Assembly: GCA_048941015.1 (NCBI GenBank)
Contig: JBHLNZ010000001.1
Coordinates: 1-64,000, forward strand
Source of the DNA: Promethearchaeota archaeon
GTDB taxonomy: Archaea; Asgardarchaeota; Lokiarchaeia; Sigyniarchaeales; SOKP01
Length of the DNA stretch: 64,000 nucleotides
Direction: 5' to 3'
Shown: in pieces, positions 1 to 64,000 of the stretch
Layout of the letters: each line of letters opens with the position of its first letter
Position numbering within the stretch: position 1 is the stretch's first letter
Translations under genes and position numbers: made by a program
The notes under the pieces: model-generated
Database searches by the model: none
The model's input: the letters and a program-made list of their open reading frames with translations, nothing else
Told to the model about the DNA's origin: nothing

Positions 1-2
1 TA

Positions 3-989
3 CATGAAGAAATGGTCGGGTATGGAAGAACGATTCCTTATGAGTTACGTGAAAAAGATATTAAAGATATGAAAAGCCTCGGTTTTAATGCTCTTAGAAC
101 CGCTCATTATTCTCATGATGAGATATTATTAGATATAGCAGACAAGTATGGAATGTTGATCCTTGAAGAAATTCCAATTTGGGGATATTGTGATTTTAAA
201 AATCGCCACACTTTTAAAGTCGCAGCAAAAATGCTTAAAGAACTGGTTAAAAGGGATATTAATCATCCATCAGTTATTTGGTGGAGTGTTGCAAATGAAA
301 TTCCTATTGAGCGACCAGAAGTTTCAAGATTTATTAAGAATTTGATGAATTGGGTACGAAGATTGGATAACACACGTATTGTAACATATGTATCTTTCCG
401 TTTGTTTAGTGATTTAACCCGAAGGTATGCGGATGTAGCAACTATAAATTTTTATTTTGGATGGTATGTCGGAAGTCCGCGATTAATAAGCTTTTTTTTA
501 GATATTATGAGAACTCCTGCATTTAATAAACCATGGATATATACTGAATTTGGAGCCGGAGCGAAATTTGGCTTTCATGCCAATCTGAAGGATAGAGTTA
601 AATTTAGTGAAGAATATCAATTATATGTTTTAGATTACTCAATAAGGACGTTTAATACTAAGGATTATCTTGCTGGATGGTTTATATGGAATTATAGAGA
701 TTTCAGAGCTCTTTTACGGCAGAACGAATATCAACAAGGCTTTAATAGGAAAGGATTAGTAAGTGCTGAAACAAACAATAAGAAATTAATTTTTTATCAT
801 ATTCCTAAGATATTAAATAAGAGAAGAAAATTGGTAAATACTAAAATTTTAGGAATTCTAATTTGGATTACATTATTCCCGTTTATGTATATATTTACAT
901 ACGTGTTTCTTGCTCCTATCCTTAAATTGGGTGAAAAAAGAAACATCAGAACTGGAAAAGAGAAAGAATTACAAAGATTTAAAGATTAG
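3..989 (+). CDS. Glycoside hydrolase family 2 (beta-glucuronidase-like), 5'-truncated by the window edge, with C-terminal membrane segment
   Basis: Frame is open from position 3 (HEE before the Met at 12). Motifs GFNALRTAHY, WSVANE (acid/base), TEFGAGA (nucleophile), NRKG (NxKG). Hydrophobic C-terminal helix. Confidence 0.85.
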   Translation, partial: HEEMVGYGRTIPYELREKDIKDMKSLGFNALRTAHYSHDEILLDIADKYGMLILEEIPIWGYCDFKNRHTFKVAAKMLKELVKRDINHPSVIWWSVANEIPIERPEVSRFIKNLMNWVRRLDNTRIVTYVSFRLFSDLTRRYADVATINFYFGWYVGSPRLISFFLDIMRTPAFNKPWIYTEFGAGAKFGFHANLKDRVKFSEEYQLYVLDYSIRTFNTKDYLAGWFIWNYRDFRALLRQNEYQQGFNRKGLVSAETNNKKLIFYHIPKILNKRRKLVNTKILGILIWITLFPFMYIFTYVFLAPILKLGEKRNIRTGKEKELQRFKD

Positions 990-1011
990 AAATTCAAAAT
1001 TTTAGGTAAAT

Positions 1012-2529
1012 TTATTCAATTTTAATTCCTGATATTTCTGAAGTAGTATCAGAGTCTTCCATATTTTCTAATTTTCTGTAATCATCCAAAGTACGAGTAG
1101 CAACTACTTTAAAATATTCATTTAATTTCTCTTCAATTTGAGGTGATAAACCAGGTCCTTTTTGTGTTTCTAAAATGTTCTCAACCTTCTTGTGAGCTCT
1201 TTTAACCATATCTCTTGATCCAGTCCGAATCCATGATTCCCTTCTGTTTCTGTCTACTATGTTTGGGATAAATAGTTCTTTTCTTGTATTTTTTGCTGTG
1301 TGTTTTAACATTAGATAATTTTTACCTTCGTTCGCAACTTTTATTATCTCGTTTAATGCCAGATTTTCATCATTTACCCTAATACCTTCAATTCCACGCT
1401 TGATAATTCCTGCCATTTCGTCATCAATAACAAGCAATTCTAATGCCTCAGATAACGTAGATTCATAAGTTCCAGCACAAGTTATAAGATTATGCCCCGC
1501 GTTTGCTGCACATAATAAACTATTGAATCTTTCATAGCCATTTTGAATATCAAAACATTTGGAATCCGTTAATGCTCCCGATCCTTTAGATGGTATATTA
1601 TAGAAATGTGCTAACTGAGCAGCACTAATAGTAAGTAATCCAAATTCCATAGCACCATATGCAACATTTCCAGTAAAAGGATCCATTATAGTATTAGTTG
1701 ATCCATAAAGCACAGGAGTTCCAGGATTGATTAATTGGGTTAACACAATCGAAGCGAGGACTTCCATGTTTGCTTGAACTAATGTGCCACAAAGAGTTAC
1801 CGGAGAAGTTGAACCTGCACTAGCAGCAGCGCTTATTAATATTGGTTGATTATATTTAGCGAATATAAATAAACCATTTAAGAGAATTTGAGTCAATCTT
1901 AATGGCGAAGTTGGATTAAATACTCCTATTAATCGAGGATGCTTTACTAATTCGTCTTCTCCTCCAACAATAATAGATGTTAAATTCATCATATCTTGTG
2001 AAGCAGTTCTGCCGAAACAAGCCATTCCATATGGTTTAATACTATGACGTCCCCATTCACGTATCGTATAAAAATGAAGTTGTGTATAAGGAATGTCATG
2101 AGGCCATACATCTACTTGAGAACAAATGATATGTTCCAATCCATTAACAACTCTTATATGATTAATAGCGTCTTGTAATGTAGTTTTTCTAATTTTCTTT
2201 TTTTTTTCAGGATCATACATGTTTACTGTCGCTCCAAAAGTTGTAAAGTTAATGTTTTTTGTATTAATGTTAAAATGAAAAGAGCCATCAGGCCCATACA
2301 AAGTAAAACTTTCTGGTACTTTTTTTAGTTGCTCTATTATTAAATCTTTGGGAAATTTTACAAATCCTTCTTTATTATTTCCATCAATAACTGCTCCGTG
2401 ATTTTTAAGAAAGTTCCTAGCTTCCTGAGATTCGACTTTTACCCCAATATTTTGAAGTAATTCCAGAGTTGTATCGTGGATTAATTTGATTTCGTCTTTA
2501 GACAATACTTCTAATCGATTAAGTTTCAT
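1012..2529 (-). CDS. Trimethylamine methyltransferase (MttB superfamily), non-pyrrolysine
   Basis: 505 aa; IHDTTLELLQNIGV, SPVTLCGTLVQANME, GALTDSKCFD, LLVIDDE motifs; no in-frame amber codon. Confidence 0.9.
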   Translation of the reverse strand: MKLNRLEVLSKDEIKLIHDTTLELLQNIGVKVESQEARNFLKNHGAVIDGNNKEGFVKFPKDLIIEQLKKVPESFTLYGPDGSFHFNINTKNINFTTFGATVNMYDPEKKKKIRKTTLQDAINHIRVVNGLEHIICSQVDVWPHDIPYTQLHFYTIREWGRHSIKPYGMACFGRTASQDMMNLTSIIVGGEDELVKHPRLIGVFNPTSPLRLTQILLNGLFIFAKYNQPILISAAASAGSTSPVTLCGTLVQANMEVLASIVLTQLINPGTPVLYGSTNTIMDPFTGNVAYGAMEFGLLTISAAQLAHFYNIPSKGSGALTDSKCFDIQNGYERFNSLLCAANAGHNLITCAGTYESTLSEALELLVIDDEMAGIIKRGIEGIRVNDENLALNEIIKVANEGKNYLMLKHTAKNTRKELFIPNIVDRNRRESWIRTGSRDMVKRAHKKVENILETQKGPGLSPQIEEKLNEYFKVVATRTLDDYRKLENMEDSDTTSEISGIKIE

Positions 2530-2579
2530 AGAAATCAGATTATATAAAATATAGTATTAATAATAATACGTGATTAAAA

Positions 2580-3590
2580 ATGAATATGAGATTATCAATA
2601 TATTCTCATGCTCCAGTTAGAATATGTGATATAGGTGGATGGACAGATACATGGTTTTCTAAAAAAGGGGCCGTATTTAATATTAGTGTTGATCTCTACA
2701 GCTATATTAGAGTTTCCGAGAACAATTTGAATAGCATAAGAATTTGTTCAGATAATCTCAAATTAAATACTATTATTAGTGATTTTAATTATATAGAATA
2801 TAATGGAACTTTAGATTTATTAAAAGCAGCAGTAAAAAGAATTGGAATAAAGAAAGGAATTGATATAAATGTCAGAGCAGATTCTCCACCAGGCAGCGGA
2901 ACAGGGACAAGTGCAAGTGTTGCCGTTGCACTGATAGCTGCATTAGCAATGTATAAAAAAAAAGATTTTAAAAAATATCAAATAGCAAAATTAGCCCATA
3001 AACTTGAGACAGAAGAATTAAAATTAGAAAGCGGAGTTCAAGATCAATACGCTGCTGCCTTTGGGGGAATTAATTTTATGAAAATTGATTATCCTTCAGT
3101 TAAAATTTATAATATTAAAGTCAATAAAAAGAAAATTTTTGAATTAGAAAATCAATTGATTTTAGTATATCTTAGTTCAAGAAGCTCGAATGAAATGCAT
3201 AAAGCTGTTCTTGACAATTATTTGAATAAGAATAAAAAAACTTTGGAATCGTTCAAAATTATGAAAAACTGTGCTTATGAAATGAAGAAGGCGATTAAGT
3301 CTAATATTTTAGATTTTGCAAGAGTAATGAATCGAAATTGGGAAGCTCAAAAGGAATTGCATTCACTAATGGTAAATCCCACCATAGAAAACCTTGAAAA
3401 AATAGTAAAAGACAATGGAGCGATAGGATTCAAATGTAATGGTGCTGGAGGAGGAGGATCTGCAACAATTTTAGCAGGAAGTGGTAATAAGGATAATATA
3501 AGTAAAGAAATAACAAAAGCGGGGTATAAGTTACTCCCATGTAAACTAGATTTTAATGGAGTCGCATGTTATCAAGAATATAAGAATTGA
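2580..3590 (+). CDS. GHMP-family sugar kinase (HddA-like heptose-7-phosphate kinase)
   Basis: APVRICDIGGWTD, PPGSGTGTS, GVQDQYAAAFGG, GAGGGG motifs. Confidence 0.85.
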   Translation: MNMRLSIYSHAPVRICDIGGWTDTWFSKKGAVFNISVDLYSYIRVSENNLNSIRICSDNLKLNTIISDFNYIEYNGTLDLLKAAVKRIGIKKGIDINVRADSPPGSGTGTSASVAVALIAALAMYKKKDFKKYQIAKLAHKLETEELKLESGVQDQYAAAFGGINFMKIDYPSVKIYNIKVNKKKIFELENQLILVYLSSRSSNEMHKAVLDNYLNKNKKTLESFKIMKNCAYEMKKAIKSNILDFARVMNRNWEAQKELHSLMVNPTIENLEKIVKDNGAIGFKCNGAGGGGSATILAGSGNKDNISKEITKAGYKLLPCKLDFNGVACYQEYKN

Positions 3591-3651
3591 GATAAAATTC
3601 TCAAAAATCGAAAAGTTTGAGATTTTTATAGTTAAATTTTAAAAAAGTAAT

Positions 3652-4455
3652 ATGAGTTTTACTGACGATTCAGCTTTGATTTCAAAAATAAAGCGAGTAT
3701 CTGATAAAATCAATATTCACAATTTGTTTATATTTAACAAATCTGGGATTTGTATTTATGGCATTAATTTCACAAATTTATATCAAATCGAGCAAGAGCA
3801 ATTAATTTCTTCATATTTCACAGCTTTAATGTCTTTTACAAAAGAGTTAATAGGTGATAAAGTTAAAACAGTTGAAATGGGTGGGGGAATAAAGCTTGTT
3901 GTTTTTGAAAAAGGAAATCTTTTCTATAGTATATTATGTAATTCAATTGTGAATCTCCTCCTACTTGAAGAACTTATCTCCAAGATGCACAGCAAATTTA
4001 TGATATATATTCAAAAAAATAATATAAAAGTGGATTTAGAATATATTTCTGATGAGAATTTGAACTTTATCATTGAAGATATAATAAAAACTACTTTTAC
4101 TAATGAATTTGATTTAGAAAAAGAAGAAAAAATTATTGAATATCTCAAAGAGCTTTCTATAAATGCTGATATTAATGGAATTATCCTTTTAACGGATAAA
4201 GGGCAAATTATTTATTCTTCTTTAAGGAATATTGAACATTTTCTAAAGGAGGTAGATTTTAGAGTAAAAATTTGTAATAATTCAATTTTAAAATTATTTT
4301 ACACCTCGAAAAATAAGGAACTGATTTTTTCGGAATATATTAAAGATAAATACTTAGTAATCGCTATTTTTGATTTTAAAACTCGATTTGGGATAGCAGA
4401 ATTGTACATACATAAAATTGTCAAAAAAATTGAGCAAATTCTTGTTAATGATTAA
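3652..4455 (+). CDS. Longin-like plus Roadblock/LC7 (MglB)-like two-domain protein
   Basis: N-terminal LFIFNKSGICIY...LISSYFTALMSF pattern of Asgard longins; C-terminal INGIILLTDKGQIIYSSL...TRFGIAELYI pattern of roadblock domains. Confidence 0.65.
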   Translation: MSFTDDSALISKIKRVSDKINIHNLFIFNKSGICIYGINFTNLYQIEQEQLISSYFTALMSFTKELIGDKVKTVEMGGGIKLVVFEKGNLFYSILCNSIVNLLLLEELISKMHSKFMIYIQKNNIKVDLEYISDENLNFIIEDIIKTTFTNEFDLEKEEKIIEYLKELSINADINGIILLTDKGQIIYSSLRNIEHFLKEVDFRVKICNNSILKLFYTSKNKELIFSEYIKDKYLVIAIFDFKTRFGIAELYIHKIVKKIEQILVND

Positions 4456-4615
4456 AATTTCAATTGAAATATTATTCTAAATTCTTATTATTTAATATAA
4501 TTTAAAGATTAAATTCAATCGATATCAAAACCATTTTGATTTATGGATTATAAAAACCAAATTAAAATTTAAGCCTAATTTTAATTATAACAATAATTTG
4601 GTTTGATGATTAAAA

Positions 4616-5119
4616 ATGACGAAACCGGAAGAAAACTTAAAAGCGGCATTTGCTGGTGAATCACAGGCAAATAGGAAGTATTTAGCTTTTGCGAAAAAAG
4701 CTGAGCAAGATGGTTTTCCACAGGTGGCTCATTTATTTAGAGCTGCTGCAGCTGCTGAAACTGTCCATGCACATAATCATTTAAGAGCAATGGGAGGCAT
4801 AAAATCAACTATTGAAAATCTTAAAGAAGCAATTGGTGGTGAATTTTATGAATTTACAGATATGTATCCTGAATTCATTAAAAATGCGGAATTAGAAAAT
4901 AATTCTACTGCTGAAAGAACATTTAAGTATGCCAATGAGGTTGAAAAAATTCATCATAAATTATACGAAAAAGCTCTTAAATCGGTTGAGAATGGTAAGG
5001 ATTTAGACAAAAGAGAAATTCATATCTGCCCCGTCTGTGGTTATACTCATGAAGGAGAGTTACCAGATAAATGTCCTGTCTGTGGTGCTTCTAAAAAAGT
5101 TTTTGAAAAAGTAGATTAA
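4616..5119 (+). CDS. rbr: Rubrerythrin
   Basis: AFAGESQA, ETVHA and EKIH di-iron motifs; C-terminal CPVC...CPVC rubredoxin-like domain. Confidence 0.95.
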   Translation: MTKPEENLKAAFAGESQANRKYLAFAKKAEQDGFPQVAHLFRAAAAAETVHAHNHLRAMGGIKSTIENLKEAIGGEFYEFTDMYPEFIKNAELENNSTAERTFKYANEVEKIHHKLYEKALKSVENGKDLDKREIHICPVCGYTHEGELPDKCPVCGASKKVFEKVD

Positions 5120-5142
5120 ATTAAAATATTTTTTTTTAAATT

Positions 5143-6726
5143 TTATATATTCCAAGGTTTATATCCGTTTTGGATTTTATAAAAGTAGCTATCTAAAGAG
5201 AGATCTAATTCCTTTTCTAATCTTCTTAATGCACCCATATTTGCTCCCATCACGTAGAATTTTAACAAAAAGTCTGAAAAATCTTCATCTCCTAAAGAAA
5301 ATATTGTTTGAATCTTAGCCGCATTTACAAGCTCTTTTGGTTTCTGAAATTTTAACTTAATCGTAGATAAATTACTTAAATCCTTTTCCAGTAACTGAAA
5401 TTTAGTAAGTAATTTTTTTATATTTTCTGATAAATAGTAATATACATTGCTTCCATAAGGAGTGTTAAATTTTGGAATGAATGGATTTATATTTACCTTT
5501 AATGAATTCCAATGAAATCCCATTTCATCAATTTCTTTTAAAAATTCTACGATTTCTTGAACATCTTCATCTTTTTCACTTGGTAAACCAATTAGAAAGT
5601 AAAATTTTATACTTTTTAATTTTGAATCTTTGATCAATTCAAGAACTTCAAAAATTTTACGATTTGAGATTTTTTTACCTAATTCAAACCTTAAAGATTC
5701 TGATCCTGCTTCTGGAGCAATGGTTATGGTTTTTATATTACCTTTTTCAAATAAATCAATTATATTAGGAGTTATATGATCTAATCTAATTGAAGGAAGA
5801 CTAAACTCTTTCCCTTTTTTTATTATATAACCTAAAATCTTATAGAATTGTGGATGGGAAGAGATGCAAGAACCAATTAAGCTGAACTTTTTGAATTCCA
5901 TAATTTTGATAGCATCATCTATAGTTTGAATAATATTTTCGTAACTCCTATTTCTAAATGGAGAATTATGATATGATGATATACAAAATTTGCATTTGAA
6001 GGGACAACCACGATTTACTTCGAGAAAAAAATTTTCTTCAAATATTTTTTTCTCTTTATCTGATTTAGCAATTAGTTGAGATATAGGGATTGGAGAGTCG
6101 TCAAGGTTAGTTAAAATTACTCTTTTTACACTATTTTTTAATGAAGGTACAAAAATACCTTCAATATTAGTATATTTTTTCAATAGATCTATATAATTAA
6201 GTTTTCTATTCTTGAACTCTTTCGTAATTTCAAGAAATTTAAACAAGTTCGGCTCAGAATCTCCAATAAAAAATGCATCAAAAAAGTTGCTTAAAGGCAA
6301 TGGGTTAGAAGTGATAGCGGGACCTCCTCCTATAATCAGAGGTAAATCATTTTCTTCACTCAACAATACTTCCATACGTTTCTCATGGGTTAATGGAATT
6401 TCTGCTTTTTCTAATATCCATAAAACATTTTTAAAATCATTTTCATAATGTACAGAAAAGCCTAAGATATCAAAATCTTTTGGTAATACTTTATTTTCTA
6501 AACTTCTTATTCTATTGATTGAGGATTGATCTTTTGAAGCAGGAAACTTTATTCCTTCAGGAAGAAATATTCTTTCACAGACTAATTGTTCCTTTGAATT
6601 TAATAAATAATAAAGAAGCCGTATTGTATACGAAGAGATTCCTATTTTATAATGACTAGGATAAATTAAACCAAATGATAAATCAATATATCTCCAATCC
6701 TTTATAATAATATTCTCATCGTACAT
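5143..6726 (-). CDS. Radical SAM protein with N-terminal B12-binding-like domain (YgiQ/TIGR03960-like)
   Basis: RGCPFKCKFC (CxxxCxxC), GGGPAITSNP, TIAPEAGSE, KFYFLIGLP. Confidence 0.85.
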   Translation of the reverse strand: MYDENIIIKDWRYIDLSFGLIYPSHYKIGISSYTIRLLYYLLNSKEQLVCERIFLPEGIKFPASKDQSSINRIRSLENKVLPKDFDILGFSVHYENDFKNVLWILEKAEIPLTHEKRMEVLLSEENDLPLIIGGGPAITSNPLPLSNFFDAFFIGDSEPNLFKFLEITKEFKNRKLNYIDLLKKYTNIEGIFVPSLKNSVKRVILTNLDDSPIPISQLIAKSDKEKKIFEENFFLEVNRGCPFKCKFCISSYHNSPFRNRSYENIIQTIDDAIKIMEFKKFSLIGSCISSHPQFYKILGYIIKKGKEFSLPSIRLDHITPNIIDLFEKGNIKTITIAPEAGSESLRFELGKKISNRKIFEVLELIKDSKLKSIKFYFLIGLPSEKDEDVQEIVEFLKEIDEMGFHWNSLKVNINPFIPKFNTPYGSNVYYYLSENIKKLLTKFQLLEKDLSNLSTIKLKFQKPKELVNAAKIQTIFSLGDEDFSDFLLKFYVMGANMGALRRLEKELDLSLDSYFYKIQNGYKPWNI

Positions 6727-6766
6727 TAAAAAAGAGTTCCTTCAATTAATATCAATTATTTTAGTA

Positions 6767-7567
6767 TTATATACTAGAATTATGTTCTTCTTTTAATTTT
6801 TTAATTTGTCCAACAATTAAAGGTAGAATTATTCCTGTTTTATGATGAATTACAACTTCAGCACGTCCGTCTAAAGGTGTAGGTTGATCATTTACTATAA
6901 TTAATTTTCCTCCATCTCTTAAAGTATAGAGTGGTAAATCACATGCAGGTGCTACTAAAAGTGAAGAACCAGCAATAAGCATAACATCTGCTTTTTTTGC
7001 TAAATCTTGGGACATATATATCTCAAATCTTGGCAAATTTTCTCCGAATAAAACAACCGAAGGTTTAACTGGAGAGGAACAAAAGTCACACGAAGGTCCA
7101 GTCTTTTTCTCTTTTTTTAGTTTCCGTAAAATTTGTTCTTTAGTATATGAAGCTTTACATCCCATACAATCAAATCTGTTTATATTCCCATGTACTTCAT
7201 ACACAATAATTGATCCAGCTTTTTGATGTAATTCATCTATATTTTGGGTTATTATTGCTTTTATTATCCCCATTTTTTCTAATTCTGCTATTGCTATGTG
7301 TCCTGGATTCGGCTTGGCTTTGAAAAGAGTTGGAGCAACCTTCTGGGCTAACTCCCAAAATTTGGCTGGATTTCTTAGAAAAGCTTCAATATTGCCATAA
7401 ATTTCTGGCTTGTATTTTTCCCAAATTCCACCTTCTCCTCGAAAATCTGGGATCCCAGACTCTGTGGATATCCCTGCACCGGTTAATACAATAGCTTCTT
7501 TTGCATGATATAAAAGTTCTGCTGCATGCTGAATTTTTTTTTTTTCAATAGATTTTATTACTTTCAT
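6767..7567 (-). CDS. cobB: Sir2-family NAD-dependent protein deacylase
   Basis: GAGISTESGIPDFRG, TQNIDELH, HG, two CxxC zinc motifs. Confidence 0.93.
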   Translation of the reverse strand: MKVIKSIEKKKIQHAAELLYHAKEAIVLTGAGISTESGIPDFRGEGGIWEKYKPEIYGNIEAFLRNPAKFWELAQKVAPTLFKAKPNPGHIAIAELEKMGIIKAIITQNIDELHQKAGSIIVYEVHGNINRFDCMGCKASYTKEQILRKLKKEKKTGPSCDFCSSPVKPSVVLFGENLPRFEIYMSQDLAKKADVMLIAGSSLLVAPACDLPLYTLRDGGKLIIVNDQPTPLDGRAEVVIHHKTGIILPLIVGQIKKLKEEHNSSI

Positions 7568-7818
7568 GGGATATTAAAAATTAAAATATAACATTTTTGT
7601 TCTTTCGAAGTATTTTTATAATATTTTTGGAAGTTATTAAAAGTTAATTATTATAACCTTTTAAAGGAAATCCTAAAGAATTATGAGCTAATTTATTTGT
7701 TCTTATGGTGATCAATAAAATCTTTTCGAATTGTAAAAAATTAAAAACATTCAATTATTTTTTTTTTTCAAGTAAAACTCGCTATTTTCAAATTATTAAT
7801 ATTTTAAAGTTTTAATTT

Positions 7819-8706
7819 ATGATAACTGGATTTGCTATAATTTTAGACAATAAAATTCTCTATGTATCAAATGAGAATAAGTTTCCTACTTTTGAAATTG
7901 TTTTGTTCGTCGAAAAATTAATCAATAGTATTAATCCAAAAAATCTATGGCGCTTAACTAATATCTTTTTTGAAGGGAAAAAGACAAAAGAACGTATGAT
8001 AATCAGACATATAATTACTGAACAAAATCAAAATATATTCTACTGCATTACTGGAGATTTTCTTTCAAATTCTCGTGAAGCTGATAAGTTATTAGATGAA
8101 TTTTATGAGAAGGTATCAGCAAATTATGAAACTATAGAAAAAATTAAGGAATTCTATAAAAGAACGGAATTTAAAAAAGTGATTAAGTTAATTACAGGTT
8201 ATTTATGGGATAAGTATCATTATCCTATAGAGGATGAAGAATTGGATTATCAATGTGCAGCTACCGAAAATAAACTTATATATTGTGGATTATCATCTCA
8301 AGGATTACCTATTTTATCACAACTATATGATACTTCTCTTTTAAGAAATTTTCATCGAGAAATAAACCATGAAAATATTGATCTCTTTACTTCCAATCTT
8401 TCAGCTAGACTTGCAACAATCGCTATGAATACACAAATTAGAGCAAAAACTAATATAAAAGAAATTCATTTCGATGACCTTCAATCGCAGGGATGCAAGA
8501 AACTAATTCTATATGGAATTATTAAGGGATATTCTTTAGATTTCATAGCTTCTGGTGATTTCTTCAAAATAAAAGAAATTTTTAAGCAATTAGAGCAAAA
8601 AATGTTTAAAGAACCAACTCTACTTCAAGATTTCTATGGAGATTTAAAACCCTATCGTTCTTTAAAATCCTATCTTGATGAAATTGCAGCTCAATTTGAT
8701 CAATAA
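7819..8706 (+). CDS. Hypothetical protein, possibly tandem longin-like domains
   Basis: Two ~130 aa segments with a beta-beta-alpha-beta-beta-beta-alpha pattern (e.g. LIYCGLSSQGLPILSQ); the fold is inferred. Confidence 0.45.
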   Translation: MITGFAIILDNKILYVSNENKFPTFEIVLFVEKLINSINPKNLWRLTNIFFEGKKTKERMIIRHIITEQNQNIFYCITGDFLSNSREADKLLDEFYEKVSANYETIEKIKEFYKRTEFKKVIKLITGYLWDKYHYPIEDEELDYQCAATENKLIYCGLSSQGLPILSQLYDTSLLRNFHREINHENIDLFTSNLSARLATIAMNTQIRAKTNIKEIHFDDLQSQGCKKLILYGIIKGYSLDFIASGDFFKIKEIFKQLEQKMFKEPTLLQDFYGDLKPYRSLKSYLDEIAAQFDQ

Positions 8707-8737
8707 TTTCTAATAGAATGCTTATTTTTTGTTATTT

Positions 8738-10033
8738 ATGAAGGCTGTCATTCTCGCAGCTGGAAAAGGTAAAAGGTTAAGACCAATAACTTCAACGAGA
8801 CCTAAACCCATGATTCCCATAGCTGGTAAACCGTTATTGGAATATACCTTACAAGGTTTAAAGAGAGCAGGAATAGATCATGTTTTATTAGTCGTAGGAT
8901 ATAAACAAGAAATTATAAGGGATTATTTCAAAGACGGTTTAGATAAATTTGGCTTGAAAATCGAATATATAACACAAAATGAACATCTAGGTACTGCCCA
9001 TGCTTTTAGTTATGCTAAAGGATTTGTTAATAATGAGCCAATTTTAATGATGTATGGTGATATTTTGGTTGATTCTCAAATGTTTTTCGATATTATCAAG
9101 AAATACAATGATTCAAAGAATGAAGGATTAATCTCTCTAATAGAAGTAGAAACTCCACAAGAATATGGTATAATTACTCTTGATGAAAATGGATATGTTA
9201 TCAAAATTACAGAAAAACCGAAATCTGATTTAAATCTTGGAAATCTTGCTAATGCTGGCATTTACATTTTCGACCCTCTAATTTTTAAAGCAATTGAAAT
9301 GACTCAAAAGTCTGAAAGAAATGAATTTGAATTCACTGATTCTATGCAAGTTTTAATAGAACAATTAAATGGAAAAATTGCTGGTTATATTATTACGGAT
9401 CATTTTTGGAGCGATATCGGATTACCCTGGGAGCTCTTGGACGCCAATCATTTCTTACTCGATAATTTAAAAAATGGAAATCTTGGAATTATGGAAGAAA
9501 ACGTAACCATTACAGGAAAGGTATATATTGGAAAAAATACAAGAATTAAATCTGGCACATCTATTCAAGGGCCTTGTTATATTGGATCCGATAATTTAAT
9601 AGGACCAAATGCTTTTATTCGACCGTATACATCAATAGAAAATAATTGTCACGTTGGAATATCAGAAGTAAAAAATTCCTTAATTTTTTCAAATACTAAT
9701 GTTCCACATTTTAATTATATTGGCGATTCAATCCTCTGTGAAAATATAAACCTGGGAGCTGGTACCAAGGTATCAAATTTAAGGTTTGATAATAAAAGCG
9801 TAAAAATGAATATCAATAACAAAGTGATTGACTCTGGACGAAGAAAACTAGGCGTGATTATAGGTCCAAATTCTCAAACAGGTATCAATGTAAGTATAAT
9901 GTGTGGCAAAACAATAGGCGAAAATTCAATCATAGGAGCACATACGTTGATTAACGAAGATATTCCTTCCAATACTCTGATTTATGTTGACTCTAATGGA
10001 AAGACAGTTCAAAAAGAGAACCGCTTTACATAG
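8738..10033 (+). CDS. glmU: Bifunctional sugar-1-phosphate nucleotidylyltransferase/acetyltransferase (archaeal GlmU)
   Basis: MKAVILAAGKGKRLRP, hexapeptide repeats, PHFNYIGDS, NLRFD, GRRKLG; ATG at 8738 preferred to TTG at 8729. Confidence 0.88.
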   Translation: MKAVILAAGKGKRLRPITSTRPKPMIPIAGKPLLEYTLQGLKRAGIDHVLLVVGYKQEIIRDYFKDGLDKFGLKIEYITQNEHLGTAHAFSYAKGFVNNEPILMMYGDILVDSQMFFDIIKKYNDSKNEGLISLIEVETPQEYGIITLDENGYVIKITEKPKSDLNLGNLANAGIYIFDPLIFKAIEMTQKSERNEFEFTDSMQVLIEQLNGKIAGYIITDHFWSDIGLPWELLDANHFLLDNLKNGNLGIMEENVTITGKVYIGKNTRIKSGTSIQGPCYIGSDNLIGPNAFIRPYTSIENNCHVGISEVKNSLIFSNTNVPHFNYIGDSILCENINLGAGTKVSNLRFDNKSVKMNINNKVIDSGRRKLGVIIGPNSQTGINVSIMCGKTIGENSIIGAHTLINEDIPSNTLIYVDSNGKTVQKENRFT

Positions 10034-10041
10034 AAACACCT

Positions 10042-11766
10042 TTAGTTAGAATCAGTTCTCTTTTTAAATTCTCTTAATAACTTTGAAAATTTAATCCTTC
10101 TTTCATTGTAATTGAGTTCTATTAGAGCTTGTTCTTGATAAGCAATGAATAATTTTTCCGAGAACTCTTCCCAATCTCTACATATTTTGAGTGTTTCTTC
10201 ATCATTCTTTAAAAGAGAGTCATAAGACATTATTCTATTAAATTCTGCAGCATACTCCTCAATTAAATCTAAACCTGCACCTTTTAATAGATCTCTAATA
10301 AAATCTTCAGGAGAGTACCATTCCCTTACTCTCTGAAAATCTCGGTGAATCTGAGTTAGTAATACAAGGCGAGGTCCTTCCCACAGTTCCATAATCATCG
10401 AATCACGATGCAATCGCGGAAAACACAGAAAATCTTCCATAATACCATGACCTCCAAAAAAAGAAATCGCCATTCTTATCATTTTAGGACATTCATCGGC
10501 AACAATTATCTTTTGAAGCATAACCAATTCACGCAGCCTGAAACGCCGTTTTCGTTCTTCAATATCCTTTATTTTTTCCATATCCCTTATCCCACTAATA
10601 AGTTCTTCCCCAAAATGAATAAATTCTGAATAAACTTTGAAGACTCCGGCAGCAGTTCTTTTTGCGAAATGATCTAATTCATTAATTTGGTTTATCATCA
10701 TGGGAAATGAAGATACTGGTAACCCAAAAGCAATCCTAAATTGTGAATATAACAAAGCTTCTCTAACAACTCGTAACGCTCCTGCTGCCATTCCAAATGC
10801 AACATGTAATCTTGAAAGTGAAAGAACTATGCCAACAACATCTGCGAGTCCTTTTTCAAGAGGACCAATAGAATAAGCGACTGCTCCATTATATGTTATT
10901 TCAGCTGTGGGTAACTCTGCAGTTCCCAATTTTGGTTTAAGACGATCAATTGTGTAGGAATTTCTGATTTCCTTTTTTTTATTATAAGGAAGCCATGAAG
11001 GTACCACAAAAGCACCTACTCTAGTTGAAGATGGCGTATTTTTTGGTTTTGCGGTTACTAAAGCATAATCCGTATGAGCTGCAGAGCAGAAAAATTTTTG
11101 GCCATATATACGCCAACAATCCGAAATAGAATCTTCTTTTTCTTCTTTTTCATAAACGGCTTCGACAAGATTAGCTGGAACATCACTTCCACCTTGAATT
11201 TCACTAACGAATTGAGACCCTCTTGCATAATCGCCATCTATTCCATTTCTTACATGATTGAGAATTTCAAGAGCCTCAGGAGATAATTCTTTTTCATATT
11301 TTTGCATAAGCCATACTAACCCATGAGTACATGCAACTGGACACATTACTCCTGCTTCTCCGTTTTGATAAAGTAAAAACATTTTAATAAATCTACTCCA
11401 GGGAGTATTTCTATCGGGATCGAATAAGCCTAAGCTAAAAATTTCACGTTCTAAAGTTTCAGTTTCAGAACATCGTTCAATTCTATCAATTCGATGATTA
11501 TGAGCATCATAATGTTTAATTTTAGTTACTTTGATTCTATTTTCAAGTTCATTTGCATTATTAGCAAGATCTCGCCATTTGTAAGAAACATAATCTGAGA
11601 GCCCTCGCAGATCTCTATCAATTTTTTCATATTCTTCTGAAGGAGAATAATGTTTCACTAGAGATTGAAAAAAAGGATCATCCCGATAATAATTAAAGTT
11701 GTCTCTTACAAATAAGTAATCATCAAAGGAATAAGGATTATCTCTATTTCCTTCTTGATTTGACAA
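10042..11766 (-). CDS. Acyl-CoA dehydrogenase family protein (AidB-like)
   Basis: SEIQGGSDV, YGQKFFCSA, RLKPKLGT, GGHGIMED, LWEGP. Confidence 0.85.
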   Translation of the reverse strand: MSNQEGNRDNPYSFDDYLFVRDNFNYYRDDPFFQSLVKHYSPSEEYEKIDRDLRGLSDYVSYKWRDLANNANELENRIKVTKIKHYDAHNHRIDRIERCSETETLEREIFSLGLFDPDRNTPWSRFIKMFLLYQNGEAGVMCPVACTHGLVWLMQKYEKELSPEALEILNHVRNGIDGDYARGSQFVSEIQGGSDVPANLVEAVYEKEEKEDSISDCWRIYGQKFFCSAAHTDYALVTAKPKNTPSSTRVGAFVVPSWLPYNKKKEIRNSYTIDRLKPKLGTAELPTAEITYNGAVAYSIGPLEKGLADVVGIVLSLSRLHVAFGMAAGALRVVREALLYSQFRIAFGLPVSSFPMMINQINELDHFAKRTAAGVFKVYSEFIHFGEELISGIRDMEKIKDIEERKRRFRLRELVMLQKIIVADECPKMIRMAISFFGGHGIMEDFLCFPRLHRDSMIMELWEGPRLVLLTQIHRDFQRVREWYSPEDFIRDLLKGAGLDLIEEYAAEFNRIMSYDSLLKNDEETLKICRDWEEFSEKLFIAYQEQALIELNYNERRIKFSKLLREFKKRTDSN

Positions 11767-11877
11767 ATTTAACCCTCTTGTATTTCAATATTATACTTAT
11801 TAATTCTTTTATTTATATTAAAAATAGAATTGATAAGCAAATAAAATTTTCTTAAAAAACAGAATAGAAAAAGTTAG

Positions 11878-12657
11878 TTATTCTTCAGTTTCTTCTTTTT
11901 TAGCAGTCTCAGATTCAGAAGATACTTTTTCTTGAGCGAATTTTTTAACATTAATTCGTTCAGTTCTTTTTATTTCACTTTTTCGTGTTCTTTTTACTTC
12001 AACTTCAACCACTTCGAATTCCGCATCTCTTTTAATGTACTCTTTGTCTTCTCCACCCTCTGGGATAGCAATCAATTTGCTTTTAATAATTGTTGAGTTG
12101 GATAATGGGTAGATAGTTTTCCCTACTCTTTGAATTTGATTCTGAAATTCACCATAAATCATTCCTGTTATAAATTTTTCGTGATTTAATGATTTAGCAA
12201 ATTCTTTTAAAATTTCAGTTATAATCTTCCTAATGACTATTTGCTGTGAACTCCTAGCCCTTCTAATAGTTGTACATATATTTGTTAATCTGAAAGTATA
12301 TCCATCTTTAGTAGTTAAATTGATAATTGAAGTAACTTTTGAGCTTCCCCTTCCTATTAATGATCGAATATAATCATTAGTATATTCATGCCCTATAAAG
12401 ATACTTTCACAAATTCTAGATTCTGGATTAACATTAACTACTTTAAATTTTAGCTTTAAACTAATGTCATTAAAATCACCGGTAATGTCATATAGCAGAA
12501 TCTCGATAGTTCTTCCTTCTATGTTATTCTCTAAACCGATTATTTCTCCAATCTCTTTATAATTAAAACTCTTTGGTGCCTTTATGGTAAACCAATATTT
12601 GTCCTTAAAAGTAACTTTCTTAATTTTTGCTTTTTTTTTTCGAACTTTCTGACTCAT
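11878..12657 (-). CDS. rps3ae: 30S ribosomal protein S3Ae (eS1)
   Basis: KYWFTIKAP, GRTIE, GHEYTNDYIRSL, TKDGY, IYPL motifs. Confidence 0.95.
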   Translation of the reverse strand: MSQKVRKKKAKIKKVTFKDKYWFTIKAPKSFNYKEIGEIIGLENNIEGRTIEILLYDITGDFNDISLKLKFKVVNVNPESRICESIFIGHEYTNDYIRSLIGRGSSKVTSIINLTTKDGYTFRLTNICTTIRRARSSQQIVIRKIITEILKEFAKSLNHEKFITGMIYGEFQNQIQRVGKTIYPLSNSTIIKSKLIAIPEGGEDKEYIKRDAEFEVVEVEVKRTRKSEIKRTERINVKKFAQEKVSSESETAKKEETEE

Positions 12658-12666
12658 AATGTAGAA

Positions 12667-13125
12667 TTACCTCGCTACTAATGTTCTTATCTTTTCAGGG
12701 TCATACTTGAAATCAGGAGCTAATACTTTTTTCTTCTTATAATATTTGATTAATCTATATATTTTGGATTCAACTCTCTGTAATCCTTTAGTTGATTCCA
12801 GATCTTTGTGATTGGTTTCCAAATGCTTTCGAAGATTTAAAGCTTTTTTAACTAAATTGGATAAGTCTTCAGGAAGAGGAGATTTAATATCATTTTCTTC
12901 AAGAATTTGTTTAACAGATTTGCCAGTAACAACCTTTACTAAAGGAATTCCATAACTATCTCTTAATGTAATTCCAATTTGGGATTGAGAAAATCCCTTG
13001 CGAGCTAATTTTACCACTTGATTTTCTACTTCTTCACCAGACATCTCAATCCATAAGGGTTTTTCTTTTAATGCAGGTCGCGTGCTTGATGATTTTCCTT
13101 TCTTTCGAGAATGCATCCGAGCCAT
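12667..13125 (-). CDS. rps15: 30S ribosomal protein S15/S13e (uS15)
   Basis: MARMHSRKKGKS, SQIGITLRDSYGIP, LPEDL, ESKIYRLIKYYK. Confidence 0.97.
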   Translation of the reverse strand: MARMHSRKKGKSSSTRPALKEKPLWIEMSGEEVENQVVKLARKGFSQSQIGITLRDSYGIPLVKVVTGKSVKQILEENDIKSPLPEDLSNLVKKALNLRKHLETNHKDLESTKGLQRVESKIYRLIKYYKKKKVLAPDFKYDPEKIRTLVAR

Positions 13126-13339
13126 GATAATTACGTATGCTATACAAAATTATTAAAATAATATAATTTTAAATGAACTTTCAAAAATAAAATTTTGGAA
13201 TTTTACAGATTAATAAGGAAAGGGAAAAATTTTATATCGTTATTTAAACTTAAACCATTGACTAATTTCCTTTTTTTTACATTAATCAATCGACTCTTAT
13301 GAATGATTTCAAATTATTGAATTTAATAAATATTAAGTA

Positions 13340-13942
13340 ATGATTGCAAACATGAAGAACAAAAAGAATATCTTATATTTTGTAACCAGTAATAGACATA
13401 AATTTGATGAAATTCAAAAACAAATGAAAAGTGAAAATTTAAAATATGAGTTAAAAAAACTTAATATTGAAACTGTTGAGATTCAAGCAAATTCGCTTAA
13501 AGAAGTTGCATTATTCAAATTAAAAAGTATAAAAGAAAAAATAAATGGATCTTATTTCATAGAAGATGCAGGCTTTTTCATTGATATTCCCCTTAACGGT
13601 TTCCCAGGTGTCTATTCCTCAGATATTATGAATAAAATCGGTAATGAAGGAATTTTAAAATTAATTGATGATTTTGATGAAACTAAAGCACATTTTACCT
13701 CAGTTATAGCTCTTTATTTTCAACCACTTGACGAAATACTTTTTTTTGAAGGTATAACTTATGGAAAAGTGTCAAGAACAATAAGAGGTTCTGGTGGTTT
13801 TGGATTTGATCCAATTTTTATTCCAAACATAATGCCCGACAAGACATTTGCAGAATTAAGTACTGAAGAAAAAAATCAAATCTCCCATCGAGGGAAAGCG
13901 TTGAAAAAGTTTATTAGTTTTTTAATGGAAACAACTATTTAA
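13340..13942 (+). CDS. rdgB: Non-canonical purine NTP pyrophosphatase (RdgB/Ham1)
   Basis: TSNRHKF, EDAG, GFPGVYS, GFGFDPIF, EKNQISHRGKA. Confidence 0.93.
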   Translation: MIANMKNKKNILYFVTSNRHKFDEIQKQMKSENLKYELKKLNIETVEIQANSLKEVALFKLKSIKEKINGSYFIEDAGFFIDIPLNGFPGVYSSDIMNKIGNEGILKLIDDFDETKAHFTSVIALYFQPLDEILFFEGITYGKVSRTIRGSGGFGFDPIFIPNIMPDKTFAELSTEEKNQISHRGKALKKFISFLMETTI

Positions 13943-13968
13943 GATATTTTAAAAAAAAAAAAGTAAAA

Positions 13969-16935
13969 TTAAAACGTTTGCCTGAAAATATCCATTATTG
14001 TCTGTTTACTTAATTTAATCAAAATTAAATACATGCCTAAAAATCCTATTACAATAGATATAATAAATACTCTTAATAATACATTTATTGGAATGGAAAA
14101 TACAATTGGCATTTCCGTTATAAGGCCTATGTTAGTCTCTAATAAATAAGCACAGTATGTTCCAATAATCGTACCCATTGTACCTGATGATAGTAATATT
14201 ATTAAACTTTCAATCAAAAAGAGATTTCTTACGTTTCTAGTTTTCATTCCGAGTGATCTTAAAATTCCTATTTCAAATTTCCTTTCTAACATAATAGCAT
14301 ACATAGAACTAACTAACCCAAAAATAGCTATCGCGATAGCAAACCAATTAATTATTTCCATTAACGTGCTCTGTCTTTCATACATTTCATTTAAAAAGGT
14401 AATTTTAGATATAGCATCGTCAATAAAATAATCTTTTTGTTCATATGAGGTGCTGATTTCTTCTTTAGTTTGTTCAATATTTCCCTCGGAATCATCGTTT
14501 AGATTAATAAATACTTTATCAATAATCATTTTAGGGTCATAAGGATTTTCTACATCCATTAATCTAATATAATTATCTAAAGATACCATAATTCCTCCTC
14601 CTGATGCTGTAGCTTCAGAGCTTTTAAAATTATAGAATCCTGGCATCCCTCCAGAGATTCCTACTACTCTAAATAACGTAACATTTCCGGGATCATTAGA
14701 AACTTGAGGATTATAAAAAGTTAAACGGATATAATCACCAATATCTTCAACACCTAACACATTTGCTAAAGATTTAGCAATAATACAAGTATTATTATAT
14801 TCAAATAACTCACTAAATGAATAATTAGTACCGCTTTTAGGGCTACTCCAAATAAATAAATCATTATCCATAACTTTGTGGAAATTATCATCAATTCCTA
14901 TAAAACCTATCTCTAAATCATCAAAATTAGCTATATCACTTACTCTTACTTGATATTTCGTTTCAGCTTGTTCAGAGTAAAATTCAAAGATATTCATAAA
15001 AGCTTCATTTACAGATTCTTCATCAAATATACTACCTCCTTCGCTAAAGTCGAATGCTATCGCTAAAACAGAAGTAATGTCGAACATATTATAAAGAGTT
15101 ATTGATAATTGTTCTATTCCTACATAGGATTGAATTTCATCTATCATATCCATAGTAACGGCATTAGTATCCGCATCTAATCCTTGATTAATAATTACTA
15201 AATCTGAGCCATATTGAAAGCGTAAATTCAGAGACATATTTTTTGATTCCATTTCTGTTACACTAGTTATAAAAAATATGAATGAAAAGCTAATAGCAAA
15301 CATGACTATCGTACTAGTATTACGCCTTCTATTCCTTTTCAAAGAGATACGTATAATGTGAGCATATTTTCTTATGGCAGGGGAAACAATCCCTAAAAAA
15401 ATATTTTGAATTATCGGGATAACTCCAACGGATGCAAATACTAAACCTATTAAGATAGCGGCAAGAAGCCCTATAAATAGACTAGCTACAAGCATAAATT
15501 CACCAGTAACAACTATATTTGGTAATAATACGAAAACTAGCATACCAATAGTAGCAATAGAGATTCCTACCAGAAAACTCTTAACATTCATACTCCCTTC
15601 TTTTTTTATTTCCCATCCTTCCTCTTTTTGATGAAATGGAGTAATAGATTTAATAATATCTATTTTAGCGGTTCTGAGTGCCGGAAATAATGAGATAACT
15701 AAAGAAGTTATAGACCCAATCAAAAAAGTAATGATAACTGTTGAGGGTTGGATAACATAAGTCATATCTTGTAATATAAAACCAGTAGCAGTAAACAATA
15801 CATTTACGATTGGGGGGGTGAATAATAACCCAATTATAATACCACCAACAGAACCGATGATTCCTATCAAAAAACCTTCAAAAATTACCATTTTAATAGG
15901 AAATGTTTTTTTTCCTCCAACAACCCTGATAATACCGTATTCTCTAACTCTTTCCTCTGTAGATGTAGATAGAATAGAATTAATCAAAATTCCTGTTATT
16001 AGCATAGCTATTATTGTTATAAACCAAAAAATAATTGTCATCCCAATGAGTAAAAATTCTTCAGAGCTTAATTCTTCTAACTTTGGCATAGCAACTGAAT
16101 ATTCATTAGGATCAAGTTTACTTTGAATTCTCGTACCGATTTCTCTTAGCTTCCTTTCTGTAGCCTTAAAATTTCTTACATCATAGGTTAATTCTGGATT
16201 GGTTATAGTACCTACAATAAAATTGATTTCATCTTCTCTACTTAAAAAAAATTGCACTTGATGCAAATTTGTAATAATTAATGCGTTTTCGAATTCTGAA
16301 AATTTTAAGTCTTGTTTGCATATTTCAATAATTACTAAATCTAATGAATATTGTTGATAATCTAAAGTTATAGTATCTCCTATAGTGACATTTAAGAGTT
16401 CAGCAGCTTTCCAAAGAATTACACATTCTCCATCCAATGGTTCATCAGTATATATTTCTCCAGTTTCTATACCATTTTCATCGACTAAATTCAGATTACC
16501 AAGATTTCCATTATTAGCTTCCTTATAAAAATCTATTCCATACAATTCCAAAGTAAAATTTTCATTTATCTTGTCTGATGAAACTCTTGTAAACATCATT
16601 ATTCGAGGAAAGAGTTCTTCAACTCCTTCTATATTTGTTAAATTATTTTCAATCAAACTCTCATCAAAAAATGGATCATAGGTAAAATCAGTTCTAGTAG
16701 AGCGAGTAATCATGATGTCAGCATTGCCAGTACTACCCGTGATTAATTGCATATAGTTAAACGACATTGTATCATTAACCATTCCTATTGCTGTTAACAG
16801 AGTTAATGAAATTAATATTCCCAATATAGCAAAAATTGCCTTAGTTTTATCCCTTTTAATGTTTAACCATGAATGTTTAATGATTTGAAGTTTCAGCTTA
16901 CTTCTTATTTTATATAACAAATTTTCTAAACTCAA
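13969..16935 (-). CDS. MacB/FtsX-family ABC permease (two fused MacB halves)
   Basis: ERVREYGIIRVVG and ERKFEIGILRSLG coupling motifs; two large extracytoplasmic domains. Confidence 0.9.
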   Translation of the reverse strand: MSLENLLYKIRSKLKLQIIKHSWLNIKRDKTKAIFAILGILISLTLLTAIGMVNDTMSFNYMQLITGSTGNADIMITRSTRTDFTYDPFFDESLIENNLTNIEGVEELFPRIMMFTRVSSDKINENFTLELYGIDFYKEANNGNLGNLNLVDENGIETGEIYTDEPLDGECVILWKAAELLNVTIGDTITLDYQQYSLDLVIIEICKQDLKFSEFENALIITNLHQVQFFLSREDEINFIVGTITNPELTYDVRNFKATERKLREIGTRIQSKLDPNEYSVAMPKLEELSSEEFLLIGMTIIFWFITIIAMLITGILINSILSTSTEERVREYGIIRVVGGKKTFPIKMVIFEGFLIGIIGSVGGIIIGLLFTPPIVNVLFTATGFILQDMTYVIQPSTVIITFLIGSITSLVISLFPALRTAKIDIIKSITPFHQKEEGWEIKKEGSMNVKSFLVGISIATIGMLVFVLLPNIVVTGEFMLVASLFIGLLAAILIGLVFASVGVIPIIQNIFLGIVSPAIRKYAHIIRISLKRNRRRNTSTIVMFAISFSFIFFITSVTEMESKNMSLNLRFQYGSDLVIINQGLDADTNAVTMDMIDEIQSYVGIEQLSITLYNMFDITSVLAIAFDFSEGGSIFDEESVNEAFMNIFEFYSEQAETKYQVRVSDIANFDDLEIGFIGIDDNFHKVMDNDLFIWSSPKSGTNYSFSELFEYNNTCIIAKSLANVLGVEDIGDYIRLTFYNPQVSNDPGNVTLFRVVGISGGMPGFYNFKSSEATASGGGIMVSLDNYIRLMDVENPYDPKMIIDKVFINLNDDSEGNIEQTKEEISTSYEQKDYFIDDAISKITFLNEMYERQSTLMEIINWFAIAIAIFGLVSSMYAIMLERKFEIGILRSLGMKTRNVRNLFLIESLIILLSSGTMGTIIGTYCAYLLETNIGLITEMPIVFSIPINVLLRVFIISIVIGFLGMYLILIKLSKQTIMDIFRQTF

Positions 16936-16968
16936 CTTCTACTTTCCTGACTTTATATTAATTCATAA

Positions 16969-19900
16969 TTATGAGTCTAATATACTAAACTTCTTCTTCT
17001 TATATTCAAATTTTCTCAATAATTTATCCTCCCAACCTAAAAGATCTCTGATTTGATCAGCTTCACGTCTAATTAGCTTAACACCACATTTTTTACACGA
17101 ATAGTTTTCTCCAGGTTCATCTTTTAAATTTAATTTTCCACAGTTTATGCAAAAATAAGCAACATATAATTGATCATGTTCACATATAGGACAAATATAA
17201 TTGAAATTTTTCGATTCAAACCAAGCTTTACAAAATTTACAATGTAAAGTTAGTGGTCTTTCTGACTCAGATTCAATTATTTCAATTCTTTTAATTGCTT
17301 GATCTTTATCTATTGAATCTAATCTAATTTTTTCAGCTTTACCATTTTTTACTTTGCTTATCCAAATTTTACCTCTCTTTTCTGCTAGAATAAACATTAC
17401 AATTCCAATAATGGTGGCTACAATTATAATTAATATCCATAAACCCCAACTTCTCCAATTAAATAATCCATTTTGGATGATTATAGTTATACTTTCTATA
17501 GCTCTATTACCTTCAGCATCGAATGCTATAACACTTAGAGTATAAATTCCATCTTTGAAAAAGGTTGTATCCCATTGGTATTCTAACTTGCCGGTATCCA
17601 TATCAAAGTTCAAGAATTGTCTATCAACAAGTGTATCATTAATATAAATATAAATCCTCGAGACATCTAACTTAATATCATCACTAATATTTGCTTCAAT
17701 TTCTGTTATTGATTTTAACTTATCATTATAAGCTGGTGAGATTATATCTATATGTGGGGGAATGAAATCGGTAGACTTTTCATATCCGATATAAATGTTG
17801 GATAATAACCAACCATACCCTAATCCTGCAATATTATCATTTGAATGCAAAGTAAACATGATCATAACTACACTATCAGAATATTGTGAGAGATCTATAC
17901 TTTCATTTCCAGAAAGTACCTCACTATCATAATAATATTCAATAAGACTTATCCAACTTTTGCCATAGTCTATAGATAATGACACAGTACAACTATCTAG
18001 TTCCTCGATTTCTAAATAAAATTCATTTTGTAAAGAAATTTCATAATAATATTTCAAATATACATTATATTCACTATTCAATTGAATTGGATATGTTATT
18101 AGTTTAGCATCCCAATTTAGTCCATAACCTTGATAGATTCCACCAAAACTCTGCCCTCTTCCACCATATATATATTCTTGATTTAGAAGAGAGATCGGAT
18201 GCCAGGTATTCTCTCCTCTGAACCAAGAAGTGTCATCTATTGGAGTAGGGTTTCCAGCAATAAAATAATTTGTAAGATCAAAATTTGAAAATTCATACCC
18301 AATTAATTTATTACTTTGATTAACTGTAAATTCAAGAGGGATCGGTTCAATAATATCAAAGAGAGAATTGTTGAGATTATACCAATTAGTTGAATTATAA
18401 TAATTACCATCAAATGTGTGAAATCTAAAAGAGTGATTTGAAAATTCTCCGAGTGTTAAAGCTTTCCTAAATAATACTCCTTCTTTTTCTGCTGAGCTAT
18501 AACTTATGTTCCAATCTCCAAAAATATTTATCATAGAGTAGTTAAAATTATTAATTTCAATAAATACATAATCCGGATAATTACCATCTATATCAAAAAC
18601 CTTGCATGAGAAGAGAACTTGTTCATATTTAGAAATTTGATTTTTAGATATATCTAAAGAAAGATTAAAATAGATATGAGGTGCTTCAATATTAGAATAA
18701 TTCTCAAGACTAAAAAAATCGAGCATTAAACCCTTGTAATTAATAGGATCGAAATCTTCATCCAAATCAGAAAAAAATCGGAATTGTACAAAATATCCTA
18801 TATATTCTGTGAGATTTAAATATTCTACATACCATTCATTTTCTACATTACTATATGTTTTTAAGTTAATCCATCCTGTCCAATTCAAATTAATTTGGAA
18901 ATAGATAAAATCACCTGAATTAATGCTTGTACGTAAGCCAAATTTAGCAAAAGGTTGAGTTGAATTGCTATCTAATTGGGTTAGGTTGAATAAAGGACTT
19001 ATTAAGCTTCCATTTGGAAAATCATAAGTTATTGAATAAGGTTGATAGGTATAATTTGTAGGATAATTATGATATCTCCCAAAATACATTGATTTCCAAT
19101 CCGTTTGATATATTTTGGATCGGTTATCATTAAAATTAGTTTGATTTAATATATTCCAACCTGTGCCATTTGCTGTCCAATTATCCCATCCCTCATTGAA
19201 ACTATGAAAGTAAGGAAAAGGTTTACTGTCTGTAGGGAATTCTAAGATAATCTCTAATTGACCGATCTCAGGATATTGCACAATATGTTTTCCATCACTT
19301 GCAATAAAAAAATAATGATACGTCCCTGGTGAATCAAACCGAATATATGCGCTTCTATATAATGCTCCATTGGTATAATTTACATCTAATTCATTCTGTT
19401 GGAATAAAGAATAATTTTGAGAAGTTTCAACTATTGATACATACACTTCCTGAGGAGGAACATTCGTACTATCATTATCATAATATTCAATATAAAACCG
19501 ATAACTATCGATAGAATAGTTTTTACTAGGGCTATTTCCAGAAAATTCTTGGAGGCCCATTACTGTAGTGTTTTTAGACCCATCAACGTATACTATCTCA
19601 GGAACTTCTAAATGGGGTTCAAATAAGTTATCTATACTTGAGACATTCAAAACAAAGCTACTATTTCCATCAATAGCTTTAACGACTAATATGCATTCTG
19701 TTTCATTAAATTTGGGAGTATAATAAAATGTATCGAGATCACCGTACCATTTTTGCGTTGATTGGAGTAATATAGGTTCTCCATATTGATCTGATTCATT
19801 TGAAAACAAAAATAAATCGAGATCAGCGGATTGATCAACATTACTTAAATTAAATTGATATTGTATATTTGGAGGTAATATTATCCTACGGGCAAAAGCA

Positions 19901-21765
19901 TGAGTTCCTAAAGGATCAACATTTGAACTCTGGAGATAATCACTTATTGAATTATTTATTTCTATATATTTCGTTAATGCATCAACTGCAGCTTGAATAT
20001 TAAGTCTTCCATACCCTTCATGCTCATCCTTTAAACTGCTTAAAATGCCAGAAAATGTTGAAGGTGAATATTCACTTTCAATTATTCTAGTTTCTGGATC
20101 ATCTTCTCTAGTCAAATAGGTTTCAGAAGCAGTCATCAATAAAACGGACTTAATAAGATTAACTCTTTCTTCTAAATCTTGATTTTCCCAATTAGTCCAA
20201 GTTCCCCATTTTGCTTCGATTAATATATTAGATACTGCTGCAACAATAGCTGTTGATATTGAGGTGCCATATGCAGCTGTTGCGGCATTGGAGAATGCAT
20301 CTGCACTAATTACTGATCTATATTCAGGAACTCTACTTCCACCTGGAGCTACAAGATCAGGTTTAATGTAGCTTCCTTCTATCTCTTTTCCCATACTACT
20401 AAATGAAGAAACGTGATCTTTATCATTTATAGCACCAACAACTATAGCTTTTTTATTAAGTGCTAATTTATTTAAAGGATCTGTTCCTTTAATTCCATCA
20501 TTACCTGCTGCAATAACAACTATGATACCATTCTCGATGACATCATTAATTACTTTGTTTATAGCGATTACATCCTGCCCTAAAGTTCCAACACTCAGGC
20601 ATACAGTTACAATTTTATGAGTTATTCTATTTTGTAAAACACTTGCTAAACCTGAAATAAGATCAGAAGTATATCCTAATCCTGATTGATTTATGATTTT
20701 TATTGGCGAAATATAGCTCGCATTAGCGATACCGGTAAAGTGATTAAAATTTATCATATATTTCTCAGGAAAGAAAGAGATAGAAGTATTGAATGAAAAT
20801 TTAGGATTAGAATTTAATGTTTTATAATATTTTATAAAGATATCAAAAATTCCTGTTTGACCTTCTAATATTTTATGATTTAGATAATATTTTTGATTTG
20901 TATTTTCATTATATGAATCATTAATAAGTTCATCATTATAATAAAGCTCAATCCAAAATTTTTCAATCCCTACTTCTTCTAAATTCCAAGAGGATTCAAT
21001 GATTATACTTGAATCTACTTCTGAAAAATTACTTGAGAAGATTTTTAAAGAATAATTTTTTGCAGGTAAATATTCATTAAATAAATCTAGATGTGAATAA
21101 TTCCCGTATATTTTTACAGTGGACGGATTACTGGAATCGAAAGATTGAGTACCAGTTCCTGCAATGACTGAAGAGATATAAGTGCCATGACCATTATCAT
21201 CAGAAATTGGATCAGCATTAACAAAATTTTCCCATCCTCTTATATTACCATTAAAGTAATTACTGCTCGCGTTTATACCAGTATCTAACACAGCAATAGA
21301 AGAATCAGTATCTCCATTATATCCATTTACATACCAGGTCGAATTAATAGCATTTGTTTGCATACTTACATAATTCATTTGAGTTCTTATAATCTCATCA
21401 CTCTCAATATTTATAGCTTCATAGCTAGATACATCCGCTACATAGCTAGATATATTTTCTGAAGGCAATGCACCTGCAAAGCCAGAAATATTATTAAAAA
21501 CACTATTCCAATCATTATCGCTTTTAATAACGCCACCATAGAATTGAAATATGGTTTTTATGACTGGATTATAGGAAGTATTATTTACATAGACTATAAC
21601 AGATTCTCCAATATCGTTTGAGGCTTTAATATCTTCCGTAAAATCATCCCTTTCATGCTTTGTGAATTCTGTATTTAGTAGATTAAATGATATTGAATAA
21701 ATGAAGCCAATACTTAGACAAGTATACAATAAGAGAAAAGTCGTTGTAGTTTTTCTAAGATTCAT
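16969..21765 (-). CDS. Membrane-anchored S8 (subtilisin-like) serine peptidase with MAM-like/Ig-like domains, C-terminal TM helix and zinc-ribbon tail
   Basis: IAVLDTG (Asp), GHGT (His), AAGNDG (oxyanion Asn), GTSIST (Ser); N-terminal signal; TM WGLWILIIIVATIIGIVMFIL; four CxxC pairs after the TM. Confidence 0.88.
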   Translation of the reverse strand: MNLRKTTTTFLLLYTCLSIGFIYSISFNLLNTEFTKHERDDFTEDIKASNDIGESVIVYVNNTSYNPVIKTIFQFYGGVIKSDNDWNSVFNNISGFAGALPSENISSYVADVSSYEAINIESDEIIRTQMNYVSMQTNAINSTWYVNGYNGDTDSSIAVLDTGINASSNYFNGNIRGWENFVNADPISDDNGHGTYISSVIAGTGTQSFDSSNPSTVKIYGNYSHLDLFNEYLPAKNYSLKIFSSNFSEVDSSIIIESSWNLEEVGIEKFWIELYYNDELINDSYNENTNQKYYLNHKILEGQTGIFDIFIKYYKTLNSNPKFSFNTSISFFPEKYMINFNHFTGIANASYISPIKIINQSGLGYTSDLISGLASVLQNRITHKIVTVCLSVGTLGQDVIAINKVINDVIENGIIVVIAAGNDGIKGTDPLNKLALNKKAIVVGAINDKDHVSSFSSMGKEIEGSYIKPDLVAPGGSRVPEYRSVISADAFSNAATAAYGTSISTAIVAAVSNILIEAKWGTWTNWENQDLEERVNLIKSVLLMTASETYLTREDDPETRIIESEYSPSTFSGILSSLKDEHEGYGRLNIQAAVDALTKYIEINNSISDYLQSSNVDPLGTHAFARRIILPPNIQYQFNLSNVDQSADLDLFLFSNESDQYGEPILLQSTQKWYGDLDTFYYTPKFNETECILVVKAIDGNSSFVLNVSSIDNLFEPHLEVPEIVYVDGSKNTTVMGLQEFSGNSPSKNYSIDSYRFYIEYYDNDSTNVPPQEVYVSIVETSQNYSLFQQNELDVNYTNGALYRSAYIRFDSPGTYHYFFIASDGKHIVQYPEIGQLEIILEFPTDSKPFPYFHSFNEGWDNWTANGTGWNILNQTNFNDNRSKIYQTDWKSMYFGRYHNYPTNYTYQPYSITYDFPNGSLISPLFNLTQLDSNSTQPFAKFGLRTSINSGDFIYFQINLNWTGWINLKTYSNVENEWYVEYLNLTEYIGYFVQFRFFSDLDEDFDPINYKGLMLDFFSLENYSNIEAPHIYFNLSLDISKNQISKYEQVLFSCKVFDIDGNYPDYVFIEINNFNYSMINIFGDWNISYSSAEKEGVLFRKALTLGEFSNHSFRFHTFDGNYYNSTNWYNLNNSLFDIIEPIPLEFTVNQSNKLIGYEFSNFDLTNYFIAGNPTPIDDTSWFRGENTWHPISLLNQEYIYGGRGQSFGGIYQGYGLNWDAKLITYPIQLNSEYNVYLKYYYEISLQNEFYLEIEELDSCTVSLSIDYGKSWISLIEYYYDSEVLSGNESIDLSQYSDSVVMIMFTLHSNDNIAGLGYGWLLSNIYIGYEKSTDFIPPHIDIISPAYNDKLKSITEIEANISDDIKLDVSRIYIYINDTLVDRQFLNFDMDTGKLEYQWDTTFFKDGIYTLSVIAFDAEGNRAIESITIIIQNGLFNWRSWGLWILIIIVATIIGIVMFILAEKRGKIWISKVKNGKAEKIRLDSIDKDQAIKRIEIIESESERPLTLHCKFCKAWFESKNFNYICPICEHDQLYVAYFCINCGKLNLKDEPGENYSCKKCGVKLIRREADQIRDLLGWEDKLLRKFEYKKKKFSILDS

Positions 21766-24700
21766 TGAACCTTTTCACCTCTTCATCACTCTTATTTGAA
21801 AGTTTAGTTAGTCTTTCTCTTAAGAGATTTTCAATTTTTAATACAGAATCCCTTGCACTTCTTTTAAACAGATATAATTCCCTCCTTTTAGCTTGGCCTT
21901 TTCTCCTTTTAAAACTTTTAATTTGATTTAAATATAAACTAAGAATAACAATCGCACTTAAAGAGGGGATGATGATGAATAGATATTGAATTATTCTAGG
22001 TATAATTATTTTAATTTCAATTTGATTTGAATATTCTTTGATTTTTATCAGATAATAAAAATCTATTATTGATGGTTCTAGTATTACAACACTTTGACTT
22101 ATTGCTCTAATTTTGTATGAAAAATTAACACTTTGACCTGAAGAGAGGCAATATATCTCATGTATTAACTTTCCTTGAATTAAGTTAAATTCTGTAGATG
22201 TAAAGCTTAAAGCATCACTTAATATCACATCTTTGATACAAATAGTTCCAATATTCGTAATATTTATATTAACTGTTATTATTTCTCCTTGTTCAACCTG
22301 ATTTTTATCAATTGATTTTATTATCAAAAATTCAACGGTTCCAATTACTATAGAATCAGAATAAGCTATTTGAATTGTTCTGCTTTCATTATTATCAATA
22401 AAGTTGATTGGGATATAATAATATCCTTTCCAATTTTCTTTTTTAAATGTAAAGTTGAACGATTGGGATTCATTATAATTAAGGTAATCGATATAAATAT
22501 GATCATTTATTGGAATTAAATCTCCCACTTGATCACTCATAGATATATTTATTTCTGACAGATTTAATTTACTAAAGCCAGAATTCAATGCTGTTACTGA
22601 TAAATTGAATATGTCATTTATTTGTGGACTATCATCAGCACTTTCATAATAAAATTCTATCACATTTAGAAATGGGAATCTTTGATCATAATCTATTGGT
22701 GCTGAGAAGAACACTTCATTAGTTTGAGCTGTTAGTCCGGTACCATTAATATTTTCTACATATTCAGTAGTATTATATTTAATAATCGTTGAGCCAATTT
22801 TCCCTGAATTAGGAGTATAGAACGAAAAACTCACAGATTTTTGTTCATATGGAGCAAGACTTGATAAATAATAATATAAAACATCACTTTCAATAGTAAA
22901 ATTCAGAGAATCTTTAATAATTCCCGGTATTAAAATTGAAATATTAACATTTTCAGCGATCTCTGATCCAATATTTTTGAAATTTAGAGTATAGATGTTT
23001 ACTTCACCTGATTTAGAACTGTAATTGCTTAGAGATGAATTTGCTATAACTGATGCCATATTATTAGTACTGAGAGAAACAGTATTAGATCGTGAACTAT
23101 ATTCAACATTTCCACTAAATGAACCATAATATATTTGAGATCCAAATACTTTATACTCGTTTATGTCTCGAAATGAAAAACTAACATTGAGATCATTTAT
23201 TGAAATATTAAATATAGCATCATCCGAACCCCATAATCTAAAAATAATTGAATAATTCTCTCTATTTATGGGATCAAATAACCAATCAAGATCTTCAGAA
23301 CCATTTATAAATGAGAATGTTAATGTATCATTTTCAGAGGATTCCAAAAAAGAATTTATGTCTTGAAATTCACCGCTAGTAAAATTAAATATTTCAAAAT
23401 TGATATTATTTGATGGATCTGTAAAATTTAAAATAATGGAGACTTTATCTAAAGAATTGTTGCTAAAGTCTATAAAAGTATTATTTTGAAAAAGGAATTG
23501 TATATCAATTTCGTAAGAGTCAATATAAGTTTCTTCTGCTTCAATTATCCAACTTTTATTATCATTTTCCAATGCCATTGTGGAATTTGTACTATTTATT
23601 GAAATCCCTGACATTACTGCAGGCAATTGGGGGAAAGAATCTTTAATTGTAAAATTAAACTCATAAAAAGGGGTAAATGTATCATAAGCTTCGATTGAGA
23701 AATTAGAAAACTCATAAGAAAGCTGATCTCCCGGTTTTATAAACCAATTTTTATCATTCCAAATACTATCTTCATTTGTAAATAAATCTTTAAGATCTTG
23801 TGTCGTTATACCTAAAATTTCCAAGGCATTAATCAATTGAGGATATCCTATTGCCAATATATCAACTACATTATCCATTTCTTCATTATAAGGTAATAAA
23901 TTAGAAATATTGGTTAAATCTGGGAAATAAGTATCAATGATACCTAATCCTGTTGTATCAAAGTAAAAAATTCGAGGTTTTTCGTCAAAGTTAAAGAAAT
24001 CTTCTAACGAATCATACTCCCCATAATATTCAACTCTAACAATATCCCAAATTGCATCCATAAGTTCTTCTCCAAAAGGGCCTCCTATAAAAGAAAAAAT
24101 ATCTGCAAGTTCTAAAGGGAAATGAGTAGGTACACCCCAACAAGTTTCATTTCCTATATTTGTGGCTGTTATATTAAAAGAAAAAGTCTTATTCGCACCA
24201 TAAGACGCGGTATCATTAATTAATTCCTTTGTAATTAACATATTTGACTCAGAATTAGAATTATTATATAAAACGGAAAAATCATTAACAGGATTAAATA
24301 AACCTGTAGGAATTCCAGGAATTCCTTGGATTCCTAAAAGTGGCAAAAAATTAATATAATCCGTTGAATTATTTAAATTTATTGGCTTAATATAGTTACG
24401 TTTAATCCCTTCTTCATCAAACCAGAATAACTCAAATGAATAATCTTTTAAAACTTTTGTATCAAAATCGTATCCTGCATAAAATAATAATAAACCAATT
24501 TGTTCAATCAAAAAATCATATAAATTAAAATATTTTGGGGTTTGATCAATAACTTCAGTACAAAAAATATTAACATCTATTTCGCTCATAAACGCTCCGG
24601 TAAGTGAAATAAAAACTTTTTCACTAGGGCGTAAATCTCCGCCATCATAACCCAATGCGTCCCATAAATTAAAGTTATAAACATTCTGACTAACCTGAGT

Positions 24701-25690
24701 TATACCTTCTTGTAAACCTTCATATTGAATCATCAAACTTGCATAATGAGAGTTATTCGATAATGTTAAAATGTTGCTAATATCTTCTAAACCACTAATA
24801 TCTTCTTCTGAAACAGTTTCATTTGAATCAAAAAATTCAGAGAAATTTCCAAATATATCTTCATAATCAGAAACAACCTCTGTAAATAAGTCGAATAAGT
24901 TTTCTAACTCGAGATTTTCTAAATAGCTTAAATCCAGTGAATTAATATTAAAATTAACTTGATCTAAGGAATCAAGAAAATCTTTTTCTAAGAGATCTAA
25001 TGAATTTACAAGCAAAAATGTAGACGATAAATGAAAGTTTTCATAATAGTCAGGTTTAATTAATCTATCTATCTTAAAAGCCTTCCAATACCCATCTTTT
25101 GGAATGTTATTAGTGATTTGATTTAGGTAAGTCTCCCAATTAGGGTAATAACCTACAAAAGGGAAAAAATATGGATTTGATACGTTCAACAAAATTAAAT
25201 CAATTTCAAACTTTCTTCTTATTATTTCTAATGCTCTTTCAGACCTTCTTTCAATATCGTTTTGACTTAAATCCTCTTCATAATATAAAAACCCTGAAAA
25301 AGTATTGAAAGACATTCCAAATTGAGAATTTATACTATTTTCATTTAAAACTATTGGAAAAATTTCAGGAACTATTCCGTTTGATGCACTGATGAGAACA
25401 TTGCATTTATAAAAAGCAGGATCTCTAGTATCAAATTGAGGTAAAATACTAGTATCATTTGTGAAAAGTGATTGTTTAATTATTGAATTTTCGCCAGCAA
25501 TAAACGCTTCTATTGACTCAGCATAAAGATCTGTTCCTGCTATATCTGAAGAGTAAATAAGTTGTTCCTCTTCATTATTATTAACTGATTCTATACTGGT
25601 TTTTTCTACAGGAGAAATAGTTATTAAAGAGGAACTTAAAAGTTGAACAATAATTAAAATGAAAATGATGAATCTGATTGCTTTTTTCAT
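21755..25690 (-). CDS. Large secreted, C-terminally anchored surface protein with DUF11/CARDB-like Ig repeats
   Basis: Signal peptide; repeated 'ITATNIGNE / LNFKNIGSEIAENVNI / NITNIGT' motifs; many N-x-S/T sequons; C-terminal TM with basic tail; overlaps the peptidase start by 11 bp. Confidence 0.7.
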   Translation of the reverse strand: MKKAIRFIIFILIIVQLLSSSLITISPVEKTSIESVNNNEEEQLIYSSDIAGTDLYAESIEAFIAGENSIIKQSLFTNDTSILPQFDTRDPAFYKCNVLISASNGIVPEIFPIVLNENSINSQFGMSFNTFSGFLYYEEDLSQNDIERRSERALEIIRRKFEIDLILLNVSNPYFFPFVGYYPNWETYLNQITNNIPKDGYWKAFKIDRLIKPDYYENFHLSSTFLLVNSLDLLEKDFLDSLDQVNFNINSLDLSYLENLELENLFDLFTEVVSDYEDIFGNFSEFFDSNETVSEEDISGLEDISNILTLSNNSHYASLMIQYEGLQEGITQVSQNVYNFNLWDALGYDGGDLRPSEKVFISLTGAFMSEIDVNIFCTEVIDQTPKYFNLYDFLIEQIGLLLFYAGYDFDTKVLKDYSFELFWFDEEGIKRNYIKPINLNNSTDYINFLPLLGIQGIPGIPTGLFNPVNDFSVLYNNSNSESNMLITKELINDTASYGANKTFSFNITATNIGNETCWGVPTHFPLELADIFSFIGGPFGEELMDAIWDIVRVEYYGEYDSLEDFFNFDEKPRIFYFDTTGLGIIDTYFPDLTNISNLLPYNEEMDNVVDILAIGYPQLINALEILGITTQDLKDLFTNEDSIWNDKNWFIKPGDQLSYEFSNFSIEAYDTFTPFYEFNFTIKDSFPQLPAVMSGISINSTNSTMALENDNKSWIIEAEETYIDSYEIDIQFLFQNNTFIDFSNNSLDKVSIILNFTDPSNNINFEIFNFTSGEFQDINSFLESSENDTLTFSFINGSEDLDWLFDPINRENYSIIFRLWGSDDAIFNISINDLNVSFSFRDINEYKVFGSQIYYGSFSGNVEYSSRSNTVSLSTNNMASVIANSSLSNYSSKSGEVNIYTLNFKNIGSEIAENVNISILIPGIIKDSLNFTIESDVLYYYLSSLAPYEQKSVSFSFYTPNSGKIGSTIIKYNTTEYVENINGTGLTAQTNEVFFSAPIDYDQRFPFLNVIEFYYESADDSPQINDIFNLSVTALNSGFSKLNLSEINISMSDQVGDLIPINDHIYIDYLNYNESQSFNFTFKKENWKGYYYIPINFIDNNESRTIQIAYSDSIVIGTVEFLIIKSIDKNQVEQGEIITVNINITNIGTICIKDVILSDALSFTSTEFNLIQGKLIHEIYCLSSGQSVNFSYKIRAISQSVVILEPSIIDFYYLIKIKEYSNQIEIKIIIPRIIQYLFIIIPSLSAIVILSLYLNQIKSFKRRKGQAKRRELYLFKRSARDSVLKIENLLRERLTKLSNKSDEEVKRFNES

Positions 25691-25706
25691 AACTTTTTTA
25701 TCCCTC

Positions 25707-28691
25707 TTACATAGTTTCTCTATAAATTTCGACTATTTTTTTCTTTCTAATGTTTCTTAACAATAATTTCATACCAATTAAAACAAAAATTATTGATATT
25801 ATATAAACACTAAGCATATTCGTTAATGGAAAAGAAGGGATATTAGGTAAATCACTTAGTAAATTTATTGAGGTTGATAAAAGTAAGCCAGTTAACCATC
25901 CAACAATAACACCAACCGTTCCACTGCTCAGCATAATTATAAGTGATTCCATTGTAAATAGACGATTTATTTCTTTTCCTTTTAATCCTAACGTCCTGAT
26001 AATACCAATATCTTTCTTTCTTTCGATAATTGTTGAATATGAAGATGATATTAATCCAAATAAACAAATAACTATTGTAGCATCCAGAGTCATTGTAAAG
26101 AAAGTGTCTAATATACTAAAAAGTGATTGTTGTTGACTGACCTCCCTCTCTACATCCGTTATGTCAAAATCATAACCAATCCCATCAGAATTAATTTCAT
26201 CTATAATTTGTTGATTAGATCTTTGTCGATTTGAGGATAACTTTATAAAGATTTTATCTAAATATGGTATTGGCGGAATATCCATAATTTCAAGGTAGAC
26301 ACCATCTGAGATCATAACACCCCCCATTTGTGCAGAGGCACTGGATCTACCAAATTCAGAGAAAAACCCAGGCATGCTAGCAGCAACACCTGCAATTTGA
26401 AAAGTATAAATCTGAGATTCATCGCCTCTCTGAATATTGAATCTCACTAAATCATCTTTGTTCAAATCTAAATTTTCTGATAAACCTTCGGATATAATGC
26501 ATTTATAGTGCCCTTCAATATTAAAAATCTGATTAAAACTAGTTGATAAATCTCCTTGAGTAAACTCGATATACTTCGTTTTAATTGTAGAAGGATATTC
26601 TTCATCTATCCCGATTAAACTAATTTCTTGAGTGAATAAACCCGCATAATCGCCAATTTCAGCTATGAATTCCTTTCCTTCTTCAGAATATATTTGAGTA
26701 AGATGAAATGGACTTGCTATAACCGAAGAAATTTTTTCAATTCCCTCAACATTAAGGATATCGTTTTCGAAATCTGTAGTAAGAATCCTATTAGGATTAA
26801 CTGAATAATCATTATTTTGAAGTTCTAAAATTGGATTATTTTGTAAACTAATTGGTGGACCACCGAAAGGATCTTCTATAACATCTTCAACTTCAGCCCA
26901 ACCTATTGTTTCAATAACCAAATCTGACCCATACCTAAGATTTGCTCCTATAGCAACTTGATCAGAGAGAAAACGAGTAGCAGCTGCAGTAAAAATTACA
27001 AATGAAAACGTAAAGGCAAAAATAATAATTGTACTAGAATTTCTTCTTTGATAACGGAAAACAAAAATTCTAATTACATTATATAATTTCCTTGAAAATA
27101 AGCGAAAAGTTTGAATAAAAAATCTGAGGATCAAGGGCATTATACCCAATCCTGCTAATGTAGTGCCCACTAAAAAAATAATGAGCAACGCGATTAATGT
27201 TCCTGCCATTAAGGAAATATTTCCCGAAATTAAAATTCTTGGCATAATAAGCAAAACAAAGGCTCCATTTGCAGCTAATATTATTCCAACGATTATTAGC
27301 TTATAATTAACAGAAGCCTTTTTTTGTAAATGATAAAGAGTATCTTCGTGACGATAAGGATGAATTGATTCAATTAATTGGAGTTGCATTACTTTGATTG
27401 CTGGTGAGATACTTACTATAAGACCTACGGCGATTCCAATAAAATATGATATCAAAATCGACCAGATTGTAAAAAAAAAAGAAATATTCCCCACTAATCC
27501 GGGTATATTTTGAGCAACAATAATTTCTGCTATTGGTAATATTATGAACCTTGTTGCAAGTATAGCTACAAATATGCCTGAGATAGTTCCAAAATTACAT
27601 AATAATAATCCCTGAACTAAAACTATTGATAGGTTATACTTTTTCGTAGCACCTAATGTTCTGAAGATACCGAATTCTCTTATTCTCTCTTCTACAGAAG
27701 TTTTCAATATCCCATTAATTAATACTCCTGAAATTAACATTGAAATCATTGAAACAAATACAAAAATGATAGTAATTCCGACACTTAAGAATTCTGAAAA
27801 TCCTAAAACTTCTAATTTAGGTAAATCAATAAAGAATTCATTAATTCCTATTAAAAGTTGAATTTCACCTGCTAAATCTTTTACTCGGTTTTCAGATCCT
27901 TTAATGTCTCGAGCGTCATAAAAACTGTTTCCCGATTCTAAAGTTAAGATTAAATTATCACATTTTCCAAAAAAGGTACTATTACCAAATATTTCATAAA
28001 GAGATTCGATATCGACAACTATTAATGGCCTATTTTCATATCTTATTGGCCATTTAAATTGAAAATCAAAAATGGCGTCAATAGTAAAGTTTACTTCTCG
28101 ATAATAAGTTATATTTCCATGTATTAATCTCATTCTGATTTCTATCATATCATTTTTAGCATATTTAATCTCTTCGTTAAATTTATAATAAATAGCACAG
28201 TGATTTAACGGTAAGTTATTTAAATTTAATAATTCATTAGTCTCTTGCTTTACAAAACTTCCAAAGCCTAATTCATTTTCTAATGAAAAATTAATTCCAG
28301 AAATTAGAACAGAAGTAGTAGCATTTGTTAATTCTGGCGTGTCAACACCCTGAGATATGTTTACATTTCCCCATAATTCCATTCTTGGTATAAACGCATC
28401 AATTCCTTCAATATTTCCCTGAATTGAGTCGATAATTGGAACATACTCAAAATAATTAGAACGGTCCTCAGGTTCTCCATTGTAATGTCTTACGGAGATA
28501 ACCATATCTTGATTTCCTGCATCTATACTTAGATAATCAATAAATGTAACAGAAATAGAATCAGATAGGATTAAAACTATTGATAAAAGAGCTACACTTA
28601 TCATAATCCCAAGGATTCCAATTATCGTTCGAACCTTTTGACGAGATAAATCCTTGAAAGCATATTTAAAAATAATTTTAATGTTCAACAT
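25707..28691 (-). CDS. MacB/FtsX-family ABC permease, paralog of 13969..16935
   Basis: ERIREFGIFRTLG and ERKKDIGIIRTLG motifs; shares YGSDLVI and RRNSSTI with the paralog. Confidence 0.9.
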   Translation of the reverse strand: MLNIKIIFKYAFKDLSRQKVRTIIGILGIMISVALLSIVLILSDSISVTFIDYLSIDAGNQDMVISVRHYNGEPEDRSNYFEYVPIIDSIQGNIEGIDAFIPRMELWGNVNISQGVDTPELTNATTSVLISGINFSLENELGFGSFVKQETNELLNLNNLPLNHCAIYYKFNEEIKYAKNDMIEIRMRLIHGNITYYREVNFTIDAIFDFQFKWPIRYENRPLIVVDIESLYEIFGNSTFFGKCDNLILTLESGNSFYDARDIKGSENRVKDLAGEIQLLIGINEFFIDLPKLEVLGFSEFLSVGITIIFVFVSMISMLISGVLINGILKTSVEERIREFGIFRTLGATKKYNLSIVLVQGLLLCNFGTISGIFVAILATRFIILPIAEIIVAQNIPGLVGNISFFFTIWSILISYFIGIAVGLIVSISPAIKVMQLQLIESIHPYRHEDTLYHLQKKASVNYKLIIVGIILAANGAFVLLIMPRILISGNISLMAGTLIALLIIFLVGTTLAGLGIMPLILRFFIQTFRLFSRKLYNVIRIFVFRYQRRNSSTIIIFAFTFSFVIFTAAATRFLSDQVAIGANLRYGSDLVIETIGWAEVEDVIEDPFGGPPISLQNNPILELQNNDYSVNPNRILTTDFENDILNVEGIEKISSVIASPFHLTQIYSEEGKEFIAEIGDYAGLFTQEISLIGIDEEYPSTIKTKYIEFTQGDLSTSFNQIFNIEGHYKCIISEGLSENLDLNKDDLVRFNIQRGDESQIYTFQIAGVAASMPGFFSEFGRSSASAQMGGVMISDGVYLEIMDIPPIPYLDKIFIKLSSNRQRSNQQIIDEINSDGIGYDFDITDVEREVSQQQSLFSILDTFFTMTLDATIVICLFGLISSSYSTIIERKKDIGIIRTLGLKGKEINRLFTMESLIIMLSSGTVGVIVGWLTGLLLSTSINLLSDLPNIPSFPLTNMLSVYIISIIFVLIGMKLLLRNIRKKKIVEIYRETM

Positions 28692-28737
28692 TTCTGTTTA
28701 TGATTCTTATTGACCAATTTTTTAACTCTTTTAATTA

Positions 28738-29916
28738 TTAAAATAGAAGTAATACCGATCCATCTATTTTTCCATTAATTTTATTCTCTTCCAATAATTC
28801 ACCCAAAATATCATTAAAATGTTCAGGTAAATTCATAATTATAGATTCAGGAATACTATTTTTGATATCTATTATATTGATCTCATTTTTACCTTGATTT
28901 GCAAATAAATACTTGAAGATCCAATTCTTTGTTTTTTCTTTATTGATTTCTGATTCTTGTTTTCTGCTCAGTTCCATTATTTGAGTCTCTTTTAATCCCC
29001 CTATCTTTCCTTCATGAGTCAATTTTCCATCTCTCATATGAAAAACTCTTGTAGCAAATTCAGAAACTGCCGCATCATGGCTTACAGCTATAAATGTTGC
29101 TCCTCTTTTATTTAAATCTCTCAGAAGATTTAAAATCATTACTCCTGTTTTTGAATCCAAATCACCTGTAGGTTCATCTAATACACAGATAGCAGGATCA
29201 TTCGCAAAAGCTCTTGCTACAGCAACTCTCTGTTGTTCCCCCCCAGAAAGCTCAGAGGGGGCATGATGTGCTCTTTCTTCCAACCCTACTAATCTTAATA
29301 GATCCAATGCTTTCTTTCTCTTTCCTCTTCTGCTTAATTTTCCAGAAAAATGTAAAGGGACCATTACATTTTCCATTGCTGTCATTTGAGGTAGAAGATT
29401 GTAAAATTGAAATACAAATCCAATTCTCTCTCGTCTAATTTCTGCCAAATCATTATCATTAAGCATTGAAATATTACGCCCTTCTAAGAAAATTTTACCT
29501 CTTGTTGGAGTATCCAATCCACCAATTAAGTTAAGTAAAGTTGTTTTTCCAGATCCGGATGGCCCCATAATATCGACAAAATCTCCTTTATCAATTATCA
29601 AATCAATCCCTCTTAAAGCAGCAACAGCAGTGCTACCAAGCAGATATGTCTTATGAAGTCCATCAACGACAATTAGATGGTCATAATCCTTCCCAAAGTC
29701 TTTTTGATCCTTAGATTCCTTTTTTATCTGCTTTTTTTCCTCGCGAGAAAGTGTTAGTGTCTCTAATTTTTGTCTTTTTATTTCATCTTTAATCTTCTTT
29801 TTTTTCCATTTAGAAAAATCTTTACTTACTTTGCCTTTCCAGAAAGCAAGTTTACCTGTTTCTTCTTCATATTCTTCCATTTCAGGAGTTTTTTTTACTA
29901 AAGGTAAATCATTCAT
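28738..29916 (-). CDS. ABC transporter ATP-binding protein (LolD/MacB type) with N- and C-terminal extensions
   Basis: GPSGSGKT, IGFVFQFYNL, LSGGEQQR, DEPTGDLD, SHD. Confidence 0.93.
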   Translation of the reverse strand: MNDLPLVKKTPEMEEYEEETGKLAFWKGKVSKDFSKWKKKKIKDEIKRQKLETLTLSREEKKQIKKESKDQKDFGKDYDHLIVVDGLHKTYLLGSTAVAALRGIDLIIDKGDFVDIMGPSGSGKTTLLNLIGGLDTPTRGKIFLEGRNISMLNDNDLAEIRRERIGFVFQFYNLLPQMTAMENVMVPLHFSGKLSRRGKRKKALDLLRLVGLEERAHHAPSELSGGEQQRVAVARAFANDPAICVLDEPTGDLDSKTGVMILNLLRDLNKRGATFIAVSHDAAVSEFATRVFHMRDGKLTHEGKIGGLKETQIMELSRKQESEINKEKTKNWIFKYLFANQGKNEINIIDIKNSIPESIIMNLPEHFNDILGELLEENKINGKIDGSVLLLF

Positions 29917-30134
29917 AATTCTCTTACCTTAGATTTTATTATTTTTTGATTTTTTTATTATTAACCTTGAAAATTAAAAAGATTACTCAACCTTATTTTT
30001 CTATTCTTAAAATTATGAAAATTACCATAATGTTTAAACATTAAGGTTCTAATTAAATAGAATATTTGCACATCATTATTTTTTTAAAGTTTTTAGAGAA
30101 AATATAAAAGCCGGTATATATCTCGAAAACAAAT

Positions 30135-30863
30135 TTATAGAAATTGCTTTTTTAAATATTCTAAAATTCTTAAGCTCAAATCTTTTTCAGCCTCTTTTTT
30201 TGTTCTATGTTCTTCAGATTTTAAATTATCTGGTAGAGATATTATCTCTTTATTATTTCGATCTAAAATTTTTGGAGATCTTGCAACCCATTGAAGCTTA
30301 TGTTGAGGCCCAATACTTTCATAATTGTATATTATAATAGGTGTTAATTTAAACTTCTCTTGGATAAACTCTATTAATTGATTTTTTGAAAGATCTATGC
30401 TTTCCTCCAAATAATTATCCCAATCGTCGAAGAATTTATCTATGATGGTTTGTTCGACAATTCTAAGATTATAATTTGAGTCGATATAGAGTGCGCCACA
30501 TATTGATTCAAATACATCCGCAAGGATCGATGTTTCCCTAACTTCTTGATTTTTTGAAGCAAAAATAAATTTCCACAATTCCATTTTTGTAGCAATTGTT
30601 CTGAAAGTTTGATTGCTTTCTAAAACCTGTTTAATTTTAGTTAGTTCTTCTGGATCACCTGCTCCTTTATTATATAATTTAATGCTAAAAATTAATTTAA
30701 TTACTGAATCTCCAAGCGTCTCTAAGATTTCATAATTCGGTAACCCACTTTCATTTCCATATTGAGGGGTAGTTAACGCTTGTAGTAATAATTTTATGTC
30801 ATTAAATTCATAATTAATAAAATTTTGAAATTCTTTTAGTTTAACTTTCGTAGGTTCTTCCAT
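30135..30863 (-). CDS. rnc: Ribonuclease III with C-terminal dsRNA-binding domain
   Basis: NYEILETLGDS signature, ADVFESICGALYID, dsRBD motifs KNQLIEFIQ, GPQH, TKKEAE. Confidence 0.85.
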   Translation of the reverse strand: MEEPTKVKLKEFQNFINYEFNDIKLLLQALTTPQYGNESGLPNYEILETLGDSVIKLIFSIKLYNKGAGDPEELTKIKQVLESNQTFRTIATKMELWKFIFASKNQEVRETSILADVFESICGALYIDSNYNLRIVEQTIIDKFFDDWDNYLEESIDLSKNQLIEFIQEKFKLTPIIIYNYESIGPQHKLQWVARSPKILDRNNKEIISLPDNLKSEEHRTKKEAEKDLSLRILEYLKKQFL

Positions 30864-30921
30864 AATCTTAAGAATTAATATTCACAAAAATTTAAAAACT
30901 TAAACAAGCCTTATTTAATAT

Positions 30922-31353
30922 ATGGAAAGAGAAGATGTGAATAAAATCTTAGATTTAATCGAAGATATTAAAAAAAAAAATTCTGAAATGGAATATTTTG
31001 TTTCAAATTTGAGCATTTTATCTAGAACTGATACACTTAAAGAAATCTCTCGAGATATAATAGAAAGAAACCCGATTTTCCAAGAACCAGAATTTCATAA
31101 AGAAAAAAATTATAAACCGGAATATATTGTAGATTCTAGTTCATCCATCGAAAACATAATTGATAATTTAATTACAAATATTGAAAAGTATCCTACAAAA
31201 AGAGTTATTTATCTCAGGATCTTTTTAGAACGGTTTCATGATATCTCTGAACATGATAAAATTGTTATTTTACAATCTATAAAAGATGAAAAAACAGAAG
31301 ATTTAAAAGATAAGCTCTTATCATTAGTAAATGCATTTAAATTAGAAATGTAA
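30922..31353 (+). CDS. Hypothetical helical protein
   Basis: 143 aa ORF with typical composition, no recognised motif. Confidence 0.6.
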   Translation: MEREDVNKILDLIEDIKKKNSEMEYFVSNLSILSRTDTLKEISRDIIERNPIFQEPEFHKEKNYKPEYIVDSSSSIENIIDNLITNIEKYPTKRVIYLRIFLERFHDISEHDKIVILQSIKDEKTEDLKDKLLSLVNAFKLEM

Positions 31354-31381
31354 AAATAAAATGTTACAATTTTGTTTCTTT

Positions 31382-31786
31382 TTAAAACTCAAATAATTTA
31401 AGTAGAGCTAGTACGTTTTTAAGCTTTCTTATTCTTAACCTAAATGTTAAAATTTTTACTAATACACTACCAAGTGTTAGATCTTCACTTGTTAGGAGAT
31501 CTACAAAAATTTGAGTTTTAGCAGATATTTTTCCATCCCAACCAGCATTTTCTCTCTTTAAATTTTTCTTTGGATTATTTTCAATTCCTTCTACAGATAT
31601 TTTTCCTTTATCTATGATTAATAAAGCGGCATATTTCCCATCTGTAGCATTCAAAAGCCATTTGATTTGAGTATCTTTATATTGTTCAATAAATTTCTCG
31701 TTAGTATTTAGTGGCTCAACTTGTTTAGCTACAACATTAGGAAATCCTTTCAATCTTGGTTTTTTTTCTTCAGACATAGTTACCAT
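31382..31786 (-). CDS. SCP2 (sterol carrier protein 2)-like lipid-binding protein
   Basis: Size and pattern (LIIDKGKISVE...DGKISA...F.DL...KILTFRLRIR) resemble SCP2 domains. Confidence 0.55.
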   Translation of the reverse strand: MVTMSEEKKPRLKGFPNVVAKQVEPLNTNEKFIEQYKDTQIKWLLNATDGKYAALLIIDKGKISVEGIENNPKKNLKRENAGWDGKISAKTQIFVDLLTSEDLTLGSVLVKILTFRLRIRKLKNVLALLKLFEF

Positions 31787-31937
31787 TTTTCAATATTATC
31801 AAAAATTTAATTTATATGATTTTAAATTATTAATAAATTAAATTTAATCTAATTTAAAATATTTAATAAAAATTAAAAATTAGCTCATAAATAAGAAGAA
31901 AAAGTAAACTAGCAGGTAATCTGTGAAATGTTAAAAT

Positions 31938-32198
31938 CTAATACCCATCAGCTTCAGTTATATCAAATAGATCTTCAAAAGCTTTGCGATCTTCTCCAGA
32001 AATCCGTTCTGATTTTAATCCCTCTTTGATAATGATTGGTGCTGTTTCTTTCTCATCATGCTTAATTGTTTTTACGATTTTATATTCATCTGTTTTTGGA
32101 TCTAACTCAAATTCCTTGTCACATGCTTTACAGTATAGTTTTTTATTCTTGGGTATTAGAATATTGTCACATTCTGGGCAAAATTTCATATTCGACAA
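31938..32198 (-). CDS. RpoM/TFS-like protein with the N-terminal zinc ribbon only
   Basis: MKFCPECDNILIP...LYCKAC; no C-terminal CPxC/QTRxADE ribbon. Confidence 0.75.
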   Translation of the reverse strand: MSNMKFCPECDNILIPKNKKLYCKACDKEFELDPKTDEYKIVKTIKHDEKETAPIIIKEGLKSERISGEDRKAFEDLFDITEADGY

Positions 32199-32500
32199 TC
32201 ACCGACCACTTACTCCTTTAATAACTTTACGTTTTTGTTCAATTCTTTTTCTCAGAAATAATAAAATAAACATCGCTTTATAAATTTAATGGAAACCAAT
32301 TGTAATGTGACTCAATCAGATATTTAAATTTTATTAATCGAATTTGTACAAAATAATTTTGTATTAATAAATTTAGATTTTCTTCATAATCCAAAATAGA
32401 TTCTGACGAGTCTATTTTTTGATAAAATAAGAATTTATACAAAAAAAAATATTTATTCTATGGGTTTTTTTTGAAGTAATTTTATTAAATAATCGAAAAA

Positions 32501-33223
32501 ATGTATAATAAAAAATTTCTAGTTTTTGGTCATCGTGGAGCAAATAGTATTGCTCCTGAAAATACACTAAAAGCATTCAAAAAAGCAATTGAATTAAAAG
32601 CTGACTTCATTGAATTTGATGTTCAAATGTCTCGAGACGGAAAACTTGTTATAACTCATGATTTAGATATCGAGAGATTAACCGGAGAAAAGAGAAATGT
32701 TATAGACATGACTCTAGAAGAGTTGAAAAGTAAAGATTTTGGGGATGGTGAGAAAATTCCAACCTTAGAAGAGTTGATTAATGAAACTAAAGGAAAGATT
32801 GGTCTTAACTGTGAAATAATTGTTAAAGGAATTGTTAAAAAGGTTGTGGAAATGTTAAGGAAATATGACATAATTAAGACCACTATTGTGAGTTCCTTTA
32901 AACATGAAGAATTATTAAAATTTCAGGAATTAGAGCCTGGTTTGAAACTTGCTTCTTTAGAGCCAACAGAGTATTTATCTGAATATGAATGGGATTTAAA
33001 AGAACAAATGATAAAATTTTGTGTGTCCAACAATCTATACGCAATCAATCCGTTTTATCCCATAGTTGATCAACAATTTGTAGATTATGCTCATAAGTAT
33101 AATATTAAAGTATTTCCATGGACAGTAGATTCAAAACCTTCAATAAGAAAGTTGATTAAATATGGTGTTGATGGAATAATTACTAATGATATCACAAGGG
33201 TTAAAGGGATTCTTAAAGGTTAA
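32501..33223 (+). CDS. Glycerophosphodiester phosphodiesterase
   Basis: GHRGA..APENTL, IEFDV, HD, WTVD, GVDGIITN. Confidence 0.93.
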   Translation: MYNKKFLVFGHRGANSIAPENTLKAFKKAIELKADFIEFDVQMSRDGKLVITHDLDIERLTGEKRNVIDMTLEELKSKDFGDGEKIPTLEELINETKGKIGLNCEIIVKGIVKKVVEMLRKYDIIKTTIVSSFKHEELLKFQELEPGLKLASLEPTEYLSEYEWDLKEQMIKFCVSNNLYAINPFYPIVDQQFVDYAHKYNIKVFPWTVDSKPSIRKLIKYGVDGIITNDITRVKGILKG

Positions 33224-33288
33224 AGTTAAAATCTATTAAATTTTATTCAATTTAAAAGGATATTATTTTTCTAAAAATGTGAATTTTC

Positions 33289-34014
33289 ATGAAAAGCAAA
33301 AATGAAGTGTTAATTATAGGCCATAAAGGAGCAAGCAAAACAGAACCAGATAATACATTAAGAGCCTTTCAAAAAGCAATAGAATTAAAAGCAGATTATA
33401 TTGAATTTGATATTCATCAATCTAAAGATGGTGAAATAGTAGTTATGCATGATGATAATACTCTTCAGACAACTGGATATGATGGATATATCAAAGAAAT
33501 GACCCTTGAAGAATTGAAAAAGCTAGACTGTGGTATGGGTGAAAGAATTCCTACACTAAAAGAAGTAATTAAATTATGTAAGGGAAAAATTGGATTACAA
33601 ATTGAGGTTAAAGTAATAAATATTGGAGAAAAAGTTGTTGATTTATTAAAGGAAGCAGATCTTATCGAGTCTTCTATTATTAGTTCATTTATACATAATG
33701 AAGTTATTAAGATTAAAAATTATGAACCTAAAGCAAAAGTCGCAGCCCTTATTCCTTCTCAAATTGAAGATTCTAGTAACTTAAAAAAGGTAGCCAGAAG
33801 ATTGATAAGGAAAGAAAAGTTTTTTGCAATACATCCTTATTTTATAGGAGTAAATAAAGAATTAGTGGATTATTGCTATAAAAATAATTTAAAAGTTAAT
33901 GTTTGGACTGTAAATGAACAAAAAGATATGGAAAATCTTATCAAATCAGGTGTGGATGGAATCATAACTGATGATATTCCCTTACTTAAAAAATTGTTAA
34001 ATAGGAATGATTAG
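33289..34014 (+). CDS. Glycerophosphodiester phosphodiesterase (tandem paralog)
   Basis: GHKGA..EPDNTL, IEFDI, HD, WTVN, GVDGIITDD. Confidence 0.92.
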   Translation: MKSKNEVLIIGHKGASKTEPDNTLRAFQKAIELKADYIEFDIHQSKDGEIVVMHDDNTLQTTGYDGYIKEMTLEELKKLDCGMGERIPTLKEVIKLCKGKIGLQIEVKVINIGEKVVDLLKEADLIESSIISSFIHNEVIKIKNYEPKAKVAALIPSQIEDSSNLKKVARRLIRKEKFFAIHPYFIGVNKELVDYCYKNNLKVNVWTVNEQKDMENLIKSGVDGIITDDIPLLKKLLNRND

Positions 34015-34136
34015 GTGAAATTAAAATAATCTAAAACTGAAAATACTTCAATAAATACCTATCGATAAAATATTTTAGTTATTCTTAATTATCTTTTGTA
34101 TATTTTAGATTTAAAACAAATAATCGTGATCTTTTT

Positions 34137-35609
34137 CTGAGAGAAGAACAAAAAATTGACTTTGATTCACTTTTTAATCCCAATGCAATAGGTATCATAG
34201 GGGCAAGCCATGATCCCGCAGGTGGAGGCTTTTTTGCCCGAGCCATGAAAGATAGATTTCGTGGTCAAATCTATCTTTTTAATCCCTCGCTAGCTGGAAA
34301 AAAACTATTTGGTTTAGATGTTTATAATTCTATTTTAGACGTATCTAAGCCTATAGATTATGTAATCCTGGCAGTACGAGCAAGCTTAGTACCAAAAATA
34401 TTAGAAGAAATTGGGCAAAAACAAGTTCCTTTTTGTACAATATTTTCATCTGGATTCAGGGAAGTGGGGAAAGAAGATTTAGAAAAAAAAGTTTTAAACG
34501 TAGCTCGAGAATATAAAATTAGAATAATAGGACCCAATTGTTTAGGAGTTTATAATCCTAAAGCTGGTCTTTATTTTGCATTAGAACAATCCCGGAAAGC
34601 AGGAAATTTTGGTGGTATTTTTCAATCCGGAGGAATAGCTCAAAATATATCCCATCTAGCAGTCTCGTATGGACTTTATGTTTCTAAATTCGTTTCTATA
34701 GGTAATTCTTTAGATTTATCACCAGCAGAATTCTTAAATTATTTTCTAACCGATGATTATACTAAAATCATAGGAATTTATATTGAAAATTTGCGATCTG
34801 AAGCCCAGGGAAGGAAATTTATGAATATGGTCAAACTTTGTAACCTTAATAGAAAACCGGTAATATTATGGAGAGCAGGTTATGGTGAAGCAACTAAAAA
34901 GGCAATCCTCTCTCACACTGGAGGTCTTGCAGGTAATAATAAAATCTGGGATGCAGTTAGTAAACAAACAGGAAGTCCTGAAGTTAACAATTCTAATGAA
35001 TTAGCTGCATTAGCATCAGCATTTAATTTAACTCACCTTCCAGATACAAGAAATATAGGTGTTATAGGTATTGGAGGCGGCTCTACAATCGAAGCTATTG
35101 ATATCTTCGAGAAATATAACCTTAAAATTCCCTCTTTATCCGACAAAATAATTAATAAAATGAAGAGATTCATTCCCGATGTTAATACAAATGTAAAGAA
35201 CCCTATAGATCTAGGAGGAATGGGAATTCAGCCAAATATTTATTATCGCACTATTTTAGCATTAGATAAAGATCCCAACATTTCTTCAATAGTATTCATA
35301 AAGGATCCAGAACGTTTTGGAGGTTTTGAAAGTATTCTAGAAGAATTGGGATATGGTGGTTTAGATTTAAATAGAGAATTCATTAGATATATTTCAAAAG
35401 CAAAAAATGTCTGTACTAAACCAATGTATTGTGTAATGCTTAAAATAAACGAGGGTTTTGAAGAATATAAGAGCAGATATAAATTTAAATTGAAACTATT
35501 AAATAGAAACGTTCCTGTATTCGAATCTTTAGAGCTTGCAGCTTCAATTTTAGATAAAGTGAATTCTTATAGAGAATTTCTTCAAAAATATGGAAAATAT
35601 CCAAAATAA
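34137..35609 (+). CDS. ADP-forming acyl-CoA synthetase alpha subunit (CoA-binding); true start lies upstream of the tracked ATG
   Basis: GPNCLG, QSGG, SIGN, SHTGGLAG (phospho-His), NPIDL. In-frame upstream sequence encodes FDSLFNPNAIGIIGAS. Start placed tentatively at CTG 34137. Confidence 0.8.
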   Translation: MREEQKIDFDSLFNPNAIGIIGASHDPAGGGFFARAMKDRFRGQIYLFNPSLAGKKLFGLDVYNSILDVSKPIDYVILAVRASLVPKILEEIGQKQVPFCTIFSSGFREVGKEDLEKKVLNVAREYKIRIIGPNCLGVYNPKAGLYFALEQSRKAGNFGGIFQSGGIAQNISHLAVSYGLYVSKFVSIGNSLDLSPAEFLNYFLTDDYTKIIGIYIENLRSEAQGRKFMNMVKLCNLNRKPVILWRAGYGEATKKAILSHTGGLAGNNKIWDAVSKQTGSPEVNNSNELAALASAFNLTHLPDTRNIGVIGIGGGSTIEAIDIFEKYNLKIPSLSDKIINKMKRFIPDVNTNVKNPIDLGGMGIQPNIYYRTILALDKDPNISSIVFIKDPERFGGFESILEELGYGGLDLNREFIRYISKAKNVCTKPMYCVMLKINEGFEEYKSRYKFKLKLLNRNVPVFESLELAASILDKVNSYREFLQKYGKYPK

Positions 35610-35646
35610 TGAATTAATCTACAATTAAATTTTACTATAATTAATT

Positions 35647-36606
35647 ATGGTGGAACTTAGCACTACTATTTTAGGAATTAGTTTGGCTTTAACCGCTACC
35701 GTTTGTTTTAATTTAGCCTTTATATTACAAAAAAAAGGATTAACTCAAGGGTTACCTGAAATAAATTTTGATGAAGGTATTATAAATGTGTTTAAATCAT
35801 TTATTGCATTTTTTCAAAATAAAACTTGGATAACAGGATTCATATTAGGGATTTTGGGGTGGTTTCCCTATATAATAAGTACGGGTTTGGTTGGGATACT
35901 TGTTGTTCAACCTCTTATGAGTCTAGGTTTAGTTATTTTTGTAATCGCTGCTCATCGGGTATTAAAAGAAAAAGTAACAATCTTAGAAATAATTGCAATA
36001 TGTTTACTCGGAATAGTACCTATATTGATTACAAGTGCTGGAATCTCTGATGTAAATATTGATCTTTATTCTTTCGTCGGACCCTTACTAATATTTTTAG
36101 GAATTACTTTATCTATTGGTTTTTTATGTTTTATAATATCCAAAAGGAAAAGAAAAACACCTTTGGAGGGACTATTCATTTTATTTACTGGTGGAATTTT
36201 CTATGCCTTTGGACTAATTTTTACTAACATTCTTGCACAAGCTATTACTGATGCTCATGTATTTCCTCTCTATTTTTGGGAAATTCTATTTGGAATTTTT
36301 TGGTTTGATTATTACCATTTATGGTTATTCTTAGGATTCTGGGGTATGGTTATTTCTAATATCATAAGTATAACCTTTTATCAGAGCGCTTTTCAGAAAG
36401 GAAAAGCACTAACTATGTATCCAATACTTAATTCATTTATTTTAATAATTCCTCTCTTAGCAGGCTTATTTGTTTTTAATCAAAACTTCATGAATTTTCC
36501 ATTATTTTTTATAGCAGTTTTCATTGTCTTGATAGCAAATATAACTTTAAGTAAATTCCAAGCTCAAATTGAAATTATCGAAGTTTCGAAGAAATCAGAG
36601 AATTAA
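35647..36606 (+). CDS. DMT-superfamily membrane transporter (NIPA-like)
   Basis: About 9 TM helices; LQKKG, W..G, VVQPL, LKEKV, QSAFQKG. Confidence 0.7.
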   Translation: MVELSTTILGISLALTATVCFNLAFILQKKGLTQGLPEINFDEGIINVFKSFIAFFQNKTWITGFILGILGWFPYIISTGLVGILVVQPLMSLGLVIFVIAAHRVLKEKVTILEIIAICLLGIVPILITSAGISDVNIDLYSFVGPLLIFLGITLSIGFLCFIISKRKRKTPLEGLFILFTGGIFYAFGLIFTNILAQAITDAHVFPLYFWEILFGIFWFDYYHLWLFLGFWGMVISNIISITFYQSAFQKGKALTMYPILNSFILIIPLLAGLFVFNQNFMNFPLFFIAVFIVLIANITLSKFQAQIEIIEVSKKSEN

Positions 36607-36667
36607 GAAAAATCTTAATATTTTTTGTTATACAAAACTAAAATAAATAAAATTATCTAAAACCTTT

Positions 36668-37480
36668 TTACTGTTTAGAATTTTTTAAATGATTTACTTC
36701 AATTGGACGTCCAGGACTGCCTTGATAATAATATTTATCAAGTTTTCCCCTCCAATTTTTATGTAAAACTGAATTGGGAAATATTACATTATTATCTGTC
36801 GTCATAGCATTGGGGCCTGCTATAATACCTGGATAAAAAGTGGTATTATTTCCTAATTTAAGTTCCATCATAGTTATTTTACCAAATATAGTATTAACAG
36901 CATGACTAGATAAAGCAGAAGTAGGATATATAAAAACATTACTACCTAGATTAGTTAATTCTAATCCAGCATAACCATCACAATATATAACATTCTTAGC
37001 GATTTTGTTATGGCTAATTCTTTTTAGTGCACGATTTAATAACCATGGAAAAGGAGATTTCGATGTCATCCACACTGGCATTTTTATTATAAAACCTCTT
37101 TTATGGTAGTATTTCATCATCTTCCCTTCTTCACTGTTTAAATCATCTAAAACTCTTTTAAAGACACCTTGTTTTGGCGGAGATTTTTTATTCCATCTAC
37201 GTGCCCAAAAGGCAGTAAACTCAATTAATAATATCAAATACAAGTAGGACAAGAATAAGAGAAATGCGGGTAGAATTAAAATATTAAATATAAAAGGAAT
37301 CTTAAATAGGATGATAAAATCGTATTCAAATAAGAGAAATATACCTAAACAAGGATAAAGTGGTAGAATAAAGCTTATTAAATTTATTTTAAAAAAATCT
37401 AATGCTGGTAATTCAACAACTTGCTTCTTTTTTTCTTCGAATTCTGTTTTAATTCTTTCTCTTACATCTTCCTCTACCAT
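36668..37480 (-). CDS. Membrane protein with left-handed beta-helix (acyltransferase-like) domain
   Basis: Two N-terminal TM helices, hexapeptide-like repeats (IAKNVI, LGSNVF, LGNNTT), C-terminal GSPGR. Confidence 0.6.
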   Translation of the reverse strand: MVEEDVRERIKTEFEEKKKQVVELPALDFFKINLISFILPLYPCLGIFLLFEYDFIILFKIPFIFNILILPAFLLFLSYLYLILLIEFTAFWARRWNKKSPPKQGVFKRVLDDLNSEEGKMMKYYHKRGFIIKMPVWMTSKSPFPWLLNRALKRISHNKIAKNVIYCDGYAGLELTNLGSNVFIYPTSALSSHAVNTIFGKITMMELKLGNNTTFYPGIIAGPNAMTTDNNVIFPNSVLHKNWRGKLDKYYYQGSPGRPIEVNHLKNSKQ

Positions 37481-37567
37481 AGTATTAATATTATTGTTCT
37501 GTTATTAAAAATTATTTGTTATTAATGGAATCAAATAATTAAGTTAAAAAAAATCCTACAAGTCTTT

Positions 37568-38830
37568 CTAAGCTGCTTTAAAGGTCTTTGGATTATCCTC
37601 TTCTATTATATAGTCCAATTTGTGAATATCTGAAAATATCCAGATCAAAATAGCAATAATTATAGCAATTAATATGTTTATAAGGTATACTGCTTTAAGG
37701 TTGATCAGTTCTGCTAAAAATCCTCCTGTTAATGAGCCTAAAGGTATAATCGCAAATGTTATTGAATGATCTAAAGAGACGATTCTCCCAACTTTATCCT
37801 TAGGAACAGCAATTTGTAAAATAGTCATATAATTAATCAATATAAAATTAAATGAAAGTCCTGAAATAAATAGTCCAATTCCCACAATTATAAAAAATCT
37901 ATACGGAGAAAAAACCAGAAAAGAGTATCCACCAAATATAGAAATACTTCCAATCATTATAATCAATGTTTTCCGTTTCCATTCTTTCTTAAATGAATTA
38001 ATAAAACTTCCAACAATATTTCCTACTGACATAAAAGAACTAATAAATGCTAATTCAATGGCAGTTCCATTATGAATCTTTTTAACAAATAGTGGTAACA
38101 AATCTGAGAATGGGCGGTTTAAAAAGTTTAATAACATCGCTAAAAAAATTAAACTCAATAAACCTGGAGCAGATTTTACAGCTTTTAATCCTATTTTAAA
38201 TTCTTTAAAAAATGAAGTTTTTTCTTTATGATCTTTTGGTAATCCTACTCTAGGAATTGTAATAATCAAGATAGGAACTAATGCAATTATAAAAGTTATA
38301 ATATCTATCATAAAAATTTGATTGATTGGAAAAAATTCGTAAAGTGCTCCTGCTAAAATTGGACCAATGGTATAAATCAAACTTGAAAAAAATAAGTTTA
38401 TTGAATTAACCCTATTTAATCTCTGTTTTGGAACCATAGAAGGGATAATTGCATTAAAGGTGGGAACGTGAAAAGATTGAAGAACGCTGCGGCTGGTATT
38501 GACAATTAAAACAAGCCAAATGTCAGCAAGATTAAACGTAAATAATATAAATAATCCAAAAGTAACAACCGCTTGAAATGAATCAACTAATATAATGATA
38601 AACTTCCGACTTATTTTATCTGATAAAACTCCCGCAATCGGAGCAATAATTATTTGGGGTAGGAAATATAATACTGATGAAATTGCAAGATAAAAAGCAC
38701 TATCGGTCTCAACAGCAATCCACCAACTAATTATAAAATATACTATTGAAGAACCTAATAATGAAAATTCTTGTCCCAAAAGAAAATAATAGAAATTTCT
38801 ATAGGTTTTTCGATCTTCCACTTTTATCAC
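37568..38830 (-). CDS. MFS transporter (MefA/DHA3-like)
   Basis: GQEFSLLGS, APIAGVLSDK, 12 TM helices. Confidence 0.88.
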   Translation of the reverse strand: MIKVEDRKTYRNFYYFLLGQEFSLLGSSIVYFIISWWIAVETDSAFYLAISSVLYFLPQIIIAPIAGVLSDKISRKFIIILVDSFQAVVTFGLFILFTFNLADIWLVLIVNTSRSVLQSFHVPTFNAIIPSMVPKQRLNRVNSINLFFSSLIYTIGPILAGALYEFFPINQIFMIDIITFIIALVPILIITIPRVGLPKDHKEKTSFFKEFKIGLKAVKSAPGLLSLIFLAMLLNFLNRPFSDLLPLFVKKIHNGTAIELAFISSFMSVGNIVGSFINSFKKEWKRKTLIIMIGSISIFGGYSFLVFSPYRFFIIVGIGLFISGLSFNFILINYMTILQIAVPKDKVGRIVSLDHSITFAIIPLGSLTGGFLAELINLKAVYLINILIAIIIAILIWIFSDIHKLDYIIEEDNPKTFKAA

Positions 38831-38874
38831 AGTTTCAAATTTTCAAAATTTTATTAAATTACCGAATAAAAAAG

Positions 38875-40164
38875 TTATAATTCTTGATTTTCGAGTTTTA
38901 TTACTTCTTGCTTTGTAATCGGCTCGAAAGTTAGGTTTTCGATGCAATCTAAATATCTAATTTTTGTAAAGTACCAGATTATTATAGGATTAATAATTCC
39001 TGCTAATGAACATATAAAGAATAATGGAATAACTCCAATTAGTTCTGCAGCAGGACCTGTAATTAAAGCGCCAATTGGTGCAATTGCCATTGAAATTGTA
39101 TGGTCAATGGACATTACCCTTCCAATTTTATCAGATGGAACAATAGTATGAAAGATCGTTAAATATGTAGCTACTGTAATTGGGAATATTATGGCTCCCA
39201 AAAACCCGCCAATATACATAAGATAAAAGTTTCGATATGGAGCAAAAATTATTAGAAAATAAGCAGTAAATAGAAACATTTCTCCGGCAAGATTTATCTT
39301 TATCTTATTTTTCCAATTTTTTTTAAACGAGGTTATTAATGAACCAAGGACATTACCAATTTGCATTGAGCCAAAAAGAAAAGCTAGGTTAAAAGCTGTA
39401 CCATCATGGATAATCTTTATATAATAAGGCCATAAGACGTTAAAAGGGCGAAATATAAAATTAAAGATCATCGCAAATATTATTAAACTTAACATGCCTG
39501 GAATAGCTTTAACAATTAAGAAACCCTCTTTTAATTCACGAGAAAATGATCTTTTCTTAATAAACTCTATTTCCTTTTTTTGGTATGGAATTTTAATTAA
39601 AATTAATGGTATAAGAGCTATTGCAAAAGTTATTACATCAATTAAACAAATGTAAGAGATTGGAAACAACTCCAAAAGAATAGCTGATAAAACAGGGCCA
39701 ATCATGAAAATTATTCCATTAAAAAGAAAATTAGTACCATTTATTCTACTTAGTTTATCTTTGGGGACCATTGAAGGAATAATTGCTTGAAATGTAGGGA
39801 CGTGAACCGCAAAAAGAATATTTCGAAAAGTGTGTATCGTTAAAATTAACCAAATATTAATTATGCCAACAAAAAACAATAAAAATAACAAAAAAGTTAA
39901 AAAAGCTTGAAGAGAATCAACTACAGCGATAATTAACTTTCGGTTTAATCTATCAGATAATACTCCGGCAAAAGGGGCAACAATTACTTGAGGTAAAAAT
40001 ATCAAAAAAGAAGCAATTGAAAGATACAAAACGCTTCCTGTCTCAATTGTAATCCACCATGTGATTACAAATCCAATGATACCCGAGCCTAACAATGAAA
40101 ATTGTTGGCCAAACATAAAATAAAGGTAATGAGTAAAGCTTTTGTTTGTTGGTAACTCTTCCAT
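38875..40164 (-). CDS. MFS transporter (MefA/DHA3-like), tandem paralog
   Basis: GQQFSLLGS, APFAGVLSDRLNRK; clear similarity to its neighbour. Confidence 0.88.
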   Translation of the reverse strand: MEELPTNKSFTHYLYFMFGQQFSLLGSGIIGFVITWWITIETGSVLYLSIASFLIFLPQVIVAPFAGVLSDRLNRKLIIAVVDSLQAFLTFLLFLLFFVGIINIWLILTIHTFRNILFAVHVPTFQAIIPSMVPKDKLSRINGTNFLFNGIIFMIGPVLSAILLELFPISYICLIDVITFAIALIPLILIKIPYQKKEIEFIKKRSFSRELKEGFLIVKAIPGMLSLIIFAMIFNFIFRPFNVLWPYYIKIIHDGTAFNLAFLFGSMQIGNVLGSLITSFKKNWKNKIKINLAGEMFLFTAYFLIIFAPYRNFYLMYIGGFLGAIIFPITVATYLTIFHTIVPSDKIGRVMSIDHTISMAIAPIGALITGPAAELIGVIPLFFICSLAGIINPIIIWYFTKIRYLDCIENLTFEPITKQEVIKLENQEL

Positions 40165-40361
40165 AATTAATTTTACTCGAATTAGTTATTTAGGATTAGT
40201 GTTAGTTCCATAAATAGATTTAGTTGAGAAACTTCATTAAAAGTATGAATTAAGTCTGAAGTAATTAGAAAAAAATAATTTGAAAATAAATGGATTTTTA
40301 AATCTGTAAGATGAATTAGTAATTACTATTTCACTTAATATACAGAAAACTGGAACAAAAA

Positions 40362-40934
40362 ATGTCGAGTAAATCAATTTTAGTGAGCATTCTAGGATCT
40401 GCAGTTATTATAGGATTATTAGGCTTCTTTTTGTTACCATTCCTTTTTCCCGCTGTAAATTCAAATTCCATAGTATTACAATCCAGCTATAGAGAATGGA
40501 ACAGTGAAGCTTATATATTCGATGATGATACCTTAGATTATGTGAAAATGAATGATACTGAACTATCTATCTCAATTAAACAAAATTCTCAGCTTTCAAT
40601 AACATTTTCAGCAATTGCTCTTTTATCACTTGATCCAGATTTCACTATTAAAAACTCTTATAATATTTCTATAGTAATTTTAGGCATCTACAATTACACC
40701 TTCACAGTAGGTTATTATGATGATACTCCCGCTTCAGGTCTATACATTAGACAGTTAACTTTCAACTTATTCAGCAACTTTTTGTCTCAACCATTACCTG
40801 CTGGTACCTATACAGTTGTAGTTTTTTGGAAATCAAACTTTGATGCCAATGGATTAAATTCTTTAAGTGTCTGTCATACCCCAACTTGGATTCGTACTCG
40901 CAGCTTATACATTCAAGAAATAAAACAGGTTTAA
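40362..40934 (+). CDS. Hypothetical protein with N-terminal membrane anchor and beta-rich domain
   Basis: N-terminal hydrophobic helix, LPAGTYTVVVFW. Confidence 0.6.
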   Translation: MSSKSILVSILGSAVIIGLLGFFLLPFLFPAVNSNSIVLQSSYREWNSEAYIFDDDTLDYVKMNDTELSISIKQNSQLSITFSAIALLSLDPDFTIKNSYNISIVILGIYNYTFTVGYYDDTPASGLYIRQLTFNLFSNFLSQPLPAGTYTVVVFWKSNFDANGLNSLSVCHTPTWIRTRSLYIQEIKQV

Positions 40935-41025
40935 ATTAATTTTAAATTTTTTTTTATTAAATTCTTTAGTTCTGAATTTAATGCGGTTTATTTAAATTTT
41001 ATCCCACTCTAAGGGTGGTATAAAT

Positions 41026-41706
41026 TTACCAAATAAGTGGAATTAATTTTTTCTTGGTTCTTTGAGCATATTCTTTATATCCCTCAAGTTCTTTATGAAG
41101 CATTCGATCTTCTAAAATTGTGCGTATCACTATTCCAGCAATACCAAGTGCAGCAGGAATTAATGAAAAAAGAGAACCAAGGGCTAAACAATAAAAGATT
41201 ATAAATAGAATAAATCCTAAATACATTGGATGCCGTACAATTCGATAAGGGCCAGAAGTAATTACTGTATGGCCTCGATCTTTTTGAATCTCCACTGCTT
41301 TTGATAAAAAGGTATTTTCTTTCATAACTAAGAATATTATTACCAATCCCAATGACATTCCTATAAATCCAATTATTTCCACTAAAAGAGGAACACTTGA
41401 CCAACCATATTTCTTTTCAAAACCAGGAATTATAAATGTTGGAAAAAAGCCAAATCCCATGAAAAGCATGACAATCTTATCCCACTTTTCTTTAAATTGT
41501 GGTTTAGCCCTCTTTTGAAGCATCTCGGGGTCATGTTTACTAAAATATAAAATATAGCTCGTAAAGAAGGTAAAAAATATTCCAAGATAAATCCATACTT
41601 CAAGCCAAAAAAAACTTCCAAAAGGGATAAATAACCCTAATCCAAGGAAAGCTGTAACTAATACAACAAGACTAATTAAAATCGGTTTAGATATTTTTTT
41701 AGGCAT
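41026..41706 (-). CDS. Isoprenylcysteine carboxyl methyltransferase (ICMT/Ste14/PEMT) family membrane protein
   Basis: VITSGPYRIVRHPMYLG, EDRML..EL.GY.EY, LIP.IW. Confidence 0.88.
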   Translation of the reverse strand: MPKKISKPILISLVVLVTAFLGLGLFIPFGSFFWLEVWIYLGIFFTFFTSYILYFSKHDPEMLQKRAKPQFKEKWDKIVMLFMGFGFFPTFIIPGFEKKYGWSSVPLLVEIIGFIGMSLGLVIIFLVMKENTFLSKAVEIQKDRGHTVITSGPYRIVRHPMYLGFILFIIFYCLALGSLFSLIPAALGIAGIVIRTILEDRMLHKELEGYKEYAQRTKKKLIPLIW

Positions 41707-41750
41707 AAATACAAGAAATTTTTATCTTATTTAATTTTTCTAATCTTTTT

Positions 41751-42791
41751 TTAGATATTTCGTAATCTTGGATCTAGTGCATCCCTTAATCCATCGCCCA
41801 AAAGCATAAATCCAAGAACTGTAATTAATATCATCAATCCCGGCCAGAACACTGCCCAAGGTGCGTCAAATAAACGAGCCATAGAAATCCAAATTTCCTT
41901 TCCCCAATCTATTAACCCTGGATCAGTAAAACCAAGAAATGCTAAGCCTGCTAAGTTTAAAATAACTGATCCAATGTCAAAAGTCACCGAAATTATAATT
42001 GGATTAATAACATTAGGAATTATATGTTTAAACATTATTCTACGGTTGTTAGCACCGACAACTTTAGCTGCTTGTACATATGGCAATTCTTTTGCTTGTA
42101 GGACCGAAGCTCTGATTAATCTTGCATAAGATGGTACTCCTATTATACCAAAAGCGAACATAAAAGCTTCAATTCTTTGTCCTATTATTGCTACAAACAC
42201 TAACGCAAGAATCAAACCTGGAAAGGAAAGAAGTACATCCATTATTCTCATCAAGATCAAATCTAACCAACTACCAAAATATCCTGCCATAGTACCAAGT
42301 AAGATTCCTACTATTACACTAAAACCAACAGCAGGAAATGCTATTACTAATGAAGCCCTTGCCCCATAAATTATTCTTGACAAAACGTCTCTTCCTAAAC
42401 TAGTAGTACCTAATAGATGTTCTGGAGATGGTGGTTCATATGAACCTAAAAACATTCCCATAGTTTGGCTTTCAAAACTATAAGGAGCAATCCATTGGCC
42501 AAAAATCGCAAAGGTAATTACCACAAAGATAATAATTATTCCAACTAAAGTTAAAAATGATTTCAGTCGCCGAATAAATTTCCGCTTACTAATCGTTTTT
42601 TCATATTCAAACTCTCTTTTTGACAATTCTTCTAATCGAGAACCCGGCACAAATAAGAATTTTATGTTTTTAAAAATCCATCGCAAGATAATTATTAATG
42701 TATTCTGCTTTTCCTCTTCCTCTCTCGACTCCTCTGTTTCGATCTCCTTAAATTCAATAGTTTCTTCTAATTCCGTCATTTCTTTAACCAA
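41751..42791 (-). CDS. Oligopeptide ABC permease OppC/DppC (orphan in this window)
   Basis: HLLGTTSLGRDVLSRIIYGAR, YVQAAKVVGA (EAA-loop equivalent), LGDGLRDALDPR. Confidence 0.92.
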   Translation of the reverse strand: MVKEMTELEETIEFKEIETEESREEEEKQNTLIIILRWIFKNIKFLFVPGSRLEELSKREFEYEKTISKRKFIRRLKSFLTLVGIIIIFVVITFAIFGQWIAPYSFESQTMGMFLGSYEPPSPEHLLGTTSLGRDVLSRIIYGARASLVIAFPAVGFSVIVGILLGTMAGYFGSWLDLILMRIMDVLLSFPGLILALVFVAIIGQRIEAFMFAFGIIGVPSYARLIRASVLQAKELPYVQAAKVVGANNRRIMFKHIIPNVINPIIISVTFDIGSVILNLAGLAFLGFTDPGLIDWGKEIWISMARLFDAPWAVFWPGLMILITVLGFMLLGDGLRDALDPRLRNI

Positions 42792-42809
42792 TTATTATAT
42801 CTTTCTTTT

Positions 42810-43472
42810 TTAGAATGTGAAAATCACGTCAAAGGGAAATTTATCAAAATTTTTTTCTAAGGTTCTTTTAAATCCCTCTGAAATTGGCTCAAATCCTTTT
42901 CCAATATAATTTCCAATTGAAATATAATCAGGTTTTATGTCTAAAAGAAAATTCTTTAAACTTTTTAAGTTATCAACATTATCATTAATCCCCCTAAAAA
43001 ACATTATATAAATTCCTAAATGACCTTTGTAAGTCCTCTTGAATCTGACCATCCCGTCTAATAACTCTTCTAAACTTAAATCAACACAACAAGGATTCAC
43101 CCTTCCAAAATTTGAAGGCTCGATACTATTAATATTAACTGCTATGAAATCACATTCTAACAATCCTTTTTGCGCTAATTTATTACATAATATGGAGCAA
43201 TTTACATACGTCCCAATTTTTTGATTTGGGTGAGCTTTCTTAATAAGATTGATTAAAAATTTTAATCCATGGAATATATATTGATCATTTGGAATTCTCA
43301 ACCATATATAGTCAGGACTTCCATTTTGGAATAAAAAATGATTTACTTCTCCAATGATTTCCTCGGTAGGAAAATCTTTTACTGAGATTGACTTCAGCGA
43401 ATCAAAATGAATTGGCATTATTATACCAAATCGCTTGTCATGCTGAATTTCATTAATATATTTATATTCCAT
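42810..43472 (-). CDS. Degenerate radical-SAM-fold protein (COG0731/Tyw1-like) lacking CxxxCxxC
   Basis: PDYI, NCSIL, F.RVNP, YKGHL..MFFRGIND, IKPD patterns match the family; the Cys triad and GEP motifs are absent. Confidence 0.6.
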   Translation of the reverse strand: MEYKYINEIQHDKRFGIIMPIHFDSLKSISVKDFPTEEIIGEVNHFLFQNGSPDYIWLRIPNDQYIFHGLKFLINLIKKAHPNQKIGTYVNCSILCNKLAQKGLLECDFIAVNINSIEPSNFGRVNPCCVDLSLEELLDGMVRFKRTYKGHLGIYIMFFRGINDNVDNLKSLKNFLLDIKPDYISIGNYIGKGFEPISEGFKRTLEKNFDKFPFDVIFTF

Positions 43473-43512
43473 TTACTTTTCCTAAATAAAAATATAATTT
43501 TGTTTAATATCT

Positions 43513-46449
43513 CTAATCCTCGCTTACATCTTTAAAAAGTAGTCTTTCTGAAGGCAATTTCTTAGATTTTATCTTATCTATCCTTTCAAAACATTGTTTT
43601 GCTTTCTCATCATTACCTAGTGCCTGATAAGTTCTTCCCAGCTTTCTATATGTATCAAATACATACCATCCTGTAGGATTTAATTCTAAAGCCGTCTTGA
43701 ATTCTTTGATTGCTTCTTCATATCGCCTAGCCCACATTAAAACTTCTCCATACGTATCGTGATAATTACCAACATCTTGACCAATAGTAACTAACTTTTT
43801 ACCTGTTTCTAATGCTTCCTCTATTCTATTAAGCCTTCCTAAGAAAATTGTTTTATTATTAAGCATATCAAATTCATCGGGGTACTTATCGAGTGCAGTT
43901 TCACAAACTTCCAATCCTAAATCATCCTCACTAATCTCATATGCAATTAAGGATTTAAGTTTAAGAAGAGTTATCTCTTCCTTAGGAAATTCCAATATTA
44001 GTTTATCTAGTAGCATTAAAGATTCATTTGGTTGTTCGGATGAAAAAAGAAGCCAACATTTGTGCCTTTTGTAATCTAGAAGTATAGGTACTAATTCAAT
44101 CGCTTTATCGATCGCTTTTATTGATTCTTCATGCATTCCTATTTGTTCCATTACCATTGATTTTAGGTCATAATATCTCGCTTGATTTAGCTTATTTTGA
44201 TCCAATGATATAGTCATATCAATCTCGGTAAGAAATTTATCTGGTTTTATTTGTGCTTCACTGAAATTGTAGATAAGATCGTAACCATTAACTAAAGCTC
44301 CTGCTAAAGTTGCGATCGGATGATTTGAATGGCGATCTTGAACAGATCTAGCTACTTCTAAGGCTTTATTGAACTTCCCTTGCGTTAAATAAGAATAAAT
44401 TAAGATGAATGATACGGAAGTCTCCAATTTCGGATTCTTATCAAAAAGATTAATAATAATATCTTTTTTTATTATTCTCTTTGCCTCTTTATACCTATGG
44501 ATTATGCTGAGTAAAATTGCTTTTAGAATATAAAACTGTTTATCCTTAGGATTTAATTTGATTATTTTATCTATTAGTTCAAAATCTTCTTCATGAGATA
44601 TAACGCAACATTTCCTATTATACATTATAAAAATAATTTTTGTTTTTAATGCTAAAAGATTCTGTGAATCGCTTTTTAATATATTATCAACAATTTTAAC
44701 TGCTTTTTCATAATCGCCTTTATAAAGCAAGATATATGCTTTTTCGCATAATAATGAGGGATTACTTGCTATTTCCAAGCCTTCATCAATAATATAATCC
44801 GCCTCATCAAATTCTAATAAATAAAACAACGTAATTGATTTCAAAAGATAACCAATATACACTTCAGGATATTTCCTAATAAGTTCTTCTGATAATCTAA
44901 TTGCCTCTATTAAATCAAAAGAATTTGTTGCTACAAGATCTCTTACGATTAAATCTTCTAAATCATTAAACTTCTCTTTATTTTTATTATAAACAGATTT
45001 AATTTTCGATTTTTTACCCTTTAAGAGTAATTCATTTATTTCGTCAAAAATGTCTGCATTTTCATGATTATATAATTTCTTGAATTCAATGGTTGTCAAA
45101 AAATCTGATTTGGTTAATTGCATCACATCTAATGCTTTAAAAATTGAATCATCTATACTATAGTAATATTCATCTTCCATTGATTCTTGTTTTATTATCG
45201 AAGGTTCAAATGATTGAAACTCCTCAAATATATTCTGCCATATAAACCCTTCTCTTTTAGCATCATCTGAAATTAATTTCTTTTCTGTTCCAATTTTATA
45301 AGCGAGATATTTAATATATTCGGGTAAAAATTTTCGCAATGAATCTTTTAATTCATTAACAAAAATATTTTCACATATTTCATTAATAATGTTGTTTAAA
45401 AGGCTAGAAACATTAAATCTTGAACTTATTTCTCTCTCATAACCTGCTAATTTATTTAAGTATGTATATTTTGTAATATAATCATCAATAATTGCTCTTA
45501 ATATACGTTCTAACTTTTCATTTGCTTGAAAATAAAATTCTTTATCAGGAAATACGTCTAATCTGAAAAATTTCACAGGGTACAAATCCTCATCTACTAT
45601 TTTCTCGATAAAGAAATCAAGGGTAGTTTGTTTAATATTATACTTCTTTGCAAACGCCTGAGGAGAAACATACTCTGGATATTGATCTGGATGATTAATT
45701 GAAAGAAATAATAAGATCTTATTGAAATCCTCCTCTTCTTCTAACATATTTTCTACTTTTGAATAACTCATCTTTAGAGTATTGTTTAAAAATCGAAATT
45801 TGATATTATCATCTATAATGTCATATTTATCGTAGAAATCATTTGTATACATGGTTATTTCTTCTATTCGCTTGCTTTCCTCCTCCAAAATTGATTGGCG
45901 ATCTAGATCATAGGTTTTCAGCATCCTAAAGTACTCTACTTTACCAGTAGAAGTTATATAATATTCTTTATTCTCGTTCTTAATGAAACCCTTATCAATC
46001 AAAAAATTTTTACTCTTGGATAATGAGGATTGATTAATACCTAATGGTGGCTCTCGAAAATCGGACCATTTGCAGGATTCATTATTATATAACATCCATA
46101 AAATCCAATGATCATAATTCCTCTTTCTCAAAATTGCTTTTGGAGGATATACTAATTTCGGTCTTCCCAATTCCTCATCATAGGAAATCTCATTAAAATG
46201 GGATCTACCTTCAGTTGTTATCCTATAATGTCCCCTTTTAAATCTATCAATATAATCTTTATTAATTAGATCATTGATATAATTTGAAAGAGTTGATTCA
46301 CTGATCTCTGATTCTTCTGTAAAATCCCGCCATTCGCAATATTCATTATTAGAAAGCATCCAAAGAATTATATATTCATAATTTGGATTTGTTCCAGGAG
46401 GAGATAATATCTCTTTTGGGGGTAAAATTAAATTTTTTGAGCTGCTCAT
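43513..46449 (-). CDS. Tandem winged-helix plus TPR-repeat protein, putative transcription regulator
   Basis: Two repeats NY[ED].[IW]ILWML.NNE.C.W.DF...I..S.LS....LI.K..I...Y.IT..G; C-terminal TPRs (e.g. YHDTYGEVLMWARRYEEAIKEFKTALELNP). Confidence 0.8.
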   Translation of the reverse strand: MSSSKNLILPPKEILSPPGTNPNYEYIILWMLSNNEYCEWRDFTEESEISESTLSNYINDLINKDYIDRFKRGHYRITTEGRSHFNEISYDEELGRPKLVYPPKAILRKRNYDHWILWMLYNNESCKWSDFREPPLGINQSSLSKSKNFLIDKGFIKNENKEYYITSTGKVEYFRMLKTYDLDRQSILEEESKRIEEITMYTNDFYDKYDIIDDNIKFRFLNNTLKMSYSKVENMLEEEEDFNKILLFLSINHPDQYPEYVSPQAFAKKYNIKQTTLDFFIEKIVDEDLYPVKFFRLDVFPDKEFYFQANEKLERILRAIIDDYITKYTYLNKLAGYEREISSRFNVSSLLNNIINEICENIFVNELKDSLRKFLPEYIKYLAYKIGTEKKLISDDAKREGFIWQNIFEEFQSFEPSIIKQESMEDEYYYSIDDSIFKALDVMQLTKSDFLTTIEFKKLYNHENADIFDEINELLLKGKKSKIKSVYNKNKEKFNDLEDLIVRDLVATNSFDLIEAIRLSEELIRKYPEVYIGYLLKSITLFYLLEFDEADYIIDEGLEIASNPSLLCEKAYILLYKGDYEKAVKIVDNILKSDSQNLLALKTKIIFIMYNRKCCVISHEEDFELIDKIIKLNPKDKQFYILKAILLSIIHRYKEAKRIIKKDIIINLFDKNPKLETSVSFILIYSYLTQGKFNKALEVARSVQDRHSNHPIATLAGALVNGYDLIYNFSEAQIKPDKFLTEIDMTISLDQNKLNQARYYDLKSMVMEQIGMHEESIKAIDKAIELVPILLDYKRHKCWLLFSSEQPNESLMLLDKLILEFPKEEITLLKLKSLIAYEISEDDLGLEVCETALDKYPDEFDMLNNKTIFLGRLNRIEEALETGKKLVTIGQDVGNYHDTYGEVLMWARRYEEAIKEFKTALELNPTGWYVFDTYRKLGRTYQALGNDEKAKQCFERIDKIKSKKLPSERLLFKDVSED

Positions 46450-46498
46450 TTTTTAAAATTCCTCTTGTAACTTCATTTAACTCCTATAATAACGTATA

Positions 46499-46582
46499 GT
46501 TCGAAGTTATATTTATACTTTACACTTCGAAATAAAGTATGAACCATTGCCGAAGTTCAAACTTCACTGCGAAGTTCGAAGT
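46499..46582. promoter_or_regulatory. Cluster of (T)CGAAGT/ACTTCG(A) motifs in the divergent promoter, putative operator array
   Basis: cgaagt at 46502, 46551, 46570, 46577; acttcg at 46524; gaagt-N4-acttc palindrome 46552-46565. Confidence 0.55.
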
Positions 46583-46678
46583 ACAAACCTATAAATGAAT
46601 TATTATCCTAATAAAAATTAATAACAAAAAAGAAAAAACGAGAAAGAAACACAAAAAAAAGTTAAGAGGTTATAAAAA

Positions 46679-46918
46679 ATGGCACAAGTAGAATTAAGAA
46701 AAGTTGAGCCAAAAAAATGTGTTGATATAGAATTAATAAAATTAGATGAACTCCCTGTTCCCGAAGTCATAGAAGAAAAGGAAGAGGAGATTATAAAGAA
46801 AAAAGGATTGAAAGGCATTATAAATAAATTTCGTAATCATGCCAAATATCATGAAGAATTCATAAATATTGAAAAAGTTAAACGTCAATTAATTTATAGG
46901 AACTTTGGAGTTAATTAA
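46679..46918 (+). CDS. Small hypothetical protein (79 aa)
   Basis: AGAGGT SD-like motif and A-rich spacer before ATG, the same leader type as two of the downstream sORFs. Confidence 0.7.
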   Translation: MAQVELRKVEPKKCVDIELIKLDELPVPEVIEEKEEEIIKKKGLKGIINKFRNHAKYHEEFINIEKVKRQLIYRNFGVN

Positions 46919-46960
46919 AATTTTTTCAAGTAAGATTATGTTAAAAATTGATGATAAAAA

Positions 46961-47044
46961 ATGAGTTTAAAAGAAAAAATAAAGGTATGGGTTTGTAGAC
47001 ACTTCTGTTCTGCGTCATGCCGAGCGGAAATCTGCGCTGAATGA
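46961..47044 (+). CDS. Cys-rich 27 aa peptide MSLKEKIKVWVCRHFCSASCRAEICAE
   Basis: Translated by hand; tgatga-A-rich leader like that of the rubrerythrin gene; Cx3Cx3Cx4C; locally GC-rich against AT-rich flanks. Confidence 0.6.
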   Translation: MSLKEKIKVWVCRHFCSASCRAEICAE

Positions 47045-47082
47045 AATTATAATTAAAATAAAAAAAAAGAGGTACAAAAAAA

Positions 47083-47148
47083 ATGGCAAGAAAAGAAAGA
47101 TTGATAATAATTAGAAATGATGAGTTTAACTCGAGATATTTTAGATAA
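47083..47148 (+). CDS. 21 aa peptide MARKERLIIIRNDEFNSRYFR
   Basis: AGAGGT SD-like leader; paralogous to the next sORF. Confidence 0.7.
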   Translation: MARKERLIIIRNDEFNSRYFR

Positions 47149-47205
47149 TTAATTTCAAAATATAAAAATATATTCAAAATAAAAATTAAAAAGAGGTAGA
47201 AGGAA

Positions 47206-47274
47206 ATGAACGAGAAAAAAAGAATAATTGTGTTAAAAAACGCGAGCTATAACGTAAAATATTTCAAATGGTAA
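47206..47274 (+). CDS. 22 aa peptide MNEKKRIIVLKNASYNVKYFKW
   Basis: AGAGGT SD-like leader; aligns without gaps to the previous sORF; T-rich terminator-like run at 47286-47298. Confidence 0.7.
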   Translation: MNEKKRIIVLKNASYNVKYFKW

Positions 47275-47308
47275 TCAAATTCACATTTTTTTATTTTTAA
47301 GACGTATT

Positions 47309-47534
47309 AAACAAATCCTCCAATTTGTTTGAAGCTTTCCGTACAATCACTTAATAGGATGATACCCACGCACCTGGGCAGACGAGTGCTCAGGTGCATT
47401 CCATCCATCAACAATTAATGCAACCATAATTTCATAAAATTCTGATCATTTATGACTCCTGCAGCCGTCTTCTTTGTTGGAATAATCATCCCAAATCTGT
47501 TAATAGTCTTAATAGATGGGTTTGGTGGAGTCAT
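47309..47534. ncRNA. Candidate structured non-coding RNA (three hairpins)
   Basis: GC-enriched intergenic block with stems 47309-16/47323-30, 47370-80/47387-97, 47452-59/47527-34 and inner stem 47495-503/47509-17. Confidence 0.5.
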
Positions 47535-47652
47535 CTTTTAAAATAAACATAAATTTTTTAGAGTTGTTTTTTCCTTTTTTCGATTTTTTTTTTAAATATA
47601 TACGATAAAACCAGACTATATTTCCTGAACTATTTATTAAAGGTTAATTAAG

Positions 47653-49095
47653 TTGAATACTTCAGAATTGTATGAGCTTTTTAGGCACACTCAAAAAATA
47701 AGTGAAGATTTTAAAGTCAATTTGAAGAAAAAAAAGACATTTCAAACGCTTTTTTTCCTCTATTTCATGATATATGTTTTTATAGGTATTTTACCTGCGA
47801 ATATTGATAATTTACTTATTACACTTCCTCAAACTACTAAGATGGGTATTGGGATCATAATTACAAGTAGTCTTTTTACAGGTATAATTAGTGTATTAAT
47901 ATTTGGTTATGTTGGTGATAAATTATCCTACAAAGCTTCACGTAAAAAGCTTTTTATTGTTACAAACTTGTTATGGATAATTGGATATGGCCTCTTTTCA
48001 TTATCGTTAAACTATATCTCTTTATTGATTTTAACCGTTATAGCTGCTATAGGCACTGGAGCATTTTTACCTATAGGTTTTTCATTTATAAGTGATTTAT
48101 TTCCTTCAGATAAACGGGGTAGTAAATTCGGGACAATGCAATTTGGAATGATTGTAGGTAATGGTACTGGAATCATTTTTGGAGCAATTTTAGGGACTCT
48201 TTTAAACTTTAATGGTTGGAGACTTGCATATGGAATAAGCTTTTTCCTTGGTGTAATTGCTATTTTAATGTATGTAAGTAAAGCGCAAGCTCCTATTCGT
48301 AAAAGGACAGAACCAGAATTAGCAAATTTTAATGTCGACTATAATTATAAAATTACGTTTGCCTCTATTTTTCAATTATTTCGTATAAAATCAATTATGG
48401 CAATCTTCCTTGCTGTTTTCTGTTCAGGGATAGCGCTATCCACACTTGGAAACTGGGCTATATTCTACTTATCCATAAAAATTTCCAGTTCAAATGCAGA
48501 GGGTTTAGCTACAGTTATTTATCTTTTGGTAGGATTAGGAGCCCTTCCTGGAACGATCATCGGAGGCAAAATGGGAGATTCTTCTTTGCGTCAGGGAAAA
48601 ATTAGAGGGCGAATCGTAATCTCAATAACTGGTCTTATTTCTGGAGTTTCATTAATGATGATTTTTTATATTTTTCCCTTTTTCACATACCATTCTATAT
48701 TCGTATTGATTTTCTGGATTATTTTTATTACTCTGGGTTTTATAGGATATTGCTTTTCTTATTTTTCTATGGGAAATCAATTTGCAATATATTCAGAAGT
48801 GTGTATTCCTGAGCTAAGGAGTACTGCCAATGCCATCAATGGACTAATGTTAAATATCGGAGGGATAATGGGTAACCTCATAATCTCTTCTCTTATTCAA
48901 AGCAATCTCGGTTTATTACCTTTTGCTATATTTTCAGTGTTAGCAATTTGGTTGTTTGGTTCCTTTTTATGGTTTATTGCTTACTCACAATATCCTAAAG
49001 ATGTCCTTAATCGAAGAAATGTTTTATTAGGAAGAAGAGAAGTGTTAAATCAGCAAATAAAGTCCCCTAAGCTTCATGAAGTTCTTAGAGCTTAA
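47653..49095 (+). CDS. MFS transporter (spinster-like)
   Basis: FGYVGDK..SRKKL, SDLFPSDKRG, GWRLAY, PELRSTA; 12 TM helices. Confidence 0.85.
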   Translation: MNTSELYELFRHTQKISEDFKVNLKKKKTFQTLFFLYFMIYVFIGILPANIDNLLITLPQTTKMGIGIIITSSLFTGIISVLIFGYVGDKLSYKASRKKLFIVTNLLWIIGYGLFSLSLNYISLLILTVIAAIGTGAFLPIGFSFISDLFPSDKRGSKFGTMQFGMIVGNGTGIIFGAILGTLLNFNGWRLAYGISFFLGVIAILMYVSKAQAPIRKRTEPELANFNVDYNYKITFASIFQLFRIKSIMAIFLAVFCSGIALSTLGNWAIFYLSIKISSSNAEGLATVIYLLVGLGALPGTIIGGKMGDSSLRQGKIRGRIVISITGLISGVSLMMIFYIFPFFTYHSIFVLIFWIIFITLGFIGYCFSYFSMGNQFAIYSEVCIPELRSTANAINGLMLNIGGIMGNLIISSLIQSNLGLLPFAIFSVLAIWLFGSFLWFIAYSQYPKDVLNRRNVLLGRREVLNQQIKSPKLHEVLRA

Positions 49096-49252
49096 AAAAG
49101 TTGCTATATATCAATCGAAAATGTCATTTAATTCTAATTTTACCTTTTTTTTCTTTTAAAATGACTCACCTATTTGATAAATAACTGATATTTGCAGATC
49201 AGAAGCGATTTTAAATACACTAATTAGTTTACTATATTGAGTTAATTATTTT

Positions 49253-49624
49253 TTAATCTCCTGTTGGAATTATAGTGCTCTTTTCTATCAATAAAATTGA
49301 AGTACGGGTAGGAGCTCTAGTACGATGTGTTACGCCCTTTGGAACTGTAAACCCTTGATTTTTCTTTAGTTCAATCAGTTTTTCTTCTAAATCAATTAAA
49401 AGGAGTCCATCGATAACGAAAAAAAATTCATCTTCTTTTTCATGTTTGTGCCAATGAAATTCTCCCTCGATGACGGCAAGTCTGACAACAGAATCATTAA
49501 CTTCACAAAGCGATAAATTCTGCCATTTTTTCTTACAACCTACGATTAATTTTGGTATGTCAATAACTTCTAATGGCATAAATTTTATTTGAAGATCGAT
49601 TGAATATTTATTATTTTCACTCAT
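49253..49624 (-). CDS. Cupin domain protein
   Basis: GEFHWHKHEKEDEFF, VPKGVTHR. Confidence 0.9.
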   Translation of the reverse strand: MSENNKYSIDLQIKFMPLEVIDIPKLIVGCKKKWQNLSLCEVNDSVVRLAVIEGEFHWHKHEKEDEFFFVIDGLLLIDLEEKLIELKKNQGFTVPKGVTHRTRAPTRTSILLIEKSTIIPTGD

Positions 49625-49825
49625 TTATTATCCCTCTTGTTAAAGAGTAATTCATTTTAAAATTAATGATTAATCACAATATCTGTCAATAATTTATTAA
49701 AAGTATAACTATTTTCGAAAAGTTTCCCTTAATCTTTTTAAAAAAAGTATATAACAAAAATCATACTATTAGAGTCGATAAAAATTGATAAAGTTATTAA
49801 ATGTAAATTTTTTTCCTTTTCATCC

Positions 49826-51316
49826 TTATGCTTTAAAATCTTTCTCTCTTAATTCTTTTTCAGCATTAATATAGATTTCATTAATTCTTTGTTGGATATT
49901 TTCTATTAATGGCATTGGTTGATGTGTTTCAAGAATATTTAATGTTATATGGATCAAATTTTCTCTGTAATCTTTTTTACCTTTTTTAATCCAAGTTTCT
50001 GGATCATCGCGATTAAAGAATTCTGGACGCCAAAGTTCTTCTCGAAAGTGTTTTAATGTATGTTTTTCTGAAAGAAATTCTCCACCTTGACCAACCTTTC
50101 GAATTATATCAATAGCAAGTTTTTCTCTATTCAATTTAAATCCATTAACAAATCTTTTAATATAACTTATAATTTCATTACACATAATAATAGAAGCCGG
50201 ATTTCCTAGTAATCCTTGTCCTAGGTATCCAATATCGTGAATCAAATTTGCACCATCAAGAGTAGCCAATAATGTTGCTACACCATGTTCAAACGCTGCT
50301 TGTTGATCAAGTGAAAATGAATCAGAGCCTACTGTAGACCACATAGGAAGATTATAATAGTGAAATAGATCAGCAAAAGCAGAATTAGCAATTCGAAATT
50401 CAGGAGCACCGTATAAAAAAGTCGATAATCTCATATCTAGTGGTACCAGAGCAAAACCAGAAATAATAGGAGCACCCTTTTTCTTAAGTTGATGTAAAAC
50501 AATACCACTTAAAGCTTCAGCATTTGCTTGAGCAATTCCTCCTGCTAAAGTTACTACTGCAGTTGCTCCCATAATATCTCCTGGAGTGTAACAAATTGGT
50601 ATACCTTTTTCAGCACAAAGAAAAAGTTTCCTAATAGCTCCATATGAATGCGATAGGGGTGCGGTTGGTTCAGAGTAATGTATAATAAAGGGCTTATATT
50701 TAAGTTGCTCTGCCCCACCAGCGATTAATTCTGCCATTTCAATAATAAATGCAAGGTCTTCTCTCCCAGCTGCAGTAAAGAAAATTGGTTTGACTGAGTT
50801 TTCCATCATAGCTTTCACACAATTGATATACATTAAATTAGTTGGAACATCAGAAGGTAATGCAAATGATGCAATGAAGTCAATATTTTGACAAAAATCA
50901 GCAATTCGAGCCGCATTTTTTACATCTTGTAATACAGATAATCTGATTTGACCTGTTTTTAAATCCTGAGTACGTATTAAGTCAGTTCCCAACCCAAAAT
51001 AATTATTGTGATTTTCTAACCTCATTGCTTCCTGTCCCTCTCTATTGTAAATAGTAATACGGGAAGGAGCACTGTGAATACTTTCTTCGACTAACCAATT
51101 TGGGATGTGTACGATATCATCATCCTCAATTGTACAACCCGCTTTTTCTAAGAGTTTTACACCTTCTTTAAGAGATACACGAACTCCAATATTTTCTAAG
51201 ATCTCCAAACTTGCTAGATGGATTTTTTTAATTTGTTTTTCTGATAAAAACCTATAATGTGGTCTACAATTTTTTTCAATTGAATCTACCATTTTATTTT
51301 TACCCTCAATTTTCAT
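49826..51316 (-). CDS. Trimethylamine methyltransferase (MttB superfamily), non-pyrrolysine
   Basis: IHLASLEILENIGV, TLAGGIAQANAE, GANLIHDIG, FLSEKHT; no amber codon. Confidence 0.9.
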   Translation of the reverse strand: MKIEGKNKMVDSIEKNCRPHYRFLSEKQIKKIHLASLEILENIGVRVSLKEGVKLLEKAGCTIEDDDIVHIPNWLVEESIHSAPSRITIYNREGQEAMRLENHNNYFGLGTDLIRTQDLKTGQIRLSVLQDVKNAARIADFCQNIDFIASFALPSDVPTNLMYINCVKAMMENSVKPIFFTAAGREDLAFIIEMAELIAGGAEQLKYKPFIIHYSEPTAPLSHSYGAIRKLFLCAEKGIPICYTPGDIMGATAVVTLAGGIAQANAEALSGIVLHQLKKKGAPIISGFALVPLDMRLSTFLYGAPEFRIANSAFADLFHYYNLPMWSTVGSDSFSLDQQAAFEHGVATLLATLDGANLIHDIGYLGQGLLGNPASIIMCNEIISYIKRFVNGFKLNREKLAIDIIRKVGQGGEFLSEKHTLKHFREELWRPEFFNRDDPETWIKKGKKDYRENLIHITLNILETHQPMPLIENIQQRINEIYINAEKELREKDFKA

Positions 51317-51335
51317 ATATTATAAATCATATATA

Positions 51336-51983
51336 TCAATTTTTTATCAAGGTTTTTACTACTTTGACAGCAACTATGGCATTTTCAGCATAACCATCAG
51401 CACCACATTCTTCAACCCATCTTTCTGTTACAGGTGCCCCCCCTAAGATTACTTTGAATTTGTCTCTAATTCTTTTATCTATAAGAAGTTCTACAACGCG
51501 TTTCTGTTTCACCATTGTTGTTGTTAAAAGAGCAGAAACCGCAATGATATCTACATCTTTTTTAATTGCTTCCTCAATAATTACTTCGGGTTGAACGTCT
51601 ACCCCTAAATCATAAACCTCAAATCCATAAGCTTTAAGCATTGTACCAACAATTGTCTTTCCTATTGAATGAATATCACCTTCTATAGTTGCGATTACTA
51701 CTTTGCCCAATACTTTCCGTGTTTCACCAGATTGAAGATGTGGTATGAGAACATCCGTGCATTCTTCCAATATTTTTCCACCCATCATCAATTCGGGCAA
51801 GAAATAATCTCCATTTTCCCATAATTCTCCTACAATTTTTATTCCTTCTCCAAATCCTCTTTCGAGAATATCTAATATATCCATCTTTTTATTAATTGCT
51901 CTTTTAGATAATTTTAATGCTTCCTCTCGGTTCAGACTTTTTATTGAATTTTTGATTTCAATTATTAAATCTTCCGTTGACAT
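51336..51983 (-). CDS. Methyltransferase cognate corrinoid protein (MttC/MtbC-like)
   Basis: YFLPELM, GDIHSIGK (DxHxxG), SALLTTTM, GGAP. Confidence 0.93.
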   Translation of the reverse strand: MSTEDLIIEIKNSIKSLNREEALKLSKRAINKKMDILDILERGFGEGIKIVGELWENGDYFLPELMMGGKILEECTDVLIPHLQSGETRKVLGKVVIATIEGDIHSIGKTIVGTMLKAYGFEVYDLGVDVQPEVIIEEAIKKDVDIIAVSALLTTTMVKQKRVVELLIDKRIRDKFKVILGGAPVTERWVEECGADGYAENAIVAVKVVKTLIKN

Positions 51984-51995
51984 AAACCTCTCACT

Positions 51996-53177
51996 TTATT
52001 CTTTAACTTTATTTAAAAAATTTTGATCTATATATTGAGAAATATACTCTCTTAATTTGGGATCATAACCCTTTAGAAGTGCTTTAAGTTTTAGTAATGC
52101 TTTATTTGGATTCTCATCCAACAAAGTAATTTCACAGCCGGGTCCAGGAATATATCTCCCTTCCTTTTCAATATCCCTATTTACTAATTGCATAAGGATT
52201 GATTTGCGAAATATTTCACGTTCATCATCAAGAAATAGTGCTTTATTATTAGAGTTTCCAATTAATACTTTATCTCTGATAAGTTTAGAAAATTGTTTTA
52301 ATGAAACTTCTTCATCTAAACTAAAAGCATCAACTTCTTTTAGTTTTGCAAAGGAATTGAATAACATTGTAGTATTTCCACAAGCATGAAAAATAACTGA
52401 ACTATTATTAGTTTTAATCAATTTTATTAAACTATTTAATGGATTCAGTAAATAATTCTGGAATCTAGCATTATCAAGATATATTGCATTTGGTTCTAGG
52501 ATGCAAAATACTTCAAAACCTAATTTTAATAAATATTTCGCTAGAATTTTTGAGCATTCTGTGGTGTAATCAATCCATTTTTTCAGAATTGAATTTCTAG
52601 TATTCTCATGTTTATTTTTAACAGACAGCAATAACATTTTTTCAGGACTGATTAATTGAGCCAAAAGTGATGCAGGACCAGGAATATATCCCATTAAGAG
52701 CTTATCACTTAAAATCGGGGAAGAACGAACCAATTTTACAAAGATCTCATTTTGACATAAAATTTTATCCTTTTCTAATATTGGGTACTTCATCTGATCG
52801 TTGAGTATCAGATCATGATCAAAGAATGATTTGATGGCTGTTTCTCCCGTAGGGAAATTCTTAATAACGATACCTTTACCATTAACCAATGCTACTGATT
52901 GAGCAAGGTTATTTAAATCCATAAATGTACTTATTATTGGAATAGATACATCTAAATTTTCCAATTCACCGTAAATCCATTCCAATATTTCGACTTGAAG
53001 CTCATAATCACTTCGCATCACTTTTTCAGAGTGATATTTTTCTTTTTCCCCTTTAAATTTATATATGTTGAAATTTTTTAAGATTGCTTCGATTGCAATT
53101 AGGAGAATTGTGATATTCTTCTTAAATTTTGATCGTTGATTTGCCAAATCCCTTAATGTTATCGGTTCATCCACCAT
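51996..53177 (-). CDS. Uroporphyrinogen-decarboxylase-fold methyltransferase (MtaA/CmuA-like MT2)
   Basis: GP.SL, HACG (HxC zinc ligands), LIGN, PGCE (third Cys); operon with the corrinoid protein and MttB. Confidence 0.75.
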   Translation of the reverse strand: MVDEPITLRDLANQRSKFKKNITILLIAIEAILKNFNIYKFKGEKEKYHSEKVMRSDYELQVEILEWIYGELENLDVSIPIISTFMDLNNLAQSVALVNGKGIVIKNFPTGETAIKSFFDHDLILNDQMKYPILEKDKILCQNEIFVKLVRSSPILSDKLLMGYIPGPASLLAQLISPEKMLLLSVKNKHENTRNSILKKWIDYTTECSKILAKYLLKLGFEVFCILEPNAIYLDNARFQNYLLNPLNSLIKLIKTNNSSVIFHACGNTTMLFNSFAKLKEVDAFSLDEEVSLKQFSKLIRDKVLIGNSNNKALFLDDEREIFRKSILMQLVNRDIEKEGRYIPGPGCEITLLDENPNKALLKLKALLKGYDPKLREYISQYIDQNFLNKVKE

Positions 53178-53257
53178 GAAATTGCTTCTTCATATTTCTT
53201 CTATTTTTGAAAAAAATTTCTCATAGACTATGCAGTTATACTTGATATAAAAAACTA

Positions 53258-53316
53258 ACTGAATAATATTCAAAAAGCCCCTAAGAAAAATATGTATTTA
53301 CTGAATAATATTCAAA
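53258..53316. promoter_or_regulatory. Paired palindromic operator TGAATAATATTCA upstream of the methyltransferase operon
   Basis: Exact 17-mer actgaataatattcaaa at 53258 and 53300 (42 bp spacing). Confidence 0.7.
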
Positions 53317-53486
53317 TATTAATCTCTTTATAAAAAAAAATTAAAACACTTAAAATACTAAAATGCAGTCTTGATATTTATCGTGTAAAGAATGAGAATC
53401 CAATTTACACAAGGTGTTACCATAATAATCAAATCATTATATTGCATCTATCTAAATCATTTAAAAATAATTTTTATAATATTTTC

Positions 53487-53556
53487 TTGAACAATAAACA
53501 ATTTTTTATAAAGTTATTAAATACTTTTTGAATAATCTTCAAGAAATATTTATATA
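53487..53556 (+). promoter_or_regulatory. Paired operator plus TATA box upstream of the amidohydrolase
   Basis: ttgaacaataaacaa (53487), ttgaataatcttcaa (53528), then tttatata; near-copy at 59225-59294. Confidence 0.65.
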
Positions 53557-53598
53557 CCTAATTATAATCAATGTATTTGGTAAACAACTTTAGTAGTA

Positions 53599-54834
53599 GT
53601 GATTAAAATGTATGTATTAAAAGGAAGAATTATTGATGGAACGGGAAGAGATCCTATAGAAAATGGTCTTGTTGTGGTTGAAGGTAATAAAATTACAGAG
53701 GTCTGTAAACAAAATGAATTCACAATTCCTGATAAAGCAGAAATCATAGAAATTAAGGATGGTACCATAATGCCAGGCTTTATTGAACAACACGTGCATT
53801 TAGGTATAGGTTCAGTAAACCCACAAATTATGTTTGAGTATACGATACAAGAGAGGACCTGTCAAGCAATCTATGATCTCCAGAAACTAATCGAAGCGGG
53901 TTTTACGAGTGTCCGAGAACCTGGAGGTTTTGGGTATTTATTGAAAGAACCGATTGCTAAAGGACTAATAAATGGTACTAGAATTTGTTCTGCTGATGTT
54001 ATCACTCAAACTGGAGGTCACTTTGATATGTATCAAAAATATCCTACAGAATGGCTTAAACAACGTGCTAGTGGTGCGGGGCTAATTTTAGCAGATGGTA
54101 AAGAAGAAGTCCGAAAAGCCTCACGAATATCGCTCCGAAACGGATCTGAATTCCTCAAAATCTGTACAACTGGGGGAATTACATCACAAGGAGATATAAA
54201 TACAAATAGTCAATATAGTTTAGAAGAAATCAAGACCTTTGTTGAAGAAGCGGAAATGCATGATACTTATGTATCTAGTCATGCCCAAGGAACCGCAGGG
54301 ATTAAAAACGCCTTGTTGGGCGGAGTAAAAAGTATTGAACACGGAATATTTATGGACGATGAGTGTATTGAATTAATGATCGAAAAAGGAGCTTGGGTAG
54401 TCCCTACATTCACCATCTGTCAAGTTTACATGGATTTTATCAAATTAGTACCTAAATGGATAGTGCCTAAGATTGAAGCATCTTATCCAGCCCATTATGA
54501 ATCCATAAAGAAATGCTACAAGGCAGGGATTAAAATTGGCTTGGGTGCTGACCTTTTGGGTGATCCAAGGGTATGTCCATATGGAATTAATGGAAGGGAA
54601 TTCGAGAAATTAACCCAGATCGGAATGAGTCCGATGGAAGCTATTGTCGCAGGGACAAAAACGGGTGCAGAAATTATTATGCGCGAAAATGAATTGGGGA
54701 CTCTCGAACCAGGCAAGTTGGCAGATATCACCATTTGTGAAGGGAATCCTTTGGAAAAAATTAAAATTTTAGCAAAGGTCAAAAAAATCAAATTTGTTAT
54801 GATTGATGGAAAAATCAAAAAGCATATTGAATAA
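53599..54834 (+). CDS. Metal-dependent amidohydrolase (Xaa-Pro dipeptidase-like)
   Basis: MPGFIEQHVH, GFTSVRE, KICTTGG, HAQG, SIEHG, GTLEPGKLAD. Confidence 0.9.
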   Translation: MIKMYVLKGRIIDGTGRDPIENGLVVVEGNKITEVCKQNEFTIPDKAEIIEIKDGTIMPGFIEQHVHLGIGSVNPQIMFEYTIQERTCQAIYDLQKLIEAGFTSVREPGGFGYLLKEPIAKGLINGTRICSADVITQTGGHFDMYQKYPTEWLKQRASGAGLILADGKEEVRKASRISLRNGSEFLKICTTGGITSQGDINTNSQYSLEEIKTFVEEAEMHDTYVSSHAQGTAGIKNALLGGVKSIEHGIFMDDECIELMIEKGAWVVPTFTICQVYMDFIKLVPKWIVPKIEASYPAHYESIKKCYKAGIKIGLGADLLGDPRVCPYGINGREFEKLTQIGMSPMEAIVAGTKTGAEIIMRENELGTLEPGKLADITICEGNPLEKIKILAKVKKIKFVMIDGKIKKHIE

Positions 54835-55124
54835 CATTACTGAAGAAAAATCTTGGTTCTTTTTGGATATTCTTTGATGAATTACTTTTTAAACTTTAAT
54901 AACAATTTCTTTTTTTTTAATATTTTTTTGAATATAAAAATCATCATCATTACGTTATCAACTTTAATAATCAAAATAATTGGAAAAGAAATTGAAATAA
55001 CTAATTTAATATCGCTTAGCTCTAATGAGACAAGAGTAGAATATATAATATATATTAAATAAACATGCGTTTTGAAATTGCACTACTTTAAACATTTAAA
55101 AACAATAATTTTATTCTTTTAATT

Positions 55125-56570
55125 ATGAAAAATAAATATATATCTTGGATTGATACGAATAAAGAACGGTTAATAGAAATTAGTAATGAGATCTGGAAAT
55201 TTGCTGAAATTGGCTTAGAAGAGTACGAATCTTCGAAATTATTAATAGAAACATTAAAAGGTACTGGATTTAGAATTCAAGGCGGAGTAGCTGATATGCC
55301 AACTGCATTTGTCGCGAGTTATGGAGTTGGCAAACCGATAATAGCAATTTTAGGTGAATATGATGCGTTACCAGGGCTAAGTCAGATCGCTGAGCCCGTG
55401 AAGAAACCATTAAAGGAGGGGGCTCCAGGACACGGATGTGGTCATAATTTATTAGGAGTGGGAGCTTTAAGTGCAGTTTTAGCCGTTAAGGAGGCAATTG
55501 ATGCTGGTGACGCTAAGGGAACAATTAGATACTATGGATGTCCAGCAGAAGAAAAATTTAATAGCAAGGGCTACATGATCAAACCTGGAGGCTTATTCGA
55601 TGATGTCGATATTGCACTTACTTGGCATCCGGCTTATTTAAATGCCGTGGTTAGTATAACTGCATTAAGTTTAAACCATGTATTCTTCAAATTTAATGGC
55701 AGAACAGCACATGCATCAGTAGATCCGTTTAATGGACGAAGCGCGCTTGATGCTGTTGAATTAATGAATGTTGGTGCAAATTACATGCGGGAGCACATTA
55801 TTCCTGATGCAAGACTCCATTATGTAATAACAAATGGTGGTAAAGCGCCTAACGTTGTTCCTGATGAGGCAGAGGTTTATTATTATGTCCGAGCACCTGA
55901 AAGGTATCAAGTAGAGGAAATCTATGATCGATTAATCAAAATTGCAGAAGGCGCAGCATTAATGACTGAGACTAAATTTGAAATAGAATTTATTGGTGGA
56001 GTATATAATATAATCCATAATGAAGTGATTACTGAAGTTTTAGCAGAAAAATTGAAAGAAGCCCGTCCACCTAAATTTGATAAAGAAGAACAAGAATTTG
56101 CTAAGGAAATTAAAAAGACATTACCGCCACATTCACATCATCAATATAAAAAATTAATTCCTCCTAAATTCTTGGATTTAGCAATGCAGGTTTTGAGCCA
56201 ACCATTATGTCCCCCAATGGTATTTCCTAACCCGGGTAAGAGCGTAATATTTCCGGGATCAAGTGATCTTGGTGATATATCTTGGAATGTACCTTTAGGT
56301 CAATTTAGTACTGCCTGTCATGTAATGGGCTCACCAGACCATTCTTGGCAAAATGTAGCAACATCTGGAATGAGTATTGGGCATAAAGGAATGCTCTCGG
56401 CAGCAAAAACTCTTGCATTAACCGCTATAGAATTCATGAATAATCCCGATTTAGTTGAAAAAGCACAAAAAGAATTTAAAGAAGCTACTAAAGGTAGACC
56501 ATATAAATCCCCATTTCCAGAAAGTTATCAGATCCCCTTTGAAAGGCTTAAAAAGCATCTAAATGTTTAA
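55125..56570 (+). CDS. M20 amidohydrolase (AbgB-like)
   Basis: GEYDALPGLSQ, GHGCGHNLLG, CPAEE, WHP, GRSALDAVELM, HSWQ. Confidence 0.9.
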   Translation: MKNKYISWIDTNKERLIEISNEIWKFAEIGLEEYESSKLLIETLKGTGFRIQGGVADMPTAFVASYGVGKPIIAILGEYDALPGLSQIAEPVKKPLKEGAPGHGCGHNLLGVGALSAVLAVKEAIDAGDAKGTIRYYGCPAEEKFNSKGYMIKPGGLFDDVDIALTWHPAYLNAVVSITALSLNHVFFKFNGRTAHASVDPFNGRSALDAVELMNVGANYMREHIIPDARLHYVITNGGKAPNVVPDEAEVYYYVRAPERYQVEEIYDRLIKIAEGAALMTETKFEIEFIGGVYNIIHNEVITEVLAEKLKEARPPKFDKEEQEFAKEIKKTLPPHSHHQYKKLIPPKFLDLAMQVLSQPLCPPMVFPNPGKSVIFPGSSDLGDISWNVPLGQFSTACHVMGSPDHSWQNVATSGMSIGHKGMLSAAKTLALTAIEFMNNPDLVEKAQKEFKEATKGRPYKSPFPESYQIPFERLKKHLNV

Positions 56571-56597
56571 AAAGCTATTAAAAATTCAATTTTTTTT

Positions 56598-58343
56598 TCA
56601 ATCATCTAAATTATTTTTTCCTGCCTCCTCACGAAGCGCTCTTTTTAATACTTTACCTACAACGGTTAATGGTAGTTCCTCACGGAATTCCCAGATTTTC
56701 GGATTCTCATATTTAGAAAGAAATTCTGAAGCATACTTTTTTAAGTTTTTTTTTACAGTTTCTGTAGCTTGCAGACCTTCCCTTAATTTCACGACTGCTT
56801 TTACTATTTCACTTCCAGGACGATCTGGATCTGGCAAACCAATTATAGCAACTAATTCAATATCGGGATTTTTTGTCAAGAGGTCTTCCACATGAACGCT
56901 ATATACCTTAAATCCACTTACAATTAGCATATCCTTTGTCCTATCAACAATCTTAATGTATCCATCTTCATCCATTATACCTACATCCCCTGTGTGGAAC
57001 CAGCCATTTATAATGGTCTGCGCATTTGCCTCAGGTTTATTATAATATCCTCTCGTGACATTTGGACCCTTGCAAATAATCTCTCCAGCTTGTCCAAGTG
57101 GTACCTGTTCTCCTGTTTCCACATTAATGAGGCGTAAATCAACGTCTGGAACAGGTAACCCTACAGTACCTATTTTTTTCATACCTCGATATGGATTCAT
57201 TGTAATAATTGGTGATGTTTCTGTCATTCCATACACTTCAAGAAGCTTATTCTCAGCTTTCATAGCCTTTTCAAAATCTCTGATAGCTTCAGCAGGAAAA
57301 GGTGCGGCACCTGAAGCATAAATTTCAACACTTTCTAAACCTGATTCTGAAAATTCCTTCACTTTTGGACTATTTTTTATATTTAAATATAATGTAGGAA
57401 CATTTGCAACTATTCGAGGCTTTTTCTCGATCATTTCCTTAATAATATGTTTTGTATCTCGAGGGTTTGCAATTAGAACTTGACTACAAGACATAAATAA
57501 AGCTACCATAGACATTTGTAATCCTGCTAAATGAAAAAGGGGAAAGGCAGATAAAATTACCTTGCCCTCGTCTTCTTCTTTAAAATCAAGCCAATTTTTT
57601 ATTTGAATTAAATTTGCTATAATGTTAGCATGGGTGAGTTCAGTACCCTTTGGCAAGCCGGTTGTTCCACCAGTATATTGAAGCAAAGCAAGATCTTTAT
57701 CCACATCAATTGAAACATGTTTTAAATCAATCTGATTTTCCATTATGCTTTTAAAATTAAGTATAGTTTTTCCTGAATAAGGTATGACTTTTCCTTTTGG
57801 TATCTTTTTTAACAATTTACCAAGAACAACCTTGAATTTTGGGAATCCCATGTAATCAGCGATATTTGACGTAATGATGCATCTAAGATTTGGTAAATTA
57901 TCCAGTATTTTTATTAAAGCCTTATCATAGATTGCATCCAGGGTTACGAAGAATTTTGAACCGCTATCATTTATTTGATACTCTAGTTCATTAGGACTCA
58001 TGAGAGGGGAACATCCCGAAGCTACACCGCCAGCTAATAAAGTCCCAAAGTGAGCGACCAGATATTGAGGACAATTTGGTAAATTGATAGCAACACGATC
58101 TCCTTTTTGTAATCCATTCTTTTGTAAGAATGTCGCAAACCTATGAACCATCTCTCTTATTTCTTTAAATGAAATCTTCTTTTCCATGAAATAACAAGCA
58201 GGAATATCAGAATATTTTGCCATTGCATCATCAAATAGCTTCCCAAGACTTTCTTTAGGATAAATTAATTTTGGTTTAACGTGAGAATCGTAAGATTTTA
58301 TCCATATCTTTTGATCATATGGACTTAATTCTTGTTCTTGCAT
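56598..58343 (-). CDS. Long-chain fatty acid-CoA ligase
   Basis: YTGGTTGLPKG, YGMTETSP, TGD, DRTKD, GKVLK. Confidence 0.92.
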   Translation of the reverse strand: MQEQELSPYDQKIWIKSYDSHVKPKLIYPKESLGKLFDDAMAKYSDIPACYFMEKKISFKEIREMVHRFATFLQKNGLQKGDRVAINLPNCPQYLVAHFGTLLAGGVASGCSPLMSPNELEYQINDSGSKFFVTLDAIYDKALIKILDNLPNLRCIITSNIADYMGFPKFKVVLGKLLKKIPKGKVIPYSGKTILNFKSIMENQIDLKHVSIDVDKDLALLQYTGGTTGLPKGTELTHANIIANLIQIKNWLDFKEEDEGKVILSAFPLFHLAGLQMSMVALFMSCSQVLIANPRDTKHIIKEMIEKKPRIVANVPTLYLNIKNSPKVKEFSESGLESVEIYASGAAPFPAEAIRDFEKAMKAENKLLEVYGMTETSPIITMNPYRGMKKIGTVGLPVPDVDLRLINVETGEQVPLGQAGEIICKGPNVTRGYYNKPEANAQTIINGWFHTGDVGIMDEDGYIKIVDRTKDMLIVSGFKVYSVHVEDLLTKNPDIELVAIIGLPDPDRPGSEIVKAVVKLREGLQATETVKKNLKKYASEFLSKYENPKIWEFREELPLTVVGKVLKRALREEAGKNNLDD

Positions 58344-58472
58344 TTTTTATTTCACTTTATCGTTTTTATTATTTTTTTTAATTTATAGAATGTAAGTTTA
58401 GAATATAAATGAATATAGAAGAGTTATGTTTATGAAATTCATAACATCTCCAAATTTAATAAAATAAAGAAG

Positions 58473-58964
58473 TTATTCTGTTACATCACTTTCTGGAATT
58501 AAAGTATACTCAGATTTTAGCTGTCTAATAGAAATCATACTATTTACTTTTATGATAGGGACATCTTTTATAACATTTTGAAGCTTTACCCAATATTCAT
58601 CCTGATCTTGCGCACGAATTTTTACTATAAATTCCCATTCTCCTGTAACTACATCGACACTTTCCACGGCTTCATTACTAGCTAGCATTTTACCAAATTT
58701 ATTCCAAGAATCCAAATCTTCATAATATTTACCATCTAATTTCATTAATGCAAAAGCGCAAAACCCACGTTTTACTTTTTTATAATTAAAGACGGCTTTA
58801 TAACCAAGAATTTTACTCTGTTCTTCCAACTTCTTAATATTATAATGTATTGTTGAATTTGCTATATTTAATTTTGAAGCTAAATCCGCTATTTTAGGAC
58901 TACAACTATCAATTTTTGATAATTCAGAGATTAAAATCATTTTTTTAATTTGTTTTTCTTTCAT
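58473..58964 (-). CDS. Lrp/AsnC family transcriptional regulator
   Basis: N-terminal HTH (LASKLNIANSTIHYNIKKLEE..ILGYKA) and RAM domain (VTGEWEFIVKI). Confidence 0.9.
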   Translation of the reverse strand: MKEKQIKKMILISELSKIDSCSPKIADLASKLNIANSTIHYNIKKLEEQSKILGYKAVFNYKKVKRGFCAFALMKLDGKYYEDLDSWNKFGKMLASNEAVESVDVVTGEWEFIVKIRAQDQDEYWVKLQNVIKDVPIIKVNSMISIRQLKSEYTLIPESDVTE

Positions 58965-58969
58965 ATTTT

Positions 58970-59025
58970 TTAAATATTCTTCGAAAATTAATAATTTATG
59001 GTTAATTATTTTGAATATACTTCAA
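58970..59025. promoter_or_regulatory. Paired operator-like sites upstream of the Lrp gene
   Basis: ttaaatattcttcga (58970) and ttgaatatacttcaa (59011), 41 bp apart. Confidence 0.5.
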
Positions 59026-59224
59026 ATATTAAAAATTAATTAGAAAAAATAATATAAACATTTTTACTAAAAAGCAACGTCTTCTTTTCTAATTAGAATA
59101 TTCTAATATTTTCCTATTATTAACAGAATTAGAATAAAGAGGCTATTACTGGCAAGAAATTAGAAAGATAGTGAAGTAAATTTTGATATTAATTCTATAA
59201 TACATTCTTTAAAAATTATATTTT

Positions 59225-59294
59225 TCGAATAATAGACAGTTTTTTATAAAATTATTAAGCATTTTTCGAACAATATTCAAGAAATATTTATATA
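59225..59294 (+). promoter_or_regulatory. Paired operator plus TATA box, near-duplicate of 53487-53556
   Basis: tcgaataatagacag (59225), tcgaacaatattcaa (59266), gaaatatttatata. Confidence 0.65.
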
Positions 59295-59532
59295 TCATGA
59301 GATAATAACATACTTGATTTGATTATATGTTCCCAATATATATTTATGTTAAATTGAGATTAGATTAAAAAGCCTGTTTAACAATGTTTAGATTTATTTT
59401 ACATATTGTTTGTAAAACCATAAACAAATTATTGACTGATCGCCTTTTTGGTTCTTTACTATTAATAATACATTATGGAATTAGAATATCAAATTCTATA
59501 TTTTTAAAAGTTAGAATAATTCAGGGATATTT

Positions 59533-60459
59533 ATGAGCAATTATTTTGAGAAAATGGAAGAACTAAAATATATAGAGATAAATAAAGTAAATACAGACGA
59601 AAAAAACCGTATTCGTACAACTTCTGGAAATAATATTAACAGTATTAAGGATTCTATTAAAAATTTAGGTCTTTTCCACCCTATTATTATTAACAAAAAT
59701 AACAAACTTATCGCAGGTTACAGAAGATTAAAAGCATGTAAGGAACTCGGTTGGAATTTAATACCTGTTTTCATAAAAGAAAATATAAACGAATTAGAAG
59801 AAGTTAACATTGAAATTCAAGAAAATTTGCGAAGAAAAAATCTTTCTCCGTATGAAATTGATATTGCTGTTGCGAAATGGAAAAGAATTTATGAAAAAAT
59901 ATATCCGGAAACAAAATATTTAGCACATGTTAAATCGGGTAGAAGGGACTCTAAAGGACGAATTCAAAGTTTCACCCAAATGGCAGAATCTTCCTCTTGG
60001 ATAAATGAATCAAGAAATGAAGATGATGAAAATGAATCCCTAGACAAAATCAAACGATTCACTAAAATAGCTAGTGAATTAGCTAATGTGTCAGAACGTT
60101 CGATAAGAGATAGAGTCCGAGTTGGAGAAGCTATTCTATTGAAAAAATTTAATGAAAAAGAAATAGAAGATTATGAAAATGGAATTATTACTCACACTGA
60201 AATGCTTGAAAAGGAAAAAAAAAGGCGTAAAAATAATAAGAAGGGAAAAAGAAAAAAAGGTTATAATAATAATTCTAAACCCTCTAACACCTTTGGAAAT
60301 AATCTTATTGAATTTGATAAATATAGATTTTGTAATGACTGTAAAAATGCAGTTTTTTCGTGCTGTCCTGAATGTGGTAAGCAAATAATAATATGCGATA
60401 AAGGTTATTTAATTTTAAAAGGTAAATGCTCAGAGATATGTGAAAAATTTGTTCAATAA
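59533..60459 (+). CDS. ParB/Srx N-terminal domain protein with HTH and Cys-rich C-terminus
   Basis: GLFHPIII, AGYRRLKA (GxRR), ENLRR, HTH ASELANVSERSIRD, C-terminal CxxC..CCxxC..C..CxxxC. Confidence 0.8.
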   Translation: MSNYFEKMEELKYIEINKVNTDEKNRIRTTSGNNINSIKDSIKNLGLFHPIIINKNNKLIAGYRRLKACKELGWNLIPVFIKENINELEEVNIEIQENLRRKNLSPYEIDIAVAKWKRIYEKIYPETKYLAHVKSGRRDSKGRIQSFTQMAESSSWINESRNEDDENESLDKIKRFTKIASELANVSERSIRDRVRVGEAILLKKFNEKEIEDYENGIITHTEMLEKEKKRRKNNKKGKRKKGYNNNSKPSNTFGNNLIEFDKYRFCNDCKNAVFSCCPECGKQIIICDKGYLILKGKCSEICEKFVQ

Positions 60460-60809
60460 AAAAGCCTAGATCTTATTCTTGATTAAATTACATTTTTTCT
60501 CCCAAAGAAGATCTTGAATTCGAGGTTTGAATTGGTATAATAAAATCTAAATTCTTAATTTAATTGAATTCTATTATGTTTTTCTTTAATATTTTCCTGA
60601 ATCTAAAGAAAGGATTATGGATGCTCATGATATCATCGATTTTATCACCACATTACTTTAAAATTTCGTAGTGCTGTATTTAGATTTCTTATTCTTTTCC
60701 TTAGAGAAACCATTCAATAAAGCATAGTTTGAAGATAAATTTTTAAATATCTCAATATGTCTCATTAAATCATATTTAAAACTTATGAAAGAACTAGTAG
60801 GTAATCTAA

Positions 60810-62216
60810 ATGAGAAGAAAAGTAGTTGAAATGATTGAAAATTTAATAATTAACATCATGAAACAAATGCAAATTCCTGGATTGACCATTGCAATTATTC
60901 AAGATGGAGAATTGGTATATTCAGGTGGATTTGGTGCTAGAAATTTGGAAATCAATCTCCCCATGACCGAAAATACTTTATTTGGAATTGGATCAATTAC
61001 TAAATCCTTTACAGCTCTAGCAATAATGCAACTTGTGGAGCAAGGAAAAATAGAACTCAATAGCCCGTTGAATAAGTACATTGATTTTAAATTGGGCTCA
61101 AAGAGAAATCCGATTACAATTCATCATGCTCTTTCCCATTCATCGGGTATTCCAGATTTAAATGGTGCGGTTTTAGCGATAGCAAAAGGTTCCGGTTTTA
61201 TGGATCCATTATATCCTATGAGTAGTCGAAAAGATTTTTTATTACACCTTAACGGTGCATTTAAAGAGATTCTTTATGAACCAGATAAAAATTTTCTTTA
61301 TAATAATGATCTGTTTACATCACTCGGATTAATCATTGAAAGCATAACTGGCATGGAATATGATGTTTACATAAAAGAAAACATTTTAAAACCTCTTGGA
61401 ATGAATAAATCTTTTTTTTCAAGAGATGAATTTGAAAGAGAAGATAATAAAGCCACAGGTTATGTTTCTATAAAGAAGGATGAGCCTCTAAAAGGAATAG
61501 AGCATCTTTGTGATTTTCTCTTATATGCTCCAGGGGGATTAATAACGACAGTAACTCAAATGGTTAACTATATGAAAGGATTGATGAATGGTGGAGTATT
61601 TGAGGGAAATCAAATTATTAAAAAATCATCATTAGAGCAGATGTGGAGTCACCACATTGAGATCCCAGAGAATAATAGATATAGTGTTGCTACAAAAGGA
61701 TGGTATGGTTATGGTTGGATTACAGAAGACTTTTTTGATCATGTATTGATTCACCATGGAGGCAGTATTCCTGGTATATCTGCGATATGTGCCATGATTC
61801 CAGAAAAAAAGTTAGGCATTGTAGTTGGAATAAACCGGGACCTAGGAGAAATGCGTAAAATTCTAATTAGTACTTTAATTGCATTACTTTTAGGAATCAA
61901 TGTGAATGATGCTAATCCAATATTAAATATTCAGAAATTAGTAAAAAAACTTATTGGTAACTATCGATTATACAACAACTTCATGGCTTGTGCAGTATAT
62001 ATTAAAGATGGAATTCTTTATGTTAGAGCAAAATTTCCAATCCCAGGTTATCCTCAAATAAATGCACCAATTGTTGCCCAGAACCTCGATGAATTAAAAT
62101 TCTATATTCCTGTGATATTTCCGGGGTTTAAACTAAACGTTCAGTTTTTCATTGATGAAAATTCGGGAATAGTTCATTTAGTAATAGATAGATATTATTT
62201 TCATAAAATAGAATGA
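60810..62216 (+). CDS. Serine hydrolase, beta-lactamase/AmpC-like (peptidase S12)
   Basis: FGIGSITKSF (SxxK), LSHSSG, YNN, YGYGW, HGG. Confidence 0.9.
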   Translation: MRRKVVEMIENLIINIMKQMQIPGLTIAIIQDGELVYSGGFGARNLEINLPMTENTLFGIGSITKSFTALAIMQLVEQGKIELNSPLNKYIDFKLGSKRNPITIHHALSHSSGIPDLNGAVLAIAKGSGFMDPLYPMSSRKDFLLHLNGAFKEILYEPDKNFLYNNDLFTSLGLIIESITGMEYDVYIKENILKPLGMNKSFFSRDEFEREDNKATGYVSIKKDEPLKGIEHLCDFLLYAPGGLITTVTQMVNYMKGLMNGGVFEGNQIIKKSSLEQMWSHHIEIPENNRYSVATKGWYGYGWITEDFFDHVLIHHGGSIPGISAICAMIPEKKLGIVVGINRDLGEMRKILISTLIALLLGINVNDANPILNIQKLVKKLIGNYRLYNNFMACAVYIKDGILYVRAKFPIPGYPQINAPIVAQNLDELKFYIPVIFPGFKLNVQFFIDENSGIVHLVIDRYYFHKIE

Positions 62217-62449
62217 CAGAATTGAAAAGTATGCTGAAAGAGTTATTAGGATAAGTTCTAACTTACAATTTAGGCAATATTTATTGATTGGAGTTCCTAG
62301 ATTTATTAATTCCAATTCTCCCATAGAATTAAATTTTTTTCAGTTCTTTTTTACCCATTAAACTCTTTTTATTTATTCTTAATTTAAAAATTACAGATAA
62401 ATGATTCTAAGTAAAAAATAGAAATATAATAATAAAAAAAAAAATTTGA

Positions 62450-63853
62450 TTAAAGATTATGCTCCATTAAAAACTTCTTATTCATTTCTACTTTATCAGG
62501 AGTTAGATCATAGATAAAGAGTATGATTAAACCTCCAATTATATAGCAAATTATGGGAATTAAGGCCATTATCACTCTAATACCCCATATGGCTAGAGGA
62601 GCTTGACTTTCAGCGCCAGGTTCGTAAAGCGTTAACTGATGTACTACTGCGAAAATTAAACCTTGAGAAACATATGCTATACGACCTATGAATGTTCTAA
62701 CTCCAGTATAAATGCCCTCTTTCCGTTTCCCTGACTTGACAACAACGTCATCTATGACCTCAGAAAATCCTGGATATGTAAAGATTAATATAGAACCAAA
62801 ACCGAAACCTATAAGCATTATGCTTATAAAGGAGGAAATAATATCTGAAATAAATAATAATGGAATCATTAATATCGAAATCAAGAACATTCCATAAATG
62901 TAAACTTTCCGATTGCCAATTTTTCTCCCAAATTTAAACCAGAATGGTATGGATATTATAGAACCGATGAGAAAAGAACCAGTTATAAGTGTTTCTACAA
63001 GCGGCTCGTTTGATTCCAAAACATATCTTGTCCAAAATGAAACAGAAGGAATCACCAGAGCTGTAAACATTTGAATCATAAGATAAAACACGACGTAAGA
63101 CATGAAATTTTTTTCCTTTATAGCAAATTTTATCGTTTGCCAATACGATTCTCGTTCTTTTTCCTGTTTTTCAATAATGCGGAGTTCTCGAGAGATCAAT
63201 TCCTTATCTTCCTTCATTCCAGGAATGCTAAATATAGTAAAAACAGCTAGTGTAATTGCAACTACTATTGCTGCAGAAATATAAGAGTTTTTATTCCCAT
63301 AAGTAATAAAAATTGGACTTATTATAAAAGCGAGAGTATTTCCGATGATATTCCATATAGTTGTGATTGCTCCGACTTTAGTTCGCTCTTTATGAGAACG
63401 AAACTTGTCTGGCATAAGTGAAAGCCAACTAATTTGCCAAAGAGAATAAGAAAATTCGTAGAGGAGGATGATAATCAAGAGCCAGATGAACATCACTGAT
63501 TGATCGCTAGAAGGTACAGTATACACAAGGATATAGATTAGACTCAGCGAGAATGCTCCTATTATAAACCATGGAAAACGTCTTCCCCATTTTTCCGTAA
63601 ATCTTGTTCTTCTATCTGATAACCATCCTATTAAAGGGTCATTAATCATATTCCAAAATCCATAGATCCCGAACGCAATCCCTATTAATGTAATAGAAAG
63701 GAGCCATTCATTTTCATAAAAAAATATAACTTTCAAGTTAAATGATGTTATTATGAAAGAATCTAGAAATCCCCCTATTCCATATGACCAATGGATCTTA
63801 GAGGAATATTTTACTTCATCATTTTCAGTTGAATTGTTTTGAGTTGATTTCAT
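62450..63853 (-). CDS. MFS glycoside-pentoside-hexuronide (MelB-like) transporter
   Basis: WNMINDPLIGWLSDR, WGRRFPW, VIDD...GKRKEGIY. Confidence 0.9.
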   Translation of the reverse strand: MKSTQNNSTENDEVKYSSKIHWSYGIGGFLDSFIITSFNLKVIFFYENEWLLSITLIGIAFGIYGFWNMINDPLIGWLSDRRTRFTEKWGRRFPWFIIGAFSLSLIYILVYTVPSSDQSVMFIWLLIIILLYEFSYSLWQISWLSLMPDKFRSHKERTKVGAITTIWNIIGNTLAFIISPIFITYGNKNSYISAAIVVAITLAVFTIFSIPGMKEDKELISRELRIIEKQEKERESYWQTIKFAIKEKNFMSYVVFYLMIQMFTALVIPSVSFWTRYVLESNEPLVETLITGSFLIGSIISIPFWFKFGRKIGNRKVYIYGMFLISILMIPLLFISDIISSFISIMLIGFGFGSILIFTYPGFSEVIDDVVVKSGKRKEGIYTGVRTFIGRIAYVSQGLIFAVVHQLTLYEPGAESQAPLAIWGIRVIMALIPIICYIIGGLIILFIYDLTPDKVEMNKKFLMEHNL

Positions 63854-64000
63854 TCTATACCGCCATTAGAAAATTTGTATTAAAAACATTAAGAATACTA
63901 AAACAAAATGTTCTTATTATTTTTATAAATTTTATTAATAGTTAGAATTGTTCTCCTTATTATAAATATCCTAAAAAGAATTTTACTGGAATAATTTTGG

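Follow-up and report, generated by a model that had tools for sequence, protein, structure and literature searches.

In a 64,000-nucleotide stretch (the window) of contig JBHLNZ010000001.1 of a Promethearchaeota archaeon, I found a divergent locus that is read here, with a probability of roughly 45%, as a lineage-specific, self-contained regulatory module, in which a large winged-helix/TPR protein (REG) would control an operon for a 79 aa protein (p79) and three micro-peptides and would sense the products of that operon. Such a regulator/micro-peptide module is undescribed so far; that it senses peptides is a plausible proposal. As shown in Table 1, four minus-strand genes with gaps of 44, 18, and 40 nt face four plus-strand small ORFs of 79, 27, 21, and 22 aa, and both arrangements, as given in the first-pass annotation, match the ORF list exactly. 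The plus-strand operon is followed by same-strand membrane/transporter genes in the window, in the close relative L054, and in a paralogous module. Genes for gelsolin- and SAP-domain proteins are among the neighbours, which fits an Asgard origin.

Table 1. Features of the locus, in window coordinates
Feature	Position	Strand	Basis
Two tandem MFS_3 transporter genes, 420 and 429 aa	37568-40164	-	PF05977
ICMT/PEMT gene, 226 aa	41026-41706	-	ORF list
OppC-type permease gene, 346 aa	41751-42791	-	ORF list
p220 gene, 220 aa	42810-43472	-	ORF list
REG gene, 978 aa	43513-46449	-	ORF list
Operator-like array	46497-46587	strandless	CGAAGT/ACTTCG repeats
p79 gene, 79 aa (first in the divergent operon)	46679-46918	+	ORF list
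sORF2, 27 aa	46961-47044	+	ORF list
sORF3, 21 aa	47083-47148	+	ORF list
sORF4, 22 aa	47206-47274	+	ORF list
Two-hairpin element	47296-47425	+	conservation, consensus fold

The promoter region had been called motif-rich, and this description was borne out. An operator-like array of CGAAGT/ACTTCG repeats (AGTTCGAAGT, GAAGTTCAAACTTC), designated D1, D2, and I1-I9, has the REG start codon on one side and a CTATAAAT box (46589-46596) on the other. In the 3.59 Mb genome, only the five CGAAGT/ACTTCG hexamers at 46502-46582 form a cluster of at least three within 120 nt. Palindromes resembling GAAGTTCGAAGTTCG(T)TCGAACTTC occur at the same promoter position in orthologous loci, and 17 of 20 further loci have one to four such hexamers within the first 260 nt.

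REG is composed of two N-terminal winged-helix domains (residues ~20-180), a middle region of high conservation (180-430), which is possibly a further winged helix, and a TPR superhelix (430-978). Pfam detected HTH_45/HTH_34/MarR at residues 25-90, a second winged helix, and many TPR matches at residues 550-960. Together with NCBIfam, the winged-helix families found in tandem are HTH_45, HTH_34, MarR, and Sso10a-like, and neither an HTH_3/XRE match nor an ATPase domain was detected in these two databases. In the AF2 model (mean pLDDT 74), the DNA-binding part has helix-helix-helix folds with beta-hairpin wings, the middle region is poorly modelled, and the TPR region of ~550 residues forms a superhelix of ~30 helices. 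The top Foldseek PDB matches listed for the TPR region are OGT, SPY, APC/C subunits, CTR9, TTC7B, and Tom70, with no RRNPP receptor among them. The invariant residues gather in residues 1-400, while the TPR part varies (alignment A3); this is the pattern expected when a conserved DNA-binding part is linked to one that confers specificity. Judging from its domains, REG is a putative transcription factor. The REG family was found in 56 of 68 genomes of one Asgard family, as against 1 of 232 elsewhere in the phylum. In a set of 1.84 billion proteins, it accounts for 196 representative clusters. A single genome has up to 14 REG matches, some genes being split into two matches.

Is REG regularly accompanied by small ORFs? 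I compared 48 related loci, all from the one Asgard family. REG is usually divergent from an ORF of 70-95 aa, which is often followed by one to three sORFs of 21-29 aa with strong Shine-Dalgarno (SD) sites, a common motif, and mostly aromatic C-termini. This layout recurs in the paralogous module on the same contig and in most of the ~850 and ~990 aa REG homologs from several genera of the family. Thus, the idea of REG and the small-ORF array as one conserved unit was upheld, most of the divergent upstream regions of the long-REG homologs carrying sORFs. A p79-like ORF is present at 31 of the 42 loci with a long REG (at least 780 aa) and SD-preceded sORFs at 27 of them, counts that are not independent since the compared genomes are related MAGs. 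None of the six loci classed as having a ~640 aa REG has such sORFs, and p79 is found only at L020, whose REG is cut by the contig end. Long TPR regions co-occur with p79 and the peptides, while short-TPR paralogs lack both. About a third of the long-REG loci have p79 and no recognisable short peptide, indicating that the short peptides are not obligatory.

The members of the p79 family are 70-95 aa in length and have a MAQ/MVQ start, a basic helix, and an [FY]-R-N-x-G tail with an aromatic end (alignment A5). The most constant partner of REG, p79 itself is charged and cytoplasmic-looking, and no family assignment was obtained for it from Pfam, NCBIfam, or Atlas. With the p79 profile, 20 of the 27 matches at E < 1e-3 in 41 genomes lie directly divergent from a REG homolog; five p79-like genes without REG lie beside beta-oxidation genes. 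The next ORF, sORF2, encodes a Cys-rich micro-protein (W-x-C-x3-C-x3-C-x4-C-x-E). It is kept in L051, L054, and L009, where codons for Cys, Ser, Arg, Phe, and Ala have changed synonymously. Its differences at codon positions 1, 2, and 3 number 38, 29, and 52, and the predicted RNA folds vary among the homologs. The sORF3 and sORF4 peptides are members of one family, which is marked by basic residues at the N-terminus, by I-I-I-[KR]-N and x-x-[FY]-N, and by Y-F close to the C-terminus. Both ORFs have an AGAGGT SD site, that of sORF3 lying 8 nt upstream. The sORF3 peptide has the same sequence in L054 and matches at 20 of 21 residues in L051, and sORF4, which ends in Y-F-K-W, has homologs in the paralogous module (L006, 10178-10246), L051, and L054. 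In the peptide groups, the differences at the three codon positions are 112, 117, and 194, with 90 synonymous codon changes. At the sequence level, the synonymous changes and the third-position excess show that the sORFs are coding. Gene callers mostly miss these micro-peptides.

In 28 homologous upstream regions, 28 SD-preceded sORFs of 17-32 aa lie on the divergent strand versus a single one on the other strand. The C-terminal residue is F, Y, or W in 21 of the divergent ones. The peptides had been noted to have no obvious signal sequence; likewise, no signal peptide or membrane segment was found in the 28 peptides, whose longest hydrophobic run is five residues. Like the peptide motif, the p79 tail has a short strand of hydrophobic residues, [KR]-N, a turn of the G/S-aromatic type, and an aromatic residue at the C-terminus. 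Between close orthologs, the identities are 100 and 95% for sORF3 and 90 and 84% for p79, as against 72 and 67% for the REG TPR region. Thus, the peptides and p79 are better conserved than the TPR region, unlike the co-diversification of receptor-pheromone pairs.

The gene downstream of REG encodes p220, for which there was no Pfam match (PF04055 included, at E up to 0.01) and no sequence match to any solved structure. Its AF2 model (pLDDT 89.8) has a radical-SAM fold (partial TIM-barrel), and Foldseek retrieved the PFL-activating enzyme (3c8f, TMq 0.69), followed by LipA, SuiB, and NifB, and also RlmN, with a probability of 1.00. It was revealed that the CxxxCxxC motif is gone from p220 via an 18-residue deletion (alignment A2), since the paralogs of L037, L049, and L050, which match PF04055 at 61-68 bits, have an 18-residue insert with C-x3-C-x2-C as well as 'GFGEPTL'. 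The GEP SAM-binding motif is also lost; the window clade has R-I-P-N-D-Q in the columns where the intact paralogs have G-F-G-E-P-T-L. The label "Cys-less radical-SAM homolog" was thus right about the fold but imprecise, as p220 does contain cysteines and it is the CxxxCxxC loop that is missing. By this loss of motifs, p220 is a radical-SAM-fold pseudoenzyme, as are most of the copies in the ~990 aa modules, and these proteins are predicted to be non-catalytic. The intact paralogs lie beside the shorter (~850 aa) REGs. They have a single domain and ~238 aa and belong to the UPF0026/COG0731 type; no RRE, SPASM, or twitch domain was found in them, and their NCBIfam matches were weak and below cut-off. 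The view of the radical-SAM-like gene as a linked neighbour was confirmed in that a p220-type gene is immediately beside REG at 7 of 16 loci (18 REG genes) and at 14 of 20 further loci. It is missing from eight type-B modules, which keep three conserved peptides.

The remaining minus-strand genes seem to be outside the module. The 346 aa protein (BPD_transp_1, 104 bits, plus OppC_N) is 72% identical to the OppC of an Opp operon (G000:C119:59-67 kb) with an SBP_bac_5 (OppA-type) gene and two oligo_HPY (OppD/F-type) ATPase genes, which was called complete though OppB was not separately located. Within the window, the OppC-like permease stands alone, with no OppA, OppB, OppD, or OppF partner beside it. 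It recurs only in L056 and L057, whose 220 aa proteins share 80% identity with p220, and is absent from L054 and L051 (75% and 71% relatives by the 220 aa protein) and from all other modules. By its distribution, OppC is an orphan duplicate, a recent insertion outside the conserved module. The 226 aa protein is a membrane methyltransferase of the ICMT/PEMT family, with scores of 34.5 bits for PF04140 (cut-off 24) and 33.3 bits for PF04191 (cut-off 25); for NCBIfam isopcys_mtase it reaches 57 bits, under the cut-off of 160; this ICMT gene follows p220 in L054-L057 and is not found in L051 or the wider family. Both proteins had been proposed as parts of the system. Neither assignment held, OppC being confined to the nearest relatives and the linkage of ICMT to the closest orthologs, and the accompanying caveat that they could be chance neighbours proved apt. 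MFS_3 homologs, of which the genome has only four copies, adjoin REG/p220 in L037, L047, L049, L050, L054, L062, L073, L075, L077, and L078; the MFS_3 pair is a candidate exporter.

On the other side of the locus, a two-hairpin element lies after a T7-A-T5 run; its identity is 82% with the copy of the paralogous module, 97% with that of L054, and 88% with that of L051. The consensus fold has 26 pairs, and an invariant G-U pair favours the plus strand. Across 31 genomes of the genus, the model R1 retrieved nothing beyond the two G000 copies. Of the suggested structured RNA, conserved and clade-specific hairpins remain, but there are no compensatory changes and no Rfam match.

From these observations, the following mechanism is proposed. 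The winged-helix domains of REG would bind the GAAGTTC/CGAAGT-type array between the two divergent promoters, and REG would control both its own gene and the operon for the 79 aa protein and the micro-peptides of 27, 21, and 22 aa. The tails of p79 and the short peptides are the probable ligands of the long, variable TPR superhelix; as such, REG would receive feedback from the products of the operon that it controls, which would amount to peptide sensing. The radical-SAM-derived protein would be a conserved accessory, capable of catalysis in the modules that have a ~850 aa REG but non-catalytic here, and the neighbouring MFS transporters may export the peptides. It is distinctly unlikely that the system goes as far as a convergent archaeal form of peptide cell-cell signalling, with leaderless 21-29 aa peptides exported by MFS proteins, wHTH/TPR receptors, and private channels (up to 14 matches per genome).

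The short peptides, and perhaps the p79 tail, might instead be precursors in a RiPP-like locus, modified by the radical SAM protein, trimmed by a peptidase encoded nearby, and exported by the MFS proteins, with REG as the pathway regulator and a maturase that has decayed here. This is possible, if doubtful. Intact radical SAM proteins (PF04055, CxxxCxxC) immediately follow REG in the modules of the ~850 aa class, which have ...IIVIHNPAYIVY-type peptides, each locus has several precursor-like paralogs with conserved aromatic, Asn, and Gly positions, and MFS neighbours recur. A protein with a conserved HELFH motif adjoins six modules, alpha/beta-hydrolase and S9/S33-like genes adjoin type-B modules, and a B12-radical SAM gene adjoins the L036 and L044 modules. 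Known radical-SAM clusters (streptide Str/Sui, PQQ PqqA/PqqE, mycofactocin MftA/MftC) similarly have short peptides with conserved aromatic residues beside a radical SAM gene and transporters, and SuiB of the streptide cluster is among the structural matches of p220. However, the maturase candidate differs from theirs in being a small protein without RRE or SPASM, its copy in the window has lost the Fe-S and SAM motifs, and many modules, including the eight type-B modules with their three peptides, have no enzyme. The peptides match no NCBIfam precursor family, and their variable N-terminal 'leader' and conserved C-terminal part are the reverse of most RiPP precursor families. Among the small radical SAM activases, which act on a protein or peptide, the PFL activating enzyme is the best overall structural match of p220 and has a similar size (~240 aa), but p220 is only 12-16% identical and lacks the cluster-binding cysteines. 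A different cue, either a small molecule or a protein, might also be sensed via the TPR or middle region of REG as a locus-specific regulator, the p79/peptide operon being an output with an unrelated role in the cell, which might be to modulate the adjacent transporters or another protein complex. The p79-like genes beside beta-oxidation genes, the third of modules without short peptides, the same-strand membrane/transporter genes after the operon, and the conservation of the peptides over that of the TPR region are in line with this. It is nevertheless unlikely, as long-TPR REGs are repeatedly paired with p79 and peptides across genera, short-TPR paralogs are without both, and the tail motif common to p79 and the peptides suggests a shared binding partner encoded in the module.

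RRNPP-like quorum sensing, in which the peptides would be secreted, re-imported via Opp, and sensed by the TPR domain of REG, is improbable. The RRNPP systems (Rgg/SHP, PlcR/PapR, NprR/NprX, AimR/AimP) are those of Firmicutes and their phages, and streptococcal pairs control radical-SAM peptide clusters. Their receptors have an XRE-type HTH or a Rap-type 3-helix bundle at the N-terminus and a peptide-binding domain of ~5-9 TPR-like repeats; the peptide is secreted, through a signal peptide or PptAB-type export, and reimported by Opp, and in its mature form it occupies the TPR groove and switches the activity of the receptor. The analogy drawn in the first-pass annotation stands for the architecture, a cytoplasmic protein with an N-terminal DNA-binding domain joined to C-terminal TPR-type repeats, and for one or more adjacent peptide genes of ~20-30 codons, whose products are basic at the N-terminus and conserved toward the C-terminus and, at 21-29 aa, are near SHP/ComS pro-peptides in size. 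There are also many paralogous modules per genome, recalling the expansion of Rap/Rgg/Aim (again with some split genes among the matches), and transporters recur as neighbours. The analogy fails in homology and in transport. REG has two or more winged helices instead of an XRE HTH and a TPR region of ~550 residues instead of ~250-300, the host is an Asgard archaeon, the peptides lack an export signal and diversify no faster than the receptor, the most constant partner is a protein of 70-95 aa, here the charged, cytoplasmic-looking p79, and Opp is outside the module. REG as an RRNPP homolog was rejected, given its winged-helix domains and the best TPR matches to OGT, APC/C, and CTR9; no kinship in sequence or fold was detected with Pfam or among the Foldseek PDB matches listed, and a remote kinship of the TPR region may exist. 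The large bacterial HTH-TPR regulators of the MalT/LAL and SARP/AfsR types, many of which act as cluster-situated regulators, also combine an extended TPR sensor with DNA binding, here by domains of the LuxR or OmpR/BTAD type. They contain a STAND/NB-ARC ATPase, in contrast to REG, in which Pfam and NCBIfam detected none.

In the literature searched, surveys of archaeal quorum sensing give small-molecule systems only, and neither a peptide signal made by ribosomes nor a regulator that senses peptides is described for any archaeon. No other prokaryotes are as closely related to eukaryotes as the Asgard archaea, which live in syntrophic communities where signalling would matter. For a regulator that senses the peptides of its own operon, the module is a concrete candidate, having an operator-like array, a family-restricted multi-copy regulator, and a micro-peptide family. 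Its p220 genes show, within one gene family, a radical SAM enzyme turned into a conserved pseudoenzyme. Even if the peptides are RiPP-like products or intracellular co-regulators, they would still be a new archaeal micro-protein family with a dedicated regulator.

The ORF list reproduced exactly the arrangement described by the first-pass annotation: four minus-strand genes, separated by 44, 18 and 40 nt in order from the 226 aa ORF to the 978 aa tandem winged-helix/TPR regulator (hereafter REG), and four small plus-strand ORFs divergent from them. An AAGAGGT sequence lies ~8 nt ahead of the ATG in each of the 79, 21 and 22 aa ORFs. The window is G000:C50:1-64000, from a 3.59 Mb MAG with ~29% GC, and a tRNA scan of the window found none. 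Public records of identical or near-identical proteins bear the names Promethearchaeota and Thorarchaeota; the gelsolin and SAP/HeH-domain neighbours at related loci are likewise consistent with an Asgard origin.

Features of the REG locus and its surroundings in the window
Feature	Position	Strand	Basis or remark
ICMT/PEMT protein, 226 aa	41026-41706	-	Pfam, NCBIfam
BPD_transp_1 + OppC_N protein, 346 aa	41751-42791	-	Pfam, NCBIfam
p220, 220 aa	42810-43472	-	ORF list; no Pfam/NCBIfam match
REG, 978 aa	43513-46449	-	N-terminal winged-helix families; numerous TPR-family matches over the C-terminal 430 residues
p79, 79 aa	46679-46918	+	ORF list
sORF2, 27 aa	46961-47044	+	ORF list
sORF3, 21 aa	47083-47148	+	ORF list
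sORF4, 22 aa	47206-47274	+	ORF list
Hairpin element	47296-47425		after a T7-A-T5 run
39 aa ORF	47415-47534	-	probably not a gene
MttB-superfamily methyltransferase, 496 aa	49826-51316	-	uninterrupted

The 39 aa ORF, past the hairpin, sits in sequence of relatively high GC content; it is identical in two compared contigs (L054 and L055), where a gene caller annotated it, and its conservation is absent in a third (L051). The MttB-superfamily ORF has no in-frame stop and is therefore a non-pyrrolysine member; tblastn located five more genomic copies.

Of the 24 other genomes in the genus, 22 have REG homologs. A single genome can give as many as 14 matches, which are not gene counts because some genes are split into two matches. 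Phylum-wide, 56 of the 68 genomes in a single family have REG versus 1 of 232 elsewhere, and 1.84 billion representative proteins, searched exhaustively, contained only 196 REG clusters. Three size classes exist (~640, ~850 and ~990 aa), and the conserved part of the protein is its N-terminal half. The AF2 model (pLDDT 74) has two confident winged helices and a TPR superhelix of ~30 helices; residues 180-430 are highly conserved and poorly modelled, with only weak wHTH-like leads in the ESM Atlas. Since the Foldseek matches of REG are generic long TPR proteins (OGT, SPY, APC/C, CTR9, TTC7B and Tom70) and include no RRNPP receptor, the comparison with the Firmicute HTH-TPR peptide receptors is, by these structural matches, an architectural analogy rather than family membership.

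The upstream regions of 48 REG genes were examined over 1.3-1.7 kb each, away from the gene. The first-pass annotation had proposed collecting REG homologs and scanning their upstream regions for conserved small ORFs, and such ORFs do recur: with REGs of at least 780 aa, at least one sORF of 17-32 aa preceded by a Shine-Dalgarno (SD) sequence was found at 27 of 42 loci, and a p79-like ORF at 31 of 42. In the ~640 aa class, sORFs were found at 0 of 6 loci, and the sole p79 match is at L020, where the contig end truncates REG.

I found a complete second module outside the window on the same contig (G000:C50:77186-80396; L006 7187-10397). Its REG paralog (831 aa, ~77.2-79.7 kb) is 54% identical to the window REG over the N-terminal 410 residues. 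Divergent from it is a 91 aa p79-like ORF ending in YRNFGTY. The module also has one 22 aa sORF, a homolog of both sORF3 and sORF4, and its own hairpin copy; a HELFH-motif protein is encoded downstream of the REG paralog. The peptide-plus-hairpin segment has ~80% nucleotide identity between the two modules, far more than the REGs (only ~41-54%), which suggests that this sub-cassette was copied or gene-converted between them.

The p79 profile gave 27 matches at E < 1e-3 in 41 genomes, 20 of which are directly divergent from REG. Five matches form an 81 aa subfamily in a beta-oxidation context without REG. At four loci in as many genomes (L058-L061; G008:C8, G015:C99, G012:C35 and G014:C31), the 81 aa p79-like gene, whose product ends in YYGNYGYF, adjoins another ORF of ~79 aa; genes for enoyl-CoA hydratase and 3-hydroxyacyl-CoA dehydrogenase border the two, and REG is absent nearby. 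At two other loci (L036 13869-15329 and L044 6388-7842), a B12-binding radical SAM gene (HpnJ/ApyD-like, sub-threshold) lies just past the p79 gene, as does the gene for a TrmB-like 654 aa protein; these modules have p79 and no recognisable short peptides. Searches of Pfam and NCBIfam with p79 and the micro-peptides assigned no family, except for a spurious sub-threshold QueF match, and the ESM Atlas gave nothing usable for p79.

Are the short ORFs genes? Chance ORFs in AT-rich DNA were considered and rejected, as strand bias and codon evidence stand against them. Across 28 upstream regions, the divergent strand has 28 SD-preceded sORFs and the opposite strand 1; 21 of the 28 end in an aromatic residue (F, Y or W). 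At the type-B loci (L038-L043, L045 and L046; genus g1), three peptide groups occur in a fixed order, each conserved across species, with C-terminal parts typified by FNPxNLxxRF, IIIKNAGYxPxRLxF and ILNPTGYNxxTLRF. Over the last 14 codons within peptide groups, codon positions 1/2/3 differ in 112/117/194 cases, and 90 codon replacements are synonymous (e.g., GCG/GCA, GGA/GGG/GGC, CCT/CCA/CCG and TAT/TAC). By this pattern of substitution, the sORFs are genes. The peptides have basic N-termini, and their longest hydrophobic run is 5 residues. Their common pattern runs from a short hydrophobic strand through [KR/Q/H]-N and a G/S/P-aromatic turn to an aromatic residue at the C-terminus, and it is echoed by the p79 tail ([FY]-R-N-x-G with an aromatic end). 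A strict version of the motif recovered nothing but the genome's own three copies, and it was relaxed for other genomes.

The Cys-rich 27 aa product of sORF2 was found only in the subclade of the window and in genome G019. It keeps W-x-C-x3-C-x3-C-x4-C-x-E in three other contigs (L051, L054 and L009), where codons for Cys, Ser, Arg, Phe and Ala have changed synonymously. An RNA structure was rejected for this segment, the predicted folds not being conserved. The micro-protein may bind metal, may be a sactipeptide-like precursor or may be linked to the radical SAM homolog lacking the Cys loop.

Between the REG start codon (46449) and a CTATAAAT box (46589-46596), CGAAGT/ACTTCG hexamers occur five times, in the arrangement AGTTCGAAGT (two copies), ACTTCGAA and GAAGTTCAAACTTC. 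This is the only site in the genome with at least 3 such hexamers per 120 nt (background, 0.144/kb); the strict half-sites GAAGTTC/GAACTTC form no cluster in the genome. Palindromes resembling GAAGTTCGAAGTTCG(T)TCGAACTTC occupy this promoter position at orthologous loci, and 17 of 20 loci from other genera have 1-4 such hexamers within the first 260 nt. Because the N-terminal half is the conserved part of REG, I infer that REG may bind the array and autoregulate the divergent pair.

The hairpin element shares 82% identity with the paralog copy, 97% with that of L054 and 88% with that of L051. Of the 26 pairs in its consensus fold, none shows a compensatory change. Run on 31 genomes of the genus, the covariance model R1 retrieved just the two G000 copies and, with 59 sources added, nothing beyond its four training sequences; an Rfam scan of 46300-47800 (E up to 1) gave chance-level matches only. 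Judging from this distribution, the hairpin is clade-specific, belonging to this clade's version of the module and not to the module in general.

The confident AF2 model of p220 (pLDDT 89.8) resembles PFL-activating enzyme (TMq 0.69), lipoyl synthase, SuiB, NifB and RlmN. Its homologs after ~850 aa REGs have 18 extra residues with a C-x3-C-x2-C and a GFGEPTL motif and match PF04055 at 61-68 bits; these intact relatives belong to an uncharacterised UPF0026/COG0731-like group, and a PDB sequence search with an intact paralog gave no match. In p220 and its whole clade, the C-x3-C-x2-C loop is deleted and the GEP motif replaced, while the ORFs remain intact (67-98% identity). Thus, p220 is a pseudoenzyme of radical-SAM descent. 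The term Cys-less describes it only loosely, since the loop is lost and other cysteines remain.

The p220-type gene directly follows REG at 7 of 16 loci (18 REG genes) in one comparison and 14 of 20 in another. OppC homologs are beside REG only where p220 is 80% identical (L056 and L057); L051 (71% p220 relative) and every other module are without one, including L054 (75%), where ICMT directly follows p220. Contig C119 has a separate Opp operon, in which an OppA-type gene and two genes for OppD/F-type ATPases accompany an OppC homolog that shares 72% identity with the window copy. Given this operon and the restricted distribution, the window OppC is a recent orphan duplicate, and it was rejected as a functional part of the module. 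ICMT linkage is likewise confined to L054-L057. An MFS_3 gene adjoins at least 11 type-A modules, the genome having only four copies, and a different MFS gene adjoins 8 of 8 type-B modules; an invariant-HELFH protein is beside six modules, the paralogous one included. In type-B modules, the gene after REG encodes a gelsolin-repeat + SAP/HeH protein; next come the MFS transporter gene and 1-4 alpha/beta hydrolase genes in tandem (S33/S9-like). Beyond the peptide array are genes for a GNAT-domain protein and for several uncharacterised proteins.

What might the peptides do? The reading ranked first, with a probability of roughly 0.45, is that the tails of the peptides or of p79 would be ligands of the REG TPR domain, giving a feedback loop. 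A RiPP-like pathway is a doubtful second, as most modules that retain the peptides have a decayed enzyme or none. It is less probable again that REG senses something else and that the peptides are merely its output. Ranked last, and quite improbable, is the first-pass model of secreted, Opp-imported quorum-sensing peptides: the peptides lack an export signal, REG has in p79 a more constant partner than in them, and among close orthologs they are more conserved than the TPR region.

The papers searched on RRNPP in archaea, Asgard RiPP/radical SAM, archaeal peptide quorum sensing and UPF0026 contained no description of the module. What the results firmly support is a module restricted to one lineage: a multi-wHTH/TPR regulator is paired with an operon that encodes one small protein and micro-peptides in varying number, and a dedicated operator array and an accessory gene of radical SAM or pseudo-radical-SAM type go with them.

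Follow-up and report, generated by a model that had tools for sequence, protein, structure and literature searches.

Do two reading frames of little more than twenty codons, standing in tandem in the genome of an Asgard archaeon, encode peptides, and what would such peptides do? The question is raised by positions 47083-47274 of the window, by which we mean the whole 64,000-nucleotide stretch of Promethearchaeota archaeon DNA that was analyzed. An earlier note on this DNA had described two paralogous ORFs of 21 and 22 aa that align without gaps, each behind a Shine-Dalgarno (SD)-like element and an A-rich spacer, and had suggested purifying selection on the peptides. Both ORFs are present from ATG to stop, with 8 identities over 21 positions, and they stand among the following features.

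41026-43472, minus strand: three genes downstream of the regulator gene, for a 220-aa protein, an OppC-like permease and an ICMT/PEMT-like methyltransferase (Pfam).
43513-46449, minus strand: gene for a 978-aa regulator with winged helices and TPR (Pfam HTH_45, HTH_34, MarR and many TPR families).
46497-46596, no strand assigned: predicted shared divergent promoter region, with direct and inverted repeats on AGTTCGAAGT / GAAGTTC..GAACTTC.
46679-46918, plus strand: gene for a 79-aa protein, the first of the small-ORF operon, whose tail K-R-x-L-I-Y-R-N-F-G echoes the peptide core.
46961-47044, plus strand: Cys-rich micro-ORF of 27 aa (C-x3-C-x3-C-x4-C), lying after the 79-aa gene and before peptide 1.
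47083-47148, plus strand: micropeptide gene 1, an ATG-to-stop ORF of 21 aa.
47206-47274, plus strand: micropeptide gene 2, an ATG-to-stop ORF of 22 aa, paralog of gene 1.
47286-47298, plus strand: T7 and T5 tracts that follow immediately on micropeptide gene 2, read from the sequence.
47305-47410, plus strand: conserved non-coding element with a GC-rich hairpin, after the T-tract.
47653-49095, plus strand: MFS transporter gene downstream of the cassette (Pfam MFS_1, 8e-32).

In the product of gene 1, a basic N-terminus leads into an Ile-rich strand, which is followed by an N-x-x-[FY]-N turn and a C-terminus reading Y-F-R. The SD-like elements are as described: GAGGT lies at 47069-47073 for gene 1 and at 47193-47197 for gene 2, separated from the ATG by A-rich spacers of 9 and 8 nt, respectively. 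GAGGT-N6-10-ATG sites in this genome start ORFs longer than 60 aa in 39% of cases, versus 18-26% for permuted motifs, and GAGGT with ATG, being only modestly predictive of real starts here, serves as supporting evidence. The T7/T5 tracts are likely to act as the terminator of the small-ORF operon, being a candidate of the archaeal oligo-T type.

A six-frame scan of the 3.59-Mb assembly (29% G+C) found exactly three copies of the peptide motif, the third being a 22-codon ORF on the same contig (C50:80177-80245), 33 kb downstream and outside the window. Residues M1, R6, I8, N12, N16, Y19 and F20 are invariant in the three-paralog alignment. Ungapped BLOSUM62 scores among the three are 55-64, whereas the best unrelated ORF among 5,044 ATG ORFs of 21-24 aa in the same genome scores at most 38, so the similarity of the paralogs is beyond chance. 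A profile made from these three paralogs only (A1) gave nothing convincing elsewhere, with a best match of E 4e-4; its weak matches in genomes of the same genus proved to be related ORFs of 22-25 codons that share the layout and begin in the same way, with GAGGT, spacer and ATG. Members of the wider family, 20-29 aa long, turn up across dozens of related genomes and metagenome contigs of Asgard archaea, and peptides 1 and 2 score 31.6 and 29.9 bits, respectively, with the family profile A4.

The family has a layout of charged N-terminus, short Ile/Leu/Val strand, N-[PAGD]-x-[YF] turn and usually aromatic C-terminus; the consensus of a 36-member alignment runs from M through a charged segment to I-I-I-x-N-x-x-Y and, a few residues on, an end that is usually aromatic. 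Subtypes include the strand followed by K-N-A-G-Y, F-N-P-x-N-L, I-L-N-P-T-G-Y and I-I-I-x-N-P-A-Y, and in genus g28 L-I-I-I-T-N ... H-S-R-Y-I-S-Y, found alongside zinc-ribbon micro-ORFs of 32 and 46 aa. These C-x2-C...C-x2-C neighbors presumably resemble the haloarchaeal C(P)XCG zinc-finger micro-proteins. Runs of 3-5 Ile/Leu/Val codons are present in many members, and subtypes lacking an Ile run were also found.

The least biased test of selection compares the window with L144, a metagenome contig selected solely by similarity of the regulator (N-terminus 92% identical), so that the ortholog was chosen by synteny and independently of the ORF. The DNA upstream of the regulator aligns at 88%, and start, frame and stop of both peptide ORFs are kept in this relative; the loss of frame or stops among relatives that the earlier note named as a refutation was thus not seen. 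Peptide 1 differs by one synonymous and one conservative change (F to Y), peptide 2 by five synonymous and four non-synonymous changes. For both peptides together (6 synonymous, 5 non-synonymous), pS is 0.288 and pN 0.046, a ratio of 0.16 (Fisher p 0.0025). Between the genomic paralogs, pS is 0.56-0.90, with synonymous sites near saturation, versus a pN of 0.25-0.39. These ratios bear out the purifying selection proposed in the earlier note.

Three further ortholog groups were defined by the peptide motif, a choice that biases pN downwards; in these, pN/pS of the peptide frame is 0.26, 0.37 and 0.52, the lowest or near-lowest of the frames, versus about 0.5-1.3 in the others. The peptide frame is the sole one of six that is open in all members of these groups, and third-position differences are in two-fold excess. 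A fourth motif-defined subtype group, of three sequences, gave no selection signal. Subtypes differ by in-frame indels, start, stop and SD are retained from genus to genus, and natural deletions in at least two loci have produced in-frame fusions of the start of the ~80-aa gene with a peptide ORF. A 78-aa antisense ORF at 46941-47177 was rejected as a gene: in the two larger groups, stops interrupt the antisense frames of most members, and these frames carry no selection signal.

We conclude that both ORFs, and the family to which they belong, are very likely coding genes under purifying selection. It is extremely improbable that they are chance frames in AT-rich intergenic DNA, with the conserved DNA serving as a protein-binding or RNA element. 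A genome of 29% G+C is indeed rich in short ORFs, yet chance would leave unexplained the third-position excess, the single frame open throughout, the in-frame indels and the start, stop and SD conserved across genera. The control counts given below (0 of 804 antisense ORFs and 0 of 265 genomes outside the group) also speak against it.

What surrounds the peptide genes is a recurrent cassette. All three peptide genes of this genome lie 0.6-0.8 kb upstream of, and divergent from, its only two regulator paralogs (978 and 831 aa, 41% identical), and both loci have the same architecture of minus-strand regulator, repeat-rich intergenic region and plus-strand small ORFs. The peptides are the last genes of a small-ORF operon that runs divergently from the wHTH-TPR regulator gene in the order ~80-aa protein, optional Cys-rich or zinc-ribbon micro-ORFs, one to three peptides and T-tract. 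Peptide genes are spaced 38-57 nt apart, and in the second locus (L001) the third paralog is followed by T8 and T5. In two genera the cassette pairs a ~990-aa wHTH-TPR gene with a divergent gene of 69-99 aa, behind which one to three micro-ORFs stand in tandem. Between the divergent genes of the window, the repeats fall into families D1, D2, I1, I3, I4 and I9 and are followed by CTATAAAT at 46589-46596; the former are a putative operator and the latter a putative TATA element.

The 79-aa protein has a 91-aa paralog in L001 and orthologs upstream of regulator genes in two genera. It belongs to an orphan family, with 41 clusters at E<=1e-3 among 1.84 billion representatives, nearly all of 69-95 aa; no Pfam family was found above threshold, and the ESM Atlas held no usable match. 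The 27-aa Cys-rich ORF is present in the window locus and not in the second locus of this genome, and orthologs that preserve its Cys spacing were found in L097, L143, L144 and two more loci. Tails resembling [RK]-[YN]-F-x-aromatic are carried by operon products that are otherwise unrelated, namely the ~80-aa protein, the 46-aa zinc ribbons and the peptides, which fits one common docking site.

Beyond the T-tract, the two loci of this genome share the hairpin element (~80 nt) at 82% identity, and its copies in L143 and L144 are about 90% identical. The other 158 regulator loci lack it, the element being confined to four, and Rfam gave no match to it or to the cassette. A minus-strand ORF across the element, in which a 6-nt indel is in frame, was rejected as a gene, since in the second copy the frame is interrupted by a stop and lacks a start codon, and the indel falls in the hairpin loop. 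In the close relative L143, both peptide genes are cleanly deleted, and the ~80-aa gene, the Cys-rich ORF, the hairpin element and the 5' 1.7 kb of the regulator gene (where the contig ends) are kept, so the peptides are dispensable there.

The T-tract and, in this species group, the hairpin element after the last ORF, together with the 3-5 consecutive Ile/Leu/Val codons of many members, might suggest that the ORFs are cis-acting leader peptides, in which, for example, stalling at the Ile run controls the downstream sequence. We consider this highly improbable. Conservation extends past the Ile run to the N, the Y/F and the C-terminal aromatic residue, Ile-free subtypes exist, and up to three ORFs stand in tandem with an SD each. 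The genes downstream are unrelated between loci, none being for amino-acid biosynthesis, and the hairpin follows the T-tract, is limited to four loci and is kept even where the ORFs have been lost. A leader-peptide attenuator, which would call for a run of regulatory codons, alternative terminator and antiterminator structures across the ORF end and a downstream operon for the amino acid in question, was rejected on these grounds.

The linkage to the regulator was examined from both sides. The 36-member peptide profile was run on 400 Asgard genomes (E<=1e-4 per genome) and matched 30, all of them in the window's family-level group f1, with no match in 265 genomes of other families. In 26 of the 30 loci found in this way, a regulator N-terminus lies divergently a few hundred bases away, inside the 3-kb locus; the other four have no regulator within 1.5 kb. 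In the converse search, begun from the N-terminal 200 aa of the regulator, 80 loci came from metagenomes and 80 from genomes, and the 1.5 kb upstream of these 160 regulator genes contain 67 small ATG ORFs on the divergent strand that score at least 10 bits with the peptide profile, versus 0 of 804 control ORFs on the opposite strand. Peptide matches occur in 42 of the 131 loci with at least 800 nt of flank, and lie a median of 446 nt from the start of the regulator gene; the current profile thus recognizes a peptide at only about a third of regulator loci. A recognizable small-ORF class of any kind (peptides, the ~80-aa family, Cys-rich or zinc-ribbon ORFs) is present in 51 of 70 loci with a full-length N-terminal match. 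Further divergent small ORFs with an SD are seen at several regulator loci that have no recognized class.

The linkage of peptide gene to regulator gene is both tight and directional; the two co-occur and co-diversify, with a peptide subtype that differs between regulator paralogs. The regulator N-terminal 200 aa were found in 104 of 134 f1 genomes, in 1-10 copies each, and in one sister-family genome, with no match in 25 genomes from five other families of the class. On these searches, peptide and regulator share one phyletic range, group f1, save for the regulator N-terminus in that single sister-family genome.

The regulator belongs to a family of ~830-1000-aa proteins comprising two (probably three) winged helices, a helical linker and about 15 or more TPR-like helix pairs. 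When the 978-aa protein is modeled with AlphaFold2 (mean pLDDT 85, above 90 through most of the repeat region), winged helices fall at residues ~23-76 and ~111-164, a third winged-helix-like unit at ~238-307 and a continuous helix-pair array at ~460-961. The best Foldseek matches to the model in the PDB are long TPR superhelices, namely TTC7B, the OGT TPR domain, APC/C TPR subunits, Ski3, SPINDLY and Tom71, the last in a structure solved with the Hsp70 C-terminal tail; no RRNPP receptor is among these listed best matches, and a Pfam scan of the regulator found no Rgg/PlcR/RNPP family. More than 1,087 homologs are present in public data, all named merely 'tetratricopeptide repeat protein' and all from Asgard MAGs (labeled Promethearchaeota, Hodarchaeota, Lokiarchaeota and similar). 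Among 48 homologs, the majority-residue fraction is 0.63-0.76 in the DNA-binding part versus 0.54-0.56 in the TPR part; repeats often vary more than DNA-binding parts anyway, ligand or not, and the pattern is what would be expected if the paralogs share a DNA-binding scaffold and diversify a ligand surface. Residues K796, K831, N863/864 and N894 are conserved in the regulator and offer a lead for a carboxylate-clamp or Asn-ladder reading.

The peptides themselves carry neither a signal-peptide-like nor a Gly-Gly leader. Read directly from the sequences, their hydrophobic run is at most five consecutive residues (usually 4-5) within a charged peptide, which is too short for a signal peptide. 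Across the loci compared, no exporter or processing protease is conserved beside the cassette. Together, the missing leader and the missing exporter favor an intracellular role. A type I toxin or membrane micro-protein was rejected, since a TM helix of ~18 or more residues would be required and the peptides have none; the motif positions likewise do not fit a proteasome HbYX tail or a PCNA PIP box.

We put at roughly even the chance that the TPR regulator has the peptides as its cognate partners or ligands. As we envisage it, the peptides, and perhaps also the tail of the ~80-aa protein, would bind the TPR superhelix of the regulator, binding would alter the occupancy of the regulator at the repeat-rich shared promoter, and each regulator-peptide pair would form an autoregulatory feedback switch of its own. 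Counting against this model are the clean loss of the peptides from L143, the four of 30 peptide loci with no regulator within 1.5 kb, and the small share of regulator loci, about a third, at which the profile recognizes a peptide. Of the three functions guessed at in the earlier note, that of a small regulatory peptide fits best, given an operon divergent from the regulator in 26 of 30 loci.

The same linkage would be predicted equally well if the peptides were the regulated output, that is, small effectors and not ligands, such as beta-hairpin peptides whose target would be some other molecule, a fellow peptide, or the ~80-aa or zinc-ribbon proteins. Divergent arrangements of a regulator and its target are common, and the operon does hold varied small proteins, including the ~80-aa protein, the Cys-rich 27-mer and the zinc ribbons of 32 and 46 aa. 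The loss of the peptides from L143, where the regulator gene start and the ~80-aa gene stay, and the four of 30 peptide loci without a nearby regulator are also in keeping with an effector role. Such a role, however, would leave unexplained both the common type of C-terminal tail on unrelated operon proteins and the tracking of regulator paralog by peptide subtype while the DNA-binding part is conserved, and no other conserved partner gene was seen. We regard it as a real possibility, if a doubtful one.

A secreted product was also considered, in the form of RiPP or archaeocin precursors or unmodified pheromones, for which the TPR protein would be a receptor or an immunity or regulatory factor. 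Short, tandem, paralogous precursors with a conserved C-terminal half would suit such a role, and RiPP precursors such as PqqA, mycofactocin MftA and those of triceptides are similarly 20-30 aa long, are often tandem paralogs and have conserved C-terminal aromatic residues. The window moreover has an MFS transporter, an OppC-like permease and a weakly radical-SAM-like protein nearby. These neighbors do not travel with the cassette, however. The MFS transporter is conserved in L143 and is not kept beyond close orthologs, other loci having unrelated neighbors. The permease gene follows the regulator in this window only, is absent from the other loci compared and has none of OppA/B/D/F beside it. 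When the cassette is followed into other genera or to the second locus of this genome, it is accompanied by neither the transporter, the permease nor the methyltransferase.

Of the three genes downstream of the regulator, only that for the 220-aa protein recurs in the loci checked, being present in the four genus-g28 loci and absent from L001 and five genus-g1 loci. Its radical-SAM match is weak (23 bits, below the Pfam cut-off) and confined to the g28 ortholog; the window copy has no Pfam match and lacks the N-terminal C-x3-C-x2-C triad. Pfam scans of all neighbors found no PqqD-like, YcaO, LanM or peptidase domain. Thus, unlike in RiPP systems, neither maturase, recognition element nor peptidase is conserved near the peptides, and for want of a conserved maturase (or PqqD-like domain) they cannot be placed among RiPP precursors, another guess of the earlier note. 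With the hydrophobic stretch too short for a signal peptide and the lack of a Gly-Gly leader counted as well, we think a secreted product unlikely.

For the preferred reading, as ligands of the regulator, the closest known counterpart is the Rgg/SHP system, in which an unannotated gene of ~22 codons is divergent from an HTH-TPR regulator gene and the C-terminal eight residues of the peptide are active (PMC3509411). The Asgard cassette resembles Rgg/SHP in having a very short, usually unannotated peptide gene beside the regulator gene and divergent from it. More generally it resembles the RRNPP systems, which also include PlcR/PapR, PrgX and AimR/AimP, in combining a DNA-binding domain with a C-terminal TPR-type domain and in having many paralogous pairs of putative receptor and peptide per genome. 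RRNPP receptors have a TPR-type peptide-binding domain of ~5-9 repeats behind an XRE-type HTH or Rap-type N-terminal domain, and their propeptides are exported (by a signal peptide, or an SHP body with PptAB), processed and re-imported by Opp/Ami.

RRNPP systems are those of Firmicutes and their phages, whereas the host here is an archaeon, and sequence homology is lacking. The N-terminus of the Asgard regulator is a tandem winged helix and not an XRE-type HTH, and its TPR array is ~3 times longer, with best structural matches to eukaryote-type TPR superhelices. The peptides are hydrophilic, with neither a signal sequence nor an SHP-like hydrophobic body, and no exporter, processing protease or complete Opp importer is conserved. 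Owing to the different DNA-binding domain, the lack of likeness in sequence or top fold matches and the missing export leader, we do not count the system among RRNPP; our call is that it consists of peptide and HTH-TPR regulator pairs that probably evolved independently of RRNPP in the Asgard lineage.

A second point of comparison is the docking of C-terminal tails or extended peptides on TPR proteins, as by Hop and Tom70-71 with the EEVD of Hsp70/90, APC3 with Ile-Arg tails, PEX5 with PTS1, and OGT. The regulator model has Tom71, APC/C TPR subunits and OGT among its best structural matches, and a conserved C-terminal tail recurs on the small proteins of the operon. Hop, Tom70-71, APC3, PEX5 and OGT are, unlike the regulator, eukaryotic scaffolds (of chaperone, ubiquitin-ligase, import or glycosyltransferase type) without DNA-binding domains. 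Tail docking is a putative feature of the Asgard cassette system.

The boldest form of the ligand proposal is that the cassettes represent the first archaeal ribosomal-peptide cell-to-cell communication, each wHTH-TPR protein being the receptor for its own exported micro-peptide, the 1-10 pairs per genome forming a 'pherotype' repertoire, and the whole being independent of bacterial RRNPP and built on a eukaryote-like TPR superhelix. A full-text literature search returned no archaeal peptide-sensing transcription switch or ribosomal-peptide signal and no description of this cassette. We rate this version of the proposal as improbable.

Genes of this size are almost wholly missing from Asgard genome annotation. 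A family of micro-genes invisible to gene callers is now defined, with a profile that gave no false matches in controls, and it is tied to a large, expanded and uncharacterized wHTH-TPR family of more than 1,000 homologs. The proposed pairing of peptide and regulator bears on gene regulation in the uncultured relatives of eukaryotes, and it may bear on whether Asgard regulators, too, use long TPR superhelices to dock short peptides or tails, as eukaryotic scaffolds characteristically do.

The part of the small-ORF operon that carries the two peptide genes has been lost in a natural deletion variant. Metagenome contig Ga0209636_10040592 (L143), a close ortholog, lacks one clean block in the part aligned to window 47036-47281, and both peptide genes are gone with it. 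L143 retains the ~80-aa gene that opens the operon, the T-tract, and the two elements listed here. Its regulator gene is also retained in its 5' part, with an N-terminus 93% identical to that of the window copy, and the contig stops 1.7 kb into this gene.

Window 46961-47044: 27-aa Cys-rich micro-ORF, C-x3-C-x3-C-x4-C.
Window 47305-47410, and about 4271-4375 in L001 (second regulator locus of the same genome): conserved non-coding element, GC-rich hairpin, 3' of the operon T-tract.

Two further loci (L234 and L161) carry an in-frame fusion: the ~80-aa gene contributes its opening ~8 codons and a peptide ORF the remainder, and the fused ORF lies some 179 nt upstream of where the regulator gene starts. 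These fusions are apparently the product of a deletion of the DNA between the start of the ~80-aa gene and the peptide ORF.

The Cys spacing of the 27-aa micro-ORF is identical in L097, L143, L144 (another closely orthologous metagenome contig) and two more loci. The case that it is coding is weaker than for the two peptides, because synonymous change is not in excess in the comparison with L144 (pS 0.065, pN 0.091). The hairpin element is confined to the genome's own two loci and to L143 and L144, the close orthologs, where it is about 90% identical; it is absent from 158 other regulator loci and had no match in Rfam. The window and L001 copies differ by a 6-nt indel placed in the loop, and L143 has kept the element despite the deletion of its peptide genes.

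Three genes follow the regulator on its 3' side.

Window 41026-43472, minus strand: three genes 3' of the regulator.

The first encodes a 220-aa protein without any Pfam match in its window copy and with no Cys triad at the N-terminus; an ortholog from genus g28 gave a weak radical SAM match (E 9e-5) that is below cut-off. The gene after it encodes an isolated OppC-like ABC permease, extended at its N-terminus by an acidic stretch, and the third product is a membrane methyltransferase (ICMT/PEMT-like). Of the three, only the 220-aa gene recurs next to regulators, which it does in the four g28 loci examined. Elsewhere in the window, a weak match to PYLIS_3, the pyrrolysine insertion element of mttB, was observed at 50230-50331 on the minus strand (23.4 bits; gathering score 38). 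It lies within an uninterrupted 496-aa ORF (49826-51316) read as a putative MttB-like protein, and the adjacent gene looks like one for a corrinoid protein.

The window's genome also has a second family of short ORFs (15-18 aa), preceded by a GAGGT SD and unrelated to the first peptide family. Its C-terminal consensus is roughly K-x-x-I-K-I-[IL]-A-F-x-C-x-K, and there are four copies.

Contig C5, ~11913, minus strand: 15-18-aa ORF.
Contig C44, ~3857, minus strand: 15-18-aa ORF.
Contig C131, ~5808, minus strand: 15-18-aa ORF.
Contig C137, ~16458, minus strand: 15-18-aa ORF.

Cassette architecture varies among the other loci. L054 (G008:C22) holds two cassettes 1.9 kb apart, giving two complete three-peptide arrays in tandem in one genome, the second without an adjoining regulator gene of its own. 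Cassettes of genus g28 (L067, L072-L074, L079 and others) contain extra 32-aa and 46-aa micro-ORFs that bear zinc-ribbon signatures (C-x2-C ... C-x2-C), and the 46-aa ORFs end in a C-terminal T-T-x-N-F-D-F tail similar to the tails of the peptides.
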